64,000 nucleotides of DNA from an uncultured Trueperaceae bacterium (GTDB lineage: Bacteria > Deinococcota > Deinococci > Deinococcales > Trueperaceae): NCBI GenBank assembly GCA_963799485.1, contig CAWCXJ010000008.1, positions 224,001 through 288,000 on the forward strand. The letters run 5' to 3'. Within the stretch, counting starts at the first letter, position 1. Each line of letters begins with the position of its first letter. This document shows, in pieces, positions 1-64,000 of this stretch. The notes beneath the pieces were generated by a model. That model saw only the letters and a list, made by a program, of their open reading frames with translations. It was not told where the DNA came from and did not search any database. A program made the position numbers and the translations under genes.

Positions 1-1
1 G

Positions 2-109
2 GCACTTACGCGCGCGACCCACGACGACCTGCGCTCTCTTGCACGCGACATCATCGTGGCGCAGGCCAAAGAAATCTATACCTTTCAGACGCAACTAGCA
101 AGACGCTAA
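2..109 (+). CDS. 3' end of DUF305 (ferritin-like) domain protein, partial
   Basis: Frame 2 reads ALTRATHDDLRSLARDIIVAQAKEIYTFQTQLARR*; the LAxxIIxAQxxEI pattern is the DUF305 C-terminal helix. Confidence 0.7.
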   Translation, partial: ALTRATHDDLRSLARDIIVAQAKEIYTFQTQLARR

Positions 110-370
110 AATCCGTCTCCTGTCACTGTAATCTCAGCATCCTGCTTGTATGTCGTAATTTACGCATCGCAACCGACGGTACTGTACTCTCATATTCGTA
201 GAGCTGCCCCGTACGGCTGCGTTCTCAAAGCTGGGGAACCTCCGCTCGAGCCGTGTCGGCTGCGCTCCGTGAGCGCAGCCTGGATCAAGGTGACACTTGT
301 TATGTCCAACGACGCTCATTCGCAGAGCAGCGTGAGGCTAAAGATTGGCGAAAGAGCCCGTGCCTAGCAG

Positions 371-3300
371 CTAGTCCCCTGGGGAAACCGCTACCTGCAC
401 AGAAGGCGCGGAAGCTGTCCTGCCACGGGCTGCCAGCTTGAAGCCGCCGAAGATAAGCAGAATCGCCAGCATTTCGCCTAAACTCTGCGCGCCGGAAAAG
501 CCGAAACGGTTGAGCGTACCAACCGCGCCCATCGCTATACCGCCCCCGGCAATGAGGATCGTGCCCCACATGCGGTTAGCCGACTCGGGCCTACCAAACA
601 GACGCCAGGCAGAGACGAGCGCGCCTAGTACAAGCATCGCTGCGCCGTAACTGTTTAGAAAGATGGTGTGGAACCGCGGCGTCGCTGCCAGCGCCGTACC
701 CAGGTCGGGAAACGCGCGCCCACTTAGCTGATCGGCGGAGCCGAGTTTGGCAAGCTCGAGGGGTGCGGCGAGGGCTAGCGCCAACACGGCCCCGGCGTAG
801 AAGACGAGCAGCCAGGTCAGCGCCTGCGCCCACCTTCTGGGCAGCAGCAGCCAAGCTGTGCCGTGACCCAGAAAAGCTGCGGCAAACAGTGCGCCCGCTG
901 CGTACCAGCTCCGGTAGCTTAGCGGCGTCCACGAACCACGCAGGGCGTGCAGCAGACCGAGGCTCGAGGCCAGCGCAAACATGCTGATACCGAGCGCCCA
1001 CCAGAACCGGTGAGGTGCCGGTTTTCGGGCGTAATCACCCCAGACGAGCAGCGCCAAGAACACGGCGACAAGCGCCGCCAGCGCACTCCAGGAAGGGCTT
1101 TCACCGACCACGACGACACGCGGCGCAGCTGCTCCGGTCGCCTTAAACGTAGCAGGCGGACGCGCAGGCGCAGGGGGCGGCGCTGCGAGTGGAGCCAGTT
1201 TCGGATTTAGCGTGAAGTAGTACTCGGTGGTGCCACCGTACATGCTCGAGGTCTGGTCGGCTACGAGCAGATAACGACCGGGCGACAGCGCTTCGGTAGG
1301 TTTAAGCGTCAGGCGCTCGAGCTTGCCCGCACGTGTTCGCGCGACCTCTTGCAGCGGCGTCTCGTGCGCGTCGCTCAAAGCGACCAGGCGGTAGTCCGTA
1401 GCGTCGCCCGTGCGGCGGTCCTGCACGACGAGCGTGTCTACGGCGGCCAGCGCGAGCGAGTCGGGGGGAAAGTCGGCGGGCGCTTCGTACCAGGGGTAGG
1501 GCCGCACGAAGGCGTCGTTGGAGGCGAAAAAGAGGCCCCGCGACGCTTCGGGCACTGCGCGTAGCGGCGTGTACTGCGCCCGCGCGCCGACGCTGCCGCC
1601 CAAGAGCGGTACCAGCAGCGTCGAGAGCAGCGCCAGCCCCAGCACGCTCGCGCCCAGCGCGACCGCCGTTTTGCGGCGGCGTACCCGTGGCGGCAAGCGC
1701 CGCTGCAGACGACCCCCACCCGGACGATGGCGGCGGCGCAACACCAGCGCGAGCGCGAGGCTCGAGAGCAGCGCCGTTCCCGGAAAATAGTACATGTAGA
1801 CGCTCAGCCCGGCAGCGGTGAGAAAGGTGTTGCCGAAGGGACTAAAGAGCATCGGCAACAGTGCCCAGGCTACGCCGGGGCCGACCGCAGCCAAGGGCCA
1901 GCCCACCACCGGTACCCCGGCCAGAAACCAGCCGAGGCCCGGAAAACCTGCAAAGGCTCCAACAAACTCGGCACCGACCGGCAGCGCCGGGGGCAAACGG
2001 CGTAGTGCCGGCGGCAGCGGCCCGGTAACTCGTGCAGGGTAGGCCGCCACTGCGCTGCGGCTCTGAGCGCGAAAAGACCGTGTGTAACGCCACGTCAGCT
2101 GAAAGCACCGGAGCGCCCCAACCAAAAAAAGGCTAAAGCCGACAAACCCGAGCGCCAAGCCGATGGGTGCTACCGCCGTAAGCAGCTGCGGGTCAACCGG
2201 GTGCAGGTGGCTTTTTTCAGTCATCTCGGCGTTGACCGCGCGCCCACCCGCAGCCACGAGCAGCGAGGCTTGAATCCCGATGTAGGCCAGCCCCGCATAG
2301 ATAAAGAGCGCACCCCGCTCGAGCCACAACACCGCCCCGGTAAGTTTGTCTAAAGGCAGCTTGGGGATGGTGGCGAGCGCCAGCAGCACCGCCAGCGGTG
2401 TCAAGCCGCCCAGGATGTTGAGCTGCGCGTGTGCGCTCGGCAACACCTCGCCCAGCGCACCGGCCCGCATGTACCAGAGCTTGACGGCGTCGATAGCCTG
2501 AAAAGGGCCTTGCAGCGTGCCTACAAAAAGCGCCAAACCGCTCAGATAAACAGCCGTCCTGAGCGTCCCCGCCGCGCGCCGGGCCGACTGCACCATCGTG
2601 AGGATAAACAGCCACACCCCCGCCGTCATCACCAGACCGCCCACTAAGATGGGGCCGCTGTGAAGGAGTCCCAAACGCGCCACGACGGCCTCGGTTACGA
2701 GGCCGTCGTCGACTATCCGGTAACCCTCGTAAAGCCCGAGCAGCAGCAGCGAGGCGTAAAAGAGCAGGCCACCCGGTAACAGCACCCAGAAGATGAGTCC
2801 GGCGCGCCGCCGCGACACCGCCGCCAGGCCCAGACGCGGCCCCAGATAGATAAAAAACGCGATAGCGAGCATCAGCGTTCCGAGCACCAGATTGATATGC
2901 GCGTGGCTCACGGGGTCGATCATGCGCCCGGCGATCCCGGCAGCCTGAATCCAGGCCTCGTTCTTGGGCAAAACCTGCAACACCCCTTGCACGGTGCCGA
3001 CCGTCAGCGCTACCGTACCGACCACGAGGTATTTGAGCAGGTGGGCGTGCGGTTTTTTTTCGTCGACCCGCCGTGAAAACCAAACCGTCAGTACGGCGTT
3101 TAAGGTGTAGGTCCAGTAGCCGAGTCCCAGCATCATGCCGGTCACGCGCAGAGGGATACTGTGCCACTTGCCGACCAGCGCCTTGGCGTCGGCGTAAGTC
3201 AACCCGTTTTGCACCATGTTGCCCTCGACGACGCCTAGAATGAGCCAGGCCAGATAAAAGCCCGATACGCCGAGCGCCGTAAACCAGAACGACGCGGTTG

Positions 3301-3700
3301 CCATCCCCGGACTGTAGAGCGGGCGCTTGGTGATGCGGGGCAGCACGTACCAGGTGAGGCCGGTCAGCAAAACCGTACCCACCCCCACCACGAAGATATG
3401 AGTGTTGGACAGGTCTTTAGCCATCTCGCCGCCGTGGTCGGCGGTCATAAGCCACTGAAACACGCCCGGCAGGTTCTTGAGAACGCCGTGTAGCGCCCCG
3501 ACCACGAGCGCGCCCGCGCCGAAAAGCGCGTACAGCGGCAAAAAGCGGTCGTAGGCGGTGATTTGAGCGCCACTAAAGCGCTGCGGCGCGCTACGCTGCG
3601 CGTTTGCCGCGGGCACCAGCCAGGCCACCAGCCCGGTCACGGCCAGCGCCGCGAAGAGGATGCCGATGACGTCGAGGTTGTTTAAGCTGGCGACCCACAT
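371..3700 (-). CDS. 1109-aa multidomain membrane protein: three CcoN-like 4-TM units, further TM segments, Ig-like soluble domain, C-terminal multi-TM domain
   Basis: Repeats containing NTH, HAH and HAQ; YVLPRITKRPLYS and QGxxQ motifs shared with the neighbouring CcoN; no helix-VII HH pair. Confidence 0.85.
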   Translation of the reverse strand: MWVASLNNLDVIGILFAALAVTGLVAWLVPAANAQRSAPQRFSGAQITAYDRFLPLYALFGAGALVVGALHGVLKNLPGVFQWLMTADHGGEMAKDLSNTHIFVVGVGTVLLTGLTWYVLPRITKRPLYSPGMATASFWFTALGVSGFYLAWLILGVVEGNMVQNGLTYADAKALVGKWHSIPLRVTGMMLGLGYWTYTLNAVLTVWFSRRVDEKKPHAHLLKYLVVGTVALTVGTVQGVLQVLPKNEAWIQAAGIAGRMIDPVSHAHINLVLGTLMLAIAFFIYLGPRLGLAAVSRRRAGLIFWVLLPGGLLFYASLLLLGLYEGYRIVDDGLVTEAVVARLGLLHSGPILVGGLVMTAGVWLFILTMVQSARRAAGTLRTAVYLSGLALFVGTLQGPFQAIDAVKLWYMRAGALGEVLPSAHAQLNILGGLTPLAVLLALATIPKLPLDKLTGAVLWLERGALFIYAGLAYIGIQASLLVAAGGRAVNAEMTEKSHLHPVDPQLLTAVAPIGLALGFVGFSLFLVGALRCFQLTWRYTRSFRAQSRSAVAAYPARVTGPLPPALRRLPPALPVGAEFVGAFAGFPGLGWFLAGVPVVGWPLAAVGPGVAWALLPMLFSPFGNTFLTAAGLSVYMYYFPGTALLSSLALALVLRRRHRPGGGRLQRRLPPRVRRRKTAVALGASVLGLALLSTLLVPLLGGSVGARAQYTPLRAVPEASRGLFFASNDAFVRPYPWYEAPADFPPDSLALAAVDTLVVQDRRTGDATDYRLVALSDAHETPLQEVARTRAGKLERLTLKPTEALSPGRYLLVADQTSSMYGGTTEYYFTLNPKLAPLAAPPPAPARPPATFKATGAAAPRVVVVGESPSWSALAALVAVFLALLVWGDYARKPAPHRFWWALGISMFALASSLGLLHALRGSWTPLSYRSWYAAGALFAAAFLGHGTAWLLLPRRWAQALTWLLVFYAGAVLALALAAPLELAKLGSADQLSGRAFPDLGTALAATPRFHTIFLNSYGAAMLVLGALVSAWRLFGRPESANRMWGTILIAGGGIAMGAVGTLNRFGFSGAQSLGEMLAILLIFGGFKLAARGRTASAPSVQVAVSPGD

Positions 3701-3822
3701 CAGCGGCGGCCCCCGTCCGGCCAGAAGGCGGCGGGTTGCGAGGCACCCCCGGGTAGGCCGCGCGCCGCGCCGGTCGTTTTTGGGTCGGCCTCAGCCGTGA
3801 AAAGCTGTTCTAAACGCATCAT
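3700..3822 (-). CDS. Putative 40-aa bridging mini-ORF (MMRLEQLFTAEADPKTTGAARGLPGGASQPAAFWPDGGRR)
   Basis: G-rich SD (AGGGGG) before ATG; stop overlaps the next start as TGATG. Confidence 0.4.
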   Translation of the reverse strand: MMRLEQLFTAEADPKTTGAARGLPGGASQPAAFWPDGGRR

Positions 3823-3834
3823 TTCCCCCTGGCT

Positions 3835-4650
3835 TCAGTCGTTATCCGACGTAACTTGACCGTGGTTTACCAGCGCGACGAGCGCCACGCCGCCCAGCGT
3901 GTTGCCGACAAGCGTCGGCGTGAAATAGTCGGCGAGGTACGCGCCCCAGCCGAGTTGCCCGGTGACGGTCAAGTAGAGCACCTCGGTGGAACCCGCGATG
4001 ATGTGTGCGAAGCCGCCCAAGCGCACTAAGTAGGTGAGTAGCAAGACCACCCCGAGCCGCGCGTCGCCCGCGGCGGGCAGCAGCCAGACCACCAGAGCGA
4101 TGAGCCAACCCGCAAAAATCGCCCGCAGCATGATGGTCCAGAACGAGCCGCGCAGCGCCTCCTCGCCGATGGCGGCGAAAGCTTCTTTAACGGCGGGGTC
4201 GAAGGTTTGGCTCGTCCCGAGTACCCAGGCGACGAGAAGTGCCCCGAGCAGGTTCGCCGCCAAGACGATGGCCCAGAGCCGCAGCAGCTTCCAGATGTGG
4301 GGCAAAGTAGGCTGCTCGAGCACAGGCAGCACCGCGGTCAGCGTCGTCTCGGTGAAAAGCTGCTGGCGACCCAGGATGACGATCACGAAACCGATGGTGT
4401 AGCCGAAGCTCGTCAGCAGCGTGCGCCACTCCGCCTCGGGCAAACTGGCCCGGATGAGCCCTTCGGCGATGAGCGAAAACCCCATCCCCAGCCCCGCTGC
4501 CAGCGCCGACCAAAAAAGTGCCGCAGGGGCGCGGCCCAACTCTTCGTCGCCCTCCTTACGGACGATGTTGTGGACCAGCCTTGCAGACGGGCTGCTGCGC
4601 TCGCGCACCGTTTCGGCGTCGTCGCCTTTGGGTGCAGCCGACCTGCTCAC
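3835..4650 (-). CDS. Formate/nitrite transporter (FNT) family channel, YfdC-like
   Basis: EGDEELGR, QLFTETT, HIIAGS and GNTLGG motifs; about 6 TM helices. Confidence 0.9.
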   Translation of the reverse strand: MSRSAAPKGDDAETVRERSSPSARLVHNIVRKEGDEELGRAPAALFWSALAAGLGMGFSLIAEGLIRASLPEAEWRTLLTSFGYTIGFVIVILGRQQLFTETTLTAVLPVLEQPTLPHIWKLLRLWAIVLAANLLGALLVAWVLGTSQTFDPAVKEAFAAIGEEALRGSFWTIMLRAIFAGWLIALVVWLLPAAGDARLGVVLLLTYLVRLGGFAHIIAGSTEVLYLTVTGQLGWGAYLADYFTPTLVGNTLGGVALVALVNHGQVTSDND

Positions 4651-4718
4651 GTCTCAGCCGCTGTTGTCGGGCGGGCCGGGCACCGGGGCTGCATGTAGCG
4701 CCCGACTGCGCAGGTCAT
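4647..4718 (-). CDS. Putative 23-aa bridging mini-ORF (MTCAVGRYMQPRCPARPTTAAET)
   Basis: Starts by TGATG overlap with the upstream stop and ends by GTGA overlap with the FNT start. Confidence 0.3.
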   Translation of the reverse strand: MTCAVGRYMQPRCPARPTTAAET

Positions 4719-4903
4719 CAGCGAACCCCCGGCTCGAGCAGGTAAATCAGCCCGAACCATACTGCGTAGGCGAGCATCATCGCGCCCAACAAAAGCCAGG
4801 TGCGGCGCGCCGCGCGGCGGCGCGTGGCGTCGTCTTCGTGGGTCTGCGGATAGTTCTCCCGGTGCTGTTGGTGTTTGTCTTGCTGTTTTGCTATCTTCGG
4901 CAC
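4718..4903 (-). CDS. Small single-TM membrane protein (about 61 aa)
   Basis: GTG start after GGGGAG SD; C-terminal hydrophobic helix WLLLGAMMLAYAVWFGLIYLL; inside the operon. Confidence 0.6.
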   Translation of the reverse strand: MPKIAKQQDKHQQHRENYPQTHEDDATRRRAARRTWLLLGAMMLAYAVWFGLIYLLEPGVR

Positions 4904-4910
4904 GGCTCCC

Positions 4911-5216
4911 CTAACCCAGCTCGAGCAGGTACTCGACCTGCAGGTCACGCGGCGGCGGCTGCATCTCCTCGAGCACGTCCTGGGGCGTTTCGCCGCACCC
5001 GATCCAGGCCTCGAGCTGCTCCTCGAGCGCCCAGCGCACGATGGCGAGAATCGCAACTTCGTCCGACTCCGCCCGCCCCAACAGCTCCATGCTTACAAAG
5101 CCAGGGAGGCTCTGCAGCACCCCCTTGAGCGCGATAAGCGCGAAGTAAGCCTCGTCCCAGACCTCGCGGCTCAGGCGCGCCCGGGTGAGTTGCGTGTAGT
5201 GGGTCGCGGCGGGCAC
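4911..5216 (-). CDS. Antibiotic-biosynthesis-monooxygenase (ABM/IsdG-like fold) protein
   Basis: LQSLPGFVSMELL...IVRWALEEQLEAW pattern typical of ABM domains. Confidence 0.7.
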   Translation of the reverse strand: MPAATHYTQLTRARLSREVWDEAYFALIALKGVLQSLPGFVSMELLGRAESDEVAILAIVRWALEEQLEAWIGCGETPQDVLEEMQPPPRDLQVEYLLELG

Positions 5217-5217
5217 G

Positions 5218-5580
5218 CTAGTAGACCTGCCCCTGCAAAATCTGCTGGACGGTCAAAAAGAGCGTCCACAAAAAGATGCCTACCCACACCCACTTCATCA
5301 CGCCTACCGGGCCGACGTGCTCTTGAAGGTAGCCGTTGTATTCCTCTTGCGGGTAGAGGTCGTTGCGCCAGCGCGTGCGGCCCTGCCAGCGTGTCAGTAG
5401 CCACAAACCGAGCGCCGTCACCACCAGCCAGCCGAGGTAAACCAGGATGAGGCGGAGGTTGTTTTGCAAGCTCAGCCACTCCCAGGTAACGCCGCCGTTG
5501 GGCGCGAGGTAGTAGTTGCTGTAGAGGTAGTCGTAGTAGGCTTTGAAGGCTTCGGGGGAACTGCCCGAGGGAACGTTCAT
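5218..5580 (-). CDS. 120-aa membrane protein resembling the cbb3 subunit III (CcoP/FixP) N-terminal region, without heme motifs
   Basis: EEYNGYLQEHVGPVG..WVW resembles the FixP-N 'YDGIxE..P..WW' motif; no CxxCH; ATG at 5580 overlaps the upstream stop, with SD GGAGG. Confidence 0.6.
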   Translation of the reverse strand: MNVPSGSSPEAFKAYYDYLYSNYYLAPNGGVTWEWLSLQNNLRLILVYLGWLVVTALGLWLLTRWQGRTRWRNDLYPQEEYNGYLQEHVGPVGVMKWVWVGIFLWTLFLTVQQILQGQVY

Positions 5581-5924
5581 TTCAAATCCTCCCGCGCCCA
5601 GTCGGGCACCTTTTCCCAGGCCCAGGCCGGGGTTTCGTAGTCGGGTTCGGGCGTGAGCCAGAAGGTCTTGACCTCGCCCTCCATGTCGCTGAAGTAGCCG
5701 CGCCGCCAGGCTATCAAGGAGATGAGCAGCGCGGGCAGCATGAAGCCGAAAAAGGCGGTCATCAGCATCCAGTCGGTCATCACAAAGTCCGCAACTGCGT
5801 CCTTGGGCTGGTCGTGAGCGGCGGCCATCCCGCTGCCGAGGGCAAACACCCACAGCATCAGCCGGGGCGCACGCCAAGGCGCGAGTGAAGCCTTTGGTAA
5901 CACCGACTTTAGGGTTGGAACCAC
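5577..5924 (-). CDS. CcoS/FixS-like cbb3 maturation membrane peptide with N-terminal extension (start uncertain)
   Basis: TM helix followed by WRRGYFSDMEG, compare CcoS W..SGQFDDLEG. Confidence 0.6.
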   Translation of the reverse strand: MVPTLKSVLPKASLAPWRAPRLMLWVFALGSGMAAAHDQPKDAVADFVMTDWMLMTAFFGFMLPALLISLIAWRRGYFSDMEGEVKTFWLTPEPDYETPAWAWEKVPDWAREDLK

Positions 5925-7381
5925 TGCAATCCCTCCGTATTCATGACCTGTTCGCGGCTCAAGACGTTGTCGCCGCGCGCCTGCGACTCGTTAAAGGCCT
6001 GCTCGAGCAGGCTGAAATAGGCACTCTGGATAAGGCCGGTGAGGCGCGCCAGGGTCAGCGGCAGCTTGCCGCCGACGAAGATCACGTCGTTCGGGTCCAT
6101 CCCTGGTGCCACCCAGTGCGCCGCCGCGTCGAAAGGGGTGGCGGTGGCGCTGTGCTCGGCCCCGGTTTCGCGCTCCGCCAGGGGATGCGCGGCGATGTAC
6201 TCGAGCATCGCCGCCGGGGGCTGCCAGTCGAGGTACATGTCCGGCGTCGGCAGGGTCTGCGGTTCCGCGAGGCTGCCGCCCGGAATGGTCTTCAAGAACA
6301 GGACCAGGCGCCAGATGTCCTCGACCGACAGGCGGGTGCCGAAGTTTTCCATGGCCGAGCCCTTACCCGCGGTCAAAAGACGGTGGTACATCTGTCCCGG
6401 CGAGGCGAAGAACCCCATTTGACCACTGACGGCGCTCGTGTCGGTAAAGTTGAAGGGCTTGGGTGCCAGAAAGGTCGCCGCGGGTCCGTTGCCGTTGCCG
6501 TTGACGCCGTGACAGCCCACGCAGCGCTCCTGAAAGATGACTTTGCCGCGCAGCAGGTTCTGCCGGGTCAGCGGCAGCGGGTTGTCGGTGAGCCAGTAGC
6601 TGCGGGCCATGCTGTTCATCATCCACACCGCCATCCAGGGGACGCCCTCCGGCGAGGTGTCCATGGCCGAGCCCGCAGGGCGGTAACTGCCGTCCGCCTG
6701 AAGCTGCTGAACCAGGTCGGGGAAAAAGGTGGCGGGGTCTTGGCCCATGCCGGTAATCAGCATCATCTTCTTGCCGACGTCCATCGCTGCGGCGCGGAGC
6801 AAGCCTTCCTTGCCCCCCTGAAAGCGGTTGTACTCGATGGCGTCACTCGTGCGGCTGTCGCTCCAGAACGAAAAGCGCGGCATCACCGACTTGGGCGTGG
6901 TGTAGCGCGGGTCGAAGTAGTGCGCCCGCTGCCAGTCGTCGGGGTGCTGCCCGCCTTCGTTGGCGAGGTCGGGGCCGGTGCGAATCGAGCCGAACAGGTT
7001 GGGCGTCCAGCCCGCGCCCGGCCAGTCGCCCGCTTCGGACGCCCGCGTGTAGACGAAGTACTGGCCCACCGCGACGTCCTGGGGCCTGGTGAAGCCCGAG
7101 TGGCACAAGTAGCAGCCCTGTTGCTGAAAGTTTTGCTTACCGCGCCAGGCCGCGTCCGAGAGCGGCGTCGCGTTGGGGCTCGGCGACGGCTCGAAGGTGG
7201 TCAGCGGCAGCACCACCACGAAGCCGACCACCAGCGCAAACACCAGCATCGCGCCCAGCGACACGACCAGCGGCTCCATGCGCATGATTTGCTTGGGCGG
7301 GTCGCGCCAGTTTTCGGGCGTGCTGGGCAGACCCGAGCGCATGCCCTGGTTGTCGTCGCTCTCAGGAGGCACCGAGTTCAC
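5909..7381 (-). CDS. ccoO: cbb3-type cytochrome c oxidase subunit II fused to a second cytochrome c domain
   Basis: CYLCHS, GSIRTGPDLA, HYFDPR...SVMPRF (CcoO); second CVGCH with SAM Met ligand. Confidence 0.9.
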   Translation of the reverse strand: MNSVPPESDDNQGMRSGLPSTPENWRDPPKQIMRMEPLVVSLGAMLVFALVVGFVVVLPLTTFEPSPSPNATPLSDAAWRGKQNFQQQGCYLCHSGFTRPQDVAVGQYFVYTRASEAGDWPGAGWTPNLFGSIRTGPDLANEGGQHPDDWQRAHYFDPRYTTPKSVMPRFSFWSDSRTSDAIEYNRFQGGKEGLLRAAAMDVGKKMMLITGMGQDPATFFPDLVQQLQADGSYRPAGSAMDTSPEGVPWMAVWMMNSMARSYWLTDNPLPLTRQNLLRGKVIFQERCVGCHGVNGNGNGPAATFLAPKPFNFTDTSAVSGQMGFFASPGQMYHRLLTAGKGSAMENFGTRLSVEDIWRLVLFLKTIPGGSLAEPQTLPTPDMYLDWQPPAAMLEYIAAHPLAERETGAEHSATATPFDAAAHWVAPGMDPNDVIFVGGKLPLTLARLTGLIQSAYFSLLEQAFNESQARGDNVLSREQVMNTEGLQWFQP

Positions 7382-8939
7382 CCCCCGCCGCGGCGTCGGG
7401 GGCGGGACCCCGACCCTGCGCCAGCACCCGCTCGAACTCCTCGCGCACGATTTTCCGGGTGTCTTTGCGAATGGTCTGCACGATGTTGTAGGCCTGCACG
7501 ATGCCTGAAAGCACGATCATCGCGCCGAAGGCGGCCCGCGCCATGTACCAGGGGCGGATCATGGTGAGCACGTTGACCTCGGGCACTCCCTGCAGCCACG
7601 ACTGCCCCTGGATAAAGCCGGCAATGGTCAGCGACCAGAAAAAGCCGGTAAAGCCTATCAAAATAAGCCAGTAGGTCCATTCGGAGAGAGTGCGGCTGTA
7701 GATGGGCTTGTCGTAGATGTGCGCCACCGCGTACTCGATAAAGCCGATGCCTAAAAAGGTAAACGCGCCCAGCAAGGCCAGGTGCGCGTGCGCCACCACG
7801 AAGTTGGTGAAGTGCGTGAAGCGGTTGAACTGCTGCACTGCCTGGAACGAGCCTTGGATGTTGACGAGCAGGTAAAAAACGAGCGCGGTGAGGCTAAAGC
7901 GCAGCGGCATGTTGGTAAAAAACTTGCCCCACGAGCCGCGCATGGTCATGATGATGTCGGTTACAAAGGCGAACACGGGCACGAGGAGCATGATGGACGA
8001 AATCGTCGCGTAGCTCTTGAGCCAGCCCGGAATCGGCGCTTGCAAGAGGTGATGGTGGCCCACGCCGGTGTAGAAAAAGGCTATACCCCAGAACGAGATA
8101 AACGAGAGCGTCTGCGAGTAGAGCGGCGTGTTGGTGAGCCTGGGAATCAAATAGTAAAGGATCGCCAAGAGCATTGGCGTGAGCCACAACCCGAAGAGGT
8201 TGTGGTTGGCCCACCAGTTGAGCATCCCGTCGGCGATCCAGGTCGGTGCTGCGCCCGAACCGCCCGAGCCGGTCAGCATGTTGGTCCAGCCATTACCGCT
8301 GTAGCCCTGCGGACGCCACATCACGTTGCCGATAAAAAAGTCTGCGGCGAGCCACAGCGGCGCGGCCACGATCCACCAGACCGTGACGTAGAGCGGCCTC
8401 ACCTTGCGGGTGAGCAGCGTCATCAGCACGTTGTAGATGTTGAGCAGCCAGGCGATGAGCAGCAGCACGTCTATCCACCAGACGAACTCGGCGTATTCGC
8501 GGCCCTGGTTCCAGGCGAGCCCGGCGATAGTGACGATGGCCGCGACGAACATGATGTTCCAGAGCACCGCCGAGACCTTGGCGAGCCGGGGGCTGTAGAG
8601 CCCGCGCCCCAACAGGCGCGGCAGCATATAGAAGGCCGCGCCCCAGTACATCGAGGAGAGCCAGGCGAAAATCACTCCGTTGACGTGCAACATGCGGATG
8701 CGCGGAAACGTCAAAAACGAGATGCCGTTGAACGTTTCCGGGGCAATGAGCTGGGTGGCGATGATGAGCCCGAACAAGTCCACCACCGTGAGCCAAAAAA
8801 TACTTGTGCCGAGCCACCACATCACCGCGCGGTCGCCTTTGGCAAAAGCCCCCTCTTTAGTAAAGCGTCCTGCCCCCAGTGCACCCCCGATCTCGTCGCC
8901 GAAGCGGTTTGATCTAGGTGTCCCTATTGCTTGTTCCAT
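7362..8939 (-). CDS. ccoN: cbb3-type (C-family) heme-copper oxidase subunit I, divergent
   Basis: RMLHVNG, REYAEF, WWANHN, FFYTGVGHHHL (helix-VII Tyr plus CuB His pair), VAHAHL. Confidence 0.93.
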   Translation of the reverse strand: MEQAIGTPRSNRFGDEIGGALGAGRFTKEGAFAKGDRAVMWWLGTSIFWLTVVDLFGLIIATQLIAPETFNGISFLTFPRIRMLHVNGVIFAWLSSMYWGAAFYMLPRLLGRGLYSPRLAKVSAVLWNIMFVAAIVTIAGLAWNQGREYAEFVWWIDVLLLIAWLLNIYNVLMTLLTRKVRPLYVTVWWIVAAPLWLAADFFIGNVMWRPQGYSGNGWTNMLTGSGGSGAAPTWIADGMLNWWANHNLFGLWLTPMLLAILYYLIPRLTNTPLYSQTLSFISFWGIAFFYTGVGHHHLLQAPIPGWLKSYATISSIMLLVPVFAFVTDIIMTMRGSWGKFFTNMPLRFSLTALVFYLLVNIQGSFQAVQQFNRFTHFTNFVVAHAHLALLGAFTFLGIGFIEYAVAHIYDKPIYSRTLSEWTYWLILIGFTGFFWSLTIAGFIQGQSWLQGVPEVNVLTMIRPWYMARAAFGAMIVLSGIVQAYNIVQTIRKDTRKIVREEFERVLAQGRGPAPDAAAGGELGAS

Positions 8940-9059
8940 GAACCCCCCTTACCTGTAGCAACTGTTAAACAGTGCTGAGCTGCTACTCACGTTGACCTTG
9001 TAAAACGCTTTTACGCTGTGTGAGCCCCCTCCCTGAAATGTTCTAGCGTACTGAGCGCT

Positions 9060-9091
9060 ATGGTAGGAGGCAGATGTTACGGTTTTGTGAA
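9060..9091 (-). promoter_or_regulatory. OmpR-type direct-repeat box plus -10 element for the cco operon
   Basis: Minus strand TTCACA-N5-GTAACA-N9-TACCAT. Confidence 0.65.
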
Positions 9092-9126
9092 AGCTCTAAA
9101 CCGACAGCTCCGGGACGCCGGAAAAC

Positions 9127-9158
9127 GTCATAAAACGGTAACAAACGACGCCTAGAGT
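9127..9158 (+). promoter_or_regulatory. OmpR-type direct-repeat box plus -10 element for two-component system 1
   Basis: GTCATA-N5-GTAACA-N9-TAGAGT, same geometry as the divergent box. Confidence 0.65.
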
Positions 9159-9252
9159 AGGCGCTAAGACTTTTGGGTGCTAGGACTTTTAGGGCTAAGG
9201 CGTGAGGCTAGGCGGCTGCTCGAGGTTCGTGGCCTCGGTCAAGGAGGGATAT

Positions 9253-9918
9253 TTGACTATCTTGGTAGTAGACGACGACCCGTCGATCCGCGAAGTGCTG
9301 CGCGTCTTTCTCGAGCGCGAAGGCTTCGAGGTCGTCGAGGCCGCAGACGGCGCGAGCGCCCTGGCGAGCGCACCGGGGGTAGACCTGGTTGTGCTGGACC
9401 TGATGCTCCCCGAACTCAGCGGTTGGGAGGTGGCTAAGGTACTGCTGCGAGACCGTCCAGAACTGCGTATCGTCATTCTCACAGCGCGAAATACTGAAAA
9501 CGAGCGGGTCTACGGTCTGGAACTGGGAGCAGACGATTACGTGGTAAAACCGTTTAGTGCGCGTGAGGTCGTGGCGCGTATCAAATCGCTGCTGCGCCGC
9601 GCGGGGCTTAGCGATCAGCTGCGCTACGGTGAGCTGTCGATTCAGCTCGGGACCCGCGACGTCTACTTGAGGGGAACCAAATTGCTGCTTTCCAAGCTCG
9701 AGTTCGAGCTGCTCGTCACCCTCGCCCAGCACCCCGGCTTGGCCTGGAGCCGCACCCGCTTGCTCGAGCGCGTCTGGGGTGGCGACTTTCCCGGCAACGA
9801 ACGCGTAGTAGATTCGCGCATCGCTATTTTACGGCGAAAACTCGACGACGCTTCGGAGCAGCCGCGCTATATCGAGACCGTCCACGGGGTCGGCTACCGC
9901 TTTATCGAGTCGTCATGA
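9253..9918 (+). CDS. OmpR/PhoB-family response regulator
   Basis: ILVVDDD, LDLMLP, GADDYVVKPF, winged-helix ETVHGVGY; TTG start after AAGGAGG. Confidence 0.95.
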   Translation: MTILVVDDDPSIREVLRVFLEREGFEVVEAADGASALASAPGVDLVVLDLMLPELSGWEVAKVLLRDRPELRIVILTARNTENERVYGLELGADDYVVKPFSAREVVARIKSLLRRAGLSDQLRYGELSIQLGTRDVYLRGTKLLLSKLEFELLVTLAQHPGLAWSRTRLLERVWGGDFPGNERVVDSRIAILRRKLDDASEQPRYIETVHGVGYRFIESS

Positions 9919-11087
9919 AGATTTTTGGTCGCTTATTCGTAAGTCACCTGCTGACCGCTGTTGTTGCCAGCGCCGGCATCGTCGTCGGGGTTGGCCTGCT
10001 GTCGCCGACCTTTTACGGTCAACATCTGGACCGTCTTGCCAGCACAGGGATCAGTGCCCAGGCGTACCGTGCGGTTCTTGCCGAGGGGCACCAGCGCGTC
10101 ATGCTACTGGCGTTGGCAATTTCACTGCCCATTGCCCTTGTGTTGGCTATGACCGTCTCATACCGCGAGGCGCGGCGCGTGGCTACGGCTGCCGAAAAGC
10201 TTGAAGTGGGGAGTCGCGCCCTGGCGGGCGGTCACTACACGGCGCGCCTCGAGGTCGCCGGAAACGATGAACTGACCGCTATCGCCCAGCACTTTAACGA
10301 GCTGGCTGAAGGTTTGGCGGCAACTGAAGCGGAGCGCTCGGCGCTGATCGGCATCGTCGCGCATGAACTGCATACGCCTCTTTCAGCGCTGCAGGGCTAC
10401 ACCGAGGCTTTTGCCGAAAAGCTGATGCCCTTAGACGCAGTGGCGACCGCGATGAACCGCGAGCTCGAGGCGATGCGGCGCGTGACCAACGATCTGCTGC
10501 TGGTTTCGCGTATCGAGGCGCGCGGCGTCGAGATCAGGCGTACACCCTGCTCCGCAGCTGGACTGTTAGCAGACGCTTACGACCGCTTCCAACCCATCTT
10601 TGAAGAACGGGGGCTCGCCCTAAAACTCCAGGAAACGAGCCTTTTGCCCTCTGTTTATGCAGATTACGACCGGGTTTTGCAGGTTCTTTCGAACCTGCTT
10701 GCGAACGCGCTCAGGTACACGCCGACCGGTGGCCTGGTGGTTGTCGGGGCCGGGGTTCAGGAGGGAGCGGTCAGGTTTTTTGTAAGTGATGATGGCCCCG
10801 GTATCGCGAGCGCTCACCAGCAGCGCATCTTCGAACGTTTCTACAGGATTGACCCGGCGCGTAGCCACCGTGACGGTGGCAGTGGTATCGGGCTTACCGT
10901 CGCAAAGGGTTTGGTCGAGGCGATGGGCGGCCGGATCGGGCTCGAGAGTGAAGAGGGTCGTGGCAGCAGGTTTTACTTTACCTGCCCGGCCTGCAGCAGT
11001 GACGACCAATGTTTTCCCGAGCTGGTCGCTACGGCAAGAAACTACAAAGCGCAGGCTGCAAAACGTATAAGCCACACTCGCATTTAG
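9915..11087 (+). CDS. HAMP-domain sensor histidine kinase (BaeS-like)
   Basis: AHELHTPL H-box, NLLANALRY N-box, DDGPGI, GSGIGL. Confidence 0.95.
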   Translation: MKIFGRLFVSHLLTAVVASAGIVVGVGLLSPTFYGQHLDRLASTGISAQAYRAVLAEGHQRVMLLALAISLPIALVLAMTVSYREARRVATAAEKLEVGSRALAGGHYTARLEVAGNDELTAIAQHFNELAEGLAATEAERSALIGIVAHELHTPLSALQGYTEAFAEKLMPLDAVATAMNRELEAMRRVTNDLLLVSRIEARGVEIRRTPCSAAGLLADAYDRFQPIFEERGLALKLQETSLLPSVYADYDRVLQVLSNLLANALRYTPTGGLVVVGAGVQEGAVRFFVSDDGPGIASAHQQRIFERFYRIDPARSHRDGGSGIGLTVAKGLVEAMGGRIGLESEEGRGSRFYFTCPACSSDDQCFPELVATARNYKAQAAKRISHTRI

Positions 11088-11125
11088 GACGGCTGCGGTG
11101 ACTAGCTGGGCGAGACGTGAGACGT

Positions 11126-11340
11126 ATGGAATTTGGATTTTTATCATTTTCGGCAGCGCCTTATTTCGTCATACCCTGGTACGCGTTTGGTCCGGGCGCG
11201 GTTGTCTGGGTCGTCCGTGATACCTACACCGTCGCCGCCCACGTCAACGCTGCGCTCAACAAGAGGCCTAGCCGGTTATCGTTTTCTTTTTTTCGGTACT
11301 CGGTCTCGGTGTGTCTCTCTGGGGCTGCCGCGCACCCGTG
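11126..11340 (+). pseudogene. Remnant of a DUF4396-like membrane protein N-terminus
   Basis: FVIPWYAFG..VWVVRDTYTV..VNAAL, then after a frameshift A*PVIVFFFSVLGLG..WGCRAP (TAG at a likely Trp). Confidence 0.45.
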
Positions 11341-11498
11341 ATCGGCAAGAAAAAAGCGATAAGGCTACGGTTCAACCCAGAAAAGCGCGTTCTAGCCGGG
11401 TATCTTTACAGACTTTATCAGGGACGGTACGGGCTGCAAGCACAGTGGACACCTAGCAAAAAGGGCAGGTAAGCGTTCGCGCCACGGCCAGGGGGTTC

Positions 11499-11530
11499 TT
11501 TACAGGGGCTTTACAAATCTCTGATACCCT
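11499..11530 (+). promoter_or_regulatory. Direct-repeat regulator box plus -10 upstream of DUF3105/TCS2
   Basis: TTTACA-N5-TTTACA-N9-TACCCT. Confidence 0.65.
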
Positions 11531-11643
11531 CGGCTATAATATGGCTAGCACTTTATCAAAACTGCAGAAATCCTGCTAAACCAAAGTCGCCACCGCAAAG
11601 CCTAGCAAGTAGTCGCTTTTGCAGATCATTTTAGGGAGTTTAC

Positions 11644-12180
11644 GTGGCAGTAAAAAACGTAAGAGGCAAGCAAAACTTTCAGGGTAGATGGAAACGACCG
11701 GTGTTCTGGTTTGCCGGTATCGGCGCAGTTGTGGTTGCTGTTGTGATAGGAGTAAGTTTTCAGCGTCCCGCTACACCGGGGGAGGCCTTTGCCAACCAGG
11801 GTAACGCGCATATCGCCGAGGGTAGTACCAGCGCAGATTATAACTCCAACCCGCCGACCTCAGGCCCCCACTGGAGTACCATCGCCGACTGGAAAAGTTA
11901 TGACTTTGTCGTCCCTGACCAGGTGCTGCTGCATAACCTCGAGGATGGTGGCGTCATCCTCTGGTACGCTCTCGGTTCGGGTGAAGAGAATCAGCAGCGC
12001 ATTCGTCAGCTCGAGGAGGTTGCACGGGGCTTTGAACGGGTCATTATTGCGCCGCGTGAGAGCTTGGGAGCCCCCTTTGCGGCAACCGCTTGGCAGCGGC
12101 GGCAGCTCTTCGAGACGCTCGGTACTGCTGAGATGCGCACCTTTATCGAAGCTTATGAAGGTATTGACCACCATGGCTAG
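11644..12180 (+). CDS. DUF3105 domain protein (membrane-anchored)
   Basis: YNSNPPTSGPHW, LLHNLEDGGVILWY, ATAW motifs. Confidence 0.85.
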   Translation: MAVKNVRGKQNFQGRWKRPVFWFAGIGAVVVAVVIGVSFQRPATPGEAFANQGNAHIAEGSTSADYNSNPPTSGPHWSTIADWKSYDFVVPDQVLLHNLEDGGVILWYALGSGEENQQRIRQLEEVARGFERVIIAPRESLGAPFAATAWQRRQLFETLGTAEMRTFIEAYEGIDHHG

Positions 12181-12261
12181 CGGTTTTATAAGGCTGGATA
12201 TCTGGCTATGGTGAGACGGGCATCCACCTAAGCACGCTGTGGCTTGGTTTGAAGAGGTCTA

Positions 12262-12948
12262 GTGGCTGAGCGAATTTTACTGGTAGAAGACGATCCCGAT
12301 ATCGTCAGGATTGTCCAGGCATACCTGACCCGTGAAGGATTTCAGGTCGAAACAGCAGTAGACGGCGCAACCGGCTTGGCTTCAGCACTAGCCCAGCCAC
12401 CTGCACTCATCGTACTCGACTGGATGCTACCGCGCCTCGACGGTGAGACGTTTATGATGCACTTGCGCCTGACACTCGCCACACCCGTTATAATGCTCAC
12501 AGCTAAAGGTGAAGAGGACGACCGACTACGGGGTTTTGAGCTTGGCGTAGATGACTACATTCCCAAGCCCTTTAGTCCCCGTGAACTCGTCGCCCGTATT
12601 CACGCCGTTTTGCGCCGTGCGCACGGTGAAAAGGTTTCTACCCAGGCTATCTGGCGCGGGAACCTATGGATCGATCCCGTAAAACGTCTTGCAAGTTTGG
12701 GCGGGCACCAGCTAGACCTGACCACACGCGAGTTTGAGCTGCTCTATACGCTAGCAGAGCAACCGGGGCGGGTATGGCACCGCAACGAACTTCTAGACCG
12801 CGTTTGGGGGCGCGACTTTACCGGTATAGACCGCGTGGTTGACGTCCATGTGTCCAATTTGCGCCTGAAGCTCGAGGCGTTTTGCGGCACAGCTGTACTT
12901 GCCACTGTTCGTGGTGTAGGTTACAAGTTTGTCGAGAGTCCAGCGTGA
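12262..12948 (+). CDS. OmpR-family response regulator (second)
   Basis: ILLVEDD, LDWMLP, GVDDYIPKPFSPRELVARI, TVRGVGY. Confidence 0.95.
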   Translation: MAERILLVEDDPDIVRIVQAYLTREGFQVETAVDGATGLASALAQPPALIVLDWMLPRLDGETFMMHLRLTLATPVIMLTAKGEEDDRLRGFELGVDDYIPKPFSPRELVARIHAVLRRAHGEKVSTQAIWRGNLWIDPVKRLASLGGHQLDLTTREFELLYTLAEQPGRVWHRNELLDRVWGRDFTGIDRVVDVHVSNLRLKLEAFCGTAVLATVRGVGYKFVESPA

Positions 12949-14075
12949 GGTTTTCCCGTAATCTAAGCCTCTACTGGCGTTTGCTCGCTTCGTACCTCCT
13001 TTTGATCGTCGTTTGCTGCACCATCTTTTTCCTAAGTGCGGAGATGTTCGGCCCCATTTTGTTGGATCACCATGTTCGCGATATGCAGGCGGCCATGAAC
13101 CGCGTGACACCGCAAACGTTCGGGGCAGCGATGGCGTCGGATTTGGGTGACGCGTACCGGCGGGCGCTCAATCAGTCGATACTCTGGGGTCTGCTCGTCT
13201 CTGCCGGTATTGCCGGCGGGATAGCCCTGTTTGTCACAAGCCGCATCGTCGCGCCGCTAAAAAGTATGCAGCGCGCAAGCCAGCGAATCGCGGCGGGACG
13301 TTATCAAGACCGCTTGGACGCGCAGGCTCCCGGAGAGGTGGGCGACCTCGCGGGATCGTTTAATGCGATGGCAGAAACCCTGGCGCAAACCGAAAGGCGA
13401 CGCGTCGAGCTGTTAGCGAGCGTAGCGCACGAGTTCAAAACGCCGCTGAGTAGTCTGCACGGTTATCTCGACGGGCTCGAGGATGGCGTCTTCCGCACCG
13501 ACCCCGAAACGCTGACGGCGTGCCAACGCCAGGTCAGGCGGCTCGAGCGCTTGGTCGCTGACCTCTCACTGCTTTCACGGGTCGAGACCGGTCAGGAGCA
13601 GTTCACCAAGAAGCCGGTACCGATACGTGATCTGCTCGTGCAAGCTTCAGGCACCTTTCGCCCCCAGTTTGAAAAGCGCAAGGTTGCGTTTGTCGTCGAG
13701 CCCGTTTCCGCGTCATGGTGCGTGCTTGCCGACACCGACCGCACCGAGCAGGTACTTTCGAACCTCATCGTTAATGCCCTGCGCCACACGCCCCCCGGTG
13801 GTACCGTTAAGCTTGCAGCCCGTGAACAGGGCCGCGCTGAGATCGTTTTCGAGGTTCGGGACACCGGCGCGGGCGTCGCCGCTGAAGACTTGCCTCACCT
13901 CTTTACCCGCTTTTACCGGGGTGACAAAGCCCGTCAGTATAGTCAAGGGGGCGGAAGCGGTATCGGCTTGACGATTGCCAAGCACTATGTCGAGGCCCAG
14001 GGTGGGCAGCTCGCGGTGCGTACAGAAGCGGGCTGGGGCGGCATTTTTACCTTTTCCCTGCCCCGTTTGAGCTAG
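12945..14075 (+). CDS. HAMP sensor histidine kinase (second, BaeS-like)
   Basis: AHEFKTPL, NLIVNALRH, DTGAGV, GSGIGL; GTG start overlaps the regulator stop; periplasmic HH..M..M segment. Confidence 0.93.
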   Translation: MRFSRNLSLYWRLLASYLLLIVVCCTIFFLSAEMFGPILLDHHVRDMQAAMNRVTPQTFGAAMASDLGDAYRRALNQSILWGLLVSAGIAGGIALFVTSRIVAPLKSMQRASQRIAAGRYQDRLDAQAPGEVGDLAGSFNAMAETLAQTERRRVELLASVAHEFKTPLSSLHGYLDGLEDGVFRTDPETLTACQRQVRRLERLVADLSLLSRVETGQEQFTKKPVPIRDLLVQASGTFRPQFEKRKVAFVVEPVSASWCVLADTDRTEQVLSNLIVNALRHTPPGGTVKLAAREQGRAEIVFEVRDTGAGVAAEDLPHLFTRFYRGDKARQYSQGGGSGIGLTIAKHYVEAQGGQLAVRTEAGWGGIFTFSLPRLS

Positions 14076-14113
14076 CTTGGAACTCGAGCGCCGGTAACGT
14101 AAACTACAGAGGG

Positions 14114-14818
14114 TTATAACCGGCTCAGTAACCAAGTCGGCGTCACGCGTAAAAGAAAGCCGTTTAGCCAGGTGACGTAGCCGCTCACCATAAGGACGCC
14201 GAAGGACACAAGGACAACACCTGCAGCGCGTTCGGCCCAAGGCAGAAACGGACGGAACCGACCACTAAAACGCTGGAACGACCCCAAGCTTAGCGCAGCC
14301 AGAAGAAAGGGTAGCGCTAGGCCCAGCGCGTAAGCCGCCAGCAGGCTTACACCGCTCGTAAGCGTCGCCGAAGCGCCCGCCAGCGTCAAAATGGCTCCCA
14401 GAGCCGGGCCGATACAAGGCGTCCAGCCAATAGCAAACGACATTCCCATGAGAGCTGCACCCAAGGGCGTACTCGTCGCACCCTGATAATCGAGCTTAGC
14501 GGTTCGGTAAAGTAGCGGGATCTTAAAAGCGCCTAACAGCATCAAGCCGAACAGCACGACCAGCACGCCGCCGGCACGGATGAGCAGGCCTCGAGACGCC
14601 AGCAGCACCCCGCCCAGCGCACTAGCCGACGCACCTAACGCAATAAAGACGAGCGAAAACCCCAGGACAAAGAGCAGGCTGTTGCGAAAGACCGTAAGGC
14701 GGTTTTTCGAGCTGCCGCCCACATAGGCGAGATACGAGGGTACCAGGGGCAGAACGCAGGGTGAGAGAAACGAAAGTATGCCCGCGAGAAAGGCAACCGG
14801 AAGACTCGGTGCGATCAT
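14114..14818 (-). CDS. ccdA: Cytochrome c biogenesis protein CcdA
   Basis: SFLSPCVLPLVP and WTPCIGP redox-Cys motifs. Confidence 0.93.
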   Translation of the reverse strand: MIAPSLPVAFLAGILSFLSPCVLPLVPSYLAYVGGSSKNRLTVFRNSLLFVLGFSLVFIALGASASALGGVLLASRGLLIRAGGVLVVLFGLMLLGAFKIPLLYRTAKLDYQGATSTPLGAALMGMSFAIGWTPCIGPALGAILTLAGASATLTSGVSLLAAYALGLALPFLLAALSLGSFQRFSGRFRPFLPWAERAAGVVLVSFGVLMVSGYVTWLNGFLLRVTPTWLLSRL

Positions 14819-14824
14819 ACCTTC

Positions 14825-14856
14825 AGTGTAAGTGTCTTGTGTAAAGTTGGCGTAAA
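14825..14856 (-). promoter_or_regulatory. Direct-repeat box plus leaderless -10 for ccdA
   Basis: Minus strand TTTACG-N5-TTTACA-N9-TACACT-N6-ATG. Confidence 0.7.
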
Positions 14857-15033
14857 GCTTACGCTTTAGCCGACCTCATTATTCCGGTAGCGCTCGACGG
14901 TTGCATTACACCCTTGCGTACTGCTAGTTCGTCAGTGAAGCCAGACTGTGACGAACCAGCTGCAGCCTACCGTGTTGGTTTAGCGGTTGCTCAGTTTTGA
15001 CACGGTGTCCGAGTCTTTTTGCACGCTGATACC

Positions 15034-15065
15034 TTTATGTAGGCTTTACAAAACGTCGGTACGCT
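15034..15065 (+). promoter_or_regulatory. Direct-repeat box plus -10 for the multicopper oxidase-lgt unit
   Basis: TTTATG-N5-TTTACA-N9-TACGCT. Confidence 0.7.
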
Positions 15066-15077
15066 TTTTTTGAAAGG

Positions 15078-16565
15078 ATGTCTATGCGCATTACACGAAG
15101 AACATTTTTGAAATCGGCGGGGCTTGGCGTCGTCGGTGCAGCCCTCTCAAATTCCTTGATCGGTAGCAGCGTTTTAGCAAGCGCGCCGCAAGCGACGTTT
15201 CCAACCCCGCCCGAAACGGGCCAACGACTCGCCGACGGTACGCTTCGTATCTCACTACGCGCTGCCGAAGGCGAGGTCGCGGTCGCAGACCGCACCGCCA
15301 AGTTGTTGACCTATAACGGGCAGTTTCCCGGACCAACGCTGCGGTTACGCGAAGGAGAACGCGTTGCGCTCACGTTGACCAACGATCTGCCTAAACCCAC
15401 CAATCTTCACTTCCACGGTCTTCACATTTCGCCACAGGGAAAGGGTGACAACGTTTTCCGGATCGTCGAGCCGGGAGAAACGGCGGAGTACGCCTTTACC
15501 GTGCCTCAGGGTTCTGCAGGAACGTACTGGTATCACCCACACGTCCACGGGGACGCATCGAGGCAACAGTTTCACGGTCTCGCCGGCGCAATTGTGGTCG
15601 AAGGTGCTGCCGACGCAACCTTTCGCGGGCTTCCAGAGCAGCTACTGGTGCTTAAAGATATCGAGTTCCGGGCGGATGGACAGGTACCGCCACATACCAG
15701 AACAGACTGGATGATGGGGCGCGAGGGCAGTCTGCTGACGGTCAACGGCGCGGTCAAGCCAAAGTTGACCGTAGCCGATGGCGCTGTGCGGCTCCGGCTG
15801 CTTAACGCGTCGAACGCACGCTACTACCGCCTTCATATCCCGGGGGCGACGTTTCACGTTACGGCTACCGATGGGGGCAGTGTCGGCGCACCTTACCGCG
15901 TTAAAGAATTGCTCTTGGCTCCCGGCGAACGTTACGAGGTCGTCGCGCAGTTTCCGCAGCGTGGGCGCTACTCGCTGCAAACCCTGCCGTACAACCGCTC
16001 TCCCGAGGAGATGGAGATGGAACCGGCGGGTGGGGGCATGACCGGCATGAACATGGAGCCGGCGGGCGATGGCCCGAGCGGGATGGACAGGGGGCCAAGC
16101 AAACGTGCAGAACTCGCTGAATTCGAGGTAGGCGCTGCAAGCCGCTTTGAAATGCCTCAGGTACTAACCGCGATCACTGCGTTACGACCTGAGGACGCCA
16201 CCTTACGGCGGCGCATTGTACTTACTGAAGACATGGAGAACCTGGAGTTTTATATCAACGGCAAATTGTTCGACGCGGAGCGCACCGACTTTAGGCCAAA
16301 ACTTGATACCGTCGAGCACTGGGAGTTCGTCAATGAGAGCGGTATGGATCATCCCATGCACCTGCACGTGCACCCCTTTCAAGTCTATTCAAAACGTGGT
16401 CAAAGGGAGGCGCAAACCACCTGGAAAGATGTCGTCAATGTTCCGGCTAAAAGCAGTGTGGAACTTCTCGTAGCGTTTGCGGATTATCCGGGGCGAACAA
16501 TGCTACACTGCCACATCCTCGAGCACGAAGACTTTGGCATGATGAGCGTGGTGGACCCGGTTTAG
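15078..16565 (+). CDS. Tat-exported multicopper oxidase (CueO/laccase-like)
   Basis: TRRTFLK Tat motif; HFHG, WYHPH, HPMHLH, HCHILEHED..M; Met-rich insert. Confidence 0.95.
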   Translation: MSMRITRRTFLKSAGLGVVGAALSNSLIGSSVLASAPQATFPTPPETGQRLADGTLRISLRAAEGEVAVADRTAKLLTYNGQFPGPTLRLREGERVALTLTNDLPKPTNLHFHGLHISPQGKGDNVFRIVEPGETAEYAFTVPQGSAGTYWYHPHVHGDASRQQFHGLAGAIVVEGAADATFRGLPEQLLVLKDIEFRADGQVPPHTRTDWMMGREGSLLTVNGAVKPKLTVADGAVRLRLLNASNARYYRLHIPGATFHVTATDGGSVGAPYRVKELLLAPGERYEVVAQFPQRGRYSLQTLPYNRSPEEMEMEPAGGGMTGMNMEPAGDGPSGMDRGPSKRAELAEFEVGAASRFEMPQVLTAITALRPEDATLRRRIVLTEDMENLEFYINGKLFDAERTDFRPKLDTVEHWEFVNESGMDHPMHLHVHPFQVYSKRGQREAQTTWKDVVNVPAKSSVELLVAFADYPGRTMLHCHILEHEDFGMMSVVDPV

Positions 16566-16618
16566 GCAGTGGCTAACGTAATTCGGGTGATCAAGACAAG
16601 CTTGGAGGTTAAACCTTA

Positions 16619-17548
16619 ATGGACCCTATCATGTTGCAACTCGGGCCGCTGGCGCTGCGCTGGTACGGCTTTTTAATCGCACTCGGCGTGCTGATCGGTT
16701 CGAACTGGACGCTTTATGAAGCCAAAAAACGCGGTTTAGACCCCGACAAGCTGCTCGATATGACGCTCTGGCTGGTGCTTGCCGGACTTATCGGGGCACG
16801 CCTCGTCTACGTCCTGACGAGCCCGGCAGCGTACTTCGGCCCCGGTGGGAACCCGTGGAGCGCAGTGGCCATCTGGCAGGGCGGCGGCAGCATCCACGGC
16901 GGCGTGTTGGGTATTTTCGTGGCGGTCTGGCTTTACTCGCGGCTTCACGGGCTCAACATGTGGGCGTACCTGGACGTGTTGACGCCGGTCGGGGCGCTCG
17001 GGGTCATCGGCGGTCGGATGGGCAACTTTATGAACGGTACGGATACGACCGGGCGCGTGACGGGGTGGCCCGTCGGGTTTACCTGGCCGGAGCCGGGGAC
17101 ACAGACGTTTGGCGCGGTTGGACGGTTTATCTTCGGGGACGACCTCTGGGCGAACTCGCCGGAGGTCGTTGTCAACGGTCAGGTCGCTTACGGCCCGGTT
17201 CACCTGACCCAGGGCTACGGCGTACTCATCGGGATTGCACTGATTTTTATCTTGTTGTGGGCGTTTCGGCGGAGCCGCGCCCCGGGGTTTGTCTGGTGGC
17301 AGTTTGTTTTGTGGTATTCGGTTTTGCGTTCGGTATTCGAAGAGACGTTTCGCAATAACCCGCTCTTCTGGGAGGTGTATTTGCGTGAAGGGATCAACGC
17401 GCCCGGAATCGGGCTTTTTACCCTGACGCAGCTTGTCAGTATCCCGCTGGTTTTGATTTCAATCTATATGCTGCTAGTCATACCCCAGCCGTCGGACGAA
17501 CTTCCTCAAGCATCTGGTACCACACACAAAAGAGAGGAAGCGCTATGA
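16619..17548 (+). CDS. lgt: Prolipoprotein diacylglyceryl transferase
   Basis: RWYG, GARLVYV, GGGSIHGG, GRMGNFMNG, HLTQGY. Confidence 0.93.
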   Translation: MDPIMLQLGPLALRWYGFLIALGVLIGSNWTLYEAKKRGLDPDKLLDMTLWLVLAGLIGARLVYVLTSPAAYFGPGGNPWSAVAIWQGGGSIHGGVLGIFVAVWLYSRLHGLNMWAYLDVLTPVGALGVIGGRMGNFMNGTDTTGRVTGWPVGFTWPEPGTQTFGAVGRFIFGDDLWANSPEVVVNGQVAYGPVHLTQGYGVLIGIALIFILLWAFRRSRAPGFVWWQFVLWYSVLRSVFEETFRNNPLFWEVYLREGINAPGIGLFTLTQLVSIPLVLISIYMLLVIPQPSDELPQASGTTHKREEAL

Positions 17549-17589
17549 CCTTACTGCTATCGCACAAACGACTCGGTGTCGCCGTCCGT

Positions 17590-17925
17590 TACAGAATTGG
17601 ACAAGCTCGAGTCTCACCGTCTTTTGAAATGTCCGGATAAACGTCCGCTCGGTGTCGGAGAACTGTTCGGCGCACCGCGAGGCGGTACCGCAAAAGCTCG
17701 CGCCTAAAGCTTCAAGTGCTTTATGAGCAGGCGCGTCGAGCAGTTCCAGTCTGCGCTACCCATGACGATAGGGCACCCCGGTGCCTGAACCCGGCGCAGT
17801 GTTTCGCGCGGTTGTGGGCCGAAACTCGCCACATCGCCCAGGTAGACAAGCTTGTCGGCTCCCGCGTCAATATCGGCTAAGACAGTCTCGAGCCCCGCTA
17901 TATTCCCGTGAATACCGCAATCACC
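17590..17925 (-). pseudogene. Decayed metallophosphoesterase gene
   Basis: GIHGNIAGLETVL...LGDV...GPQP...GSAD, with shifted-frame continuation CAEQFSDTERTFIRTFQKTVRLEL; first Asp and GNHD motif altered. Confidence 0.7.
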
Positions 17926-18491
17926 GCCAGCACCTAGGCACCTGCTAGCGTCACCGGTTTTACTGCAAGCGCGCTGTGAGACCCGCGTGGGCATCTGTGA
18001 GTTTAGCTTGTGGCGACTCGCGACCAGTAGCGATGAGACCTTGCTGGAACATGCCGCTCGTCTTGACGAGAAGCAGGTACGGCTTTTTCAACTGTCTATC
18101 GGTGTTGCAAACGGTTGGGCACCAGCCGTGATGTAGACACTGCCCCAGCCCCAGTTAGGCCTCTCAAGTTACTTGCTCGAGGCGCTTGTCCTTACTTTGA
18201 GACCGGGGCAAGTCACGGAAATGCACATAAAAGTAACCTGGTAGCGGCTTACAGAGTCCGTGAGAAGCGCCTTATGAAACGAAACAAGACCAGCGCTTTG
18301 CAGCGTAAGCCGGCGTTGCAAAGCAGCTCGGCTTGACACTTGGCGAAGCCTAAAGTTTGGCAAGCTCGCGCGTACCACCTTAGGGTAGGCGCTTCGGCAG
18401 TGACGTGACCGACTGCTTGCCGACTGCTTGACTGCATAAAACCCTCTGGAGGCAACCTGGGACAGTTGCAGGCGGCGCTATACTAGTCCGA

Positions 18492-19775
18492 ATGAACGCT
18501 GACATTTACACCCATACGTTTGACAACGGCCTTACCCTGGTCGTACAAGAGATGGCCTGGTTGCCGTCGGTTTCGTTTAACTTACTCTTGCCGTTCGGCG
18601 CTGTAACCGACCCGCAAGGCGCTTTGGGAAGCGCCGCCGTGCTCGCCGAATGGCTCGACCGGGGAGCCGGAACGCGCGACTCACGCACCTTGTCTGCCGA
18701 TCTCGACGCGCTCGGGGTGCGGCGTGGCGGCGGTGCCGGCGGCGAGAGTACGGTGCTTTCGGGTTCGCTGCTCGCCGACGCCTTACCCGCGGCGCTGGCA
18801 CTCTACGCCGACATCGTGCGGCGTCCGCACCTTACCGACGCCGAATTTGAGCCTGCTCGCACGGTTGCGCTGCAAGACCTTGCCTCGCTCGAGGACAACC
18901 CGGCTCAGCGGTTATTTATCGCGCTGTCCAAAACCTATTTCGCCTCCGCGCACGGGCGCAGCAGCTACGGCGAGGCCGACGACCTAAAGGCGCTGAGTGC
19001 TGCGGGCGTGCGGCAAGACGCTGCGCGGCGGCTCGGGCCGCAGGGCGCAATCTTGAGCGTCGCAGGGGGCGTTCGCCGGGAGAACGTAAAAGCGCTTGTC
19101 GAAAAGCTTTTCGGTGACTGGCAAGGTGCCGGGGTACCGCTACCCGAGGTGCAGGTCGGTAAAACGCACACTACTCATATCACCGCCCAAACCTCACAAA
19201 CGCAGATCGGCGTGGCTTACGAGGCGTTGCCGCCCGGTCATCCGGACTGGTACAAAAATGCTCTGTCGGTCGCCGTTTTGAGCAAAGGAATGGGGTCGCG
19301 CCTGTTTGCCGAGGTACGCGAAAAACGTGGTCTCGTCTACAGCGTTACGGCGCTCGGCCGGGCAGTACACGGTTACGGCTACACGCTCGCCTACGCCGGC
19401 ACGACCCCCGAACGGGCCGCTGAAACGCTTCAAGTCCTCCTCGGTGAACTTACGCGCCTGCGGGACGGGATAAGCGCCGAAGAGTTGGCGCGCGCCCGCA
19501 CCGGCCTCTTGTCAGGGCTGGTGATGGAAGGCGAATCGAGCGGCGGCGTCGCCGCGAGCCTTGCCCGCAACACCTTCTTGTTCGGCGCGCCGCGTCCGCT
19601 GGACGTTATCAAGGCTGAGTTGTCGGCGGTGACGCTGGCGGGTCTCAACCGCTACCTGGCGGAGCGCCCCGAACCTCGCTTTACCGTCCTGACGCTCGGC
19701 CCGAGCGCCCTGAACGCCGAGCTCGCCGCAACGACCGTTCCGGAAACCGACCCCGTAGAAAAGGTAAACGCATGA
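18492..19775 (+). CDS. M16 family peptidase, non-catalytic subunit
   Basis: M16 fold (SRLFAEVREKRGLVY) but no HXXEH; leaderless TATACT-N7-ATG. Confidence 0.9.
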   Translation: MNADIYTHTFDNGLTLVVQEMAWLPSVSFNLLLPFGAVTDPQGALGSAAVLAEWLDRGAGTRDSRTLSADLDALGVRRGGGAGGESTVLSGSLLADALPAALALYADIVRRPHLTDAEFEPARTVALQDLASLEDNPAQRLFIALSKTYFASAHGRSSYGEADDLKALSAAGVRQDAARRLGPQGAILSVAGGVRRENVKALVEKLFGDWQGAGVPLPEVQVGKTHTTHITAQTSQTQIGVAYEALPPGHPDWYKNALSVAVLSKGMGSRLFAEVREKRGLVYSVTALGRAVHGYGYTLAYAGTTPERAAETLQVLLGELTRLRDGISAEELARARTGLLSGLVMEGESSGGVAASLARNTFLFGAPRPLDVIKAELSAVTLAGLNRYLAERPEPRFTVLTLGPSALNAELAATTVPETDPVEKVNA

Positions 19776-20992
19776 CTTTCGACAAAATAACGCTTCCCAA
19801 CGGCCTCGAGATTATCGGCGAACACAACCCCGAGGCGCAGTCGTTCGCTGCTGGCTATTTCGTCAGAACGGGCGCGCGGGACGAAACCGAGGAGGTTTCG
19901 GGTGTCTCGCACTTTTTAGAACACATGATGTTTAAGGGTACCGAGAAACGGAGCGCTGAAGACATCAACTTGGAGTTCGACACGCTCGGCGCAAATTACA
20001 ACGCCTACACCTCGGACGAGCGCACCGTGTATTACGGCGCGGTCTTGCCCGAACGCGGCGCGGCGCTCGTCGATTTACTCTCGGACATGATGCGCCCCGC
20101 CCTCCGCGAAGACGATTTTACGCTCGAGAAAAACGTCATTCTAGAAGAGATCGCCATGTACGAAGACCGTCCCGCCTTCAAGGTTTTTGAAGAGGGAAAC
20201 GCACGGTTTTACCGGGGCCATCCGCTCGGACAGTCGATTCTGGGGCCACCTGAGTCTATCAAGGCGCTCTCGCGGGCGCAGATGCTTGACTACTTCCGCG
20301 CCCGCTACGCGTCCGACAACCTGTTTCTGGCGGTTGCCGGGCGTTACGACTGGGAGGAGCTCGTCGCGCAGGTCGAGACCCTGACGGAGAGCTGGGAGCC
20401 GAGCCGCGCCGCACGCCGTTACCCGGCGCTCGCGGGTGCTACCGGCGATGAACAGCTCGCCCTGCCGAATTTGGCCCGCACCCATACGGCGCTCTACGCC
20501 CCCGGTGTCGGCGCGCAAGACCCGCTCCGCTACGCCGCCGGGGTGCTGGCAAACTGTATCGGCGACAGCAGCGGTCGCCTCTACTGGGCGCTCTTAGACA
20601 ACGGGCTCGCCGACAGCGCCTCCTTGTCACACGACGCCGCAGACGGGGCGGGCGTGTTTATCGGCTACCTTTCGGCGAGCCCGGACGCGCAGCAAGCGGC
20701 GTTGCGGCTCTACCGCGAGGTGTTGACGCAGGTACAAACCGAGGGCGTAAGCGAAGACGAGTGGCGGCGGGCGCAGCGTAAACTGGCGACGAGTATCACG
20801 CTGCGCGGCGAGACGCCGTTCGGTCGGCTGATGTCGCTCGGTGTGCGTTACGAACTCGAGCGTTCTTACGCCTCGGTACAAGCTACCGTCGCGCAGATTA
20901 TGGCGGCGAGTTTAGCGGACGCAGAGACGCTGCTCGGGCGTCGTCCGTTTGACAAGCTTTTTAGCCTGACACTCGCGCCTGCCCCGGCTTAA
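19772..20992 (+). CDS. M16 family zinc peptidase, catalytic subunit
   Basis: GVSHFLEHMMFKGT, NAYT, EKNVILEE. Confidence 0.95.
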   Translation: MTFDKITLPNGLEIIGEHNPEAQSFAAGYFVRTGARDETEEVSGVSHFLEHMMFKGTEKRSAEDINLEFDTLGANYNAYTSDERTVYYGAVLPERGAALVDLLSDMMRPALREDDFTLEKNVILEEIAMYEDRPAFKVFEEGNARFYRGHPLGQSILGPPESIKALSRAQMLDYFRARYASDNLFLAVAGRYDWEELVAQVETLTESWEPSRAARRYPALAGATGDEQLALPNLARTHTALYAPGVGAQDPLRYAAGVLANCIGDSSGRLYWALLDNGLADSASLSHDAADGAGVFIGYLSASPDAQQAALRLYREVLTQVQTEGVSEDEWRRAQRKLATSITLRGETPFGRLMSLGVRYELERSYASVQATVAQIMAASLADAETLLGRRPFDKLFSLTLAPAPA

Positions 20993-21063
20993 TCCGGTCT
21001 TCACGGAGCTTTAGGTCTAGCAGCAGCACAGCAGTTCTCACCCGCGCCGTCGTACACTCTTTT

Positions 21064-21723
21064 ATGCGTTTATCTAGTGTACGGCGGTTTTGCTTGTTTT
21101 TGTTCTTGCTACCTTCGGCTTATGCAGGTGCAAGCACTCAGGTGGGCAGTCCCCAAGACTTTGCCGCGTTGACTGTCCGGCCCGACGGCCCCGAAGAACT
21201 CGACCTGAGCACCGGTGTAACGACCTTGCCGCAAGGGGGTGAAATCGTCTACCGCAACGAGGGCGTGACGCTCCGGGGGTCGTTTATCCGCTACTTGGCG
21301 GGTGACTTTATCGAGGTCGAGGGCGCGTCGGTAACGGGCGACTTTGGAACGCTTCAGGCGCCGCGTCTGCGTTTTGACGTTGCGGCGCAGACGCTTCAGG
21401 CGCAGGGCGGGGCGGCGTTTTCCGGGGAGGCGTTGGAACTGAGCGCCGACACGCTTTTACTCGACTTGGGGGACGACGTAGCGGTTTTAGAGAGCAACGT
21501 GACCAGCACAGCTCCTGCGCTGACGGCTCAAAGCGCAGTTGTCGATCTCAAAAATCCGCAAGCGCTACTCGTCGGTCCTTACAGCTATCAGGACGGTCCC
21601 ATCGGGCTGACGGGTGCAGCCGGTAAACTGCTGGCGCTCTCGTGGGACGCGTCGGGGGCGCTAAGCGCCGAGAGCCAAGTTCCGGCGGCGCTGCAGACGC
21701 GTTTTGCGGCGTACCTGCCGTAA
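21064..21723 (+). CDS. Secreted beta-jellyroll (LptA/OstA-like) protein
   Basis: Signal peptide, alternating beta-strand pattern, adjacent to LptD/LptF-like genes. Confidence 0.55.
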   Translation: MRLSSVRRFCLFLFLLPSAYAGASTQVGSPQDFAALTVRPDGPEELDLSTGVTTLPQGGEIVYRNEGVTLRGSFIRYLAGDFIEVEGASVTGDFGTLQAPRLRFDVAAQTLQAQGGAAFSGEALELSADTLLLDLGDDVAVLESNVTSTAPALTAQSAVVDLKNPQALLVGPYSYQDGPIGLTGAAGKLLALSWDASGALSAESQVPAALQTRFAAYLP

Positions 21724-23801
21724 CCTCGCGCGCCTTGCAGCAAGTTATTCCACGCGTGTTTTGCCGCTACACCAGACCGGTCGCCGTTTGCAGCCTGTTG
21801 CTGCTGCTTTTGGGTAGCGGCGTCGCTTTCGGCGCTTGTGACCCTGCCGAGTATGGTCAAAAACTCGAGCTCGCGGGTCTCGGCGTAGCCTATGTGGGCG
21901 AACTGACCTACGACAGCGCCCAGGACAATGCCGAACTTTTCGGGGGCGTTTGTTTCGTTTCTAGCGGTACCCCTCAGCTCACGCTCCGCGCCCCGGCGAT
22001 GCGGGTCGAGCAGGTCGCTACCGACCCGCTGTTTGTCGCACAGGGGGCAACGCTGACGCTGACGAACTACACCATCTTTGCCGAAGAACTGTCAGGCGAC
22101 GCGCTGGGGCTGAACCTGCAAAACCTCTCGGTCATGAGCCCGCAATTTTCCGGCACGGCGGTGCGCGCCCGTTACACCGCTAAAAACGGCCAAACGATCT
22201 TTAGCGGCGTCAACTTCAAGCTCGGCAACTTCCGGGTCGAGGGCGCGGCGGCGGGGTTGACCGAAAATACGCTGGTTTTGCGCTCGGCGCGCGCGACGAC
22301 CTGCGCGTGTAAAAACGGTGGACTTTACGCGCTCGTCGCCCCAAACGTCGTTATCGATCTGTCTACCGGCCTCGTGCGGGTTGAAGGGGGCGTCCTCGAG
22401 ACGCTCGGTTTGCGTTTCGGCCTCACCCCCAACCTGCGGCTCATTTTGGGCGGCGCGTCACGTCTAGTCGGGCGTCCGGGTGGTGGACGTGTTCAGGTCG
22501 GGGGAGCGGCCCTTTTACCTGCGGCCCCGGCTCCCAAACCTGTAGGAACCGTGATCGAGGAAGGAACCAAAGTCGCCTTGCCGCTGCAGCTGACGCCGTG
22601 GGCGGGTCTCGAGCTGGGCGCGGCGGGTCTCGGTACGGAGCACCCGCTCGGGCTCGTTGCGCTGCTCAAGCTGAATTTTGCGCTCAGTCGCAGCAACCTG
22701 CAGGCGGTACTCGGACGAGTCGGGCCGGGGCTCCGCGCCGACGCGCTGCTAAGGACGCCGCTTGCGCCGGGTGTCGGTTTCGACCTCAGCACGACGAACC
22801 GCCCTTGGGCAGACGCCGGGTACTTACACGAAGGGGCGCTCGGGCTTTACGCGGGCCGTCGCCTCAGCGGGGTACTAGGTGCGGTCAACGACTCGCTCGA
22901 GCTGGGCGGGCAGCTTTTCGCCGCCTTGTCGCAGCAGACGCTCGCCGGAACGCTCATACAGTCGCCGCGTTTCGGCGTGCGGGGGAGCGCCAACTATATC
23001 GCCGCGCCTACCTCGGTCGGCGTGTTCGCGTTTCGCACCGAAGCGGAGGCAACGTTTTACCCTCGGGGCGGCAGCCCGGACGATTTGGACAATTTAAGTA
23101 CAGTCAACCTGACGCAGCTCGGCGTGCGGTTGCAACCGTCGTGGCGCGCTCGGTTCGGGGCGCTCAGAACGTTTTTTGCGCTCGACCACCGGGCGGTTTT
23201 CGGCAGCTCCCCGTTTTCAACCTATCTCGACAGGCTCGAGCCGCGCAGCATCCTAGACGGGTCTCTGGCACTGGTCGGCGAGGGCCGCCGCCTCAGCATC
23301 GGGGGGCGTTACGCGTTTGTTTTGGAGGGCGCGGAAAACCCCGTCCGGCGGCTTCGCCTGGAGGCCGCCGTAACGCTTCCGGTATCGGGACTCTCCACCC
23401 GCAGTACCCTGAGCGCCGAGGTCGCCGGTCTCTTGGGCCCTGCCGACCCCGATGTGGACGCCTTTATCGCCGCGCAAACCGAATTGCTGCTGGTGTCACC
23501 CCTCGAGCTGGGTTTCCGGGGACGTTACGATTTGTTGCCGCAAGAGGTTGGTCTAAAGCTTTTGGAGGTTTACGCGAGCTACCCCATCAGGGTAAAAAAC
23601 GTGACCTTGCGGCCTTTTTTGGGGTTGAACGCCGCGCCCTTTTTGACCGGCGATATGTTGAACGCGCCCCCGGTCGTTTCGGGCTACGGGCTCGAGGTTG
23701 CGTACCGGAGTTGCTGCGGTACACTAAGAGCGTCTTACCGGCTCCACGACCAGACCGTCAAGACCTCGTTCGACGTGCGTTTGGCTGAGGTAAACCCATG
23801 A
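21642..23801 (+). CDS. LptD-like outer-membrane protein (true start probably downstream, near 21756)
   Basis: N-terminal jellyroll with TTC motif, beta-barrel-like C-terminus with SCCG near the end. Confidence 0.6.
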   Translation: MGRVGGAKRREPSSGGAADAFCGVPAVTSRALQQVIPRVFCRYTRPVAVCSLLLLLLGSGVAFGACDPAEYGQKLELAGLGVAYVGELTYDSAQDNAELFGGVCFVSSGTPQLTLRAPAMRVEQVATDPLFVAQGATLTLTNYTIFAEELSGDALGLNLQNLSVMSPQFSGTAVRARYTAKNGQTIFSGVNFKLGNFRVEGAAAGLTENTLVLRSARATTCACKNGGLYALVAPNVVIDLSTGLVRVEGGVLETLGLRFGLTPNLRLILGGASRLVGRPGGGRVQVGGAALLPAAPAPKPVGTVIEEGTKVALPLQLTPWAGLELGAAGLGTEHPLGLVALLKLNFALSRSNLQAVLGRVGPGLRADALLRTPLAPGVGFDLSTTNRPWADAGYLHEGALGLYAGRRLSGVLGAVNDSLELGGQLFAALSQQTLAGTLIQSPRFGVRGSANYIAAPTSVGVFAFRTEAEATFYPRGGSPDDLDNLSTVNLTQLGVRLQPSWRARFGALRTFFALDHRAVFGSSPFSTYLDRLEPRSILDGSLALVGEGRRLSIGGRYAFVLEGAENPVRRLRLEAAVTLPVSGLSTRSTLSAEVAGLLGPADPDVDAFIAAQTELLLVSPLELGFRGRYDLLPQEVGLKLLEVYASYPIRVKNVTLRPFLGLNAAPFLTGDMLNAPPVVSGYGLEVAYRSCCGTLRASYRLHDQTVKTSFDVRLAEVNP

Positions 23802-23903
23802 TTAAACGCACGATTAAACCCGCTAAACGCCTGACAAAGCGGTCAACCGAACTTCTCGGCGCTGTGAGATGGACGCCTATGTCTACCTACCCTATGTCTA
23901 CCT

Positions 23904-25034
23904 ATGTTTAAACGCCTCGACCGCTACTTGCTCCAAGAAAGCATCGCCCCTTTCTTTTTCGGGCTGCTGCTCTACAGTGGCCTCGCGGTGATGAGCGCCA
24001 ACTTTCCGCGTTTACAGTGGATTGTCGGTACCCCCTTCTGGCGGCTGCTCTACTGGCTGCTGCTCCAGTTTCCGGCGGCGGTTGTGCAGACGCTGCCGAT
24101 AGCGCTCCTTTTGGCGGTGCTGCTCTCGTTCGGTCGGCTCGCCGCCTCGAATGAGCTTTTGGCGATTCAGGCGGGCGGCGTCGCCCTCAGGCGGCTCAGC
24201 GCGCTGATGCTGCTGCTTGGACTTTTCGCTGCCGGGAGCGCGCTCGCCATCAACCAGTGGGTGCTGCCGCGTACCAACGTACAGGTCGGTAGCCTCTGGT
24301 GGGAACTCACAGGGAGCGGCAGCGGGCTTTTTCGGTTGGTGCGGCAGAGTTTGCCGCTTGGGGACTATACGCTTTCATTTGAGAGCGTGACGCCGGACGA
24401 CGAACTGCAGGGGGTCAGGCTCGAGGCCTGGCAAGGAGCTGAACTAAGCGTCGTCCGCGCCGCGCGCGCACGTTTTACCGGGTCGGGACTGATCCTTTAT
24501 GACTACCAAACGACGCGCCTCGACTTGGGCGTGCTCGCGGGCACCACCCCGCAAAGTGCCGCTACGACCCTTTCCGAACTCGTACTGCTCAACAACCGTG
24601 CGCCCAACCCGGACGCGCCCCTGACCCTCAAACTTTCCGAAGACCCCAACGCGCTCATCACACGTTATTCGGGTGGCGGTTTTGAAGACGCACGCTCGAT
24701 TTCGGAAGTGTACCGGGACGCGCGCGACCCCCGCCTAAGCGCATCCGAACGCCGTGACGCCGCGACCCTCTTTCACCGCAAACTCGCCGAGCCGTTTGCC
24801 AACCTCACGCTTTTGGCGGTTGCGCTGCCGCTCGCCGTCCTGCACGCGCGGAGCCGCAGCGTCGCGTTCGGCTTGTCGTTGTCGGTGACGCTCGCCTGGT
24901 ATATTTTGCTCACCCTTGGACAACTGCTCGCGCAAGCGGGTGTGCTGCCCACCTGGTTCGGGCTCTGGTTCGGCAACGCGCTGCTTTTAGGGATAGGGCT
25001 CTATCTGCTCTACGCCCGGACGAATTTCAGGTGA
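23904..25034 (+). CDS. LptF/LptG (YjgP/YjgQ) family permease
   Basis: LDRYLL, LPIALLLAVLLSFGRLAASNELLAIQAGG, RKLAEPFA. Confidence 0.9.
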   Translation: MFKRLDRYLLQESIAPFFFGLLLYSGLAVMSANFPRLQWIVGTPFWRLLYWLLLQFPAAVVQTLPIALLLAVLLSFGRLAASNELLAIQAGGVALRRLSALMLLLGLFAAGSALAINQWVLPRTNVQVGSLWWELTGSGSGLFRLVRQSLPLGDYTLSFESVTPDDELQGVRLEAWQGAELSVVRAARARFTGSGLILYDYQTTRLDLGVLAGTTPQSAATTLSELVLLNNRAPNPDAPLTLKLSEDPNALITRYSGGGFEDARSISEVYRDARDPRLSASERRDAATLFHRKLAEPFANLTLLAVALPLAVLHARSRSVAFGLSLSVTLAWYILLTLGQLLAQAGVLPTWFGLWFGNALLLGIGLYLLYARTNFR

Positions 25035-25052
25035 GTGAACAGTGCGCGCCGC

Positions 25053-25107
25053 GTAACGACAACGAGCGCAGACCTCCCTCATGGCTTTTCACTCGTTGCT
25101 CGTTGCT
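25053..25107. repeat. Heptamer-based inverted repeat, (GCAACGA)n/(TCGTTGC)n family
   Basis: GTAACGACAACGAG...CTCGTTGCTCGTTGC; same unit as 34788-34858. Confidence 0.55.
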
Positions 25108-25156
25108 TTCTGCATAGCTAAAGAAACGCCGCAGGTGTGGTAAATTGGTGTTTCTG

Positions 25157-27367
25157 ATGGAGACGCTGACGTCGCCCTTACCCGAAACGCTAGACCACAA
25201 AACCGACTACCTGAGCGAACACGACAAAGTGCGTCTAGGGAGCGCGTACAGCTTCGCTGAGGCGGCGCACCGGGGCGTGACGCGCCGCTCCGGCGAGCCT
25301 TACATTACCCACCCGGTCGCCGTCACCGAACTGCTAGCCGAGATGCAGCTCGACGCCGACGCGCTGATCGCCGGGCTTTTGCACGATACCGTCGAAGACA
25401 CCGAGGTTACGCTCGCCGACGTTGAAACGCACTTCGGGGCGCCCGTGCGCCGCATCGTCGAAGGTGAAACGAAGATCAGCAAGCTCAAAATCTCGCGCCT
25501 CGGCAACGAATACGAGGACGAACAAGCCGAAAACCTGCGGCAGATGCTCCTCGCGATGGTCGGTGATGTGCGGATTATTCTGGTCAAGTTCGCCGACAGA
25601 CTGCACAATATGCGTACCCTGCAGTTTATGCCGCCGGAAAAGCAAAAACGCATCGCCCGTGAAACCTTGGAGATTTTTGCGCCGCTCGCGCACCGTTTGG
25701 GGATCAACCACGTCAAGAGCGAATTGGAAGAACTTGGGTTTTTGTACGCCGAGCCTGAACGTTACCGCGCTTTAGAACGCCAGGTACGGCTCCGCCGCGC
25801 CGAACGTGAAGCGTATGTGGCGCGCTCTATCGTGATGCTAGAAGACCGCTTGGCCCAGGAGGGCTTGTCGTTCGATATTGCGGGGCGCAGCAAAGGGCTC
25901 TACAGCGTTCACCAAAAGATTTTACGCGACGCCAAAAACTTAGACCAAATCTTCGACCTGATGGCGATTCGGGTCGTTTTGTCCCCGACGACGCACCTGG
26001 GCCTCAGCTTGGAAGACGAAGAAAAAGCCGTCTGCTACCGCGCGCTCGGGATTATCCATTCGATCTGGACGCCGATACCGGGCCGCTTTAAGGATTACGT
26101 GGCGGTACCCAAACCTAACGGCTATCAGTCTTTGCACACGACCGTTATCGGCTTGCAGGGGCAGCCTATCGAAGTGCAGATTCGCACAGAGCGGATGCAC
26201 GAAGTCGCCGAGTACGGCGTCGCGGCGCACTGGGCGTACAAACAGGGCCTCGGTGAGGCGTCCCCGGCGGCGCTCCAGGGGCGGCTGACCTGGATGAAGC
26301 AGCTCGTCGATGTTGACGAGGGTTCGGAGAGCGCGGGTGCGTTCGTCGATACGGTCAAGACCGACTTGCTCTCTGAACGGGTACTGATCTTTACGCCTGC
26401 CGGTGACATCGTAAATCTGCCGCTCGGCAGTACCCCGATAGATTTTGCCTACCACGTCCATACCCAGGTCGGGCACCGCTGTTCGGGGGCGCGCGTGAAC
26501 GGTGAAATCGTACCGCTTTCGTACACGCTGCAAACCGGCGACCGCGTAGAAATCCTGACAAACCGGGGCGCGCACTACGGGCCGTCTCCCGACTGGCTCG
26601 GGATAGTCGTTACAAGGGGTGCTAAACAAAAGATTCGGCACTATTTCAGGCAACAAGAGCGTGAGGGCACCCTCGAGAGCGCCAAACGCACTTTAGAGCG
26701 CGCGCTGCGCCGTAAACACCTGTCGGTAGCGCATTACACCGGTAAAAAGCTCGAGGTCGCCGCCCGCAAACTTATCAACGCCGATTCGGTCGACGAGCTT
26801 TATTTGGCACTCCACGCCAAACGCGTGACTCCTAAACAGATTTTGCTCGAGCTGCTCCCCGAAGCGCCCAAACCCACACCGCCTGCACTGCCTACCCCGA
26901 AACGCGGTACCGGCGGCATCTACTTGGACGGCCTCGACGCGCCCGCCAAACTCGCACAGTGCTGCAGTCCGGTGCGCGGCGACGAGGTCGTCGGCTACAT
27001 CACGCGCGGGCGCGGCGTCACGGTTCACCGTTGCGACTGTCCGAACGTTAAACACCTGATGCGTAAAGAGGCCGAGCGCCTCGTGCACGTGACCTGGGAC
27101 GTCGCGACCGGCGAGGTCTACCCGGTCGATTTCGAGGTCGTCGGTGTCGACCGTCCCGGTCTGCTGATGAACGTTTTAGATGTGATTGCCGGAATGAACA
27201 AGTCGGCCTCGAGAGTCACCGCCGACGTGCAGAGTAGCGCAAACGCCCGGATTCATTTCCGCATCGACGTCAAGGACCAAACCGAGGTCGACCGGGTCAA
27301 AGAAGCAGTGCTGCGTATCGACGACGTGACGCGTATCTACCGCTCACGACCGGGGCTTAAAGCGTAA
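25157..27367 (+). CDS. rel: Bifunctional (p)ppGpp synthetase/hydrolase (long RSH)
   Basis: LHDTVED hydrolase motif, RFKDY, YQSLHT, TGS (TPIDFAY), CC zinc finger, ACT domain. Confidence 0.97.
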   Translation: METLTSPLPETLDHKTDYLSEHDKVRLGSAYSFAEAAHRGVTRRSGEPYITHPVAVTELLAEMQLDADALIAGLLHDTVEDTEVTLADVETHFGAPVRRIVEGETKISKLKISRLGNEYEDEQAENLRQMLLAMVGDVRIILVKFADRLHNMRTLQFMPPEKQKRIARETLEIFAPLAHRLGINHVKSELEELGFLYAEPERYRALERQVRLRRAEREAYVARSIVMLEDRLAQEGLSFDIAGRSKGLYSVHQKILRDAKNLDQIFDLMAIRVVLSPTTHLGLSLEDEEKAVCYRALGIIHSIWTPIPGRFKDYVAVPKPNGYQSLHTTVIGLQGQPIEVQIRTERMHEVAEYGVAAHWAYKQGLGEASPAALQGRLTWMKQLVDVDEGSESAGAFVDTVKTDLLSERVLIFTPAGDIVNLPLGSTPIDFAYHVHTQVGHRCSGARVNGEIVPLSYTLQTGDRVEILTNRGAHYGPSPDWLGIVVTRGAKQKIRHYFRQQEREGTLESAKRTLERALRRKHLSVAHYTGKKLEVAARKLINADSVDELYLALHAKRVTPKQILLELLPEAPKPTPPALPTPKRGTGGIYLDGLDAPAKLAQCCSPVRGDEVVGYITRGRGVTVHRCDCPNVKHLMRKEAERLVHVTWDVATGEVYPVDFEVVGVDRPGLLMNVLDVIAGMNKSASRVTADVQSSANARIHFRIDVKDQTEVDRVKEAVLRIDDVTRIYRSRPGLKA

Positions 27368-27447
27368 ACAGGTCGAGCGGTGCAGCATTCGGCAAAAAGT
27401 CCGAACAGTCTTTTCGAACAGTCTTAAAAGCCAAACAGTCTTAGGTG

Positions 27448-28236
27448 CTAAAGTCCGGGCTCTTGTTTAGCGCCGCTAACGACAACAGTCTCACGCGCAC
27501 GTTCGTTGTGGAGCGGCACCCCTACTGCTTCTCGGTTGAGTAGCTGCGCCGCAGTTCGGAGCGAAAAAACCAACCAGCAGACGATGCCGAGCATTTTAGA
27601 CAGGTCTTCGATAAGCAGACCGGCATCCCCGCGGATGCCAAACAGAAAACGGAGCAAACCTTGATCGGTTAAAACTGAAAAGGCAAAAAAGCCGAGAGCC
27701 AGACCGAGAAGTAAAAAATCCGTTTCTAACAGGAGTTGAATAAACCCGACAAAGCCAGCTGCCAAGATGCCGTAAACAGCGTACAGAGCAAGCTCGGAAA
27801 TACCTAACCAGACCGGTAGCATCGCCTCATGCAACATAAACAGGTCGTCTAACGCAAGAAGGCCGGCAAAAACGGCCATGTAAACCAAAAAAACTTTTTC
27901 CAAACGTCTGCCGGGTACTGTAGCGGTCGTCCGCCGGAGCAAAAAAGCGGCGAACGCGTATACAACCGCGCTCGTCCACCAAAGTAAAACCCCGACGTTT
28001 GAGAGTGCGCCGCGGTAGAACATCACGTCGCCCTGTAGGTCGTAAATTTCGGCGTTGGTATCGCGTAGTAGCGTACCGATCGGCACGAACCGCTGAACCG
28101 CAAGCATGAGATAAATGACTACAACCGGCAAAAGCACAGTCAAGACAACCGTCCGTAAAAGAGGTACTTGCTTGAGCAGGCGGGATAACAGAAGGTGCAT
28201 GAGAGTCCTTTGAAGAGATGGTGAAATCGTCAGCAC
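27448..28236 (-). CDS. Polytopic membrane protein of unknown function
   Basis: About 7 TM helices, LDDLFMLHE motif. Confidence 0.75.
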   Translation of the reverse strand: MLTISPSLQRTLMHLLLSRLLKQVPLLRTVVLTVLLPVVVIYLMLAVQRFVPIGTLLRDTNAEIYDLQGDVMFYRGALSNVGVLLWWTSAVVYAFAAFLLRRTTATVPGRRLEKVFLVYMAVFAGLLALDDLFMLHEAMLPVWLGISELALYAVYGILAAGFVGFIQLLLETDFLLLGLALGFFAFSVLTDQGLLRFLFGIRGDAGLLIEDLSKMLGIVCWLVFSLRTAAQLLNREAVGVPLHNERARETVVVSGAKQEPGL

Positions 28237-28372
28237 TGTGTAGAAATATCCGGTCGGCTGACGCCGGGCTGACAGAACCTCAAGATAGCTTAGCAGATTC
28301 TGCCGCCGCTACTACGTAAATACCTGCGGATAACAGCTTTGAAACCAACTGCTGTCAACCTCGCGTATAAAT

Positions 28373-28801
28373 GTGCGGATGACCCGCCGCCTTGAGCTAG
28401 CGACACTAAACTTGGAAAATATGAAACGCTCGAGTTGGCACAGTATTCTGACGTTCGCAACGGTTACCGGATTTATCGGCTCGAGCACGCTCGCTATGGT
28501 GCTGAGCCTGACAACACCTACGGGAGCAAAAATACTGGTTTTTACAGGCGGTTTTTTTGGAACGCTACTAGTCGGCGCGCTGCTCCCCCGCGTCCGGCAA
28601 AATGTGCTCGGCGTATTCCAGTCTGCTACGAGTCGGTCGGAACAAACGTCGGCGTCCAGGCGTAACCGCGCCCCAGCGCCCAGGTACCTGCGAAACACGC
28701 CCAGCAAGCTGCGCCGGTTAGAGCGGCATATGCTGCTGAGGAGTCGCTACAAATACACGCGCGTGAGCCTGCCGCAGAAAAAGAGAGTGGCAAGAAAGTA
28801 A
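28373..28801 (+). CDS. Hypothetical protein (2 TM plus basic tail; start possibly 28420 region)
   Basis: ORF with two hydrophobic segments; no recognisable motif. Confidence 0.45.
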   Translation: MRMTRRLELATLNLENMKRSSWHSILTFATVTGFIGSSTLAMVLSLTTPTGAKILVFTGGFFGTLLVGALLPRVRQNVLGVFQSATSRSEQTSASRRNRAPAPRYLRNTPSKLRRLERHMLLRSRYKYTRVSLPQKKRVARK

Positions 28802-28975
28802 GCTGCTTGCAGGTCTGCCTAAAGCACAACTGCGTCTCGCCGGTCGGTAGCGTAAAACCTGTGGGTACCGCGAGAGGCTGCTCGAGCAGAGCAAGCTCAC
28901 GTAACACACAGGTTTTCTCGACCACTAGGGTCTCTTGCCGAAGCTCGCCGCTGCAGGTGCAAACAGCGAGCTTAC
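28798..28975 (-). ncRNA. Candidate structured RNA, about 178 nt rod with central bubble (6S-like architecture)
   Basis: Outer stem GCUGUUUGCA/UGCAAGCAGC, inner GGUCG/CGACC and AAAACCUGUG/CACAGGUUUU; G-U wobbles favour the minus strand. Confidence 0.4.
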
Positions 28976-29022
28976 CGGCTTTAGCGGGCTGCCCGGTGCT
29001 AAAAAATTGTGCCGCTGTCTAA

Positions 29023-29139
29023 CGGGGATGTCGGGTGGGGTAATACCTGCTCGGATAGCGCCTGACGCATCCGGAACGAAGCCCGGTAAGACGAGGCTGA
29101 CGCCAGGTTCGGTTCCTGTGCCTGCCCGGCTACCCTCCG
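29023..29139 (+). ncRNA. Candidate structured RNA, about 117 nt, paired ends, T-arm-like hairpin
   Basis: GUCGGGUGGG pairs with CCUGCCCGGC; CAGG-UUCGGUU-CCUG hairpin. Confidence 0.35.
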
Positions 29140-30729
29140 CTACACCATGACCCGCTCGTCATCGAGACCGGTCGCACCGCTCGGGTGCGGGGGGCGTTGT
29201 TCGGTTATCTGCGTATCACCGCTACCGTCGGTGCAGCGTACTGTAAAAGTGTGTTGGCCCGACTCGAAAGGCCACTCGAAACGCCACAACACCCAGGTCA
29301 GCTCAGACATCGGCTCGCGGAGCTGTGCGGGCTGCCAGTCGCCGTCATCGACCTTGACCTCGACGCTGCGAATCCCCCGCGCCCCCGCATAGGCGATACC
29401 GCCGACCGGGATTACCTCACTATCTTTAGCGTCGGCAATCATCATGTTCGTCGCTACCGTGTCGATCACCGAGGTGGCCCGTACCTGCGCCTCGCGGTCC
29501 CATGAGCGCACCACCCAGTAACCGGGTTCCCATGAATCTACGACCTCGATGGTTTCAATCCATTTGGGTTGCTTCATACCGTAGTGGTCGGGGATATAGA
29601 TGCGGAGCGGAAAACCGTGCTTGATACGGAGCGGTACCCCGTCCCAAGCGTAAGCGAGGACGATACGCGGGTCATTGCGGATATCGGCTAGCGCTACGTA
29701 CTCGAAAAAGCCGTCGGCAGACGTGATTCGCAGATGTGAGGCGTTTTCTTGCAAGCCCCACTCGGGCAGCAGGTTTTGTAGCGGGACGCCCGTCCAGCGC
29801 GTGGTGCCGATCAGCTCGCCGCCGACAGGGTTTGAAATACACGACATGGTGACGAACTGATCGGTCGCCTCAAAAGCGCGCATCTCCGAGAGCGTGTACT
29901 CTCTGGGCGTATCTACCAGCCCCTCGACCCGTAAACGCCAGTCGGCTGCTTGAAGGGTAGGGGGCGCAAGGTTGATATCGATACGGTAGTGCTGTTCCAG
30001 GGGGGTATATTCGGGGCGTGTTCCCTGTACGGGCGCAACCGCTGCACCGGCGTTGGGGAGCGCATTGTTCGCCGACCAGCGCTGACCTTCAGGCGGCGCT
30101 TCTTCGGCGTTCCGGCGGCTCAGCACCGCCCCGACGCCTGCGCCCGCTACGGTAATAAGTGCCGCCGCGCTCCCGACCCGCACGATAAATTGCCGTCGGT
30201 TGACGGGCTCGGCGGTGACAGCCGGGGTAACGATTCGGGTCACGCGGCGTTGTAACCATGCCAGACCCAGACCCCAAACGACAAGTGCCAACAAAACCCA
30301 AAGCCCGTCTGCAAGCGTCGCGCCCTGCCGGGTCGCGCTGATCGCACCTAAAATTAAACCCAGTACGAGACCGTAACTTGAACCGGCGAACAGGCTCGAG
30401 CGCCGCCCCCGGAAAAAAGCAAAGTACGCCGCCCCGCCAATGAGGGTCAGCCCGAGGGTCAAAGCTACCGCCATCGCCTGTTCTGCCAGCTTGGCGTTTT
30501 CTCTGACTGACAACCCGAGGGCGTTAATCATCCCGACCATGCTGTCGATGCCGGTCGTAATCACACTTCCCGGTAAGATGCGCGAGATTAGATCGAAAAT
30601 ATCAAAAGGGATAAAAGGTACGCCGACAGTCGTGTAGGCCAGGAACAAGAGCGCCAGCAGCGGCGCGCTCAGCAGCAGGGCGAGAGCCGCACCGACGACG
30701 AGAGCAAGCCAGATATTGGGTTTTTTCAC
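29140..30729 (-). CDS. Membrane-bound molybdopterin oxidoreductase, sulfite oxidase family
   Basis: TMSCISN Mo-ligand Cys, WTGVPL, HGFPLR, YGMKQPKW, dimerisation domain; N-terminal TMs then internal NRRQFI. Confidence 0.92.
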   Translation of the reverse strand: MKKPNIWLALVVGAALALLLSAPLLALLFLAYTTVGVPFIPFDIFDLISRILPGSVITTGIDSMVGMINALGLSVRENAKLAEQAMAVALTLGLTLIGGAAYFAFFRGRRSSLFAGSSYGLVLGLILGAISATRQGATLADGLWVLLALVVWGLGLAWLQRRVTRIVTPAVTAEPVNRRQFIVRVGSAAALITVAGAGVGAVLSRRNAEEAPPEGQRWSANNALPNAGAAVAPVQGTRPEYTPLEQHYRIDINLAPPTLQAADWRLRVEGLVDTPREYTLSEMRAFEATDQFVTMSCISNPVGGELIGTTRWTGVPLQNLLPEWGLQENASHLRITSADGFFEYVALADIRNDPRIVLAYAWDGVPLRIKHGFPLRIYIPDHYGMKQPKWIETIEVVDSWEPGYWVVRSWDREAQVRATSVIDTVATNMMIADAKDSEVIPVGGIAYAGARGIRSVEVKVDDGDWQPAQLREPMSELTWVLWRFEWPFESGQHTFTVRCTDGSGDTQITEQRPPHPSGATGLDDERVMV

Positions 30730-30857
30730 GTTTTTCTCCTCAACAGGTTAAGGGGCCTGATAAAGCTGGTATATCAGGTGAGGTAGCTGACTCGAGTCGT
30801 ATTAAAAGAGGTTCTATAACGTAAATGTAGCGTGAACGAGCAAGATTTTACGTCAAA

Positions 30858-30917
30858 TGTACGACAAAGGCGTCTGTATGACAAACCCGTATGACAAACC
30901 TGTATGACAAAGGCGTT
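30858..30917. repeat. Four direct copies of GTAYGACAAA
   Basis: TGTACGACAAAGGCGT / TGTATGACAAACC / CGTATGACAAACC / TGTATGACAAAGGCGT. Confidence 0.8.
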
Positions 30918-30952
30918 CCTACCCACCGAACTGCAAACCGTCATCGGTCTGT

Positions 30953-32065
30953 TTACGCTACTGACCGCTCGGTGTGTTCCGGCTGCGCCGTCAGCGCGGC
31001 CCTTAACTGTCTGACAACTTCGCCAACCTGTTCGTCTTTGAGGTTCGGGTATAGCGGCAAGGCCAAAAGCTCTCCGGCAGCGGCCCTGGCGTCTGCACAG
31101 TCGCCGTGTGCTTTACCCTTTAAGGGTGGCAGGTCGGAGAGTGCATAAGGGTAGTAGGCCCTCGCTTCGACACCGCGTTCGTTAAGTTCTGCCATCACCC
31201 TGTCACGTTCGGGCACACGTACGACGTAGAGATGATAAACCCCGTTCCGGTGCTGCGGCACCGTCACCGGCAAGTCGGCTAGAAACGTATCGTAACACCT
31301 CGCCAAGGTGCGCCGCCGCGCGTTCCAGCCGTCCAGATAAGGCAGTTTGACGCTCAGTACGGCAGCTTGGAGGGCGTCGAGCCGCGAGGTGTACCCGACC
31401 GCCTCGTGAAAATAAGGACGTGTGGTGCCGTGTGCGCGCAACAACCTGACCTGTTTGGCAACGTCCGCGTGCGGCGTCGTTACGAGCCCGCCGTCCCCGG
31501 CTGCACCCAGGTTTTTCGTCGGGTAAAACGAGTAGCAGCAGGCGTCGCTCCAGCTACCCATCGGTTTGCCGCCCAGCGCTGCGCCGACCGCTTGCGCGGC
31601 ATCCTCAATCACCTTGAGGTCGTGCTTTCGGGCGAGTTCGGCGAGCGCGGGCATGTCGGCGGGGCAGCCGTAAAGATGTACGGGCATGAGCGCTTTCGTG
31701 CGCGGCGTCAGCGCGGCCGCGGCAGCCGTAACAGACAAGTTGAGCGTATCGGGGTCGATATCGACCAGCACCGGTTCCGCGCCGACCAAAAGCACCGCTT
31801 CGGCAGACGCGTAAAACGACAACGCCGGAACGATGACCTCATCGCCGGGGCCGATTTGGAGCGCACGCAGCGCCAACACCAGCGCGTCGGTACCCGAGCC
31901 GACGCCGACCGCGTGCGCCGAGTTCGTATAGGCCGCAAACTCGGCTTCAAACCGTGCGACCCGTTTGCCCAACACGAATTGAGCTTTGCGGAGGGTCTCC
32001 AAGACGGTGGCCTCGAGCTTCTCTTGCAACTCATCCGGCAAAGTTATGTCGAAAAGTCTTATCAA
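30953..32065 (-). CDS. DegT/DnrJ/EryC1/StrS PLP-dependent aminotransferase
   Basis: SGTDAL, EDAAQA, SFYPTKNLGAAGDGG, SRLDALQAA. Confidence 0.95.
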   Translation of the reverse strand: MIRLFDITLPDELQEKLEATVLETLRKAQFVLGKRVARFEAEFAAYTNSAHAVGVGSGTDALVLALRALQIGPGDEVIVPALSFYASAEAVLLVGAEPVLVDIDPDTLNLSVTAAAAALTPRTKALMPVHLYGCPADMPALAELARKHDLKVIEDAAQAVGAALGGKPMGSWSDACCYSFYPTKNLGAAGDGGLVTTPHADVAKQVRLLRAHGTTRPYFHEAVGYTSRLDALQAAVLSVKLPYLDGWNARRRTLARCYDTFLADLPVTVPQHRNGVYHLYVVRVPERDRVMAELNERGVEARAYYPYALSDLPPLKGKAHGDCADARAAAGELLALPLYPNLKDEQVGEVVRQLRAALTAQPEHTERSVA

Positions 32066-32943
32066 GCGCCGCCGCCCCCGCGCCGCCGCGTAGCAGCAAT
32101 CACCGTATTTTGCATGAGCATCGCTACCGTCATCGGCCCGACGCCGCCCGGAACCGGGGTCAGGTAGCCCGCAACCTCGGCGACTTCAGGTCGTACATCG
32201 CCGCGCAGCGCCCAACCGGACTTTTTCGTAAAGTCGGTAACGCGGGTAATGCCAACGTCCAACACGACTGCGCCTGGTTTGACCATCGCCGGGGTGATGA
32301 GGCCCACACGCCCAACGGCTGCAACCAGAATGTCGGCTTCGGCGGTCAGCGCCGGGAGCTCCCTGGTCTTCGAGTGTGCCACGGTAACGGTCGCGTCCCG
32401 CTGTAAAAAGAGTGCCGCCGCCGGTTTCCCGACAAGCGACGAACGTCCGACGACGACAACCCGCTTGCCTGCTACCGGCAACTTGTAAAAATCCATAATG
32501 CGAATCAGCCCCGCCGGAGTACACGGCACCAAGGCCCGTCCACCGTTCCAGAGCCGACCGACGTTGACCGGGTGAAACCCGTCCACGTCTTTCGCCGGGT
32601 CGATGACCTCCTGGACGAAGCGAATATCGAGGTGTGGCGGCAGCGGGTCTTGCACCAAAATACCGTCGACTTCGGGATCGTCGTTGAGTGCCCGAACGCG
32701 CGCGAGCAGGTCGTTTTGCGCGGTCATTTCACCCATCACCACAACCCGAGACTTGAGGCCGAGCTGCGTCGCGGCGCGGTCTTTACCACGTACATAAGCG
32801 ACGCTCGCCGGGTCTTCACCGACGCGCACGACGACGAGTTGCGGCGCAAAGGGGAGCGTCCGGAGCGTCTCTTTAAGTTCAGCGGTGACGCTCGCCGCGA
32901 CCGTTTTACCGTCTAAACGCTGAGCTGTTTCGGTTTCAGCCAT
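32062..32943 (-). CDS. folD: Methylenetetrahydrofolate dehydrogenase/cyclohydrolase
   Basis: YVRGK, KDVDGFHP, PCTP, TPVPGGVGPMT. Confidence 0.97.
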   Translation of the reverse strand: MAETETAQRLDGKTVAASVTAELKETLRTLPFAPQLVVVRVGEDPASVAYVRGKDRAATQLGLKSRVVVMGEMTAQNDLLARVRALNDDPEVDGILVQDPLPPHLDIRFVQEVIDPAKDVDGFHPVNVGRLWNGGRALVPCTPAGLIRIMDFYKLPVAGKRVVVVGRSSLVGKPAAALFLQRDATVTVAHSKTRELPALTAEADILVAAVGRVGLITPAMVKPGAVVLDVGITRVTDFTKKSGWALRGDVRPEVAEVAGYLTPVPGGVGPMTVAMLMQNTVIAATRRRGGGGA

Positions 32944-33424
32944 GCTCTACCTCGGTAGGCGCTGCGTCAGCTTCGGGCGTAGCTACCCCTTCACGGTGAA
33001 GCTTCGCCAAGACGCCGTTGACAAACCGCCCTGATTCCTCACCGCCGTAGCGTTTGGCAATCCGCACCGCGACCTCGAACGTGACTTCGGGCGGGAGGGC
33101 TTCATAGGTCATTTCCGTTAGAGCCAGCCGCAACACGGCGAGGTCGGTCTGCGACATCTGCGAAAATGTCCAGCCCTCGAGTACCCGCGAGAGCCTGCCG
33201 TCGAGTTCCGCCTGATGTTCGGCAAACGCCTGCACGAGCCGTTCAGCAAACGCCGCACCGTCGGCGTCCAACCCTTCGCCGTAGGCTTCGGCGGCTTCTC
33301 CCGGCGTCTGTTCGGTGAGGTCGTCGTGGATACTCTCCCACGCCTCGAGTAAAGGTTCGCCTCCACGCTCGGCTTGAAAAAGCGCGCGAAACGCCAGTTC
33401 TCTGGCGCGACGCCTAGTTGTCAT
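32936..33424 (-). CDS. nusB: Transcription antitermination factor NusB
   Basis: RRRARELAF, EVAVRIAKRYG, FVNGVL. Confidence 0.96.
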   Translation of the reverse strand: MTTRRRARELAFRALFQAERGGEPLLEAWESIHDDLTEQTPGEAAEAYGEGLDADGAAFAERLVQAFAEHQAELDGRLSRVLEGWTFSQMSQTDLAVLRLALTEMTYEALPPEVTFEVAVRIAKRYGGEESGRFVNGVLAKLHREGVATPEADAAPTEVEHG

Positions 33425-33439
33425 ATCGACCCGTAACGT

Positions 33440-34777
33440 TCATCCCTGCATCCGTTTGGCGATAAAGGTGGTGTAGACCGCGCCGCGCTGATAAAAGGCG
33501 TTGTCCAAGACGCGGAGGTGAAAGGGAATCGTCGTTTTAATGCCTTCCAATACGGTTTCGGTCAGCGCCCGTTTCATCCGGGCGATGGCTTCTTCACGGG
33601 TCGGAGCCCAGGCGATGATTTTAGCCACCAGCGAGTCGTAGTACGGCGGAATCCGGTAGCCCGAATAGACGTGCGAATCGACGCGGATGCCGGGGCCGCC
33701 GGGCCAGTGGACGTCGGTGACGGTTCCCGCTGAAGGCCGAAAGTCAAAGTCGGGGTCTTCGGCGTTGACGCGCACTTCGATGGCGTGACCCGAAACCTGC
33801 ACGTCGTCTTGCGCGAGCGATAACCCCTGTCCCGCCGCGACAAGGAACTGTTCGCGTACCAAATCGAAGCGTGTAACCATTTCGGTGACGGGATGCTCGA
33901 CCTGAATCCGGGTGTTCATCTCGGAAAAGTAAAACGAACCGTCACGGTCAACTAGAAATTCACACGTCCCGGCACCCCGGTAGTTGATGTGTTTGGCGAG
34001 CCGGACGGCAGCGTCGGCAATCTCGAGCCTCAACCCCATATCCAGGGTACTGGGCGCTTCCTCGAGCAGCTTCTGATACCGACGCTGAATCGAACAGTCG
34101 CGGTCGAAAAAGTGGATGGCATTTCCCTCGCCGTCACCGAACACCTGAATCTCGACGTGGCGCGGCTCTTCTAAAAACTTCTCCATGTACATCTCACCGT
34201 TGCCGAAAGCGGCTTTCGCCTCCTCTTGCGCGTTGGTGAGGTTGCGCTGCAACTCGTCTTCGGCGCGGACAATCCGCATCCCACGCCCGCCGCCACCTGC
34301 CGACGCCTTAAGAATGACCGGATAACCGATCTTTTCCGCAAAGCTTTTCGCCTCGTCAACGGACGCCAGTGCGCCCGACCCCGGGACAATCGGCACGCTG
34401 CTCTCCTGCGCTACGCGCCGTGCGCTCGCCTTGTCGCCGATGGCGCGAATGTTTTTCGGGCGTGGGCCGATGAAGGTGATGCCGTGCTCTTCGCACTTCT
34501 GCGCGAACTCGGGGTTTTCGCTTAAAAAGCCGTAACCCGGATGAATCGCCTCCGCGCCCGTAACAAGCGCCGCCGAGAGCAGGTTGCGCACGTTCAGGTA
34601 CGACCCCGCAGACGCCGCCGGGCCGACACAAATCGACTCGTCGGCGAGCAGCACGGGCAGGGAGTTTTCGTCGGCTTCCGAATACGCTTGTACCGCCGTT
34701 ACGCCGAGTTCGCGGGCGGCGCGCAAGATGCGCAGGGCGATTTCGCCGCGGTTGGCGATAAGAATTTTCTTAAACAT
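33440..34777 (-). CDS. accC: Acetyl-CoA carboxylase biotin carboxylase subunit
   Basis: KILIANRGEIA, HPGYGFLSEN, GGGGRGMR, EMNTRIQVEH. Confidence 0.98.
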   Translation of the reverse strand: MFKKILIANRGEIALRILRAARELGVTAVQAYSEADENSLPVLLADESICVGPAASAGSYLNVRNLLSAALVTGAEAIHPGYGFLSENPEFAQKCEEHGITFIGPRPKNIRAIGDKASARRVAQESSVPIVPGSGALASVDEAKSFAEKIGYPVILKASAGGGGRGMRIVRAEDELQRNLTNAQEEAKAAFGNGEMYMEKFLEEPRHVEIQVFGDGEGNAIHFFDRDCSIQRRYQKLLEEAPSTLDMGLRLEIADAAVRLAKHINYRGAGTCEFLVDRDGSFYFSEMNTRIQVEHPVTEMVTRFDLVREQFLVAAGQGLSLAQDDVQVSGHAIEVRVNAEDPDFDFRPSAGTVTDVHWPGGPGIRVDSHVYSGYRIPPYYDSLVAKIIAWAPTREEAIARMKRALTETVLEGIKTTIPFHLRVLDNAFYQRGAVYTTFIAKRMQG

Positions 34778-34787
34778 AAGAACCCAA

Positions 34788-34858
34788 GTAACGAGCAACG
34801 AGCAATGAGCAACGAGATGAAGTACTTGCCTCGTTGCTCACTGCTCCGCACTCATTGC
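34788..34858. repeat. Heptamer tandem/inverted repeat hairpin between accB and accC
   Basis: (GCAACGA/GCAATGA)x4 facing (TCGTTGC/TCACTGC/TCATTGC)x3-4. Confidence 0.8.
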
Positions 34859-34864
34859 TGCTTT

Positions 34865-35356
<492 letters not shown>

Positions 35357-35360
35357 CTGT

Positions 35361-35918
35361 TTAGGCGCGGCCCAGATAGTCGCCGCTGCGGGTGTCAACC
35401 CGAATCGTTTCGCCCTGGTCGATAAAAAGCGGTACCGCGACGGTTGCGCCGGTCTCCAACACTGCCGGTTTCGAACCGCCTGAAACCGTATCGCCCTTCA
35501 CGCCGGGGTCGGTCTGGGTAATGGTCAGCGCGACGACGTTCGGCAGCGTGACCTTGAGCGCCTTGTCCTGAAAATAATCGACCGTGACCTCCATCGATTC
35601 TTTTAAGAACTTGACCGGCGTCCCGATTTGCTCGGCGGTCAGGGTGGGCTGCTCGAAGGTTTCGGTGTCCATGAAGGTGTACACGTCACCATCAGAATAG
35701 AGGTACTGCATGGTGCGGTAGTCGATAAAGATGTCTTGGAGTTTTTCACCCGAGTTGAAGGTGCGCTCGACAATCGAGCCGGTTTCCATGTTGCGAAACT
35801 TCGTCACGACTTTCGCCCCGCCGCGCCCCATCTTGAGGTGCGAGTACTCTAAGCACTCCCAGAGCCCGCCGTCCATCTCGACTTTGGTGCCGTTACGCAG
35901 TTCGGTTACGCTGATCAT
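35361..35918 (-). CDS. efp: Elongation factor P
   Basis: KMGRGGA loop, PGVKGDT, VPLFI; SD GGAGG. Confidence 0.97.
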   Translation of the reverse strand: MISVTELRNGTKVEMDGGLWECLEYSHLKMGRGGAKVVTKFRNMETGSIVERTFNSGEKLQDIFIDYRTMQYLYSDGDVYTFMDTETFEQPTLTAEQIGTPVKFLKESMEVTVDYFQDKALKVTLPNVVALTITQTDPGVKGDTVSGGSKPAVLETGATVAVPLFIDQGETIRVDTRSGDYLGRA

Positions 35919-36052
35919 CTTTCCTCCATTGGTCGCCACATATTCGGTATATTTCAGGCAAGCGGGCGCAAACCCCGTCGTTGCGCCGACAAAAGCTATT
36001 GCAGCCAGTTTAACACCCGTGTCAATCGGGGTGCCTCAACCGCACGCTACAC

Positions 36053-36964
36053 CTAGTCGAAGCTGATGAACGTTCCGCTTAGACCCGATTCGGCGACGTC
36101 GCCGGAGAGTTCTTCCGGACTGAGGAGCTTCCCGCCGGTTACGGCGACGAAGGCGGCCTCGAGCACATTCGTCGGCACACTTCGGCCCCCCAAGCGCGGC
36201 GTCGTTGTGACCAGGAGCGACGCCCCACGTTGCCGTAAAAGTTCGGCGTCGTTTTGCGTGGTCGTATTCGTCAGGATGATTTTGCCGTCCAGACGCTCCG
36301 GCAAATAGCGGCGGATAAAGTGCCAGTCTCCGGCGACGACGTCGGCCTCGCCGTAAATCCTTTCATAAAACGGGCTCAGCTTTCGGCCCTGCTCTTGTGC
36401 GCTGCCGGTTGGGTAGAGCAGACTGATAGGCAACTTTGTGATAACCGGCAGAAGCACCGCCGCCAGCATCCGCAGCTGACGAACGCCGTAAACGAGTTTG
36501 GGAATACCCAGCGCAAACGCCAGATCGCCGAAGGCGACCTTTGCGCCGGTTTGGGTTAAAGCTTTAGCCATCCCGAAACGGTCTACGGCTGAAACCATCA
36601 GCACTCTTTTGTTCTCGAGGGGTATTCGGTAGTTTAATTTTTCTACTACGACGCGCTCGAGGCTTCTCTTGAGCCCTGCCCCGCACACGACCGGCGTTGC
36701 CTTTGCCTGCGCCGCCAACCGCGCCCCCTGCCGCAGCGTATAACGCCTGTCGCCGACGTAAAAGTAAAGGTCGAGTCCGCCTAACCCAATGGCGTCCACC
36801 GGGCCGTGAACGCCCGTATCAAGCGCACGAATCAGCGCCGCCGCCCGCTTTACGTCAGCGTCTGTCCCAAGCCGCCGCACTTCGACCGCAACGCCTAAAA
36901 GGTTCAGGACTTCCAAAAAATCACGCTTGGAAGACCCCAAGGAGACGCTGACGACGTGTTTCAC
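36053..36964 (-). CDS. Conserved protein (family often labelled quinate 5-dehydrogenase; function unverified)
   Basis: VVSVSLGSSKRD, DAIGLGG, SAVDRFGMA, TTTPRLGGRS; leaderless TAAACT-N7-GTG. Confidence 0.7.
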   Translation of the reverse strand: MKHVVSVSLGSSKRDFLEVLNLLGVAVEVRRLGTDADVKRAAALIRALDTGVHGPVDAIGLGGLDLYFYVGDRRYTLRQGARLAAQAKATPVVCGAGLKRSLERVVVEKLNYRIPLENKRVLMVSAVDRFGMAKALTQTGAKVAFGDLAFALGIPKLVYGVRQLRMLAAVLLPVITKLPISLLYPTGSAQEQGRKLSPFYERIYGEADVVAGDWHFIRRYLPERLDGKIILTNTTTQNDAELLRQRGASLLVTTTPRLGGRSVPTNVLEAAFVAVTGGKLLSPEELSGDVAESGLSGTFISFD

Positions 36965-37079
36965 GTAGTTGAGTTTACCCTAATGTGTAAAAGCGACAAG
37001 CTTGAGATTGGGTACGGCTCGCGGCAGTAGCGCCTACAGCTAACCTGGGTGACGTAATAAGTGAGACGCATAAGTAAAG

Positions 37080-37179
37080 CCCCGCCGGTTTTCAGCGGCA
37101 CCTGACGATCACCCCTTATGGCTGCTTCTTCCGACCTGACCAGGTTCGAGGGTCGCCACCGCGCTGAGCCGACGGAGCG
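37080..37179 (-). ncRNA. ffs: Signal recognition particle RNA (4.5S)
   Basis: GAACCUGGUCAGGUCGGAAGAAGCAGCCAUAAG core, paired ends, TAGGCT -10 just upstream. Confidence 0.9.
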
Positions 37180-37286
37180 AGCTCAAGCCTAGCACAACCG
37201 GATAAAAGGCTGCAAACAAGTACGCACATCTTGGAATGGCCCGCCAAGACTCTTTTTACGGTAAAAAGCAGCTATGCTGGTGCGTA

Positions 37287-37531
37287 TGAAAAGCGAAACT
37301 TTAAGTCACTATCTGGGGCAGCCCGGTTTGCGCGAGCAGCTCGCGGGTGCTGAGGACGCGGTGGTCGGGATTGGACGCGATCCCGAAGACTCGAGGCAGA
37401 GCTGCATCGTGCTTTACGTGCCGCCGGAGTTTTCGCGCCCGTTACCTGAAACTGTCACATTAGGCGGCGAAACGGTGCGCGTCGTGCGGCGTGAACGCGG
37501 TGGTCCGCTGCGCGCCTACGCCGCCGAGTAA
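37287..37531 (+). CDS. Small protein resembling the pro-domain of the adjacent protease
   Basis: VVGIGR..CIVLYV..LPETV..VRVV..GPLRA; leaderless TATGCT-N7-ATG. Confidence 0.65.
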
Positions 37532-37552
37532 AATGCGTTCCGGGGGCACACT

Positions 37553-38491
37553 ATGACGAAGCTGTCGCACGACTTTGTAGACCTGCTCGCCGGGGTTCAG
37601 CTGCCGCCTGAGGTCAAGGCGGTCGGGGTCACGCGCCATAACGCTCAGGACGCGCTGCTCGTCGTTCTCCGGGAACGCGGGGTGCGGGCGTTCGGCGCTG
37701 AAACCATGCAAGACCTGTTTAGTAGCGTGTCGGGTTTGCCGCTGGTGATGCGCGAAGTTTCCGGCGAGTTGCGCGCCACCGGGCAGTTGCCGGTCGCGCA
37801 AAGTCAGGCGCTGACGCCTGAGCAAGAAGTTCTCGAGCCTGTCGTCCTCGGGGCGCAGGTGCAAAACGGCAGTGCCGACGAGCGTTTGGGCGGCTACGGT
37901 GTCGGGACGCTCGGTGCGTTTGCCCAAAATGCCGAGGGTCAAGCGGTTCTCCTAAGTAATAATCACGTCATCGCTGCTGAAAACGACGCCGAGGTCGGCG
38001 ACCTTGTCTTTCAAGCGCAGCGGGGGCGAGGGCGCGCCCTCGCAAAACTCTCGGCGTGGGTGCCGATTACGCTCGACGCCCCCAACCGTGTTGACATCGC
38101 CAGTGCGGTGATAGACGCCGACGCTGCGTTTGAAAACAGCTTTTTACCCCTCCGAAACCGCCCTGACCCGGTTGGCTTGGCTGCGCCTAGAATCGGGGCC
38201 AAGGTCTTCAAAGTCGGGCGCACGAGCGGCCTCACTTTCGGTTCGGTTACGGCGATTGCCGCGCGTGTTCCAGGTGTCGGCTACGGTATCGGCAGCGCCG
38301 CGTTTGAAAACAGTTTTATTATTGAAGGGCAAGGGGGCGGGACTTTCAGCGCCCCTGGTGACAGCGGCAGCGGCATCTACGATATGCGCGGTCGCTTGGT
38401 TGGGTTCTTGTATGCCGGGGACGGGACGATTACGCTCGCTTGTCCGGCAGGGGAGGCGCTCTCGGCTCTTTCCTCGAGCCTTCAGGTTTAA
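37553..38491 (+). CDS. Trypsin-like (S1, Nal1-like) serine protease
   Basis: GTLG, LSNNHV (His), VDIA (Asp), KVGRTSGLT, GDSGS (Ser). Confidence 0.9.
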   Translation: MTKLSHDFVDLLAGVQLPPEVKAVGVTRHNAQDALLVVLRERGVRAFGAETMQDLFSSVSGLPLVMREVSGELRATGQLPVAQSQALTPEQEVLEPVVLGAQVQNGSADERLGGYGVGTLGAFAQNAEGQAVLLSNNHVIAAENDAEVGDLVFQAQRGRGRALAKLSAWVPITLDAPNRVDIASAVIDADAAFENSFLPLRNRPDPVGLAAPRIGAKVFKVGRTSGLTFGSVTAIAARVPGVGYGIGSAAFENSFIIEGQGGGTFSAPGDSGSGIYDMRGRLVGFLYAGDGTITLACPAGEALSALSSSLQV

Positions 38492-38637
38492 CTAGTGGCG
38501 CGTAACGAAACCCCTTATCCGGTAGCGCGCAGGCTCTTTTGCGAAGCTCTCGTCAGGTTTAGCGCCTGTGTTTTAGCTCGCGATACTGCTGCCGAAGGGC
38601 TACAGCCACACGCTAAGTACGGTGCTAGACTCTGTTT

Positions 38638-39786
38638 ATGAACCTGCTCACCAAAGCCGCGTCCGGAGAGCGGTTATCCCCCGAAGAAGCCGTCAAGCTC
38701 TACGACCTGCCGCTTTTCGACCTCGCTGCCGCCGCTCACGCCGTTCGGCAACAGCGCACCGACCCCGAGGTCGTGACTTACCTCATCGACCGCAACATCA
38801 ACTACTCGAACGTCTGTAACGTCGGTTGCGCCTTTTGCGGGTTTTACCGCACGCGCAATCAAGAGGGCGCGTACACGCTTTCGTTCGAAGACATCAGCGA
38901 CAAGATTTGGGAGCTCGAGGCCGTTCACGGCACCCGTATCCTGATGCAGGGCGGCGTCAATCAGTACCTACCTTTTAGCTGGTATCTGGATTTGATGCAG
39001 CACCTCAAAACGCGGCACCCGACGATTCGCGTCGAGGCATTTTCACCTGAAGAGATCAAAGGGATGGCGAAACTGACCGGCATGACAAGCGCCCAAGTTC
39101 TTGAAGAGCTGCAAGCTGCGGGCCTCGACGGACTTCCCGGCGGCGGCGGTGAGATGCTCGTAGACGCGGTGCGGCACGCGCGTCACATCTCACCGGCGCG
39201 TATTTCGTCGGATGACTGGATTCGCATCATGGGTGAAGCGCAAGAGCTGGGCCTTTACACGACCGCGACGATGGTTATCGGTTTCGGTGAGACGCCCGCG
39301 CAGCGCGTTGAGAGTATGCGCCGCGTCCGTGAGCAACAAGATATTGCCGCCGCCACCCACAGCAACGGTTTTTCGGCGTTTATCTCGTGGACGCTGCAGA
39401 CGGAGGGCGTCCGTGTGAGCGGCAAAGTACCCGGCGCAGGCGCACACGAATATCTACAAAACCTGGCGGTCAGCCGGATATTTCTTGACAATATGCCGAA
39501 CTTTCAAGCGTCATGGCCGACGATGGGCCATAAAATCGCGCAAACAGCGCTATTCTTCGGAGCCAACGACTACGGTTCGACGATGTTAGAAGAAAACGTC
39601 GTCTCACAAGCCGGGGCCAAACACCGACGCGTCAACGAACGTGAAATCATCCGGCAGATTACCGAAGCGGGCTTTAGGCCGGTGCAGCGCGGCAGTCTTT
39701 ACGAGACCATCCGGGTTCCCGACGCAGCGGCAATTTTAGCGGACAAACCGCAGATCGATTTTGGGGCGCTCAAGACCGCCTTCTAA
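38638..39786 (+). CDS. mqnC: Cyclic dehypoxanthinyl futalosine synthase (radical SAM)
   Basis: IDRNINYSNVCNVGCAFC, LPGGGGE, GANDYGSTMLEENVV. Confidence 0.92.
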   Translation: MNLLTKAASGERLSPEEAVKLYDLPLFDLAAAAHAVRQQRTDPEVVTYLIDRNINYSNVCNVGCAFCGFYRTRNQEGAYTLSFEDISDKIWELEAVHGTRILMQGGVNQYLPFSWYLDLMQHLKTRHPTIRVEAFSPEEIKGMAKLTGMTSAQVLEELQAAGLDGLPGGGGEMLVDAVRHARHISPARISSDDWIRIMGEAQELGLYTTATMVIGFGETPAQRVESMRRVREQQDIAAATHSNGFSAFISWTLQTEGVRVSGKVPGAGAHEYLQNLAVSRIFLDNMPNFQASWPTMGHKIAQTALFFGANDYGSTMLEENVVSQAGAKHRRVNEREIIRQITEAGFRPVQRGSLYETIRVPDAAAILADKPQIDFGALKTAF

Positions 39787-39830
39787 AACCCTGTAATGGA
39801 CTGTTCTATACTGCGGTATGGGTACTCAAC

Positions 39831-40391
39831 ATGGGTGAAGCTGCACTAAAACTTAAACCGCTGTCGGTAGACGCGTATTTACAGCTCGAGGCGAGCAGCA
39901 AAGTTAAACACGAACTGGTAGATGGTCAGCTGTACGCTTTCGCCGGTGCTTCTGACAAACACAACCGCGTCGCAGGTAATATCTACTTCCGCATCCGTCA
40001 GAGCCTAAAAGCGGATTGCCGCGCGTATATAAGTGATATGAAGTTGCGGGTACAAGCTGAATTTGTAGACAAATTTTACTATCCCGACGTGATGGTGACG
40101 TGCAGCGAAAGCGATACGGGCGAGCTTTACAAAACTTCGCCGTCTCTGCTGGTCGAGGTGATGTCCCCGAGCACCGCGGGCGTTGACCGCCGTGAAAAGC
40201 TCATGGCTTACCAGGGTATACCGGAACTGCGCGACTACCTCATCGTCAGTGCGGATGAGCGGTATTTGGAGCGTTACCGCCGCGACGACACCGAGGGCTG
40301 GTGGTATCACGAGTACCGGCGAGACGGCACCGTAAAACTGCCTTATTTGGGGCTCAACCTGACGCTTGACGATATTTACGAAGGATTGTAG
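39831..40391 (+). CDS. Uma2 family endonuclease (DUF820)
   Basis: HELVDG, YPDVMV, LLVEVMSPST, DRREK. Confidence 0.92.
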   Translation: MGEAALKLKPLSVDAYLQLEASSKVKHELVDGQLYAFAGASDKHNRVAGNIYFRIRQSLKADCRAYISDMKLRVQAEFVDKFYYPDVMVTCSESDTGELYKTSPSLLVEVMSPSTAGVDRREKLMAYQGIPELRDYLIVSADERYLERYRRDDTEGWWYHEYRRDGTVKLPYLGLNLTLDDIYEGL

Positions 40392-41063
40392 GTGACAGAC
40401 GGGCTAATTGCACGTGTCACTGAACCATTGCACCGTGACAAAAACGTGTGTGGCGTTTTGCTGACAGGCTCGAGGGCCAGAGGAGACGCCTGTCCTGGTT
40501 CAGATTTAGATTTGCTCGTCTTGGTACACTCTTTAACCGAATCGTCGTTTTGTTCTGAAATGATAGATGATGTGCTTGTCGAGCGACATATTCGGGATAG
40601 GGCAGGAGCAGAAGCACGTTTGCTCGAGAACCCAATGGAACTCTACAGTTATCTAGACGGTCGCGCGGTTTACGATCCTGATGGTTTGCTCGCTGAGCTG
40701 ACGAAAATTGCCAAAGACCGTTTTGAAAGTTACCAAACACCTGCCCGTAAAAAGTCAGCTCTTTACTGGCTCAAAAGCACTTCGCTCAAACTAAGCGCGG
40801 CGATGGCTGCGGGCGACATGCCAAAACTCGGGTACTATACAAGCCTCAACAGCTGGAAAGTTTTAGAAGGGCTGTGGGCGCTCAGTGATAAACCGGTGCC
40901 GCCTGCGGGCGCGGTTTGGGCACATTTGCCGGATTTGCGAGCTGTGCCTGAAGGTTTAGAAGTGTCTCTCCGAGAGCTTTTTGAAGGTGCGCCTTCGGGA
41001 AGGGCGCAGGTGATGCTCGAGCTTATAGACTGGCTACTCGAGCGCGAAAAGAGGAAACCGTGA
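40392..41063 (+). CDS. Pol-beta-type nucleotidyltransferase domain protein
   Basis: GSRARGD...SDLDL motif plus helical C-terminal domain. Confidence 0.8.
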   Translation: MTDGLIARVTEPLHRDKNVCGVLLTGSRARGDACPGSDLDLLVLVHSLTESSFCSEMIDDVLVERHIRDRAGAEARLLENPMELYSYLDGRAVYDPDGLLAELTKIAKDRFESYQTPARKKSALYWLKSTSLKLSAAMAAGDMPKLGYYTSLNSWKVLEGLWALSDKPVPPAGAVWAHLPDLRAVPEGLEVSLRELFEGAPSGRAQVMLELIDWLLEREKRKP

Positions 41064-41543
41064 AATACAAGCAGCTGGGTCAAAGTAACGTGCAGGTCAG
41101 CGAAATCGGCTACGGCTGCATGTCTCTGGGTCAAGACCATACCGGAAACATCAAGCTTTTGCACCGAGCACTCGAGCTGGGCGTCACCTTTTTCGACACC
41201 GCCGACCTTTACGACAGGGGTTTTAACGAGGAGAGCGTCGGAAGAGCGTTTACGGGAATGCGTGAGCAGGTCGTCATCGCCAGCAAGGTGGGCAACCGCT
41301 GGCGAGAAGACGGTACAAGCTGGGATTGGGACGCGTCGCCGGCGTATATCCGGCAGGCTATCGAAGCGAGCTTGAAACGGTTGCAAACCGATTATCTTGA
41401 TTTGTACCAGCTTCACGGCGGCACTTTGGACGACATTGACAGTGTGATTGAAACGTTTGAAGGTCTGAAGGCGCAGGGGCTGATTCGCGCTTACGGGATT
41501 TCGTCGATTCGGCCCAACGTCATCCGGGAGTGGGTTAAAAAGT
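41060..41543 (+). pseudogene. Aldo/keto reductase truncated at the 3' end
   Basis: IGYGCMSLG, DTADLY, DLYQLH, YGISS; homology ends at ..REWVKKS and the frame runs into AT-rich foreign DNA. Confidence 0.85.
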
Positions 41544-41679
41544 CGTTTACCAAAACCTATACGGCGGTGAAAATGTCTGTTACGGTCTATTGTGATAGGA
41601 GTTCTTTGGTTCGCATAAACCTGAGCTTCTCTCTTTCTCTTCCCAGCTGTCAACTAGCATCCTTTGTAGTAATTTCTTT

Positions 41680-41983
41680 TAAGTACCCTAACAGAAATAG
41701 CTTAAACTGAGAAAATGGCGAAGGTCAAAACGATTGTACTGAGCGAAGTTCAACTTGGACAAAACGGCACCTCCTGGACCTGTTCGCAATCTTATCGAAA
41801 GTCTCTGGCGCAAGCTCAAGTATCAATGGCTAAGACCTCAAGCTTACCTTTGCGAAGACAACCTCTTTTACGCCGTTACGCAAATCCTCGCTGCTGTAGG
41901 CCGTGACCTCATTGTAGGCCGTGACCTCATTCTCAACTTCGCAAGTTTCAATGCCGGTTCAAACTAGTCGTGGTGGGTACTTA
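41680..41983 (+). mobile_element. Internally deleted IS630-family element
   Basis: TAAGTACCC terminal inverted repeats with TA ends; short N-terminus MAKVKTIVLSE joined to C-terminal NLIESLWRKLKYQWL. Confidence 0.8.
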
Positions 41984-42170
41984 GGACTGCTACCCGACCC
42001 GTAAATGACCCTCGGCGAAAGCTGTTAAGCCGCCGTTTGGGTCAGCGTAGTACCGATCTTCTGCCACACCGAAATAATGCGCGGACAGACAGGCTACCGC
42101 ACGCGCGCGCAGGCTTGGTATACTCGTATGTTTACGGAGCAGGTGCGCCCTGCTTATCCAAGGAGGCACG

Positions 42171-45035
42171 TTGCAAAACCTTGTCATCCGCGGCGCTCGA
42201 GCACACAACCTCAAAAACGTCTCGACCACGCTTCCCAGAGACAGCTTTATCGTTTTTACCGGTGTGTCCGGTTCAGGCAAATCGACGCTCGCTTTCGATA
42301 CCATTTACGCCGAAGGGCAGCGCCGCTACGTTGAAAGTTTGTCGGCCTACGCGCGGCAGTTTTTAGGCTTGATGGACAAACCCGACGTCGACAGCATCGA
42401 AGGTTTATCGCCTGCTATCAGCATCGACCAGAAGACGACCTCGCACAATCCGCGTTCGACGGTCGGCACCGTCACCGAAATTCACGACTATTTGCGGCTG
42501 CTCTTTGCGCGTGCCGGAACACCGCACTGCCCGATTTGCGGGCGCGTGATTGAAAAACAGTCGGCCTCGGAAATCGTCGACCGGATGCTGGAGCGCTTTA
42601 GCGACCAGCGTGCGCTCGTGATCGCGCCGCTCGTCCGGGGACGCAAAGGTGAATATAAAAAGCTCTTTGAAGGGCTCAAAAAAGAAGGTTTTGCCCGCGT
42701 CCGAGTCGACGGTGAAGTCCAAACGCTCGACGAAGCTTTGAAGCTGACTCTCAAGAAGTACGAAAAACACGACATCGACATCGTCGTTGACCGCCTCAAG
42801 CTCAGCGAAAGCGACCGTTCACGGATTGCCGAATCGGTCGAGCTGGCCTTGCAAAAAGGTGAGGGCTTGATGCGGGTGTTTTTACCCGACAAAAATCAAG
42901 AAGAACTCTTTAGCGAGCGCTTCGCCTGCCCCGAACACGGGACGGTGTTAGAAGAACTCGAGCCCAGAGCGTTTTCGTTTAATTCGCCCTACGGCGCGTG
43001 CCCACACTGCACCGGCCTCGGCTACCGCTCCGAGTTCGACCCGGCGCTGATTATTCCCGACGACGAGCTGTCCATCGGACAAGGCACCATCGCACCGTGG
43101 AGCCAGGGACGCGGCGACGGGAACAAGGTCTTTTACTGGGACAGAATCAAGGCGCTCGCCGAGCATCTGGACTTCGATGTCCGCACCCCTTGGCAAGAGC
43201 TGCCGGAAAAGGTGCAGAAGACGCTCCTACGCGGCTCCCGTGAGCCCATCGAGGTCGTCTACAAACGCGGCGACCGCGAGACGATGCGCTTTAACGTCGA
43301 GTTTGAAGGCGTGATTCCCAACCTCGAGCGCCGCTTGCGCGAAGCCACCTCGGATTACGCTCGGGAGAAGCTCGAGGCGTTTATGTCGCTCGTTCCCTGC
43401 CCCAAATGCCACGGCACCCGCTACAAACCCGAGGTGTTGTCGGTGACGGTCGCTGAGCGCAACATTGCCGAGCTTTCGGGTATGACCGTTTTAGAAGCCA
43501 GGGCATTTTTTGCCGCGCTGAACCTGCCCGAACCGGGCGGAGCCATCGCCGCACCCATCATGCGCGAGGTCGGCGCACGGCTCGGGTTTTTGGAAAACGT
43601 CGGGCTCGACTATCTGACGCTCGACCGCAGCGCGAATACGCTCTCAGGCGGCGAGGCGCAGCGTATCCGGCTGGCGACGCAGGTCGGCAGCGGGCTTACC
43701 GGCGTGTTGTACGTTTTGGATGAGCCCTCTATCGGGTTGCACCCACGCGACAACGCGCGGCTCTTGCAAACGCTCCTCCACCTGCGCGATCTCGGCAATA
43801 CGCTCATCGTCGTCGAACACGACGAGGAAACCATGCGGGCCGCCGACTACCTCGTTGACTTGGGGCCGGGAGCCGGGGTTCACGGCGGCGAGATCATCGC
43901 CGAAGGGACGCCGGACGCGCTGATGCAAGACCCGAACTCGCTGACCGCAGCCTATTTGCGTGGGGACAAAAAGATCGAGGTACCGAGCAAGCGGCGGGGC
44001 GGCAGCGGCAAACGCATTAAGATTTTGGGCGCTTCTGAGCACAACCTGCAAAACGTCAGCGTCGAGATTCCGCTGGGGACGCTCACCTGTATTACCGGCG
44101 CGTCGGGCTCGGGCAAGTCCACACTCGTTCACCGTATCCTGCACGCGAGTTTGGCCAAAGAGCTGTACCGCGCCAAAGAAGTACCGGGCGTGCACAAGGC
44201 GATTCAAGGTACCGAAAACATCGACAAGGTGATCGAGATCGACCAGGGCCCGATTGGGCGCACGCCGCGCAGCAACCCGGCGACGTACACCGGGATATTC
44301 ACCGAAATCCGCGACCTCTACACCCGCGCACCCGAAGCCCGTAAACGCGGCTACAAAGCTGGACGGTTTTCATTCAACGTCAAAGGTGGACGCTGCGAAG
44401 CGTGTAAGGGCGACGGGACGGTTAAAGTCGAGATGTACTTTTTGCCCGACATCTACGTGCCGTGCGAAGTTTGTAAGGGGGCGCGTTACAACCGCGAAAC
44501 CCTGGAGGTCAAAATTCGCGGCAAGTCTATCGCCGACGTTCTTGGTATGACTGTCGATGAAGGGGTGGGGTTTTTCGAAAACATTCCCAACATCGCGCGT
44601 AAACTGCAGCTGATGCAAGACGTAGGGCTGGGGTATATCAAGATCGGACAACCGTCGCCGACGCTTTCGGGAGGCGAAGCGCAGCGCGTAAAACTCGCTT
44701 CAGAACTCGGCAAGCGCAGCACCGGCAAAACGCTCTACATTCTGGACGAACCGACCACCGGCCTGCACTTCGCCGATGTGCAGCGGCTTTTGGGGGTTTT
44801 GCAACGCCTCGTCGAAGGGGGCAACACCCTGGTCGTAATCGAGCATAATATGGACGTGATTAAAACCGCCGACTGGCTTATCGATCTGGGGCCGGACGGG
44901 GGCTCGAGAGGCGGCACCGTCGTCGCCGAAGGTACGCCTGAAACCGTCGCTGTTCACCCGACCTCCTCGACCGGCGAATACCTGCGGCAAATTCCCGAAA
45001 TCGAGGCGCGCCTCCCCGAGCTGGCTCCCGCATGA
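42171..45035 (+). CDS. uvrA: Excinuclease ABC subunit A
   Basis: GARAHNLKN, two Walker A motifs, zinc fingers, LSGGEAQR x2. Confidence 0.98.
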
Positions 45036-45532
45036 CCCGGAGCCGCGCCACCCGCACCTCAGCCAACGCCACGTCTTATCTAATCGTCGGGACGTTTTTC
45101 TTTTTGCTCGCCGTGGTGTTGGCGGTCGCCCCTTTGCCTGTACTCGTTCGCAGTTTGGGTGTCGTTTTGTGCAGTTACGCCGCGCTTGCCTTTGCGGGTC
45201 TTCCCTTTGCGTTTGCGACGGCCCTGCTTGCCCCTGTTGCGGGTCTTCTTACAGGGGGCGAACCATGGCTCATTATGCTGCCACTGATGCTCGTTTCAGG
45301 CTTACTGGCGTTTTTAGGGCTCGACTATGCGTGGCGCTGGGGGGCGCTTATCGTCTCACCGCTGCTCTACGTTTTGCCTCAGCTCATCGTTTGGCAGCTT
45401 TCGCAACGCTCGCTTTTTGCTGTAGCCCTGCCGTGGAGTCCGTCGGCTCAGGTTTGGCTGGGGCTTCACGCGCTGGCGGCTGTAGGTGGAACTGCCGGTG
45501 CACTCGCCCTGACGCGTAGGCGTAGACGGTAG
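45032..45532 (+). CDS. Hydrophobic membrane protein
   Basis: About 5 TM helices; ATGA overlap with uvrA. Confidence 0.75.
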   Translation: MTRSRATRTSANATSYLIVGTFFFLLAVVLAVAPLPVLVRSLGVVLCSYAALAFAGLPFAFATALLAPVAGLLTGGEPWLIMLPLMLVSGLLAFLGLDYAWRWGALIVSPLLYVLPQLIVWQLSQRSLFAVALPWSPSAQVWLGLHALAAVGGTAGALALTRRRRR

Positions 45533-45536
45533 CTTT

Positions 45537-46142
45537 ATGAAAGACCTGCGGCGGCTCTGGTTTTACTATCTGGCTTCGTATCTGGTGCGGAACTACGCAC
45601 GAGTTTTCCGGCGGCTCAAAGTCGAGGGTCTAGAGCTCATCCCGCACTCCGAAGCTCGAGGTTTAATCATCGCCAGCAACCACGTATCGAACTTCGACCC
45701 GCCGCTCGTCGGTTCGCTCGTACCCCGCGAAATTCACTTTATGGCCAAACGTGAACTTTTCGAAACGCAGCCGCTCAGATGGGTTTGCGAACACCTCATG
45801 GCGTTTCCGATAGACCGTAGCAAGGGCGATACCAAAGGTATCAAAGAAGCGTTGCGGTTTCTCAAGAGTGGCGTCGCTGTCGGTATCTTTCCGCAAGGCA
45901 CGCGCAACGCCGGCGACGCGGCGGCGCAGGGCGGCGCAGCGTTTTTGGCGCAGCGCGCCGACGTGCCGCTGCAACCCGTCGCGATTTGGGAAGAGCGCGG
46001 ACGGTTGCGGGTACGTTTCGGCACCCCCATTTATCCCAAAGACAAATCGAAGGCCGAGATGCGCGCCTTGACCCAAACGCTTATGGCCCGGATTCACGAG
46101 CTACTTCCCGCTAAGGCGCAAAACACGTCGGACACGCACTAA
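45537..46142 (+). CDS. plsC: 1-acyl-sn-glycerol-3-phosphate acyltransferase family
   Basis: NHVSNFD, FMAKRELF, FPQGTR. Confidence 0.88.
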   Translation: MKDLRRLWFYYLASYLVRNYARVFRRLKVEGLELIPHSEARGLIIASNHVSNFDPPLVGSLVPREIHFMAKRELFETQPLRWVCEHLMAFPIDRSKGDTKGIKEALRFLKSGVAVGIFPQGTRNAGDAAAQGGAAFLAQRADVPLQPVAIWEERGRLRVRFGTPIYPKDKSKAEMRALTQTLMARIHELLPAKAQNTSDTH

Positions 46143-46259
46143 AACCTAAGCAGTAAACCGGTTTGCGTCCCTGAGGCCGTAAACCGAGTTGCGCCGACTA
46201 GGACTTGCTATCTTGCGGGTCTCGTGCTAAAGTACCCCGAAGTTCAAAAGGAGGTAGTT

Positions 46260-46547
46260 GTGGCGAAAGCGAAGACGGTTTCTAAAGCTGATCTCGTTGA
46301 CCGGGTGGCGGACGAGACCCAGATGAAGAAAAAAGACGTTAAAACGGTCATCGACTCGATGATCGAGCACGTAACCCAGCACCTGAACGGGGGCGACAAG
46401 GTGCAGCTTACGGGTTTCGGTACCTTTGAGGTGCGCGAGCGTAAAGCCCGCACCGGCGTCAAACCGGGTACGACGGAGAAAATCGAGATTCCGGCCAGCA
46501 AGTACCCGGCGTTCAAACCCGGCAAAGCCCTTAAAGACAAGATTTAA
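46260..46547 (+). CDS. hup: DNA-binding protein HU
   Basis: VQLTGFGTF, RKARTG, PAFKPGKALKD; GTG start after GGAGG. Confidence 0.96.
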   Translation: MAKAKTVSKADLVDRVADETQMKKKDVKTVIDSMIEHVTQHLNGGDKVQLTGFGTFEVRERKARTGVKPGTTEKIEIPASKYPAFKPGKALKDKI

Positions 46548-46565
46548 GGGCTCTTCGGTGTAGTC

Positions 46566-46592
46566 AAGGCGGCTTTTGGGCCGCCTTTTTTT
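46566..46592 (+). terminator. Rho-independent terminator after hup
   Basis: AAGGCGGC-TTTTGG-GCCGCCTT followed by a T-run. Confidence 0.85.
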
Positions 46593-46679
46593 AGTGCTTG
46601 AAAAAAAGAGAGATCTTCTGGTTCGAAATGTACTCACTTGAAAAAGAGTAGACGAATACACACACGAAATGGTTCGCGT

Positions 46680-47139
46680 CTCACTACCGGGACAAAAGAC
46701 GAATAAGCCAGTCTATGACACAGTTTAGGTGGGACCAAAACCACTGTCAAAGGACTGGTTTATGCACAATCGTACTGAACTGCAGCAGAAAATCCAAACT
46801 CAAAACGTTGGCAAATCGAATTCAGCGAAGCGCCGAGGCGAAGCCGTCCGCTTTTCTCTGCCCTCGAGACCCGTGGTTTCAACCTCGAAGACACGCACAT
46901 GACCACCCCAACTCGGCTCAACACCCTGTTGGCGCTGCTGGCTCTCGCTTTTGCCTGGGCGCATCTGGTCGGTGAGTGGTGCTACCAGCAGCGTCCTCTC
47001 AAAGTAAAAGCGCATGGCTACTTGCCCAAAAGCTATTTCAGGCGTGGCTTTGACGCGCTTCGCTCAGCCATTCTTGCCGGCAACTCTCCCGCAAGCATCA
47101 GCCTTGTCGACTGTCTCAAACTTTTGTCCCCGTAGTGAG
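46680..47139 (+). mobile_element. Internally deleted IS4-family element
   Basis: 19-bp TIRs CTCACTAC(C/G)GGGACAAAAG (18/19 match); remnant RWQIE..LFSAL..RGFNLEDTH..KSYFRRG. Confidence 0.88.
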
Positions 47140-47254
47140 CGGCAAAAATGTCTTGTGCAAACCTTTCAGTGATGCTGACAAGGCGAACGCGCTTACCCTC
47201 GATGTCGAGCTGAAACAAAGCCGGTTTAGTGCCGATGAAAGCAAACTCAGTCAT
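47140..47254 (-). pseudogene. 5' fragment of a gene cut off by the IS4 element (possibly RimJ-type GNAT)
   Basis: IEGKRVRLVSITERFAQDIF runs directly into the IS end. Confidence 0.35.
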
Positions 47255-47298
47255 TACGGAACAACTTTTCCTACCCACCCCAGCCCGTTCTCAGATGT

Positions 47299-47508
47299 TT
47301 AAGAGCGGTGAGACCCAGCCTGTTTTGCCAAGTCCATCAGCAGACGCAGAGCATCGTTAACCGCCTTTTCATTTGGAAAAGCTTTGGCTACGTCTTCGTC
47401 CAACAAAACCAAATTGCTACCCTGTTTGTAGGCTTCGGCGTACTTGCCACGCGCAGATTGACCCAACTTGCCGAAATCGTACTCAGGTCTCAAATCGTCT
47501 TCTGCCAT
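47299..47508 (-). CDS. BrnA-like antitoxin
   Basis: EYDF..RGKY..VLLDEDVAKAF..VNDALR; directly downstream of BrnT. Confidence 0.8.
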   Translation of the reverse strand: MAEDDLRPEYDFGKLGQSARGKYAEAYKQGSNLVLLDEDVAKAFPNEKAVNDALRLLMDLAKQAGSHRS

Positions 47509-47509
47509 C

Positions 47510-47782
47510 CTATTCTCCCTCGTAAGCTTTTCGCTCTTGCTTGGTCAAAGCGCGTGCGCTGATGATACACACTTTGTCTTCACGGTCGGCGTGAGAAACA
47601 ATCATTTTTCCTGTAGCGGTAAGACCGGTGGGCAAAAAGCGTTTTTCTTCGTCTGAATGGTCGGGGTCATCGAAGGTATACGAAAGTGGATCGCCGAAAG
47701 CGGTTGCGGCTTCCTCGAATGAAACCTCGTGCTTTTCAAGATTACGCCGGACTTTCTCGGGGTTCCATTCAAATTGCAGCAC
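47510..47782 (-). CDS. BrnT family toxin (DUF497)
   Basis: FEWNPEK..NLEKHEVSFEEA..DPDHS..ISAR..ERKAY. Confidence 0.88.
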   Translation of the reverse strand: MLQFEWNPEKVRRNLEKHEVSFEEAATAFGDPLSYTFDDPDHSDEEKRFLPTGLTATGKMIVSHADREDKVCIISARALTKQERKAYEGE

Positions 47783-47847
47783 TGACTGATTTTAGCACTC
47801 GGTGACTAGCTGAACGCCTTCAGAAAAGGTAAAGGGGGAAACTTTCT

Positions 47848-49011
47848 TCACGGCACAACCTTCCCCACCCACCCCAGCGGATTCGTCGCCTCCTCGGCCA
47901 CACGCATCTCCCAGTGCAGATGCGGCCCTGTCGAAAGCCCGGTCGTCCCGACTTCACCGACAACCTGACCGCGTTTTACGGTCTCCCCGGCTTTGACCAG
48001 AAGTTTTGACTGGTGCAAGTATAAGCTGAACACGCCGCCGCCGTGGTCAATCACCACCAGCCCACCTTTGGTGGGATAAAACCCGGCGACGCGCACCGTC
48101 CCGGCATTTGTCGCATGAACGGGCGTACCTTCGGGCGCAGCGAGGTCGGCACCCTGGTGATACGAGATATTTCCGCCGGGGCCGTACTGCCGTGACGCGC
48201 CGAAACTGCTGGTGCTGACGCCGTCTACCGGGAGCATAAAGGGTTGCTGCCAACCCGGGTACGCCGTACCTTTGGCGTAGGCAGCGCTGAGGGTGGCCTC
48301 CTCGAGCGCCTTGTTTTCCGGCGTCGAGCTACTTAAAACTTCCGGCGAGAGGTTCAAGAGTTCGGTGCCACGCGGGTCGGCGGTGACGGCGACGCTGCGC
48401 TCTAGTTTCGTAACCCGTCCAAACTCGTCGGTAAGTGTGATGCTCAGCGGCAAGGTACTCGTTTCCGAACCGAGCGGGACACCGCCGAACGCGGCTGCGC
48501 CGGTACGGTTCCAGAAAGTAGGCAAGCGTTGACCGCTGAGCGTGACTGAAACCCGCTCGATTTTTGGATTGGTGCCGTACGCGAGCCTCACGCCTACCGG
48601 GTCGCCGACAACAGCGGTTCGGGTTGTTTGGGCCGTAACTTCTGGCTTCGGCACGCCGGCAACGGTATACCGGGCCGTCGTCTGGTTGTCGGCACCATCA
48701 GAAGCCGTCAGCTCGAGGACGTTTTCTCCCGCCCCGGCGTTCAGCTTCAGGCGCAGGTTTTGCGTCACAGCCTCGGTGGTTTTGCCCCCATAGGTGTAAC
48801 GGTAGATGACGGGTTCGCTCGAGCTGACCAGTACCTCATACCTCTCACCGGCAGGAACGCGGCTGGGAATCTGCACCTCTAGTTGCGGCGCAACCCGGTC
48901 GAGCCAGCCCTGCGAGAGCGCCAGCGAGTAAAACACGAGCAGTGTGAGCAGAAGAACGAGTAGAACACGCCGCCGACGTTTTACATGGTGGTCGGTAGGA
49001 GAACGACTCAT
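47848..49011 (-). CDS. M23 family metallopeptidase
   Basis: HQGAD, YLHQS, GPHLHWE; N-terminal TM. Confidence 0.92.
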   Translation of the reverse strand: MSRSPTDHHVKRRRRVLLVLLLTLLVFYSLALSQGWLDRVAPQLEVQIPSRVPAGERYEVLVSSSEPVIYRYTYGGKTTEAVTQNLRLKLNAGAGENVLELTASDGADNQTTARYTVAGVPKPEVTAQTTRTAVVGDPVGVRLAYGTNPKIERVSVTLSGQRLPTFWNRTGAAAFGGVPLGSETSTLPLSITLTDEFGRVTKLERSVAVTADPRGTELLNLSPEVLSSSTPENKALEEATLSAAYAKGTAYPGWQQPFMLPVDGVSTSSFGASRQYGPGGNISYHQGADLAAPEGTPVHATNAGTVRVAGFYPTKGGLVVIDHGGGVFSLYLHQSKLLVKAGETVKRGQVVGEVGTTGLSTGPHLHWEMRVAEEATNPLGWVGKVVP

Positions 49012-49014
49012 GGG

Positions 49015-49554
49015 TTATTCGGTTTCCTGACTCGTGACAAACGGCAAGTTGCGGTACTGATGCGCTACGTCGAGGCCGTAACCGTACACGAACGCGTCGT
49101 CGATTTCAAAGCCCACGAAGTCGAGCGGCACGTCTACCTGGCGTCTCGAGGGCTTTGAGAGCAGCGTCGCCACCTTGACCGAGAGCGGCCCGCGCCCCTG
49201 CAAATAGCCGAACAGATACTTCATCGTCAGGCCCGTATCGACAATATCTTCGACCAAAATCACATGCTTGTTTTTCAGGGATTGGTCGAGGTCTTTGGTG
49301 AGCCGCACCTCACCCGAGCTTGCAGTACGTGACCCGTAAGACGATACCGCCATAAAGTCCAGCGTCAGCGGCACGTCAATCTCCCGCACGAGGTCGGCCA
49401 TAAAGAGAAACGCGCCGTTTAGGACGCAAATCAGGTGCAGCGGTTCGCCGTCCCCATACGCCGCCGTAATCTCTCTACCCAGCTCTTGCACCCGCGCTCT
49501 AACCTCTGCCTCTGAGAGTTGTACCGAGCCGCTGCCCTGCTTGAATATCGTCAT
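49015..49554 (-). CDS. hpt: Hypoxanthine phosphoribosyltransferase
   Basis: VEDIVDTGLT PRPP motif, GYGLD, YRNLP. Confidence 0.96.
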   Translation of the reverse strand: MTIFKQGSGSVQLSEAEVRARVQELGREITAAYGDGEPLHLICVLNGAFLFMADLVREIDVPLTLDFMAVSSYGSRTASSGEVRLTKDLDQSLKNKHVILVEDIVDTGLTMKYLFGYLQGRGPLSVKVATLLSKPSRRQVDVPLDFVGFEIDDAFVYGYGLDVAHQYRNLPFVTSQETE

Positions 49555-49570
49555 AGAAACCCCATAGCAG

Positions 49571-50257
49571 CTAGTATATGCCCAGCGGTTTCAGGTCGGC
49601 TTCGGTCAGCTGCCGGTAGTCACCCGGTTTCAGGTCGCCCAACGTCAGATGCGCCACGCGGGTACGGAGGAGCCGCGTCACCTCAAAGCCGAGACCGCCG
49701 AGCATCCGCCGCACTTCACGGTTGCGGCCTTCGCGCAACACGACGGTGCAGCCACCGGGAGAGGGCCACGCCGTAAACGCCCTGGCGGGGCCGTCGCCCA
49801 GCTCGACGCCGCTCCTGAGCGCGTGCATTTCACGTTCGGAAAGCGGCGCGTCGCACCAGACCCGGTACTCTTTTTCGTGTTCATAACGCGGGTGGGTGAG
49901 TTGCAGCGTCAACGCGCCGTCGTTGGTGACGAGCAAGAGACCTTCGGACTCGAGGTCAAGTCTACCCACCGGATGCAACCCCGGCACTTGAGGGAGCAGG
50001 TCAATCACCGTTTCCCGGCCCCGGTCGTCCGACACCGACGAGAGCACCCCGACGGGTTTGTAGAGCAGATAGGTAACATGCTCTTGCACCTCGGCCCGAA
50101 CGCCGCCCACCCTCACCTCATCTGAGGGTTCGACCTGTTGACCCAGCTCAGCGGTGACGCCGTTGACGGTGACTTTGCCCTCAAGAATCAGCGTTTCAGC
50201 TTTACGGCGACTCGCGACCCCGGCCCGCGACAAAAACTTCTGCAACCGTTCAGCCAC
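49571..50257 (-). CDS. RsuA/RluB-family pseudouridine synthase
   Basis: S4 domain RLQKFL..ASRR, VGRLD, EGRNREVRRM. Confidence 0.93.
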   Translation of the reverse strand: MAERLQKFLSRAGVASRRKAETLILEGKVTVNGVTAELGQQVEPSDEVRVGGVRAEVQEHVTYLLYKPVGVLSSVSDDRGRETVIDLLPQVPGLHPVGRLDLESEGLLLVTNDGALTLQLTHPRYEHEKEYRVWCDAPLSEREMHALRSGVELGDGPARAFTAWPSPGGCTVVLREGRNREVRRMLGGLGFEVTRLLRTRVAHLTLGDLKPGDYRQLTEADLKPLGIY

Positions 50258-50290
50258 GAGCGCCTACACCATAAACGCGCCGTAAAACCG

Positions 50291-51208
50291 TCATAAAAAG
50301 AGCTGCCCTTCACCGACTCTTACGGCGACGCCGCCGACGGAGACCTGCACACCTTTTTCGGTTCGTTTCAGACGCACGAACAGCTCGCTTTTACGGCCCA
50401 TTTCAACGCCTTGGTGACTGGTGAATTCGGCGCTGTCACCTTGCAAGATGTCTGTATGCGCCGCTAAATATGCACCCAGCGGCCCGTGCGCGCTACCGGT
50501 GGCAGGGTCTTCGTAAACGCCGAGGGCAGCGCCCAACATCCGCGCACGAATATCAGACTCAGGCGCGTGAGGGGTAAAAACGAAAACCACAGGGCGATTA
50601 TCGGGTAGTAGCTGGGAGAGTTTAGGTAGCGATACCTGCGCCCGTGCAAGTGCGTCCAGCGAAACGACCGGAACCAACAAGAACGGATTTCCGGCACTGC
50701 CGAGCTGGACGGGCAAGTCGGGCTCGAGCTCCCCCACTCCCAAACCCAAAGCCGCTGCAACCTGCGCCTTGTCGAACGTCTCCAAAAGCTCCGGCACACC
50801 CTGATTCATCCACACCCGTTTTAAGGTGCCGCCTTTACGCTCTAGGGTCATCTGCACAGGGCCGACGTTTAACGTCAGCGTTACCTTGTCCTGCCCCGTA
50901 AAATGGCCCTGCTGCGCGAGCGCAAAGACCGTACCGACGCTCGGGTGTCCCGCCACCGGTAATTCTTGCGTCGGCGTAAAGTAGCGGGCGCGGACTGCGG
51001 TTTTTACGGCAGGTTTTACGGTGGGTTTTACGGTGCTTTCTGCGGGTAACACGAAACTCGTCTCAGAGAGATTGAACTCGTTGGCGATGCGCTGCATCTG
51101 TTCGCCACTTAAACCGTCGGCATCCGGGATAACGGCTAACGGGTTGCCGTAAAAAGGTCGCGTCGTAAATACGTCCCACAGCTCATAAAGTAGGATGTCA
51201 GGTGTCAT
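50291..51208 (-). CDS. PhzF family epimerase/isomerase
   Basis: DVFT..GNPL, SETSF, EDPATGSA; leaderless TAGACT-N7-ATG. Confidence 0.92.
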   Translation of the reverse strand: MTPDILLYELWDVFTTRPFYGNPLAVIPDADGLSGEQMQRIANEFNLSETSFVLPAESTVKPTVKPAVKTAVRARYFTPTQELPVAGHPSVGTVFALAQQGHFTGQDKVTLTLNVGPVQMTLERKGGTLKRVWMNQGVPELLETFDKAQVAAALGLGVGELEPDLPVQLGSAGNPFLLVPVVSLDALARAQVSLPKLSQLLPDNRPVVFVFTPHAPESDIRARMLGAALGVYEDPATGSAHGPLGAYLAAHTDILQGDSAEFTSHQGVEMGRKSELFVRLKRTEKGVQVSVGGVAVRVGEGQLFL

Positions 51209-51250
51209 TGGGGCAAGTCTAACCGGAAAGAGTCGTGCTAGTTTGGGCCT

Positions 51251-52336
51251 ATGATTCATCCTCTACATGAACGCTACGCCAAACTCCTCGTCGGCTACTG
51301 CACTGAAGTTCAATCCGGTGAGAATGTGCTCTTGAACCTCGAGAGTCCGGCGTTGCCGCTGGCCAGGGCGCTCACCCGCGAAGTCCTTAAAGCAGGCGGG
51401 ATTCCGCACCTGCGCGTGACTTATCCTGAACTCACTGCTGACATTTTGGAGCTTGCCACAGACACTTATCTGGAGTCTGAAGCGGGGCTCGAGCGCTCCG
51501 AAATCAAACACACCGACGCCTGGATTCGCGTCGCTGCGCCGAGCAACACCCGCACGCTGCAAGGCTCCGACAAAACCAAACTCGGACGGTTACAAAAACG
51601 GCTCCGGGACGTGTCGAATATCCGGATTCAGGAAACCCGGTGGTGCGGCACGCTCTTTCCGACCCCGGCGGGCGCACAAGACGCCGACATGAGTTTAGAC
51701 GACTACGAACGCTTCGTTTACGGCGCGATGTTCTTGTTTGAACCTGACCCGGTAGCCGAGTGGAAGAAGCTGCACGAGTTTCAGGCAGAGCTGATTGAAA
51801 GGCTTCAGGGCGCAAAAACGGTGCGGATTCAGGCCGACGGTACCGACCTCACACTCAGCGTCGGTGGGCGCACCTGGGTCAATTCGGACGGACACCGCAA
51901 TATGCCTTCGGGCGAGGTGTTTACGGGGCCGCTCGAGACCAGCGCCGAAGGCACCATTCGTTTTGACATCCCGAGCGCGGTTCAGGGAACGCTCGTCAGA
52001 GATGCCCAACTGACGTTCAAGGAAGGTCAAGTTGTCTCTGCAAAAGCCGACGAAGGCGATGAGCTGTTGCAAGCGCAGCTTACGACCGACCCCGGCGCAA
52101 GGTTTCTGGGTGAACTCGGAATCGGTACCAACACCCGAATTCAGCGCCCGACCAAAAGCATCTTGTTCGATGAAAAAATCGGTGGCACGGTGCACCTCGC
52201 GCTCGGGCAGTCGTACCGGGAAACAGGCGGGACGAACACGTCGGCAATTCACTGGGATTTGATCTGTGATTTGCGGCGAGGCGGCGTAATCACACTCGAC
52301 GATAGAGTGTTTCAAGAAAATGGGCAGTTTGTTTAG
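51251..52336 (+). CDS. M29 (aminopeptidase T/II) family aminopeptidase
   Basis: NMPSGEVFTGP, GELGIG, LFDEKIGGTVHLALG, IHWD. Confidence 0.93.
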   Translation: MIHPLHERYAKLLVGYCTEVQSGENVLLNLESPALPLARALTREVLKAGGIPHLRVTYPELTADILELATDTYLESEAGLERSEIKHTDAWIRVAAPSNTRTLQGSDKTKLGRLQKRLRDVSNIRIQETRWCGTLFPTPAGAQDADMSLDDYERFVYGAMFLFEPDPVAEWKKLHEFQAELIERLQGAKTVRIQADGTDLTLSVGGRTWVNSDGHRNMPSGEVFTGPLETSAEGTIRFDIPSAVQGTLVRDAQLTFKEGQVVSAKADEGDELLQAQLTTDPGARFLGELGIGTNTRIQRPTKSILFDEKIGGTVHLALGQSYRETGGTNTSAIHWDLICDLRRGGVITLDDRVFQENGQFV

Positions 52337-52402
52337 GGACAGTAGGGCTTGGCCCTACCGTCTCTTGGGGTAAAAACACAAACATCTTCAACCCAAGCTA
52401 AG

Positions 52403-52740
52403 TTAGTGGTCGTACGGGAGCAAGACGTGGCTCAACTCGTCGGTACTTATCCCCAGCGTCCCGGCTGCTGCGCCCAAGTCCAAGGGGAGATTTCCTAAAG
52501 CAGCACTCAGCGCGTTGACGGTCACCTCGAGTTGCTCGGCAGCACACGCTAAACCGGGCGGGTCGTCCGGTCTAGCGCCCCCGGCGCACCGATGCCTCCG
52601 CTCACGTTCGTACTAAAGGCACCTTCGGCGCTCGTGCTCACCAAGCAAGTAGGCAGGTTGGGAAACGTAAGCGAGGCGCGACAGTGATAGCCGCGCGTTT
52701 CGTCTACCAGGAGGCTTGTGACCCTGCTAAAAACAACCCG
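52403..52740 (-). pseudogene. Decayed second YHYH-family gene
   Basis: VDETRGYHCRASLTFPNLPTCL, then after a frameshift AAEQLEVTVNALSAALGNLPLDLGAAAGTLGIS, matching the tail of the upstream YHYH protein. Confidence 0.7.
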
Positions 52741-52819
52741 TCGTTACCGGAGCATTCGGTAGTGGTTTGAGACGGTTTCATAGAGGCGATGTCAAAACCA
52801 AGTTGACATCTCTGTAAGC

Positions 52820-53878
52820 TTATTGGGGCGGCGCAGGTACGGCGCTTGTCAGTGCTTCGACGCTTAGACCAAGTTCTTCAGCGGCAGCTTCTAAATCGAA
52901 GGGAGGTTGGCCCAGCGCAGCCACGAGGGCTTCTTCTGTAACACCGAGAGTCGTGGCAGCTTCTGAAAAGTCAGGCGCACCACCGCCAGCAGGACCACCC
53001 GCACCGGGCTGATTTGCCGAGTCTCCTGTCGAGTCGTCGACAGTGCCCTTGTAACACTCGACGGAGTAGGGAGCTTCGTCAGCTGTCAAATGGTAGTGGT
53101 AGATGCCATCCGAGAATTCCGGCGTCACACCGACGTGCCCACCACACTCGTCTAGGTCGGCGTTTGTAACGGAGACGCCGTTTTCGCCTTTGTCGCCGTA
53201 AACCGGAAAGCCGTCCCGCAAAACGCCGACAATACGGGAATGCTCACCTTCGACATCGACGGTGGCAGTTACGCACGTGGGAATACCGTGGTAGTGATAG
53301 TTTGAACCGTCTGCTAACGGGTGACCATTACAGTCATCGACAAAAGCCGCGTGGTCGTGACCTGTTTCATCAAAGTTTCCAGCGTCATCTACGGGAAAAG
53401 AAGTGTTGTCATCGAGCGCCACATTGGTACGTTCCATATTTTCGTAGTCATTAAAAAGCCTGGCACCGCTAATGACGAAACCAATTTGGCCCAGATCGGT
53501 TTGCTGCACTTCGTCAGCGTAGCTCGGACTAAGTGTCAGGCTGACGTCAATAGGACTCGAGGTTAAGTATTCAGCGGTACTAACAACCGTAAAATCTTCG
53601 AAAGACTTATCGCTAAAGGGTTGGTCGTTGGGTTCATTAGGAATCAAGAACCATGTCGGCAGCTTGTGGTTCGGGAAACCGTCGGACGCGTAGCTGAAGG
53701 TGCCTTCACCCAAAGTGACCGTGACATTGTCTCCCCACTGTGCAGCTTCGATACCCGCCGTTGTGTCAAACTCTGTGGTCGTTTCTGCCGTCGTTTGGGC
53801 ACTGCAAGCAGTTACCAAAACCAAGCCCAGGGTGAGCAAAAGAGGTTTACCGGCGAACACTTTTTTAACACAGAACAT
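52820..53878 (-). CDS. YHYH-domain lipoprotein
   Basis: Lipobox VTAC; DDCNGH..YHYH, DGFPVYG, LDECGGH..YHYH; C-terminal helical repeats. Confidence 0.9.
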   Translation of the reverse strand: MFCVKKVFAGKPLLLTLGLVLVTACSAQTTAETTTEFDTTAGIEAAQWGDNVTVTLGEGTFSYASDGFPNHKLPTWFLIPNEPNDQPFSDKSFEDFTVVSTAEYLTSSPIDVSLTLSPSYADEVQQTDLGQIGFVISGARLFNDYENMERTNVALDDNTSFPVDDAGNFDETGHDHAAFVDDCNGHPLADGSNYHYHGIPTCVTATVDVEGEHSRIVGVLRDGFPVYGDKGENGVSVTNADLDECGGHVGVTPEFSDGIYHYHLTADEAPYSVECYKGTVDDSTGDSANQPGAGGPAGGGAPDFSEAATTLGVTEEALVAALGQPPFDLEAAAEELGLSVEALTSAVPAPPQ

Positions 53879-54076
53879 AATACCTCCTCGGTAAAGTAGT
53901 TAGAGAACAGGTGATGAGAGCCAACTCTCTAATCGCTGTAGCATAAGAACAAAAAGACCAGCCTGTCATCGCGCGAATGGCTGGGCTGCGTAGCCCAAAC
54001 GTCATGTGCCCTTTGGCTAGAAACGCAGGCCAAAAGATAGAGGTAACGACGATACCTGCCCTGCTAGACTGCAAAG

Positions 54077-55417
54077 GTGTCTGGGTTACCTTCATTCGAC
54101 CCCGTATTCAACCCTGTTTACAGGCGCTACCGCTTTATTGCACTGGCGGTTTACGGGGCCGTATTTGCCGCCGGTGTAGTCGACTTTGCTTACGACGGCG
54201 CACGCGTAGGCGCGCTCGTTCGTGCGCCCGAAGGTTTGCGGGTCGCTGTTTTTCTCCTTGCGCTCGCGTTGCTCGGCGCACTCGAGTTCTTTAGTTTCGG
54301 TCACTCGAGCTTTGAGCGTGTCCGCAAAAGTCAACTGCTCCCTTTCACCCTCAGGCTATTTTTGTTTGCAACATGCTTTTTAGTTACCGATCTCAAGTAT
54401 ACACGCGTTTTGTTTCTCATTTTGATTCTCTACAGCTATCTGGGGGTGGGTCGCTGGCTGAGTTACGCTCTGGCAACCGTAGGGTTTATCGTCCTGTTGG
54501 GGCTAAGTATCGGCAATCCTGTTCTCATGGGTATCCTCCCGGTCCCCCCGCAGGTACAAGGGCCAACCCAGGAGGCGTCGCAGCAGCCTGTCCAGCAGCC
54601 ACCTCCGAGACCCGACAACCCGCCGTTAAATATCGGCGAACTGATAAACGCCAGCATGGGCTCGGTTATCGCGCTCTTCTTTACGCTGTTACTAGCCAGG
54701 GCAATGGCGCAAGCCTTGCAAGACCAGCAGGAACTCAGGGCACTTAACCTTTCGCTCAACGCCTCGCACACCCAGCTAAAAGAGTACACGGGCCGCGTCG
54801 CCGAGCTAGCCGCGACCGAAGAGCGCAACCGTCTAGCACGGGACATTCACGACAGCTTGGGCCACCATTTGGCAGCTATCAACATCCAACTCGCCAAAGC
54901 CCACGCCTACCGTGAACGCGACCCGCAACGTGCGGCTGAAGCTGTAGGCCACGCGCAGCGCAGCGTCCAGGACGCCTTAAAAGATGTGCGCGAATCGGTG
55001 GGCAGTTTGCGGGAAGGCAAAGCGTTCTCGCTCGACGAATCGCTGGACGCGCTGGTAAAACGGATGCGTCACAGCGGGCTCGACATCAAGATAACCAAAA
55101 CCGGCAACGGTGAGGTTTACGGCAAACTCGCCCTGATGACCCTGTACCGCGTGGTACAAGAGGCGTTGACCAACGTCCATAAACACGCGGCGGCAGGCTG
55201 CGTCACCATCGACCTCGAGTTCTCCGAGCGGCAAGCTCGTCTCAGCGTGACCGACGACGGTGCAGGGTTCGACACTGCGGCCTGGGAAGACCAGCCGACT
55301 TTTGGTTTACGGGGTTTGCAGGAGCGTCTGAGTCTGGTGGGCGGTACCCTGCACCTGCACAGTGAACCCAAGCAAACGACCTTGAACGTCGCCCTGCCCA
55401 GATCTGCTAATGGCTGA
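54077..55417 (+). CDS. HisKA_3 (NarX/DesK-type) membrane sensor kinase
   Basis: ERNRLARDIHDSLGH, QEALTNVHKHA, DDGAGF, GLRGLQER. Confidence 0.93.
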   Translation: MSGLPSFDPVFNPVYRRYRFIALAVYGAVFAAGVVDFAYDGARVGALVRAPEGLRVAVFLLALALLGALEFFSFGHSSFERVRKSQLLPFTLRLFLFATCFLVTDLKYTRVLFLILILYSYLGVGRWLSYALATVGFIVLLGLSIGNPVLMGILPVPPQVQGPTQEASQQPVQQPPPRPDNPPLNIGELINASMGSVIALFFTLLLARAMAQALQDQQELRALNLSLNASHTQLKEYTGRVAELAATEERNRLARDIHDSLGHHLAAINIQLAKAHAYRERDPQRAAEAVGHAQRSVQDALKDVRESVGSLREGKAFSLDESLDALVKRMRHSGLDIKITKTGNGEVYGKLALMTLYRVVQEALTNVHKHAAAGCVTIDLEFSERQARLSVTDDGAGFDTAAWEDQPTFGLRGLQERLSLVGGTLHLHSEPKQTTLNVALPRSANG

Positions 55418-56060
55418 CGTAAAAATCCGTATATTGCTGGTGGACGACCAGTACCTGATCCGTGAGGGGATCGCCTCGCTTTTGGAGCTCGAGGAGAGCG
55501 TTGAAGTCGTCGGCACGGCGGCTAACGGAAACGAGGCTGTTCAAAAAGCCCTCGAGCTTAGACCCGACGTCATCCTTATGGACATCCGTATGCCCGAGCT
55601 TAACGGGGTCGCGGCAACCGCGCAGATAAAGCAGCGGACGCCCGCTTGTCAGGTGATTATGCTGACCACTTTTGACGACGAAGAGTTCGTCGTGCAGTCG
55701 CTCCTGGCGGGCGCGTGCGGGTACTTGATGAAAGATATTCCGCCTAAAGACCTCGTGCGAGCAGTTGCGTCCGCGCACGCGGGCGTGTATCAGCTCGCGC
55801 CGGAAGTGGCGGGCAAACTCGTCGGCTCATTGCAGCGACAAGCCGCGCCCGAAAAACCCGTACCCGACCCGGCTTTGACGGTGCGGGAACTCAAGGTTTT
55901 ACGCCTGCTCGCCCGAGGTGCCAGCAACAAAGAAATCGCCAAAGCTTTTAGTGTGAGCGAGGGAACCGTTAAAAATCACGTGTCGAACATTTTGCTGCGG
56001 CTGGGGCTCAGAGACCGCACGCAGGCGGCGATCTACGCGGTCGAACACAGTTTGGACTAA
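55410..56060 (+). CDS. NarL/LuxR-family response regulator
   Basis: LLVDDQ, MDIRMP, LTTFDD, SNKEIA..TVKNHVSNIL. Confidence 0.95.
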   Translation: MADVKIRILLVDDQYLIREGIASLLELEESVEVVGTAANGNEAVQKALELRPDVILMDIRMPELNGVAATAQIKQRTPACQVIMLTTFDDEEFVVQSLLAGACGYLMKDIPPKDLVRAVASAHAGVYQLAPEVAGKLVGSLQRQAAPEKPVPDPALTVRELKVLRLLARGASNKEIAKAFSVSEGTVKNHVSNILLRLGLRDRTQAAIYAVEHSLD

Positions 56061-56100
56061 AAGCGGGCGCGAGTCGCCCGTCAGCGCGGTAAGCTCACGC

Positions 56101-56922
56101 ATGAAGCTTCGTGGCGTAGTACTCGACATGGACGGTGTTCTCTGGCACGGCGACAAAACGCTCCCCGGTTTCGGTGAACTGTTTGAAACTTTACGGCAGT
56201 TGAACCTTCCTTTTGTCCTGGCGACAAACAACGCGACCAAAACGGTCGCGCAGTACACCGAAAAGCTCGCCCGGTTCGGCGTGCAGGTCTCTCCTGAACA
56301 CATCCTCACCTCGCCCGGTGCAGCCGCAAATCATCTTCAAGAGCATTTTACGGCGGGTACAAATGTCTACGTCGTCGGTGAAGCGGCCCTGCATGAGACG
56401 GTTTCAGCGGCAGGCTTTACGGTACTCGGTCCCGATGAAATACGTTCAGGTCAGACTGCGCCCGTCGTCGTCGGCGGACTCACAACCGAACGTCTCAGCT
56501 ACGACTTGCTGGCGATGGCGAGCCTGCTCGTGCGGCAGGGCGCGGCGTTTGTGGCGACCAATTACGACCTGACCTATCCGGCTGAAATAGGCCAACTTCC
56601 GGGCGCAGGCGCGGTACTTTCGGTGATTGCGAGCGCCACGGGCGTAGAGCCGACCGTTGTCGGCAAACCGCACGCGGGCATGTTTCAGGCCGCCGTAAAA
56701 CGTCTCGGCGTTCAGCCCGAAGAGATATTGATGGTCGGGGACAGGCTCGAGACCGACATTTTCGGAGCCCAAGCCGCAGGCTTCAAGACGGCGCTGCTGC
56801 TGAGCGGCGTTTCAAAACGTGAAGACATCAGCAGCACAGACCCTGACGCCGCACCCGATTATGTTTTGGAAGATTTAGCGGCGCTCATTGAGGTTTTACG
56901 CGAACTGCGTGCCGACATATAA
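56101..56922 (+). CDS. HAD-IIA (NagD-like) phosphatase
   Basis: DMDGVL, TNN, GKP, GDRLETDI. Confidence 0.92.
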   Translation: MKLRGVVLDMDGVLWHGDKTLPGFGELFETLRQLNLPFVLATNNATKTVAQYTEKLARFGVQVSPEHILTSPGAAANHLQEHFTAGTNVYVVGEAALHETVSAAGFTVLGPDEIRSGQTAPVVVGGLTTERLSYDLLAMASLLVRQGAAFVATNYDLTYPAEIGQLPGAGAVLSVIASATGVEPTVVGKPHAGMFQAAVKRLGVQPEEILMVGDRLETDIFGAQAAGFKTALLLSGVSKREDISSTDPDAAPDYVLEDLAALIEVLRELRADI

Positions 56923-57029
56923 GTAAACTTTACGGGATAAATTGGGGACAAAGGTGTCAGCTCGTCAGGTTTCGTGTTGGCGGCCCCCTGTATAGTAAAA
57001 CTGCATTCGGCAAAACCAAAGGAGGCAAC

Positions 57030-57755
57030 ATGAAGCACCCCATCGCTTTTAGAGCACTCGTTTTTGGACTGCTAGTTGCAGGATTTGCAGCGGCACAGTC
57101 GTCAGGGCAAGATGTTGAGGTGATGAGCGGCGACCAGGCTTATGAATCATATTTAGCTGTGCCCGACGCCGCGGGGCCGCACCCCGCAATCGTCTTGATT
57201 CACTCGTTTAACGGGCTCGAGGAGGGCTACCGCACCCTGACCGACAATTTCGCTGCCGAAGGGTTTGTCGTGTTGGCGGTCGGTTGGCAGACTTTTGAAC
57301 GCGAGCCTTCAGACGAGACGGTCGCGCAGCTCGTCCGGGACAGCATCGGCTTTTTGACCGCAAGAGACGACGTAGACGCCGAACGCCTCGGCCTGACGGG
57401 TTTTTGCGCCGGTGGACGCTACACCATGCTGCTCCTGCCGCAAATCGGGGACTTCGGCGCGGGCGTCGCCTGGTACGGCTTTCCCAATGCGGGCGACCCG
57501 TCCCCGGCGGATATGATTGGCGATTTAGGCGCGCCCATGCTCATCATTCACGGCACCGCCGACCAGCCCAGCCCTATCGCCGACATTTACGGCTACGCCA
57601 CCGCGCTAGACGAAGCCGGGAAACCTTTTGAACTCAAAGCCTATCAGGGTGAACCGCACGGATTTATGCTGGAAGACGGACAACTTCGCACCGACGCCAC
57701 CGCGCAAAACGCCTTTGGTGAGATGGTGAGCTTTTTTCAGCGCAAGCTCGAGTGA
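57030..57755 (+). CDS. Secreted dienelactone hydrolase family protein
   Basis: Signal peptide, GFCAGG nucleophile, HGTAD, HGF. Confidence 0.9.
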   Translation: MKHPIAFRALVFGLLVAGFAAAQSSGQDVEVMSGDQAYESYLAVPDAAGPHPAIVLIHSFNGLEEGYRTLTDNFAAEGFVVLAVGWQTFEREPSDETVAQLVRDSIGFLTARDDVDAERLGLTGFCAGGRYTMLLLPQIGDFGAGVAWYGFPNAGDPSPADMIGDLGAPMLIIHGTADQPSPIADIYGYATALDEAGKPFELKAYQGEPHGFMLEDGQLRTDATAQNAFGEMVSFFQRKLE

Positions 57756-57829
57756 CTGCCGGACAAAAACCAAGCTGCCACACAGCGTCCCCGGCTCACG
57801 CCTGCTACCGTTGGGGTGGAGGTTACACC

Positions 57830-59041
57830 GTGTACCGTTCGTACCTGCAGCACGCACTGCTCCCTTTAGTTCTTACGCTCGCCGCTTGCGGCAGCCCCCA
57901 GGCCGCTGCGAGCACGCCTGAGACCGGTTCGCCGGAGGTCAGCCTCGAGCCCGTCGTGTCGGGTCTCGAGCAGCCTACTTCGGTGGTCAGCGCCGCCGAC
58001 GGCTCCGGGCGGCTGTTTATCACTCAAAAAACCGGCTTGGCCCGCGTCATAGCAGGTGGCGAGGTGCTGAATACACCTTTTTTAGACCTGACCGGCGCTG
58101 TTTCGACGAGTAGCGAACAAGGGCTTTTAGGACTCGCCTTCCACCCAAACTACGCAGAGAACGGGCGCTTTTTCGTCAACTACACGCGTCGGGACGGCAC
58201 CACCGTCATCTCCGAATTCGCCGTTTCAGACGACCCCAACGTCGCCGACCCCGCTTCGGAACGGGTTTTACTGACCATCTCGCAACCCTACCCCAACCAT
58301 AACGGCGGCAACCTCGTGTTCGGCCCGGACGGATTTCTTTATATCGGCACCGGCGACGGCGGCGCGGGCGGCGACCCCGAAAATAACGCCCAGGACAAGA
58401 GTGCGCTGCTCGGCAAAATGCTCCGTATCGACGTCGATAACGCTGCTGACGGCGAACCCTACGGGATTCCGGAGAGCAATCCGTTTGTCGGCACCGACGG
58501 GGCCGCACCCGAGGTGTGGGCGTATGGGCTGCGTAACCCGTGGCGTTTTTCGTTCGACCGGGAGACCGGCGACCTGTGGATTGCCGACGTGGGGCAAAAC
58601 CGTATCGAAGAGGTAAACCGGCAACCGGCTGCCAGCACCGGCGGCGAAAACTACGGCTGGAACCTGACCGAAGGCTCGAGCTGCTTCGACCCGGCCGACC
58701 CGTTGGCGGTTCCGGAAACCTGCGATAAAACCGGCCTGACCCTGCCGGTACTCGAGTACAGCTACAACCAGGGCCGGTCGATTATCGGCGGTTACGTCTA
58801 CCGGGGTGAGCGTGTGCCGGAGCTTGACGGACGTTATGTTTACGGCGATTTCGTCAGTCAAACGATCTGGAGCGCAGCGGTAGCGGGCGAAGGTGCGGGG
58901 ACGGCCTATAGCAGCACACCGCTGCTCGAGTCGGGCTTTAACGTCGTCGCGTTCGGTGAAGACGAAGCCGGTGAACTGTACGTCGCCGATTACGGCGGCA
59001 CGCTCTACCGGTTTGCGCCGGCTGCACAAGCCGGCAACTGA
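57830..59041 (+). CDS. PQQ-dependent sugar (glucose/sorbosone) dehydrogenase family lipoprotein
   Basis: Lipobox LAAC, GLLGLAFHP, NHNGG..FGPDG, GLRNPWR; GTG start after GGAGG. Confidence 0.92.
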   Translation: MYRSYLQHALLPLVLTLAACGSPQAAASTPETGSPEVSLEPVVSGLEQPTSVVSAADGSGRLFITQKTGLARVIAGGEVLNTPFLDLTGAVSTSSEQGLLGLAFHPNYAENGRFFVNYTRRDGTTVISEFAVSDDPNVADPASERVLLTISQPYPNHNGGNLVFGPDGFLYIGTGDGGAGGDPENNAQDKSALLGKMLRIDVDNAADGEPYGIPESNPFVGTDGAAPEVWAYGLRNPWRFSFDRETGDLWIADVGQNRIEEVNRQPAASTGGENYGWNLTEGSSCFDPADPLAVPETCDKTGLTLPVLEYSYNQGRSIIGGYVYRGERVPELDGRYVYGDFVSQTIWSAAVAGEGAGTAYSSTPLLESGFNVVAFGEDEAGELYVADYGGTLYRFAPAAQAGN

Positions 59042-59054
59042 GCTTTACCCCACG

Positions 59055-59103
59055 GACTCTGTAACACCATAGTTGCTGGTGTTACAAAGTCTGTGTAACA
59101 CCA
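59055..59103. repeat. Three TGTAACACCA copies (one inverted) forming a hairpin
   Basis: GACTCTGTAACACCA-N7-TGGTGTTACAAAGTC plus a third direct copy. Confidence 0.7.
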
Positions 59104-59212
59104 CTCACGGCACCGTCGCTCTTTGAACGCTCGGGCGAACGCTACGGTTACGGCGTGCTGCGTTTTAGCGGGTCAGAAGCGCGGCGTGGCCCGAGGTTCC
59201 GGGCGTCGCCCT

Positions 59213-59237
59213 ATAACCGACAAAAATAGTAGGGATT
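59213..59237. promoter_or_regulatory. Rrf2/IscR-type palindrome upstream of the ABC ATPase
   Basis: ATAACCGAC-N7-GTAGGGATT. Confidence 0.5.
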
Positions 59238-59258
59238 CTGTTAGAGTGGCCTTGCTCT

Positions 59259-60419
59259 ATGACGCACTTTCAGACGCCCCCACCAGAAACGACGAAGACG
59301 GGTGTGCTCGAGCTGAGCGGCTTGACCAAAAGCTATCAAGACCCCGCTCAACCTGCCTTACACGACATCTCCCTGACCATTGCAACGGGCGAACTCGTCT
59401 CGGTGCTGGGGCCGTCGGGATGCGGTAAAACGACCTTGCTGCGGCTGATTGCGGGGTTCGAGCGGCCCGACGCGGGTACGATCCGGGTAGGTGAGCGGGT
59501 CGTCGCGGGGCCGCGCTGGGTGCCGCCGGAAGCGCGCGGTATCGGCTTCGTCTTTCAGGATTACGCGCTGTTTCCGCACCTGACGGTCACGCAAAACGTC
59601 GCCTTCGGTTTGCCGCATTTAGGCCGCAAAGCGCGGCGAAAACGTACCCAAGAGGTCTTGAATCTGGTCGGCTTGACGATTTTTGCGGCGCGTTACCCGC
59701 ATCAGCTTTCGGGTGGGCAGCAGCAGCGGGTCGCTTTGGCCCGCGCCCTCGCACCCGAACCCGCCGTGATGCTCCTCGACGAACCCTTTAGCAACCTCGA
59801 CGCGGCCCTCAGAAACAGCACCCGCAAAGAGGTGCGGCGGCTGCTCAAACTCGCCGGAGTCACCGCCATTTTGGTCACGCACGACCAGGAAGAGGCGCTG
59901 AGTTTCGCCGAACGCCTGGTGCTGTTGCGGGCCGGAGAACTCGAGCAGCAGGGTGCGCCCGAAACCGTCTACGCCCGTCCGCGTACCGCTTTTGCCGCGA
60001 GCTTTTTGGGTACGACCAACCTGCTCCGCGGCGACGCCTGCGGGGATTTGGCCCGAACACCGCTGGGGACGCTCACGCTTATCCGGCAGGCGCAGGGCAG
60101 CGTCTTGTTGTCGCTCCGGCCCGAAGACGTGACGTTCGCCGGTCACGGGTTGCGGGGGCGGGTCGTTACCCGCGAGTTCAGGGGTCACGACCTGACCTAC
60201 AGCTGCGAAATCTACAGCGACGACCATAAAGGCCACAATAATGACGACCACAGTAATGACCGCCGTCACGAAACCCGCGAAACCAGGGCCGAACCGGGCA
60301 AGCTTGCGAGGCTGACGGTGCAGACCGGGCCGGAGTGCCCGTACCGGGTCGGCGACACGGTTTTTCTGGTCGCAAAAGGTCGAGCAGTACCGCTCGAGGG
60401 CCCCGCTCCACTAGGCTAA
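59259..60419 (+). CDS. Fe3+ ABC transporter ATP-binding subunit (FbpC-like)
   Basis: GPSGCGKT, LSGGQQQR, LLDEPF, TOBE domain. Confidence 0.92.
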   Translation: MTHFQTPPPETTKTGVLELSGLTKSYQDPAQPALHDISLTIATGELVSVLGPSGCGKTTLLRLIAGFERPDAGTIRVGERVVAGPRWVPPEARGIGFVFQDYALFPHLTVTQNVAFGLPHLGRKARRKRTQEVLNLVGLTIFAARYPHQLSGGQQQRVALARALAPEPAVMLLDEPFSNLDAALRNSTRKEVRRLLKLAGVTAILVTHDQEEALSFAERLVLLRAGELEQQGAPETVYARPRTAFAASFLGTTNLLRGDACGDLARTPLGTLTLIRQAQGSVLLSLRPEDVTFAGHGLRGRVVTREFRGHDLTYSCEIYSDDHKGHNNDDHSNDRRHETRETRAEPGKLARLTVQTGPECPYRVGDTVFLVAKGRAVPLEGPAPLG

Positions 60420-60456
60420 CTACCACCGGCCAACTACCCGTCCCGGCCTTGCCTGG

Positions 60457-60523
60457 TTGACACGCTACCCAATCACACGCTACGATGCCCTTGCGTTTAA
60501 TCCCAACCTAAACGCTCGGATAT
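60457..60523 (+). promoter_or_regulatory. Sigma70 promoter plus downstream Rrf2/IscR-type site
   Basis: TTGACA-N18-TACGAT, then AATCCCAAC-N7-CTCGGATAT. Confidence 0.6.
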
Positions 60524-60555
60524 AAAACTGCTACTTATCCTCAGAGGAGGCGTCA

Positions 60556-61539
60556 ATGAAACGTCTGTTGGTCGTACTATCTTGTTTGCTGGTCGGAACC
60601 CAAACCCTGGCTCAAACCCTGACGGTCTATTCGGGCCGTAACGAAGAGTTTATCGCCCCGGTCGTCGAAGGCTTTACCGCCGCCACCGGCCTCGAGGTCG
60701 AGGTGCGTTACGGTGACACCGCCGAACTCGCCGCCACCATCTTGGAAGAAGGGCAAAACAGCCCCGCCGACGTGTTTTTAGCGCAAGATGCGGGCGCGCT
60801 CGGCGCACTTTCGCAAGCCGGGCTCTTCGCGCCGTTACCGGACGCGACGCTTGCAAAGGTCGAACCGCGTTTTCGCAGCGCCGAGGGGCTCTGGGTCGGC
60901 GTCACCGGGCGGGCGCGGGTTCTGGCGTACAACACGGGCGTCTACACCCCCGAAACACTGCCCCGAAGTATCTTCGATCTGACCGACGAGGCGTACCGTG
61001 GACGCGTAGGTTGGGCACCGTCGAACGGCTCGTTTCAGGCGTTTGTCACGGCGATGCGGGTTTTAGAAGGCGACGCGCGTACCCGTGCGTGGCTGACCGG
61101 GATGATGGCAAACGGCGTACAGGTTTATCCGGACAACTCGTCGCAATTAGAGGCGCTTTCGCGAGGCGAAATCGACCTGGGGCTCGTCAACCACTACTAC
61201 TTGTACCGCTACCTGGCCGAACAGGGCGACAGCTTTCCGGTACGCAACTACTACTTTGAAGACGCCGATTTGGGTTCGCTCATCAACGTCGCCGGAGCCG
61301 GTATCCTGAAAACGACCGATCAGCCGGACGAAGCGCAGAGGTTTGTAGACTACCTGCTCGGTCAGAGCGCGCAGGAGCACTTTACCAACACGGTCTACGA
61401 ATACCCGCTGGTCAGCGGCGTCCCTACGAATGAACTGCTCGTCCCGCTTTCCGAAATCGAGACCCCCGACCTCGACTTGTCGAATCTGGACGATTTAGAG
61501 GGGACGCTCGAGCTGCTCGCCGAAGTCGGCGCACTCTAA
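60556..61539 (+). CDS. Fe3+ ABC transporter substrate-binding protein (FbpA/FutA-like)
   Basis: LTVYSGR, SPADVF, GRARV, NHYYL Tyr ligands. Confidence 0.93.
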   Translation: MKRLLVVLSCLLVGTQTLAQTLTVYSGRNEEFIAPVVEGFTAATGLEVEVRYGDTAELAATILEEGQNSPADVFLAQDAGALGALSQAGLFAPLPDATLAKVEPRFRSAEGLWVGVTGRARVLAYNTGVYTPETLPRSIFDLTDEAYRGRVGWAPSNGSFQAFVTAMRVLEGDARTRAWLTGMMANGVQVYPDNSSQLEALSRGEIDLGLVNHYYLYRYLAEQGDSFPVRNYYFEDADLGSLINVAGAGILKTTDQPDEAQRFVDYLLGQSAQEHFTNTVYEYPLVSGVPTNELLVPLSEIETPDLDLSNLDDLEGTLELLAEVGAL

Positions 61540-61736
61540 CACCGTTCTCGCCAAACCTGAGTCTAGTGGGCGGTGTTGTGCTTCGGAGCCAGCCGCCCAA
61601 ACTCGTGTGACCGGTTCCGGCGTCTTTCATAGCAAGTACGAGCTTGTAAAAGGTGCGCTCAGCCCGGGTTCTGCCGACCGGCACGCAGGTAAGCCTACAC
61701 CGGTGTTCACCTCTCATAAAGCTGTCAGGATAGTCT

Positions 61737-63323
61737 ATGGCGCTGACGCGCAACCGACCCCTAGCCCGTAAAACCCGTCCCCCCCTCGTCGTCTTGCTGC
61801 CGAGCCTCGTAGTCGCGGTCGCGGTACTGCTGCCGCTCAGCTACCTGCTCTTCCGGGCGGCGGGCGCGAGCGGCGGGTTTTGGGACTATCTCTTCCGGAC
61901 ACGCAGCCTCACAGCGCTCTGGACAACCCTGTCGCTGGCCTTTTCGGTGACGACCTTGACGCTCCTTATCGCCTTGCCGGTTGCGTGGCTGACGCTCCGC
62001 ACAAACCTGGCAGGGCGGCGTATCTGGTTTGTCCTGAGCATGCTGCCGCTCGTGATTCCGACCTACGTGGGCAGCTTCGCGCTGATTTCGGCGTTTGCCA
62101 CCGGTGGACTCCTGGATCAACTCGCCGGGGTGTCGCTGCCGGTTTACGGCTTCGGCGGGGCGCTGGTCGTGCTGACACTCTTTACCTACCCGTATATGCT
62201 GCTCGCTCTCCGCGCCGGCTTGCGCGGCCTCGACCCGAGTCTGGAAGAGGCGGCGCGGAGCCTCGGTTACAGCCCGCTCAAAACCTTTTTCGCGGTAACG
62301 CTGCCGCACCTGCGCCCGGCGATTGCCGCGGGCGCGCTTTTAGTGTCGCTCTACGTGATTTCAGACTTCGGCGCAGTGGCGATGCTGCGCCTCGAGACCC
62401 TCACCCGCGGCGTCTACGTGCAGTATCAAAGCTCGTTCAACCGCTCGAACGCGGCGGCGCTCGGGCTGGTTTTGGTCGGTCTCACAGGCGCGGTGATGGC
62501 CTTTGACCTGCTCGTGCGCGGGCGCTCGCGGCTCGTGCGGACGGGTTCAGGGGCGGCGCGGCCCCTGCCGCTGCAGACGTTGGGGCGGTGGCAAGTCCCG
62601 GCGCAGCTCTTTTTAGGGTTGCTCGTTGCGGTGGCGCTGGTTGCGCCTCTTTCGGTTATCGGGGTATGGCTGGGGCGCGGTCTGGTCGGAGGGTCGGGGG
62701 TGGGGATAGGGCTGTCTCCGCTTTTTAACGCTCTGCGCGTTTCGCTTTTTGCGGCGCTCACCTCGACCCTGGCGGCGTTTCCGGTGGCGGTTTTGAGCGT
62801 GCGCTATCCCTCTAAACTGAGCGCCCTCTTGGAGCGCCTTACCTACGTCGGCTACGCCTTGCCGGGGCTTGTGGTGGCTTTGGCACTCGTTTTTTTCGGG
62901 GCGCGCTACGTCCCCGCGCTCTACCAGACCGAGGCTTTGCTGATTTTCGCCTACACCCTCCTTTTTTTGCCGCAAGCTCTGGGTAACATTCGCACCAGCC
63001 TTCTCAAGGTCAACCCGCATTTAGAAGAAGCGGCTAGGGGTCTGGGCCGAAACTCGTGGGGTGTGCTGACGCAGGTCACGGTGCCGCTCGTTCGTAGCGG
63101 CGTCTTAACCGGGGCGGCGCTGGTCTTTTTAACCACGATGAAAGAGCTGCCCGCAACCCTGCTCTTGGGGCCGACCGGGTTTAACACCCTGGCGACGCGC
63201 ATCTGGTCTTGGACGGTCGAGGCGTTTTTTGCGCAGGCTGCGCCCTACTGTTTTGTCCTTATCGCTGCGTCGTCGGTGTCTCTGGCGCTGCTGTTGGCGC
63301 ACGAACCGGACGAAACTGCGTAG
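61737..63323 (+). CDS. Fe3+ ABC transporter permease (FbpB-like)
   Basis: Two EAA motifs (EEAARSLG, EEAARGLG), KELPATLLL. Confidence 0.93.
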   Translation: MALTRNRPLARKTRPPLVVLLPSLVVAVAVLLPLSYLLFRAAGASGGFWDYLFRTRSLTALWTTLSLAFSVTTLTLLIALPVAWLTLRTNLAGRRIWFVLSMLPLVIPTYVGSFALISAFATGGLLDQLAGVSLPVYGFGGALVVLTLFTYPYMLLALRAGLRGLDPSLEEAARSLGYSPLKTFFAVTLPHLRPAIAAGALLVSLYVISDFGAVAMLRLETLTRGVYVQYQSSFNRSNAAALGLVLVGLTGAVMAFDLLVRGRSRLVRTGSGAARPLPLQTLGRWQVPAQLFLGLLVAVALVAPLSVIGVWLGRGLVGGSGVGIGLSPLFNALRVSLFAALTSTLAAFPVAVLSVRYPSKLSALLERLTYVGYALPGLVVALALVFFGARYVPALYQTEALLIFAYTLLFLPQALGNIRTSLLKVNPHLEEAARGLGRNSWGVLTQVTVPLVRSGVLTGAALVFLTTMKELPATLLLGPTGFNTLATRIWSWTVEAFFAQAAPYCFVLIAASSVSLALLLAHEPDETA

Positions 63324-63396
63324 TTCGTGTAAAGCGCTACCATCCTACAGTCTCGAGCCCCTATAAGCGTGTACCCTAGCAGCGGAGGTTACAATT

Positions 63397-63678
63397 ATGA
63401 GCAACAATGACAAAAGTCTCGGTGAGCGCGTGGGTGGAGCCGTAGATAAGGCCAAAGACGTCGCCCAGGACACTTTCTCGAGCGCCGACGAAAAGCGCAA
63501 AGAAGCGGGCAACCGTACCGACGCCAACGTCCAGGACGCCAAGGCGGAAAACTCGGACAACGTATTTGAAAAAGCCGGACACAAAATCTCCGGCGGCGTT
63601 GACCGCGCCGAAGCCGAAAGTCACGACAGCAAGGCCGAGTTTCACGAAGAGCGGGCGAAAGAACGCGCCAAAGAGTAA
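63397..63678 (+). CDS. Small hydrophilic LEA/CsbD-like stress protein
   Basis: Highly charged Ala/Lys/Glu/Asp helical repeats; SD GGAGG. Confidence 0.7.
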   Translation: MSNNDKSLGERVGGAVDKAKDVAQDTFSSADEKRKEAGNRTDANVQDAKAENSDNVFEKAGHKISGGVDRAEAESHDSKAEFHEERAKERAKE

Positions 63679-63699
63679 CGCGCCGTAAAAATGAACTGG

Positions 63700-63728
63700 A
63701 GGCTCGAGCGGTTGGCTCGAGCCTTTTT
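63700..63728 (+). terminator. Terminator between convergent genes
   Basis: AGGCTCGAGC-GGTTG-GCTCGAGCCT followed by TTTT. Confidence 0.75.
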
Positions 63729-63729
63729 G

Positions 63730-64000
63730 TTACCGCACTTCACTCCCGCTCGCAATATCCCGGTCCAGCGCCGAAATACTCAGGTTTCCTTCAGCGTCCT
63801 CTGCTGCCAAAATCATCCCCTGTGACTCCACGCCGCGCAGTTTTACGGGTTTTAGGTTCGCCACGATGATGACCTTTTTACCCGCCAACTGCCCTGGGTC
63901 GTACCACTTTTTAATGCCGGAGACGATGGTGCGCTCTTCGCTGCCCAGCTTAACGGACAAAACCAGCAACTTGTCGGCTTTGGGGTGCGCTTCGGCTTTG
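63730..64000 (-). CDS. metG: C-terminal tRNA-binding domain of methionyl-tRNA synthetase, partial
   Basis: [34 protein letters not shown]. Confidence 0.8.

Follow-up and report, generated by a model that had tools for sequence, protein, structure and literature searches.

A copper-less protein with a predicted haem-copper-oxidase fold encoded in the ccoN/ccoO operon of an uncultured Trueperaceae bacterium

Background

What can a protein do that resembles subunit I of a C-family oxidase, is encoded beside a genuine subunit I, and lacks the ligands of the copper site? The question is raised by P0001, a 1109-aa protein encoded in a 64,000-nucleotide stretch of DNA (hereafter, the window) from an uncultured Trueperaceae bacterium. 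A first-pass annotation, made from the sequence alone, described three four-helix units similar to the neighbouring CcoN, read them as a copper-less 12-helix oxidase fold whose units follow the order 2-3-1 of CcoN, and recognised no described family with this architecture.

In the present study, we examined the repeats, the predicted structure, the conserved residues, and the genomic context of P0001. P0001 is not the oxidase that is named in databases, since it has four invariant His residues for two putative haems and no copper site. We tentatively propose that it is a copper-free redox subunit of the oxidase encoded in the same operon.

Gene, layout, and operon

The features of the locus are listed in Table 1. 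P0001 consists of an extra N-terminal helix (TM0), a 12-helix oxidase-fold domain (about residues 45-548 in the model; nucleotides 2095-3550 of the window encode residues 51-535), and about 560 aa of accessory modules fused behind this domain. TM0 has no similarity to any of the oxidase units. The loops contain 17 Lys and Arg residues on the cytoplasmic side and 7 on the periplasmic side; thus, the canonical membrane orientation fits the positive-inside rule. The whole protein contains a single Cys.

Table 1. Features of the P0001 locus (window coordinates)
Feature	Position	Strand	Basis or remark
Gene for P0001 (1109 aa)	371..3700	-	ORF list and translation; Pfam COX1
TM0, residues 8-28	3617..3679	-	Model helices; predicted N-out/C-in
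Repeat unit 1, residues 45-214 (h1-h4); H71/K75, N99-T-H101, Y149	3059..3568	-	hhalign; conservation
Repeat unit 2, residues 215-374 (h5-h8); Q238/Q242, H266-A-H268, Y315	2579..3058	-	hhalign
Repeat unit 3, residues 375-545 (h9-h12); Q397/Q401, H424-A-Q426, Y468	2066..2578	-	hhalign
N99-T-H101; H101 in register of CcoN helix-VI CuB His H246	3398..3406	-	Ungapped alignments
E159-G-N161, opposite CcoN H295-H-H297; two CuB ligands absent	3218..3226	-	BLASTP alignment
H266-A-H268, aligned with CcoN helix-X H384-A-H386, ligands of both haems	2897..2905	-	BLASTP, ungapped alignments
H424-A-Q426; H424 at position 1, the register of CcoN helix-II haem b His H85	2423..2431	-	Ungapped alignment
GFPGxGW membrane module, residues about 551-660	1721..2050	-	Invariant columns, alignment A2
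TM helix and periplasmic beta-sandwich, residues about 706-865	1106..1585	-	Model; weakly CopC-like
C-terminal seven-helix bundle, residues about 869-1095	416..1096	-	Model
Formate/nitrite-transporter gene, operon insertion	3835..4650	-	Pfam E 1.8e-49
Small one-TM protein, about 60 aa (start approximate), operon-conserved	4718..4903	-	Translation; 29/72 loci
101-aa soluble protein, operon-conserved	4911..5216	-	Weak Pfam ABM E 0.039, below cut-off; 41/72 loci
Small two-TM protein, about 120 aa from MNVPSG, operon-conserved	5218..5580	-	Translation; tblastn 28/72 loci
ccoO fused to an extra cytochrome c domain	5909..7381	-	Pfam FixO E 3.2e-23, Cytochrom_C E 2.8e-14
ccoN (P0004), C-family oxidase subunit I, full ligand set	7362..8939	-	Pfam COX1 E 1.3e-75
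Divergent OmpR-type response regulator and HAMP histidine kinase	9202..11087	+	Pfam

The P0001 gene is an obligate member of the ccoN/ccoO-cytochrome c operon. Wherever the sequence extended for at least 4300 nt upstream of the P0001-type gene, this gene was preceded by ccoN and ccoO-c on the same strand (59/59 loci). The linkage to ccoNO, which the first-pass annotation had listed as a check, is thus confirmed. Most loci of the P0001-type gene are from Actinomycetota and Chloroflexota. The neighbouring CcoN proteins are canonical, with H85, H246, Y290, H296, H297, H384, and H386 each present in 36 of 36. Homologues of the divergent regulator-kinase pair form clusters present in 28 and 32 of 43 long loci, and the formate/nitrite-transporter gene is present in the operon of this genome only (0 of 80 related loci).

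In two related genomes, G284 and G289, a similar oxidase operon (CcoN 55-56% identical) encodes no oxidase-like domain, which is therefore dispensable for at least some such oxidases. In these genomes the modules of P0001 are found as separate operon genes; the G289 operon keeps the three small ORFs as well as module genes of 132 and 148 aa.

Three repeats and the oxidase fold

The three units are clearly homologous. In hhalign, unit 1 matched unit 2 with E 3.7e-24 (32% identity over 150 columns), unit 2 matched unit 3 with E 2.5e-21, and unit 1 matched unit 3 with E 1.1e-12; the units of CcoN matched each other with E values of 1.6e-5 to 1.1e-4. The P0001 repeats are 20-33% identical to one another. 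BLASTP also aligned unit 1 with unit 2 (33% over 148 aa, E 5e-12, 47.4 bits; top score among 100 shuffles, 18.1 bits) and unit 2 with unit 3 (30% over 118 aa, E 3e-9, 39.7 bits; best shuffle, 21.2 bits). At the level of sequence, this similarity exceeds chance.

The AlphaFold2 model of the oxidase-like domain (pLDDT 92.2, pTM 0.91) was most similar to the cbb3 subunit CcoN 3mk7_G (Z 30.4, rmsd 3.4 Å over 421 residues, model residues 45-548; VIA-align), and the top-ranking structures in Foldseek and VIA were those of cbb3 CcoN and NorB. Pfam COX1 (PF00115) matched P0001 with 43.3 bits (gathering cut-off 34.8), covering profile positions 270-423 only, as two stretches; when the units were scanned alone, units 1 and 2 matched COX1 (E 3.6e-8 and 2.7e-8) and unit 3 had no Pfam match. 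The similarity to the neighbouring CcoN was also detected by BLASTP (P0001 73-180 against CcoN 357-465, E 5e-8; 109-326 against 254-445, E 1e-7). The NCBIfam scan gave no match to ccoN (TIGR00780), and its sole match was PRK14485 with 17.4 bits against a cut-off of 1080. We found no dedicated family model in Pfam or NCBIfam, and no dedicated paper. The repeats, the 12-helix fold, the likeness to CcoN, and the lack of a described family, all put forward in the first-pass annotation, were thus borne out.

The proposed origin stood only in part. The ligand register of the three units, xxH/HxH/HxQ, is indeed the canonical pattern rotated by one repeat, in the order 2-3-1. If the domain had arisen from a 12-helix ancestor resembling CcoN by true circular permutation, through tandem duplication and trimming, each unit would be orthologous to one CcoN unit, with units 1, 2, and 3 corresponding to helices V-VIII, IX-XII, and I-IV. 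Besides the register, the collinear BLASTP alignment of residues 109-326 with CcoN 254-445 and the match between unit 1 and CcoN unit 2 (E 1.1e-8, hhalign) are in line with such an event, and the AU test did not reject the grouping of unit 2 with CcoN unit 3 (p 0.33) or of unit 1 with CcoN unit 2 (p 0.36). However, CcoN unit 3 was the best match of all three P0001 units (E 1.9e-10, 3.4e-7, and 7.9e-6 for units 1, 2, and 3), and unit 3 matched CcoN unit 1 with a probability of only 0.2-0.4%. The units are far nearer to each other (146 bits) than to any CcoN unit (at most 68 bits), and the best unit tree joins all three (support 86/82, not starred). Furthermore, the search for a leftover of a trimmed unit in TM0, residues 546-705, and residues 865-1100 yielded none (all probabilities 12.7% or below). 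In our judgement, it is therefore improbable that the domain is simply a circular permutation.

With CcoN unit 3 as the best match of every repeat and with the repeats joined in one group of the tree, these comparisons suggest that the units arose by a separate triplication or were homogenised; a re-triplication, which the first-pass annotation gave as its alternative, fits better than a simple circular permutation. It is conceivable, at rather long odds, that the domain is not a degraded oxidase but an independent or surviving triplication of the four-helix, haem-binding HxH unit that was ancestral to the oxidase fold. P0001 would then represent a copper-free, nearly symmetric 'pre-oxidase' with haems held between adjacent repeats, and a fifth His in the third pore, as in the rare members with H99 or H426, might bind a third haem. 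If so, the step from a symmetric multi-haem bundle to an asymmetric haem-copper centre could be studied in a living protein.

Conserved residues and the missing copper site

The motifs N99-T-H101, H266-A-H268, and H424-A-Q426 are present as first described. Direct reading also gave H71-G-V-L-K75, Q238-G-V-L-Q242, and Q397-G-P-F-Q401 on the helices, and Y118-VLPRITKRPLYS130 in a loop. Ungapped profile alignments placed N99, H266, and H424 at the position of CcoN H384 (position 1), and H101, H268, and Q426 at that of CcoN H386 (position 3); the LPR anchor placed CcoN H246 at position 3 and CcoN H85 at position 1. The HxH pair H266/H268 lies on the sixth of the twelve helices instead of the tenth, and H424, on h10, is in the helix register of the canonical helix-II low-spin-haem His.

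Among 120 relatives, H101, H266, H268, H424, and N99 are each conserved in 120, Q426 in 119, and H71 in 117; all four His are retained in 140 of the 148 relatives with rows of 600 aa or more. The QGxxQ motif is kept in the units with a position-1 His, namely units 2 and 3 (Q238 and Q242, 120/120; Q397, 118/120; Q401, 119/120), and unit 1, with N99, bears H71/K75 in its place. Among the 140 rows retaining the four His, H99 occurs in three, with Q, Q, or V at position 75, and H426 in one. That the domain is a pseudo-oxidase without cofactors, kept only as a membrane scaffold, might be suggested by the distant relative P0190, which has Q at positions 101, 266, and 268. This explanation is very hard to reconcile with the invariance of the four His together with their QGxxQ partners and with their retention in the longer relatives, and we consider it highly improbable.

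The absence of the copper site, also claimed in the first-pass annotation, is confirmed by the family. No HH occurs anywhere in P0001; in the BLASTP alignment with CcoN, GVVEGNMVQ stands opposite GVGHHHLLQ; residues 159-161 are variable among the 120 relatives (M57/E42/I16 and others); and only 2 of the 120 have HH within region 145-174. Of the CuB His set, H101, the helix-VI equivalent, alone is present, and without two of the three His the protein cannot form the canonical haem-copper centre.

The first-pass annotation had missed the fusion to accessory modules as well as a conserved polar set, H71, K75, N99, and Q426, in the 'third pore'. In addition, 117 of the 120 relatives have H92, where P0001 has E92; H71 and H92 of most relatives could mark an unrecognised metal site, a point against the two-haem explanation given below.

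A putative two-haem subunit

The explanation that we prefer, and hold with slightly less than even confidence, is that the N-terminal half of P0001 is a copper-free paralogue of CcoN that would carry two b-type haems, and that the protein would serve as a redox subunit tethered to this oxidase. The haems would be arranged as in canonical oxidases, but shifted by one repeat. Judging from the pseudo-symmetry, H268 (h6) and H424 (h10) would be the two axial ligands of a low-spin haem (bis-His). The second haem would have H266 (h6) as its proximal ligand and, on the distal side, H101 (h2) and Y149 (h3), which would either supply a sixth ligand or form a distal pair. The two position-1 His may be hydrogen-bonded to Q242 and Q401. 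The motif equivalent to QGxxQ reads QGxxE in 25 of the 36 neighbouring CcoN proteins, and we take its Glu to be the one that hydrogen-bonds the haem b3 His. The role of Q242 and Q401 is likened to that of this conserved Glu, which forms a hydrogen bond with the haem b3 ligand in cbb3 oxidases according to PMC8398457. P0001 would belong to the oxidase complex, with its C-terminal modules as a tether, and would act in electron transfer or electron storage, possibly as an entry point for quinol or cytochrome c, rather than as an O2-reducing site. Nothing in the data points to a candidate electron donor or quinol site.

Alternatively, the second haem (proximal ligand H266) could be five-coordinate, with H101 and Y149 as its distal pair, and serve in catalysis or sensing as a haem-only site at which a small molecule, for example NO, O2, or H2O2, is bound or turned over with electrons from the CcoO-cytochrome c subunit. 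H101 and Y149 (120/120 each) align with the C-family His-Tyr pair, H246 and Y290; H71, K75, N99, and Q426 might conduct protons through the pore that lacks a haem; and the conserved divergent two-component system suggests regulated use. However, units 2 and 3 have conserved tyrosines of their own at the equivalent position (Y315 and Y468), so the Tyr is a feature of the repeat and not an active-site signature. A bis-His haem is favoured by the pseudo-symmetry, in which H101 corresponds to the axial ligand H268, and no sensor output domain was found in P0001 by Pfam or structure searches. We thus regard a haem-only site as quite unlikely.

The C-terminal modules and a possible role in maturation

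The GFPGxGW module is conserved in both long and short forms and occurs as the free-standing 132-aa gene in G289 (ORF 4978-5376 of locus L081 matches P0001 residues 551-631). The beta-sandwich (about residues 722-831) matched CopC weakly in Foldseek (E 0.02-0.03, TMt 0.52-0.61, 20-22% identity over about 88 columns), and the 148-aa gene of G289 matches residues 714-832. Within the beta-sandwich, no column of alignment A2 that is invariant or 90% conserved holds a His or Cys, and the sole candidate copper ligand is M260 (C-half numbering). For the seven-helix bundle, the structure search gave generic 7TM matches only (Z 12-15), none of them informative, and Pfam gave no match at E up to 10.

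In proteobacteria, ccoNOQP is followed by ccoGHIS. FixG_C, FixH, and FixS, which represent the assembly proteins CcoG, CcoH, and CcoS, were not detected by Pfam in this genome (99.99% complete), nor in residues 561-1109 of P0001 at E up to 10. In the lineages that carry it, P0001 might replace the proteobacterial CcoG/H/I/S set as a maturation factor outside the mature enzyme, in which a CcoN look-alike and its modules form a scaffold or chaperone handling haem b or copper for the real CcoN. The gene occupies the operon position of ccoGHIS and, at 13 of 43 long loci, has a CcmE-domain gene after it; the beta-sandwich is weakly CopC-like, and G284 and G289 manage without the oxidase-like domain. 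That the assembly domains were not detected is compatible with both an assembly and a subunit role. Against a maturation factor, no conserved Cys, Met, or His copper ligand other than the candidate M260 was seen in the beta-sandwich or the seven-helix bundle, and the four invariant axial-type His in a complete 12-helix fold look like stable sites, not transient ones. To our knowledge, no chaperone is built on the haem-copper-oxidase fold. A maturation factor is accordingly an unlikely explanation.

Comparison with known systems

The beta-sandwich superposes weakly on CopC (PDB 6NFQ, 6NFS). CopC carries conserved Cu(II)/Cu(I) ligands (His, Asp/Glu, Met) on its beta-sandwich. In P0001, apart from the candidate M260, no conserved His or Met copper ligand was seen; the domain is flanked by TM segments, and a free N-terminal His is missing.

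NorB (cNOR/qNOR; PDB 3O0R, 4XYD, 6L1X) shares the fold, with Z of 27-29 for cNOR and 22.8-23.0 for qNOR, and is, like P0001, a copper-free member of the same superfamily branch. The NorB FeB site consists of three His and a Glu, as given in PMC11214002. P0001 keeps one of the three His positions and, with the HH pair missing, does not have this ligand set.

The closest system is CcoN (cbb3, C-family; PDB 3MK7, 8SMR, 6XKW; Z 29.7-30.4), a real copy of which is encoded in the operon of P0001. The two proteins have in common the 12-helix pseudo-threefold fold, the HxH helix, the QGxxQ/E helix, the LPRxxxRPLYS loop, and the FY tyrosine. In contrast to CcoN, P0001 lacks two of the three CuB His, has TM0 and the fused modules, and does not match TIGR00780; its repeats are plainly alike, whereas the CcoN units are barely detectable against each other. 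The C-family mark, an active-site Tyr cross-linked to the helix-VI His, has its aligned counterpart in Y149, yet this Tyr is found in each of the three P0001 repeats. The putative haem-ligand helices are h6, h10, and h2 in P0001 and X, II, and VI in CcoN, a rotation by one repeat.

Fold of the oxidase-like domain

The first-pass annotation proposed that the N-terminal half of the 1109-aa protein P0001 has a haem-copper oxidase fold, and all the motifs that it named are found at the expected residues in the P0001 translation. In an AlphaFold2 model of residues 1-560 (61 sequences; pLDDT 92.2, pTM 0.91), one extra N-terminal helix is followed by 12 long helices. Foldseek and VIA-align ranked cbb3 CcoN first, then NorB, and then the A- and B-family subunits I; with 3mk7_G, VIA-align gave Z 30.4 and an rmsd of 3.4 Å for 421 residues (model 45-548, chain 6-467). 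As the model shows 12 helices and both programs place CcoN first, the oxidase fold is confirmed.

The whole protein matched Pfam COX1 at 43.3 bits, above the cut-off of 34.8. Scanned singly, the 4-helix units 1 and 2 (residues 45-214 and 215-374) each matched the last third of the COX1 profile, and unit 3 (residues 375-545) had no Pfam match. By BLASTP, residues 73-180 aligned with residues 357-465 of the neighbouring CcoN, P0004 (E 5e-8), and residues 109-326 aligned collinearly with CcoN 254-445 (E 1e-7). In the latter alignment, H266-A-H268 matches CcoN H384-A-H386, and GVVEGNMVQ lies opposite GVGHHHLLQ. A PDB sequence search with the whole of P0001 gave a chance match only (E 0.5). A complex prediction for the oxidase-like domain (45-548) and CcoN (35-495) scored 0.00 (mark 0.32) and was uninformative either way.

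No HH dipeptide occurs anywhere in P0001, and residues 159-161, opposite the HHH of CcoN, are variable among 120 relatives taken from a 90%-cluster search. The helix-VII HH pair is thus missing, and with it two of the three CuB histidines.

Three homologous repeats

The most striking result of our analysis is a plain internal repeat. The pseudo-threefold symmetry of oxidase subunit I is known from structures. In profile-profile comparisons, unit 1 matched unit 2 at E 3.7e-24 (32% identity over 150 columns), unit 2 matched unit 3 at E 2.5e-21, and unit 1 matched unit 3 at E 1.1e-12; within the neighbouring CcoN family, matches between the three units reached only E 1.6e-5 to 1.1e-4. The repeat was also visible between single sequences by BLASTP, both for units 1 and 2 (33% over 148 aa, E 5e-12, 47.4 bits; best of 100 shuffles, 18.1 bits) and for units 2 and 3 (E 3e-9). 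The three homologous 4-helix units that had been aligned by eye are therefore borne out by profiles, single sequences, and the shuffle control. Repeats that are 33% identical provide direct sequence evidence of how the oxidase fold is built, whereas the repeats of real oxidases are barely detectable, and the domain is a naturally occurring case in which the fold can be tested in copper-free form.

In the ESM Atlas, some clusters of about 180-aa proteins with Pfam DUF2871 and/or COX1 resemble a single oxidase repeat unit; if real, these proteins could be stand-alone relatives of the repeat. The Pfam DUF2871 model did not match the P0001 units, and at least four of the five papers naming DUF2871 are, by their titles, not about oxidases. 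A search for DUF2871 in 151 genomes of the phylum gave none and is uninformative, because the control genomes also gave none (0/14).

Ligand register and conservation

The second-helix alignments of the units are ungapped. They place N99, H266, H424, and CcoN H384 at the first position of the ligand triplet (position 1), and H101, H268, Q426, and CcoN H386 at the third (position 3). Counted back from the LPR/IPR anchor in P0004, the helix-II His85 falls at position 1 and the helix-VI CuB ligand His246 at position 3; one profile alignment set H85 on H101 via a 2-residue gap, and the anchor settled this ambiguity. The 2-3-1 pattern (xxH / HxH / HxQ) is thus agreed as a statement about ligand register, and the putative cofactor sites of P0001 are rotated by one repeat relative to chain order.

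In oxidase structures, each pore is faced by position 3 of a central helix together with position 1 of the central helix that comes after it, and the haem-site pairings were predicted on this basis. H268 and H424 are predicted to correspond to the low-spin haem site, and H266 to the proximal ligand of the high-spin haem, with H101 at the place of the helix-VI CuB histidine; N99 and Q426 would mark a haem-less pore. A site of the H266 type could alternatively serve as a haem-only catalytic or sensing site, which we consider improbable.

H101, H266, H268, H424, and N99 are each present in 120/120 relatives, so that the four histidines, whose conservation had been named as a check, are invariant in this set. 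Y149 and Y315 are likewise found in 120/120, Q426 in 119/120, Y468 in 118/120, and H71 in 117/120. Against this background, it is very improbable that the domain is a cofactor-less relic. The QGxxQ motif of the first helix is kept exactly in both units with a position-1 histidine (Q238 and Q242, 120/120; Q397, 118/120; Q401, 119/120), and unit 1, in which position 1 is Asn, has H71...K75 in its place. The motif is QGxxE in 25 of 36 neighbouring CcoNs, and the E of this motif is presumably the glutamate that interacts with the haem b3 histidine in cbb3 oxidases. Passages of PMC8398457 describe the haem b3 histidine of these oxidases as hydrogen-bonded to a conserved glutamate.

A set of conserved polar residues, H71, K75, D96, N99, and Q426 (window ~2423-3490), is placed in the third pore, predicted to be haem-less, and at the periplasmic end of unit 1. 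Residue 92 is His in 117/120 relatives and Glu in P0001. Together with H92, the set could form a route for protons or a site for a quinol or a metal.

All four histidines are kept by 140 of the 148 relatives of at least 600 aa, and 125 of these 140 have the full H71/K75/N99/Q426 set. In three of the 140, position 99 is His and position 75 is Q, Q, or V; in one, position 426 is His. Rare relatives with HxH in unit 1 (H99) or unit 3 (H426), namely P0132, P0133, P0141, and P0137, may bind a third haem; in P0132, unit 1 also has QGxxQ restored. In P0190, a distant 546-aa relative outside the 148, residues 101, 266, and 268 are Gln.

Origin of the repeats

The register had been explained either by circular permutation of a CcoN or by re-triplication. 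The 2-3-1 order itself is what a permutation would give, but a simple permutation is not supported by the unit comparisons: the best CcoN match of all three units is CcoN unit 3 (E 1.9e-10, 3.4e-7, and 7.9e-6), and the pairing that a permutation requires, unit 3 with CcoN unit 1, gave no score in the profile-profile comparison. Unit 1 matched CcoN unit 2 at E 1.1e-8. Remnants of a trimmed unit were found neither in the N-terminal helix TM0 nor in residues 546-705 and 865-1100.

A maximum-likelihood tree of 60 unit sequences recovered each of the six unit types and placed the three units of P0001 on one side of a branch (support 86/82, not starred). The branches of the P0001 units are much shorter than those of the CcoN units. 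In AU tests, the groupings of unit 2 with CcoN unit 3 (p 0.33) and of unit 1 with CcoN unit 2 (p 0.36) were not rejected; tree and tests do not discriminate firmly, and long-branch effects are possible. A true circular permutation thus seems unlikely to us, and the simplest history would be that the unit was triplicated separately, or that the repeats were homogenised, and not that a CcoN was permuted by cut and paste.

Operon context and distribution

Features of the operon and its neighbourhood in the window
Feature	Position	Strand	Remarks
P0001 gene	371-3700	-	1109-aa ORF; the first-pass span, 2095-3550, is residues 51-535
Formate/nitrite-transporter family gene	3835-4650	-	Pfam E 1.8e-49; separates the small ORFs from the P0001 gene
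Conserved 101-aa soluble operon protein	4911-5216	-	Sub-threshold ABM (antibiotic biosynthesis monooxygenase) match, E 0.039
Three small ORFs	between ccoO-c and transporter gene	-	Operon members, including the ORF of the 101-aa protein
ccoO fused to an extra cytochrome c domain (ccoO-c)	5909-7381	-	FixO E 3.2e-23; Cytochrom_C E 2.8e-14
ccoN (P0004)	7362-8939	-	525 aa; Pfam COX1 E 1.3e-75
OmpR-type response regulator and HAMP histidine kinase	9202-11087	+	Transcribed divergently from ccoN

Among 1.84 billion cluster representatives, the family has 187 representatives at E ≤0.001 and 47 at ≤1e-30; a likely canonical CcoN (535 aa, matched at residues 392-456) first appears at about E 3e-8. Judged from these searches, the family is both large and distinct. 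Relatives are encoded in 157 of 173 candidate stretches from species-representative genomes, from which 80 loci were kept (56 Actinomycetota, 20 Chloroflexota, one each from Deinococcota, Thermomicrobiota, and Pseudomonadota, and one unassigned).

The linkage to ccoNO, another check that had been named, is obligate: ccoN (at least 50% identical) and ccoO-c precede the gene on its own strand in all 59 loci whose upstream sequence extends for at least 4300 nt. The neighbouring CcoNs carry the full set of oxidase ligands, including the tyrosine (36/36), and P0004 is a bona fide cbb3 subunit I. By tblastn, the three small ORFs have homologues in 28, 41, and 29 of 72 loci. Homologues of the response regulator and the histidine kinase adjoin the operon in 28 and 32 of the 43 long loci. 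The formate/nitrite transporter was dropped as a functional clue; as it was found in 0/80 related loci, its gene is a lineage-specific insertion. Some ABM proteins, which belong to a ferredoxin-like family, bind or degrade haem.

In 13 of the 43 long loci (e.g. L067 13429-15416), a CcmE-domain gene (a haem chaperone of cytochrome c maturation) lies directly 3' of the P0001-type gene. Next comes the gene of a protein of about 518 aa that has no annotation and occurs in 18 loci.

Besides P0001, this genome (3.66 Mb) encodes subunit I of the A type twice and of the B and C types once each. A P0001-type protein occurs in 2 of 301 sampled genomes of the phylum. In the other of these Deinococcota genomes (G054:C6:50963-52436), the ccoN match is split between two frames that overlap (residues 24-314 and 287-514), which suggests a frameshift or a sequencing error.

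Modular fusion in the C-terminal half

A related ccoN (55-56% identity) is present in G284 and G289, two genomes from the same taxonomic family. In G289, ccoN is followed by ccoO-c, the three small ORFs, a 132-aa protein (matching residues 551-631 of P0001), and a 148-aa protein (matching 714-832); the oxidase-like domain is absent from the operon. Because the modules are separate operon genes there, P0001 is a fusion of the oxidase-like domain with accessory modules. At L081 (G289:C12) 4978-5908 and also at G284:C1:308-1314, two separate small genes encode the 'GFPG' module and the TM helix with beta-sandwich, without the oxidase-like domain; the contig ends soon after these genes, before the region of the seven-helix module. 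Short forms of less than 720 aa (13 of 120 proteins) keep the oxidase-like domain, and in at least three loci (L006, L011, and L041) the match to the C-terminal half ends within the first module after this domain.

The model of the C-terminal half (pLDDT 82.8) consists of membrane helices with GFPGxGW, a beta-sandwich preceded by a TM helix, and a bundle of seven helices. This half matched nothing in Pfam at E up to 10, nothing by Foldseek at E ≤0.001, and only the family's own cluster in the ESM Atlas (0.76). In a wide VIA search, the seven-helix bundle gave only generic seven-helix receptor-like matches (Z 12-15), as expected for helical bundles. The beta-sandwich is weakly similar to CopC in fold (Foldseek E 0.02); no conserved copper ligands were recognised in it across the P0001 family, where neither His nor Cys is conserved and one Met (M260 in C-half numbering) is the sole candidate among the invariant and 90%-conserved columns.

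Possible role and implications

The reading that we tentatively prefer is that the domain binds two b haems as oxidases do and works in electron transfer, not in oxygen chemistry. One haem would be bis-His, on H268 and H424; the other would be held by H266, with H101 and Y149 on its distal side. The C-terminal modules would tether the domain to the oxidase. A rival reading is a maturation scaffold for the oxidase, which we regard as unlikely, though less so than the haem-only site.

Neither Pfam nor NCBIfam has a model for this family. Its members are named hypothetical, 'cbb3-type cytochrome c oxidase subunit I', or 'haem/copper-type oxidase subunit 1' in databases, and the oxidase subunit I names cause oxidases to be double-counted in genome and metagenome surveys. 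We found no description of the family among the papers listed on cbb3 and haem-copper oxidases (CuB-ligand loss, circular permutation, triplication, Meiothermus, Chloroflexi, and Thermoleophilia). Passages of a survey of oxidase-superfamily diversity (PMC11214002) do not include it; the supplementary datasets of that survey might list such sequences.

The family bears on the origin of the oxidase fold and on the make-up of cbb3 oxidases outside Proteobacteria. The cbb3-type oxidases of Actinomycetota and Chloroflexota appear to carry conserved extra components, including a candidate two-haem subunit. Because of these components, and since FixG_C, FixS, and FixH were not detected in the present genome (99.99% complete), these oxidases may depart from the proteobacterial model in what they are composed of, in how electrons enter, and in how they are assembled.
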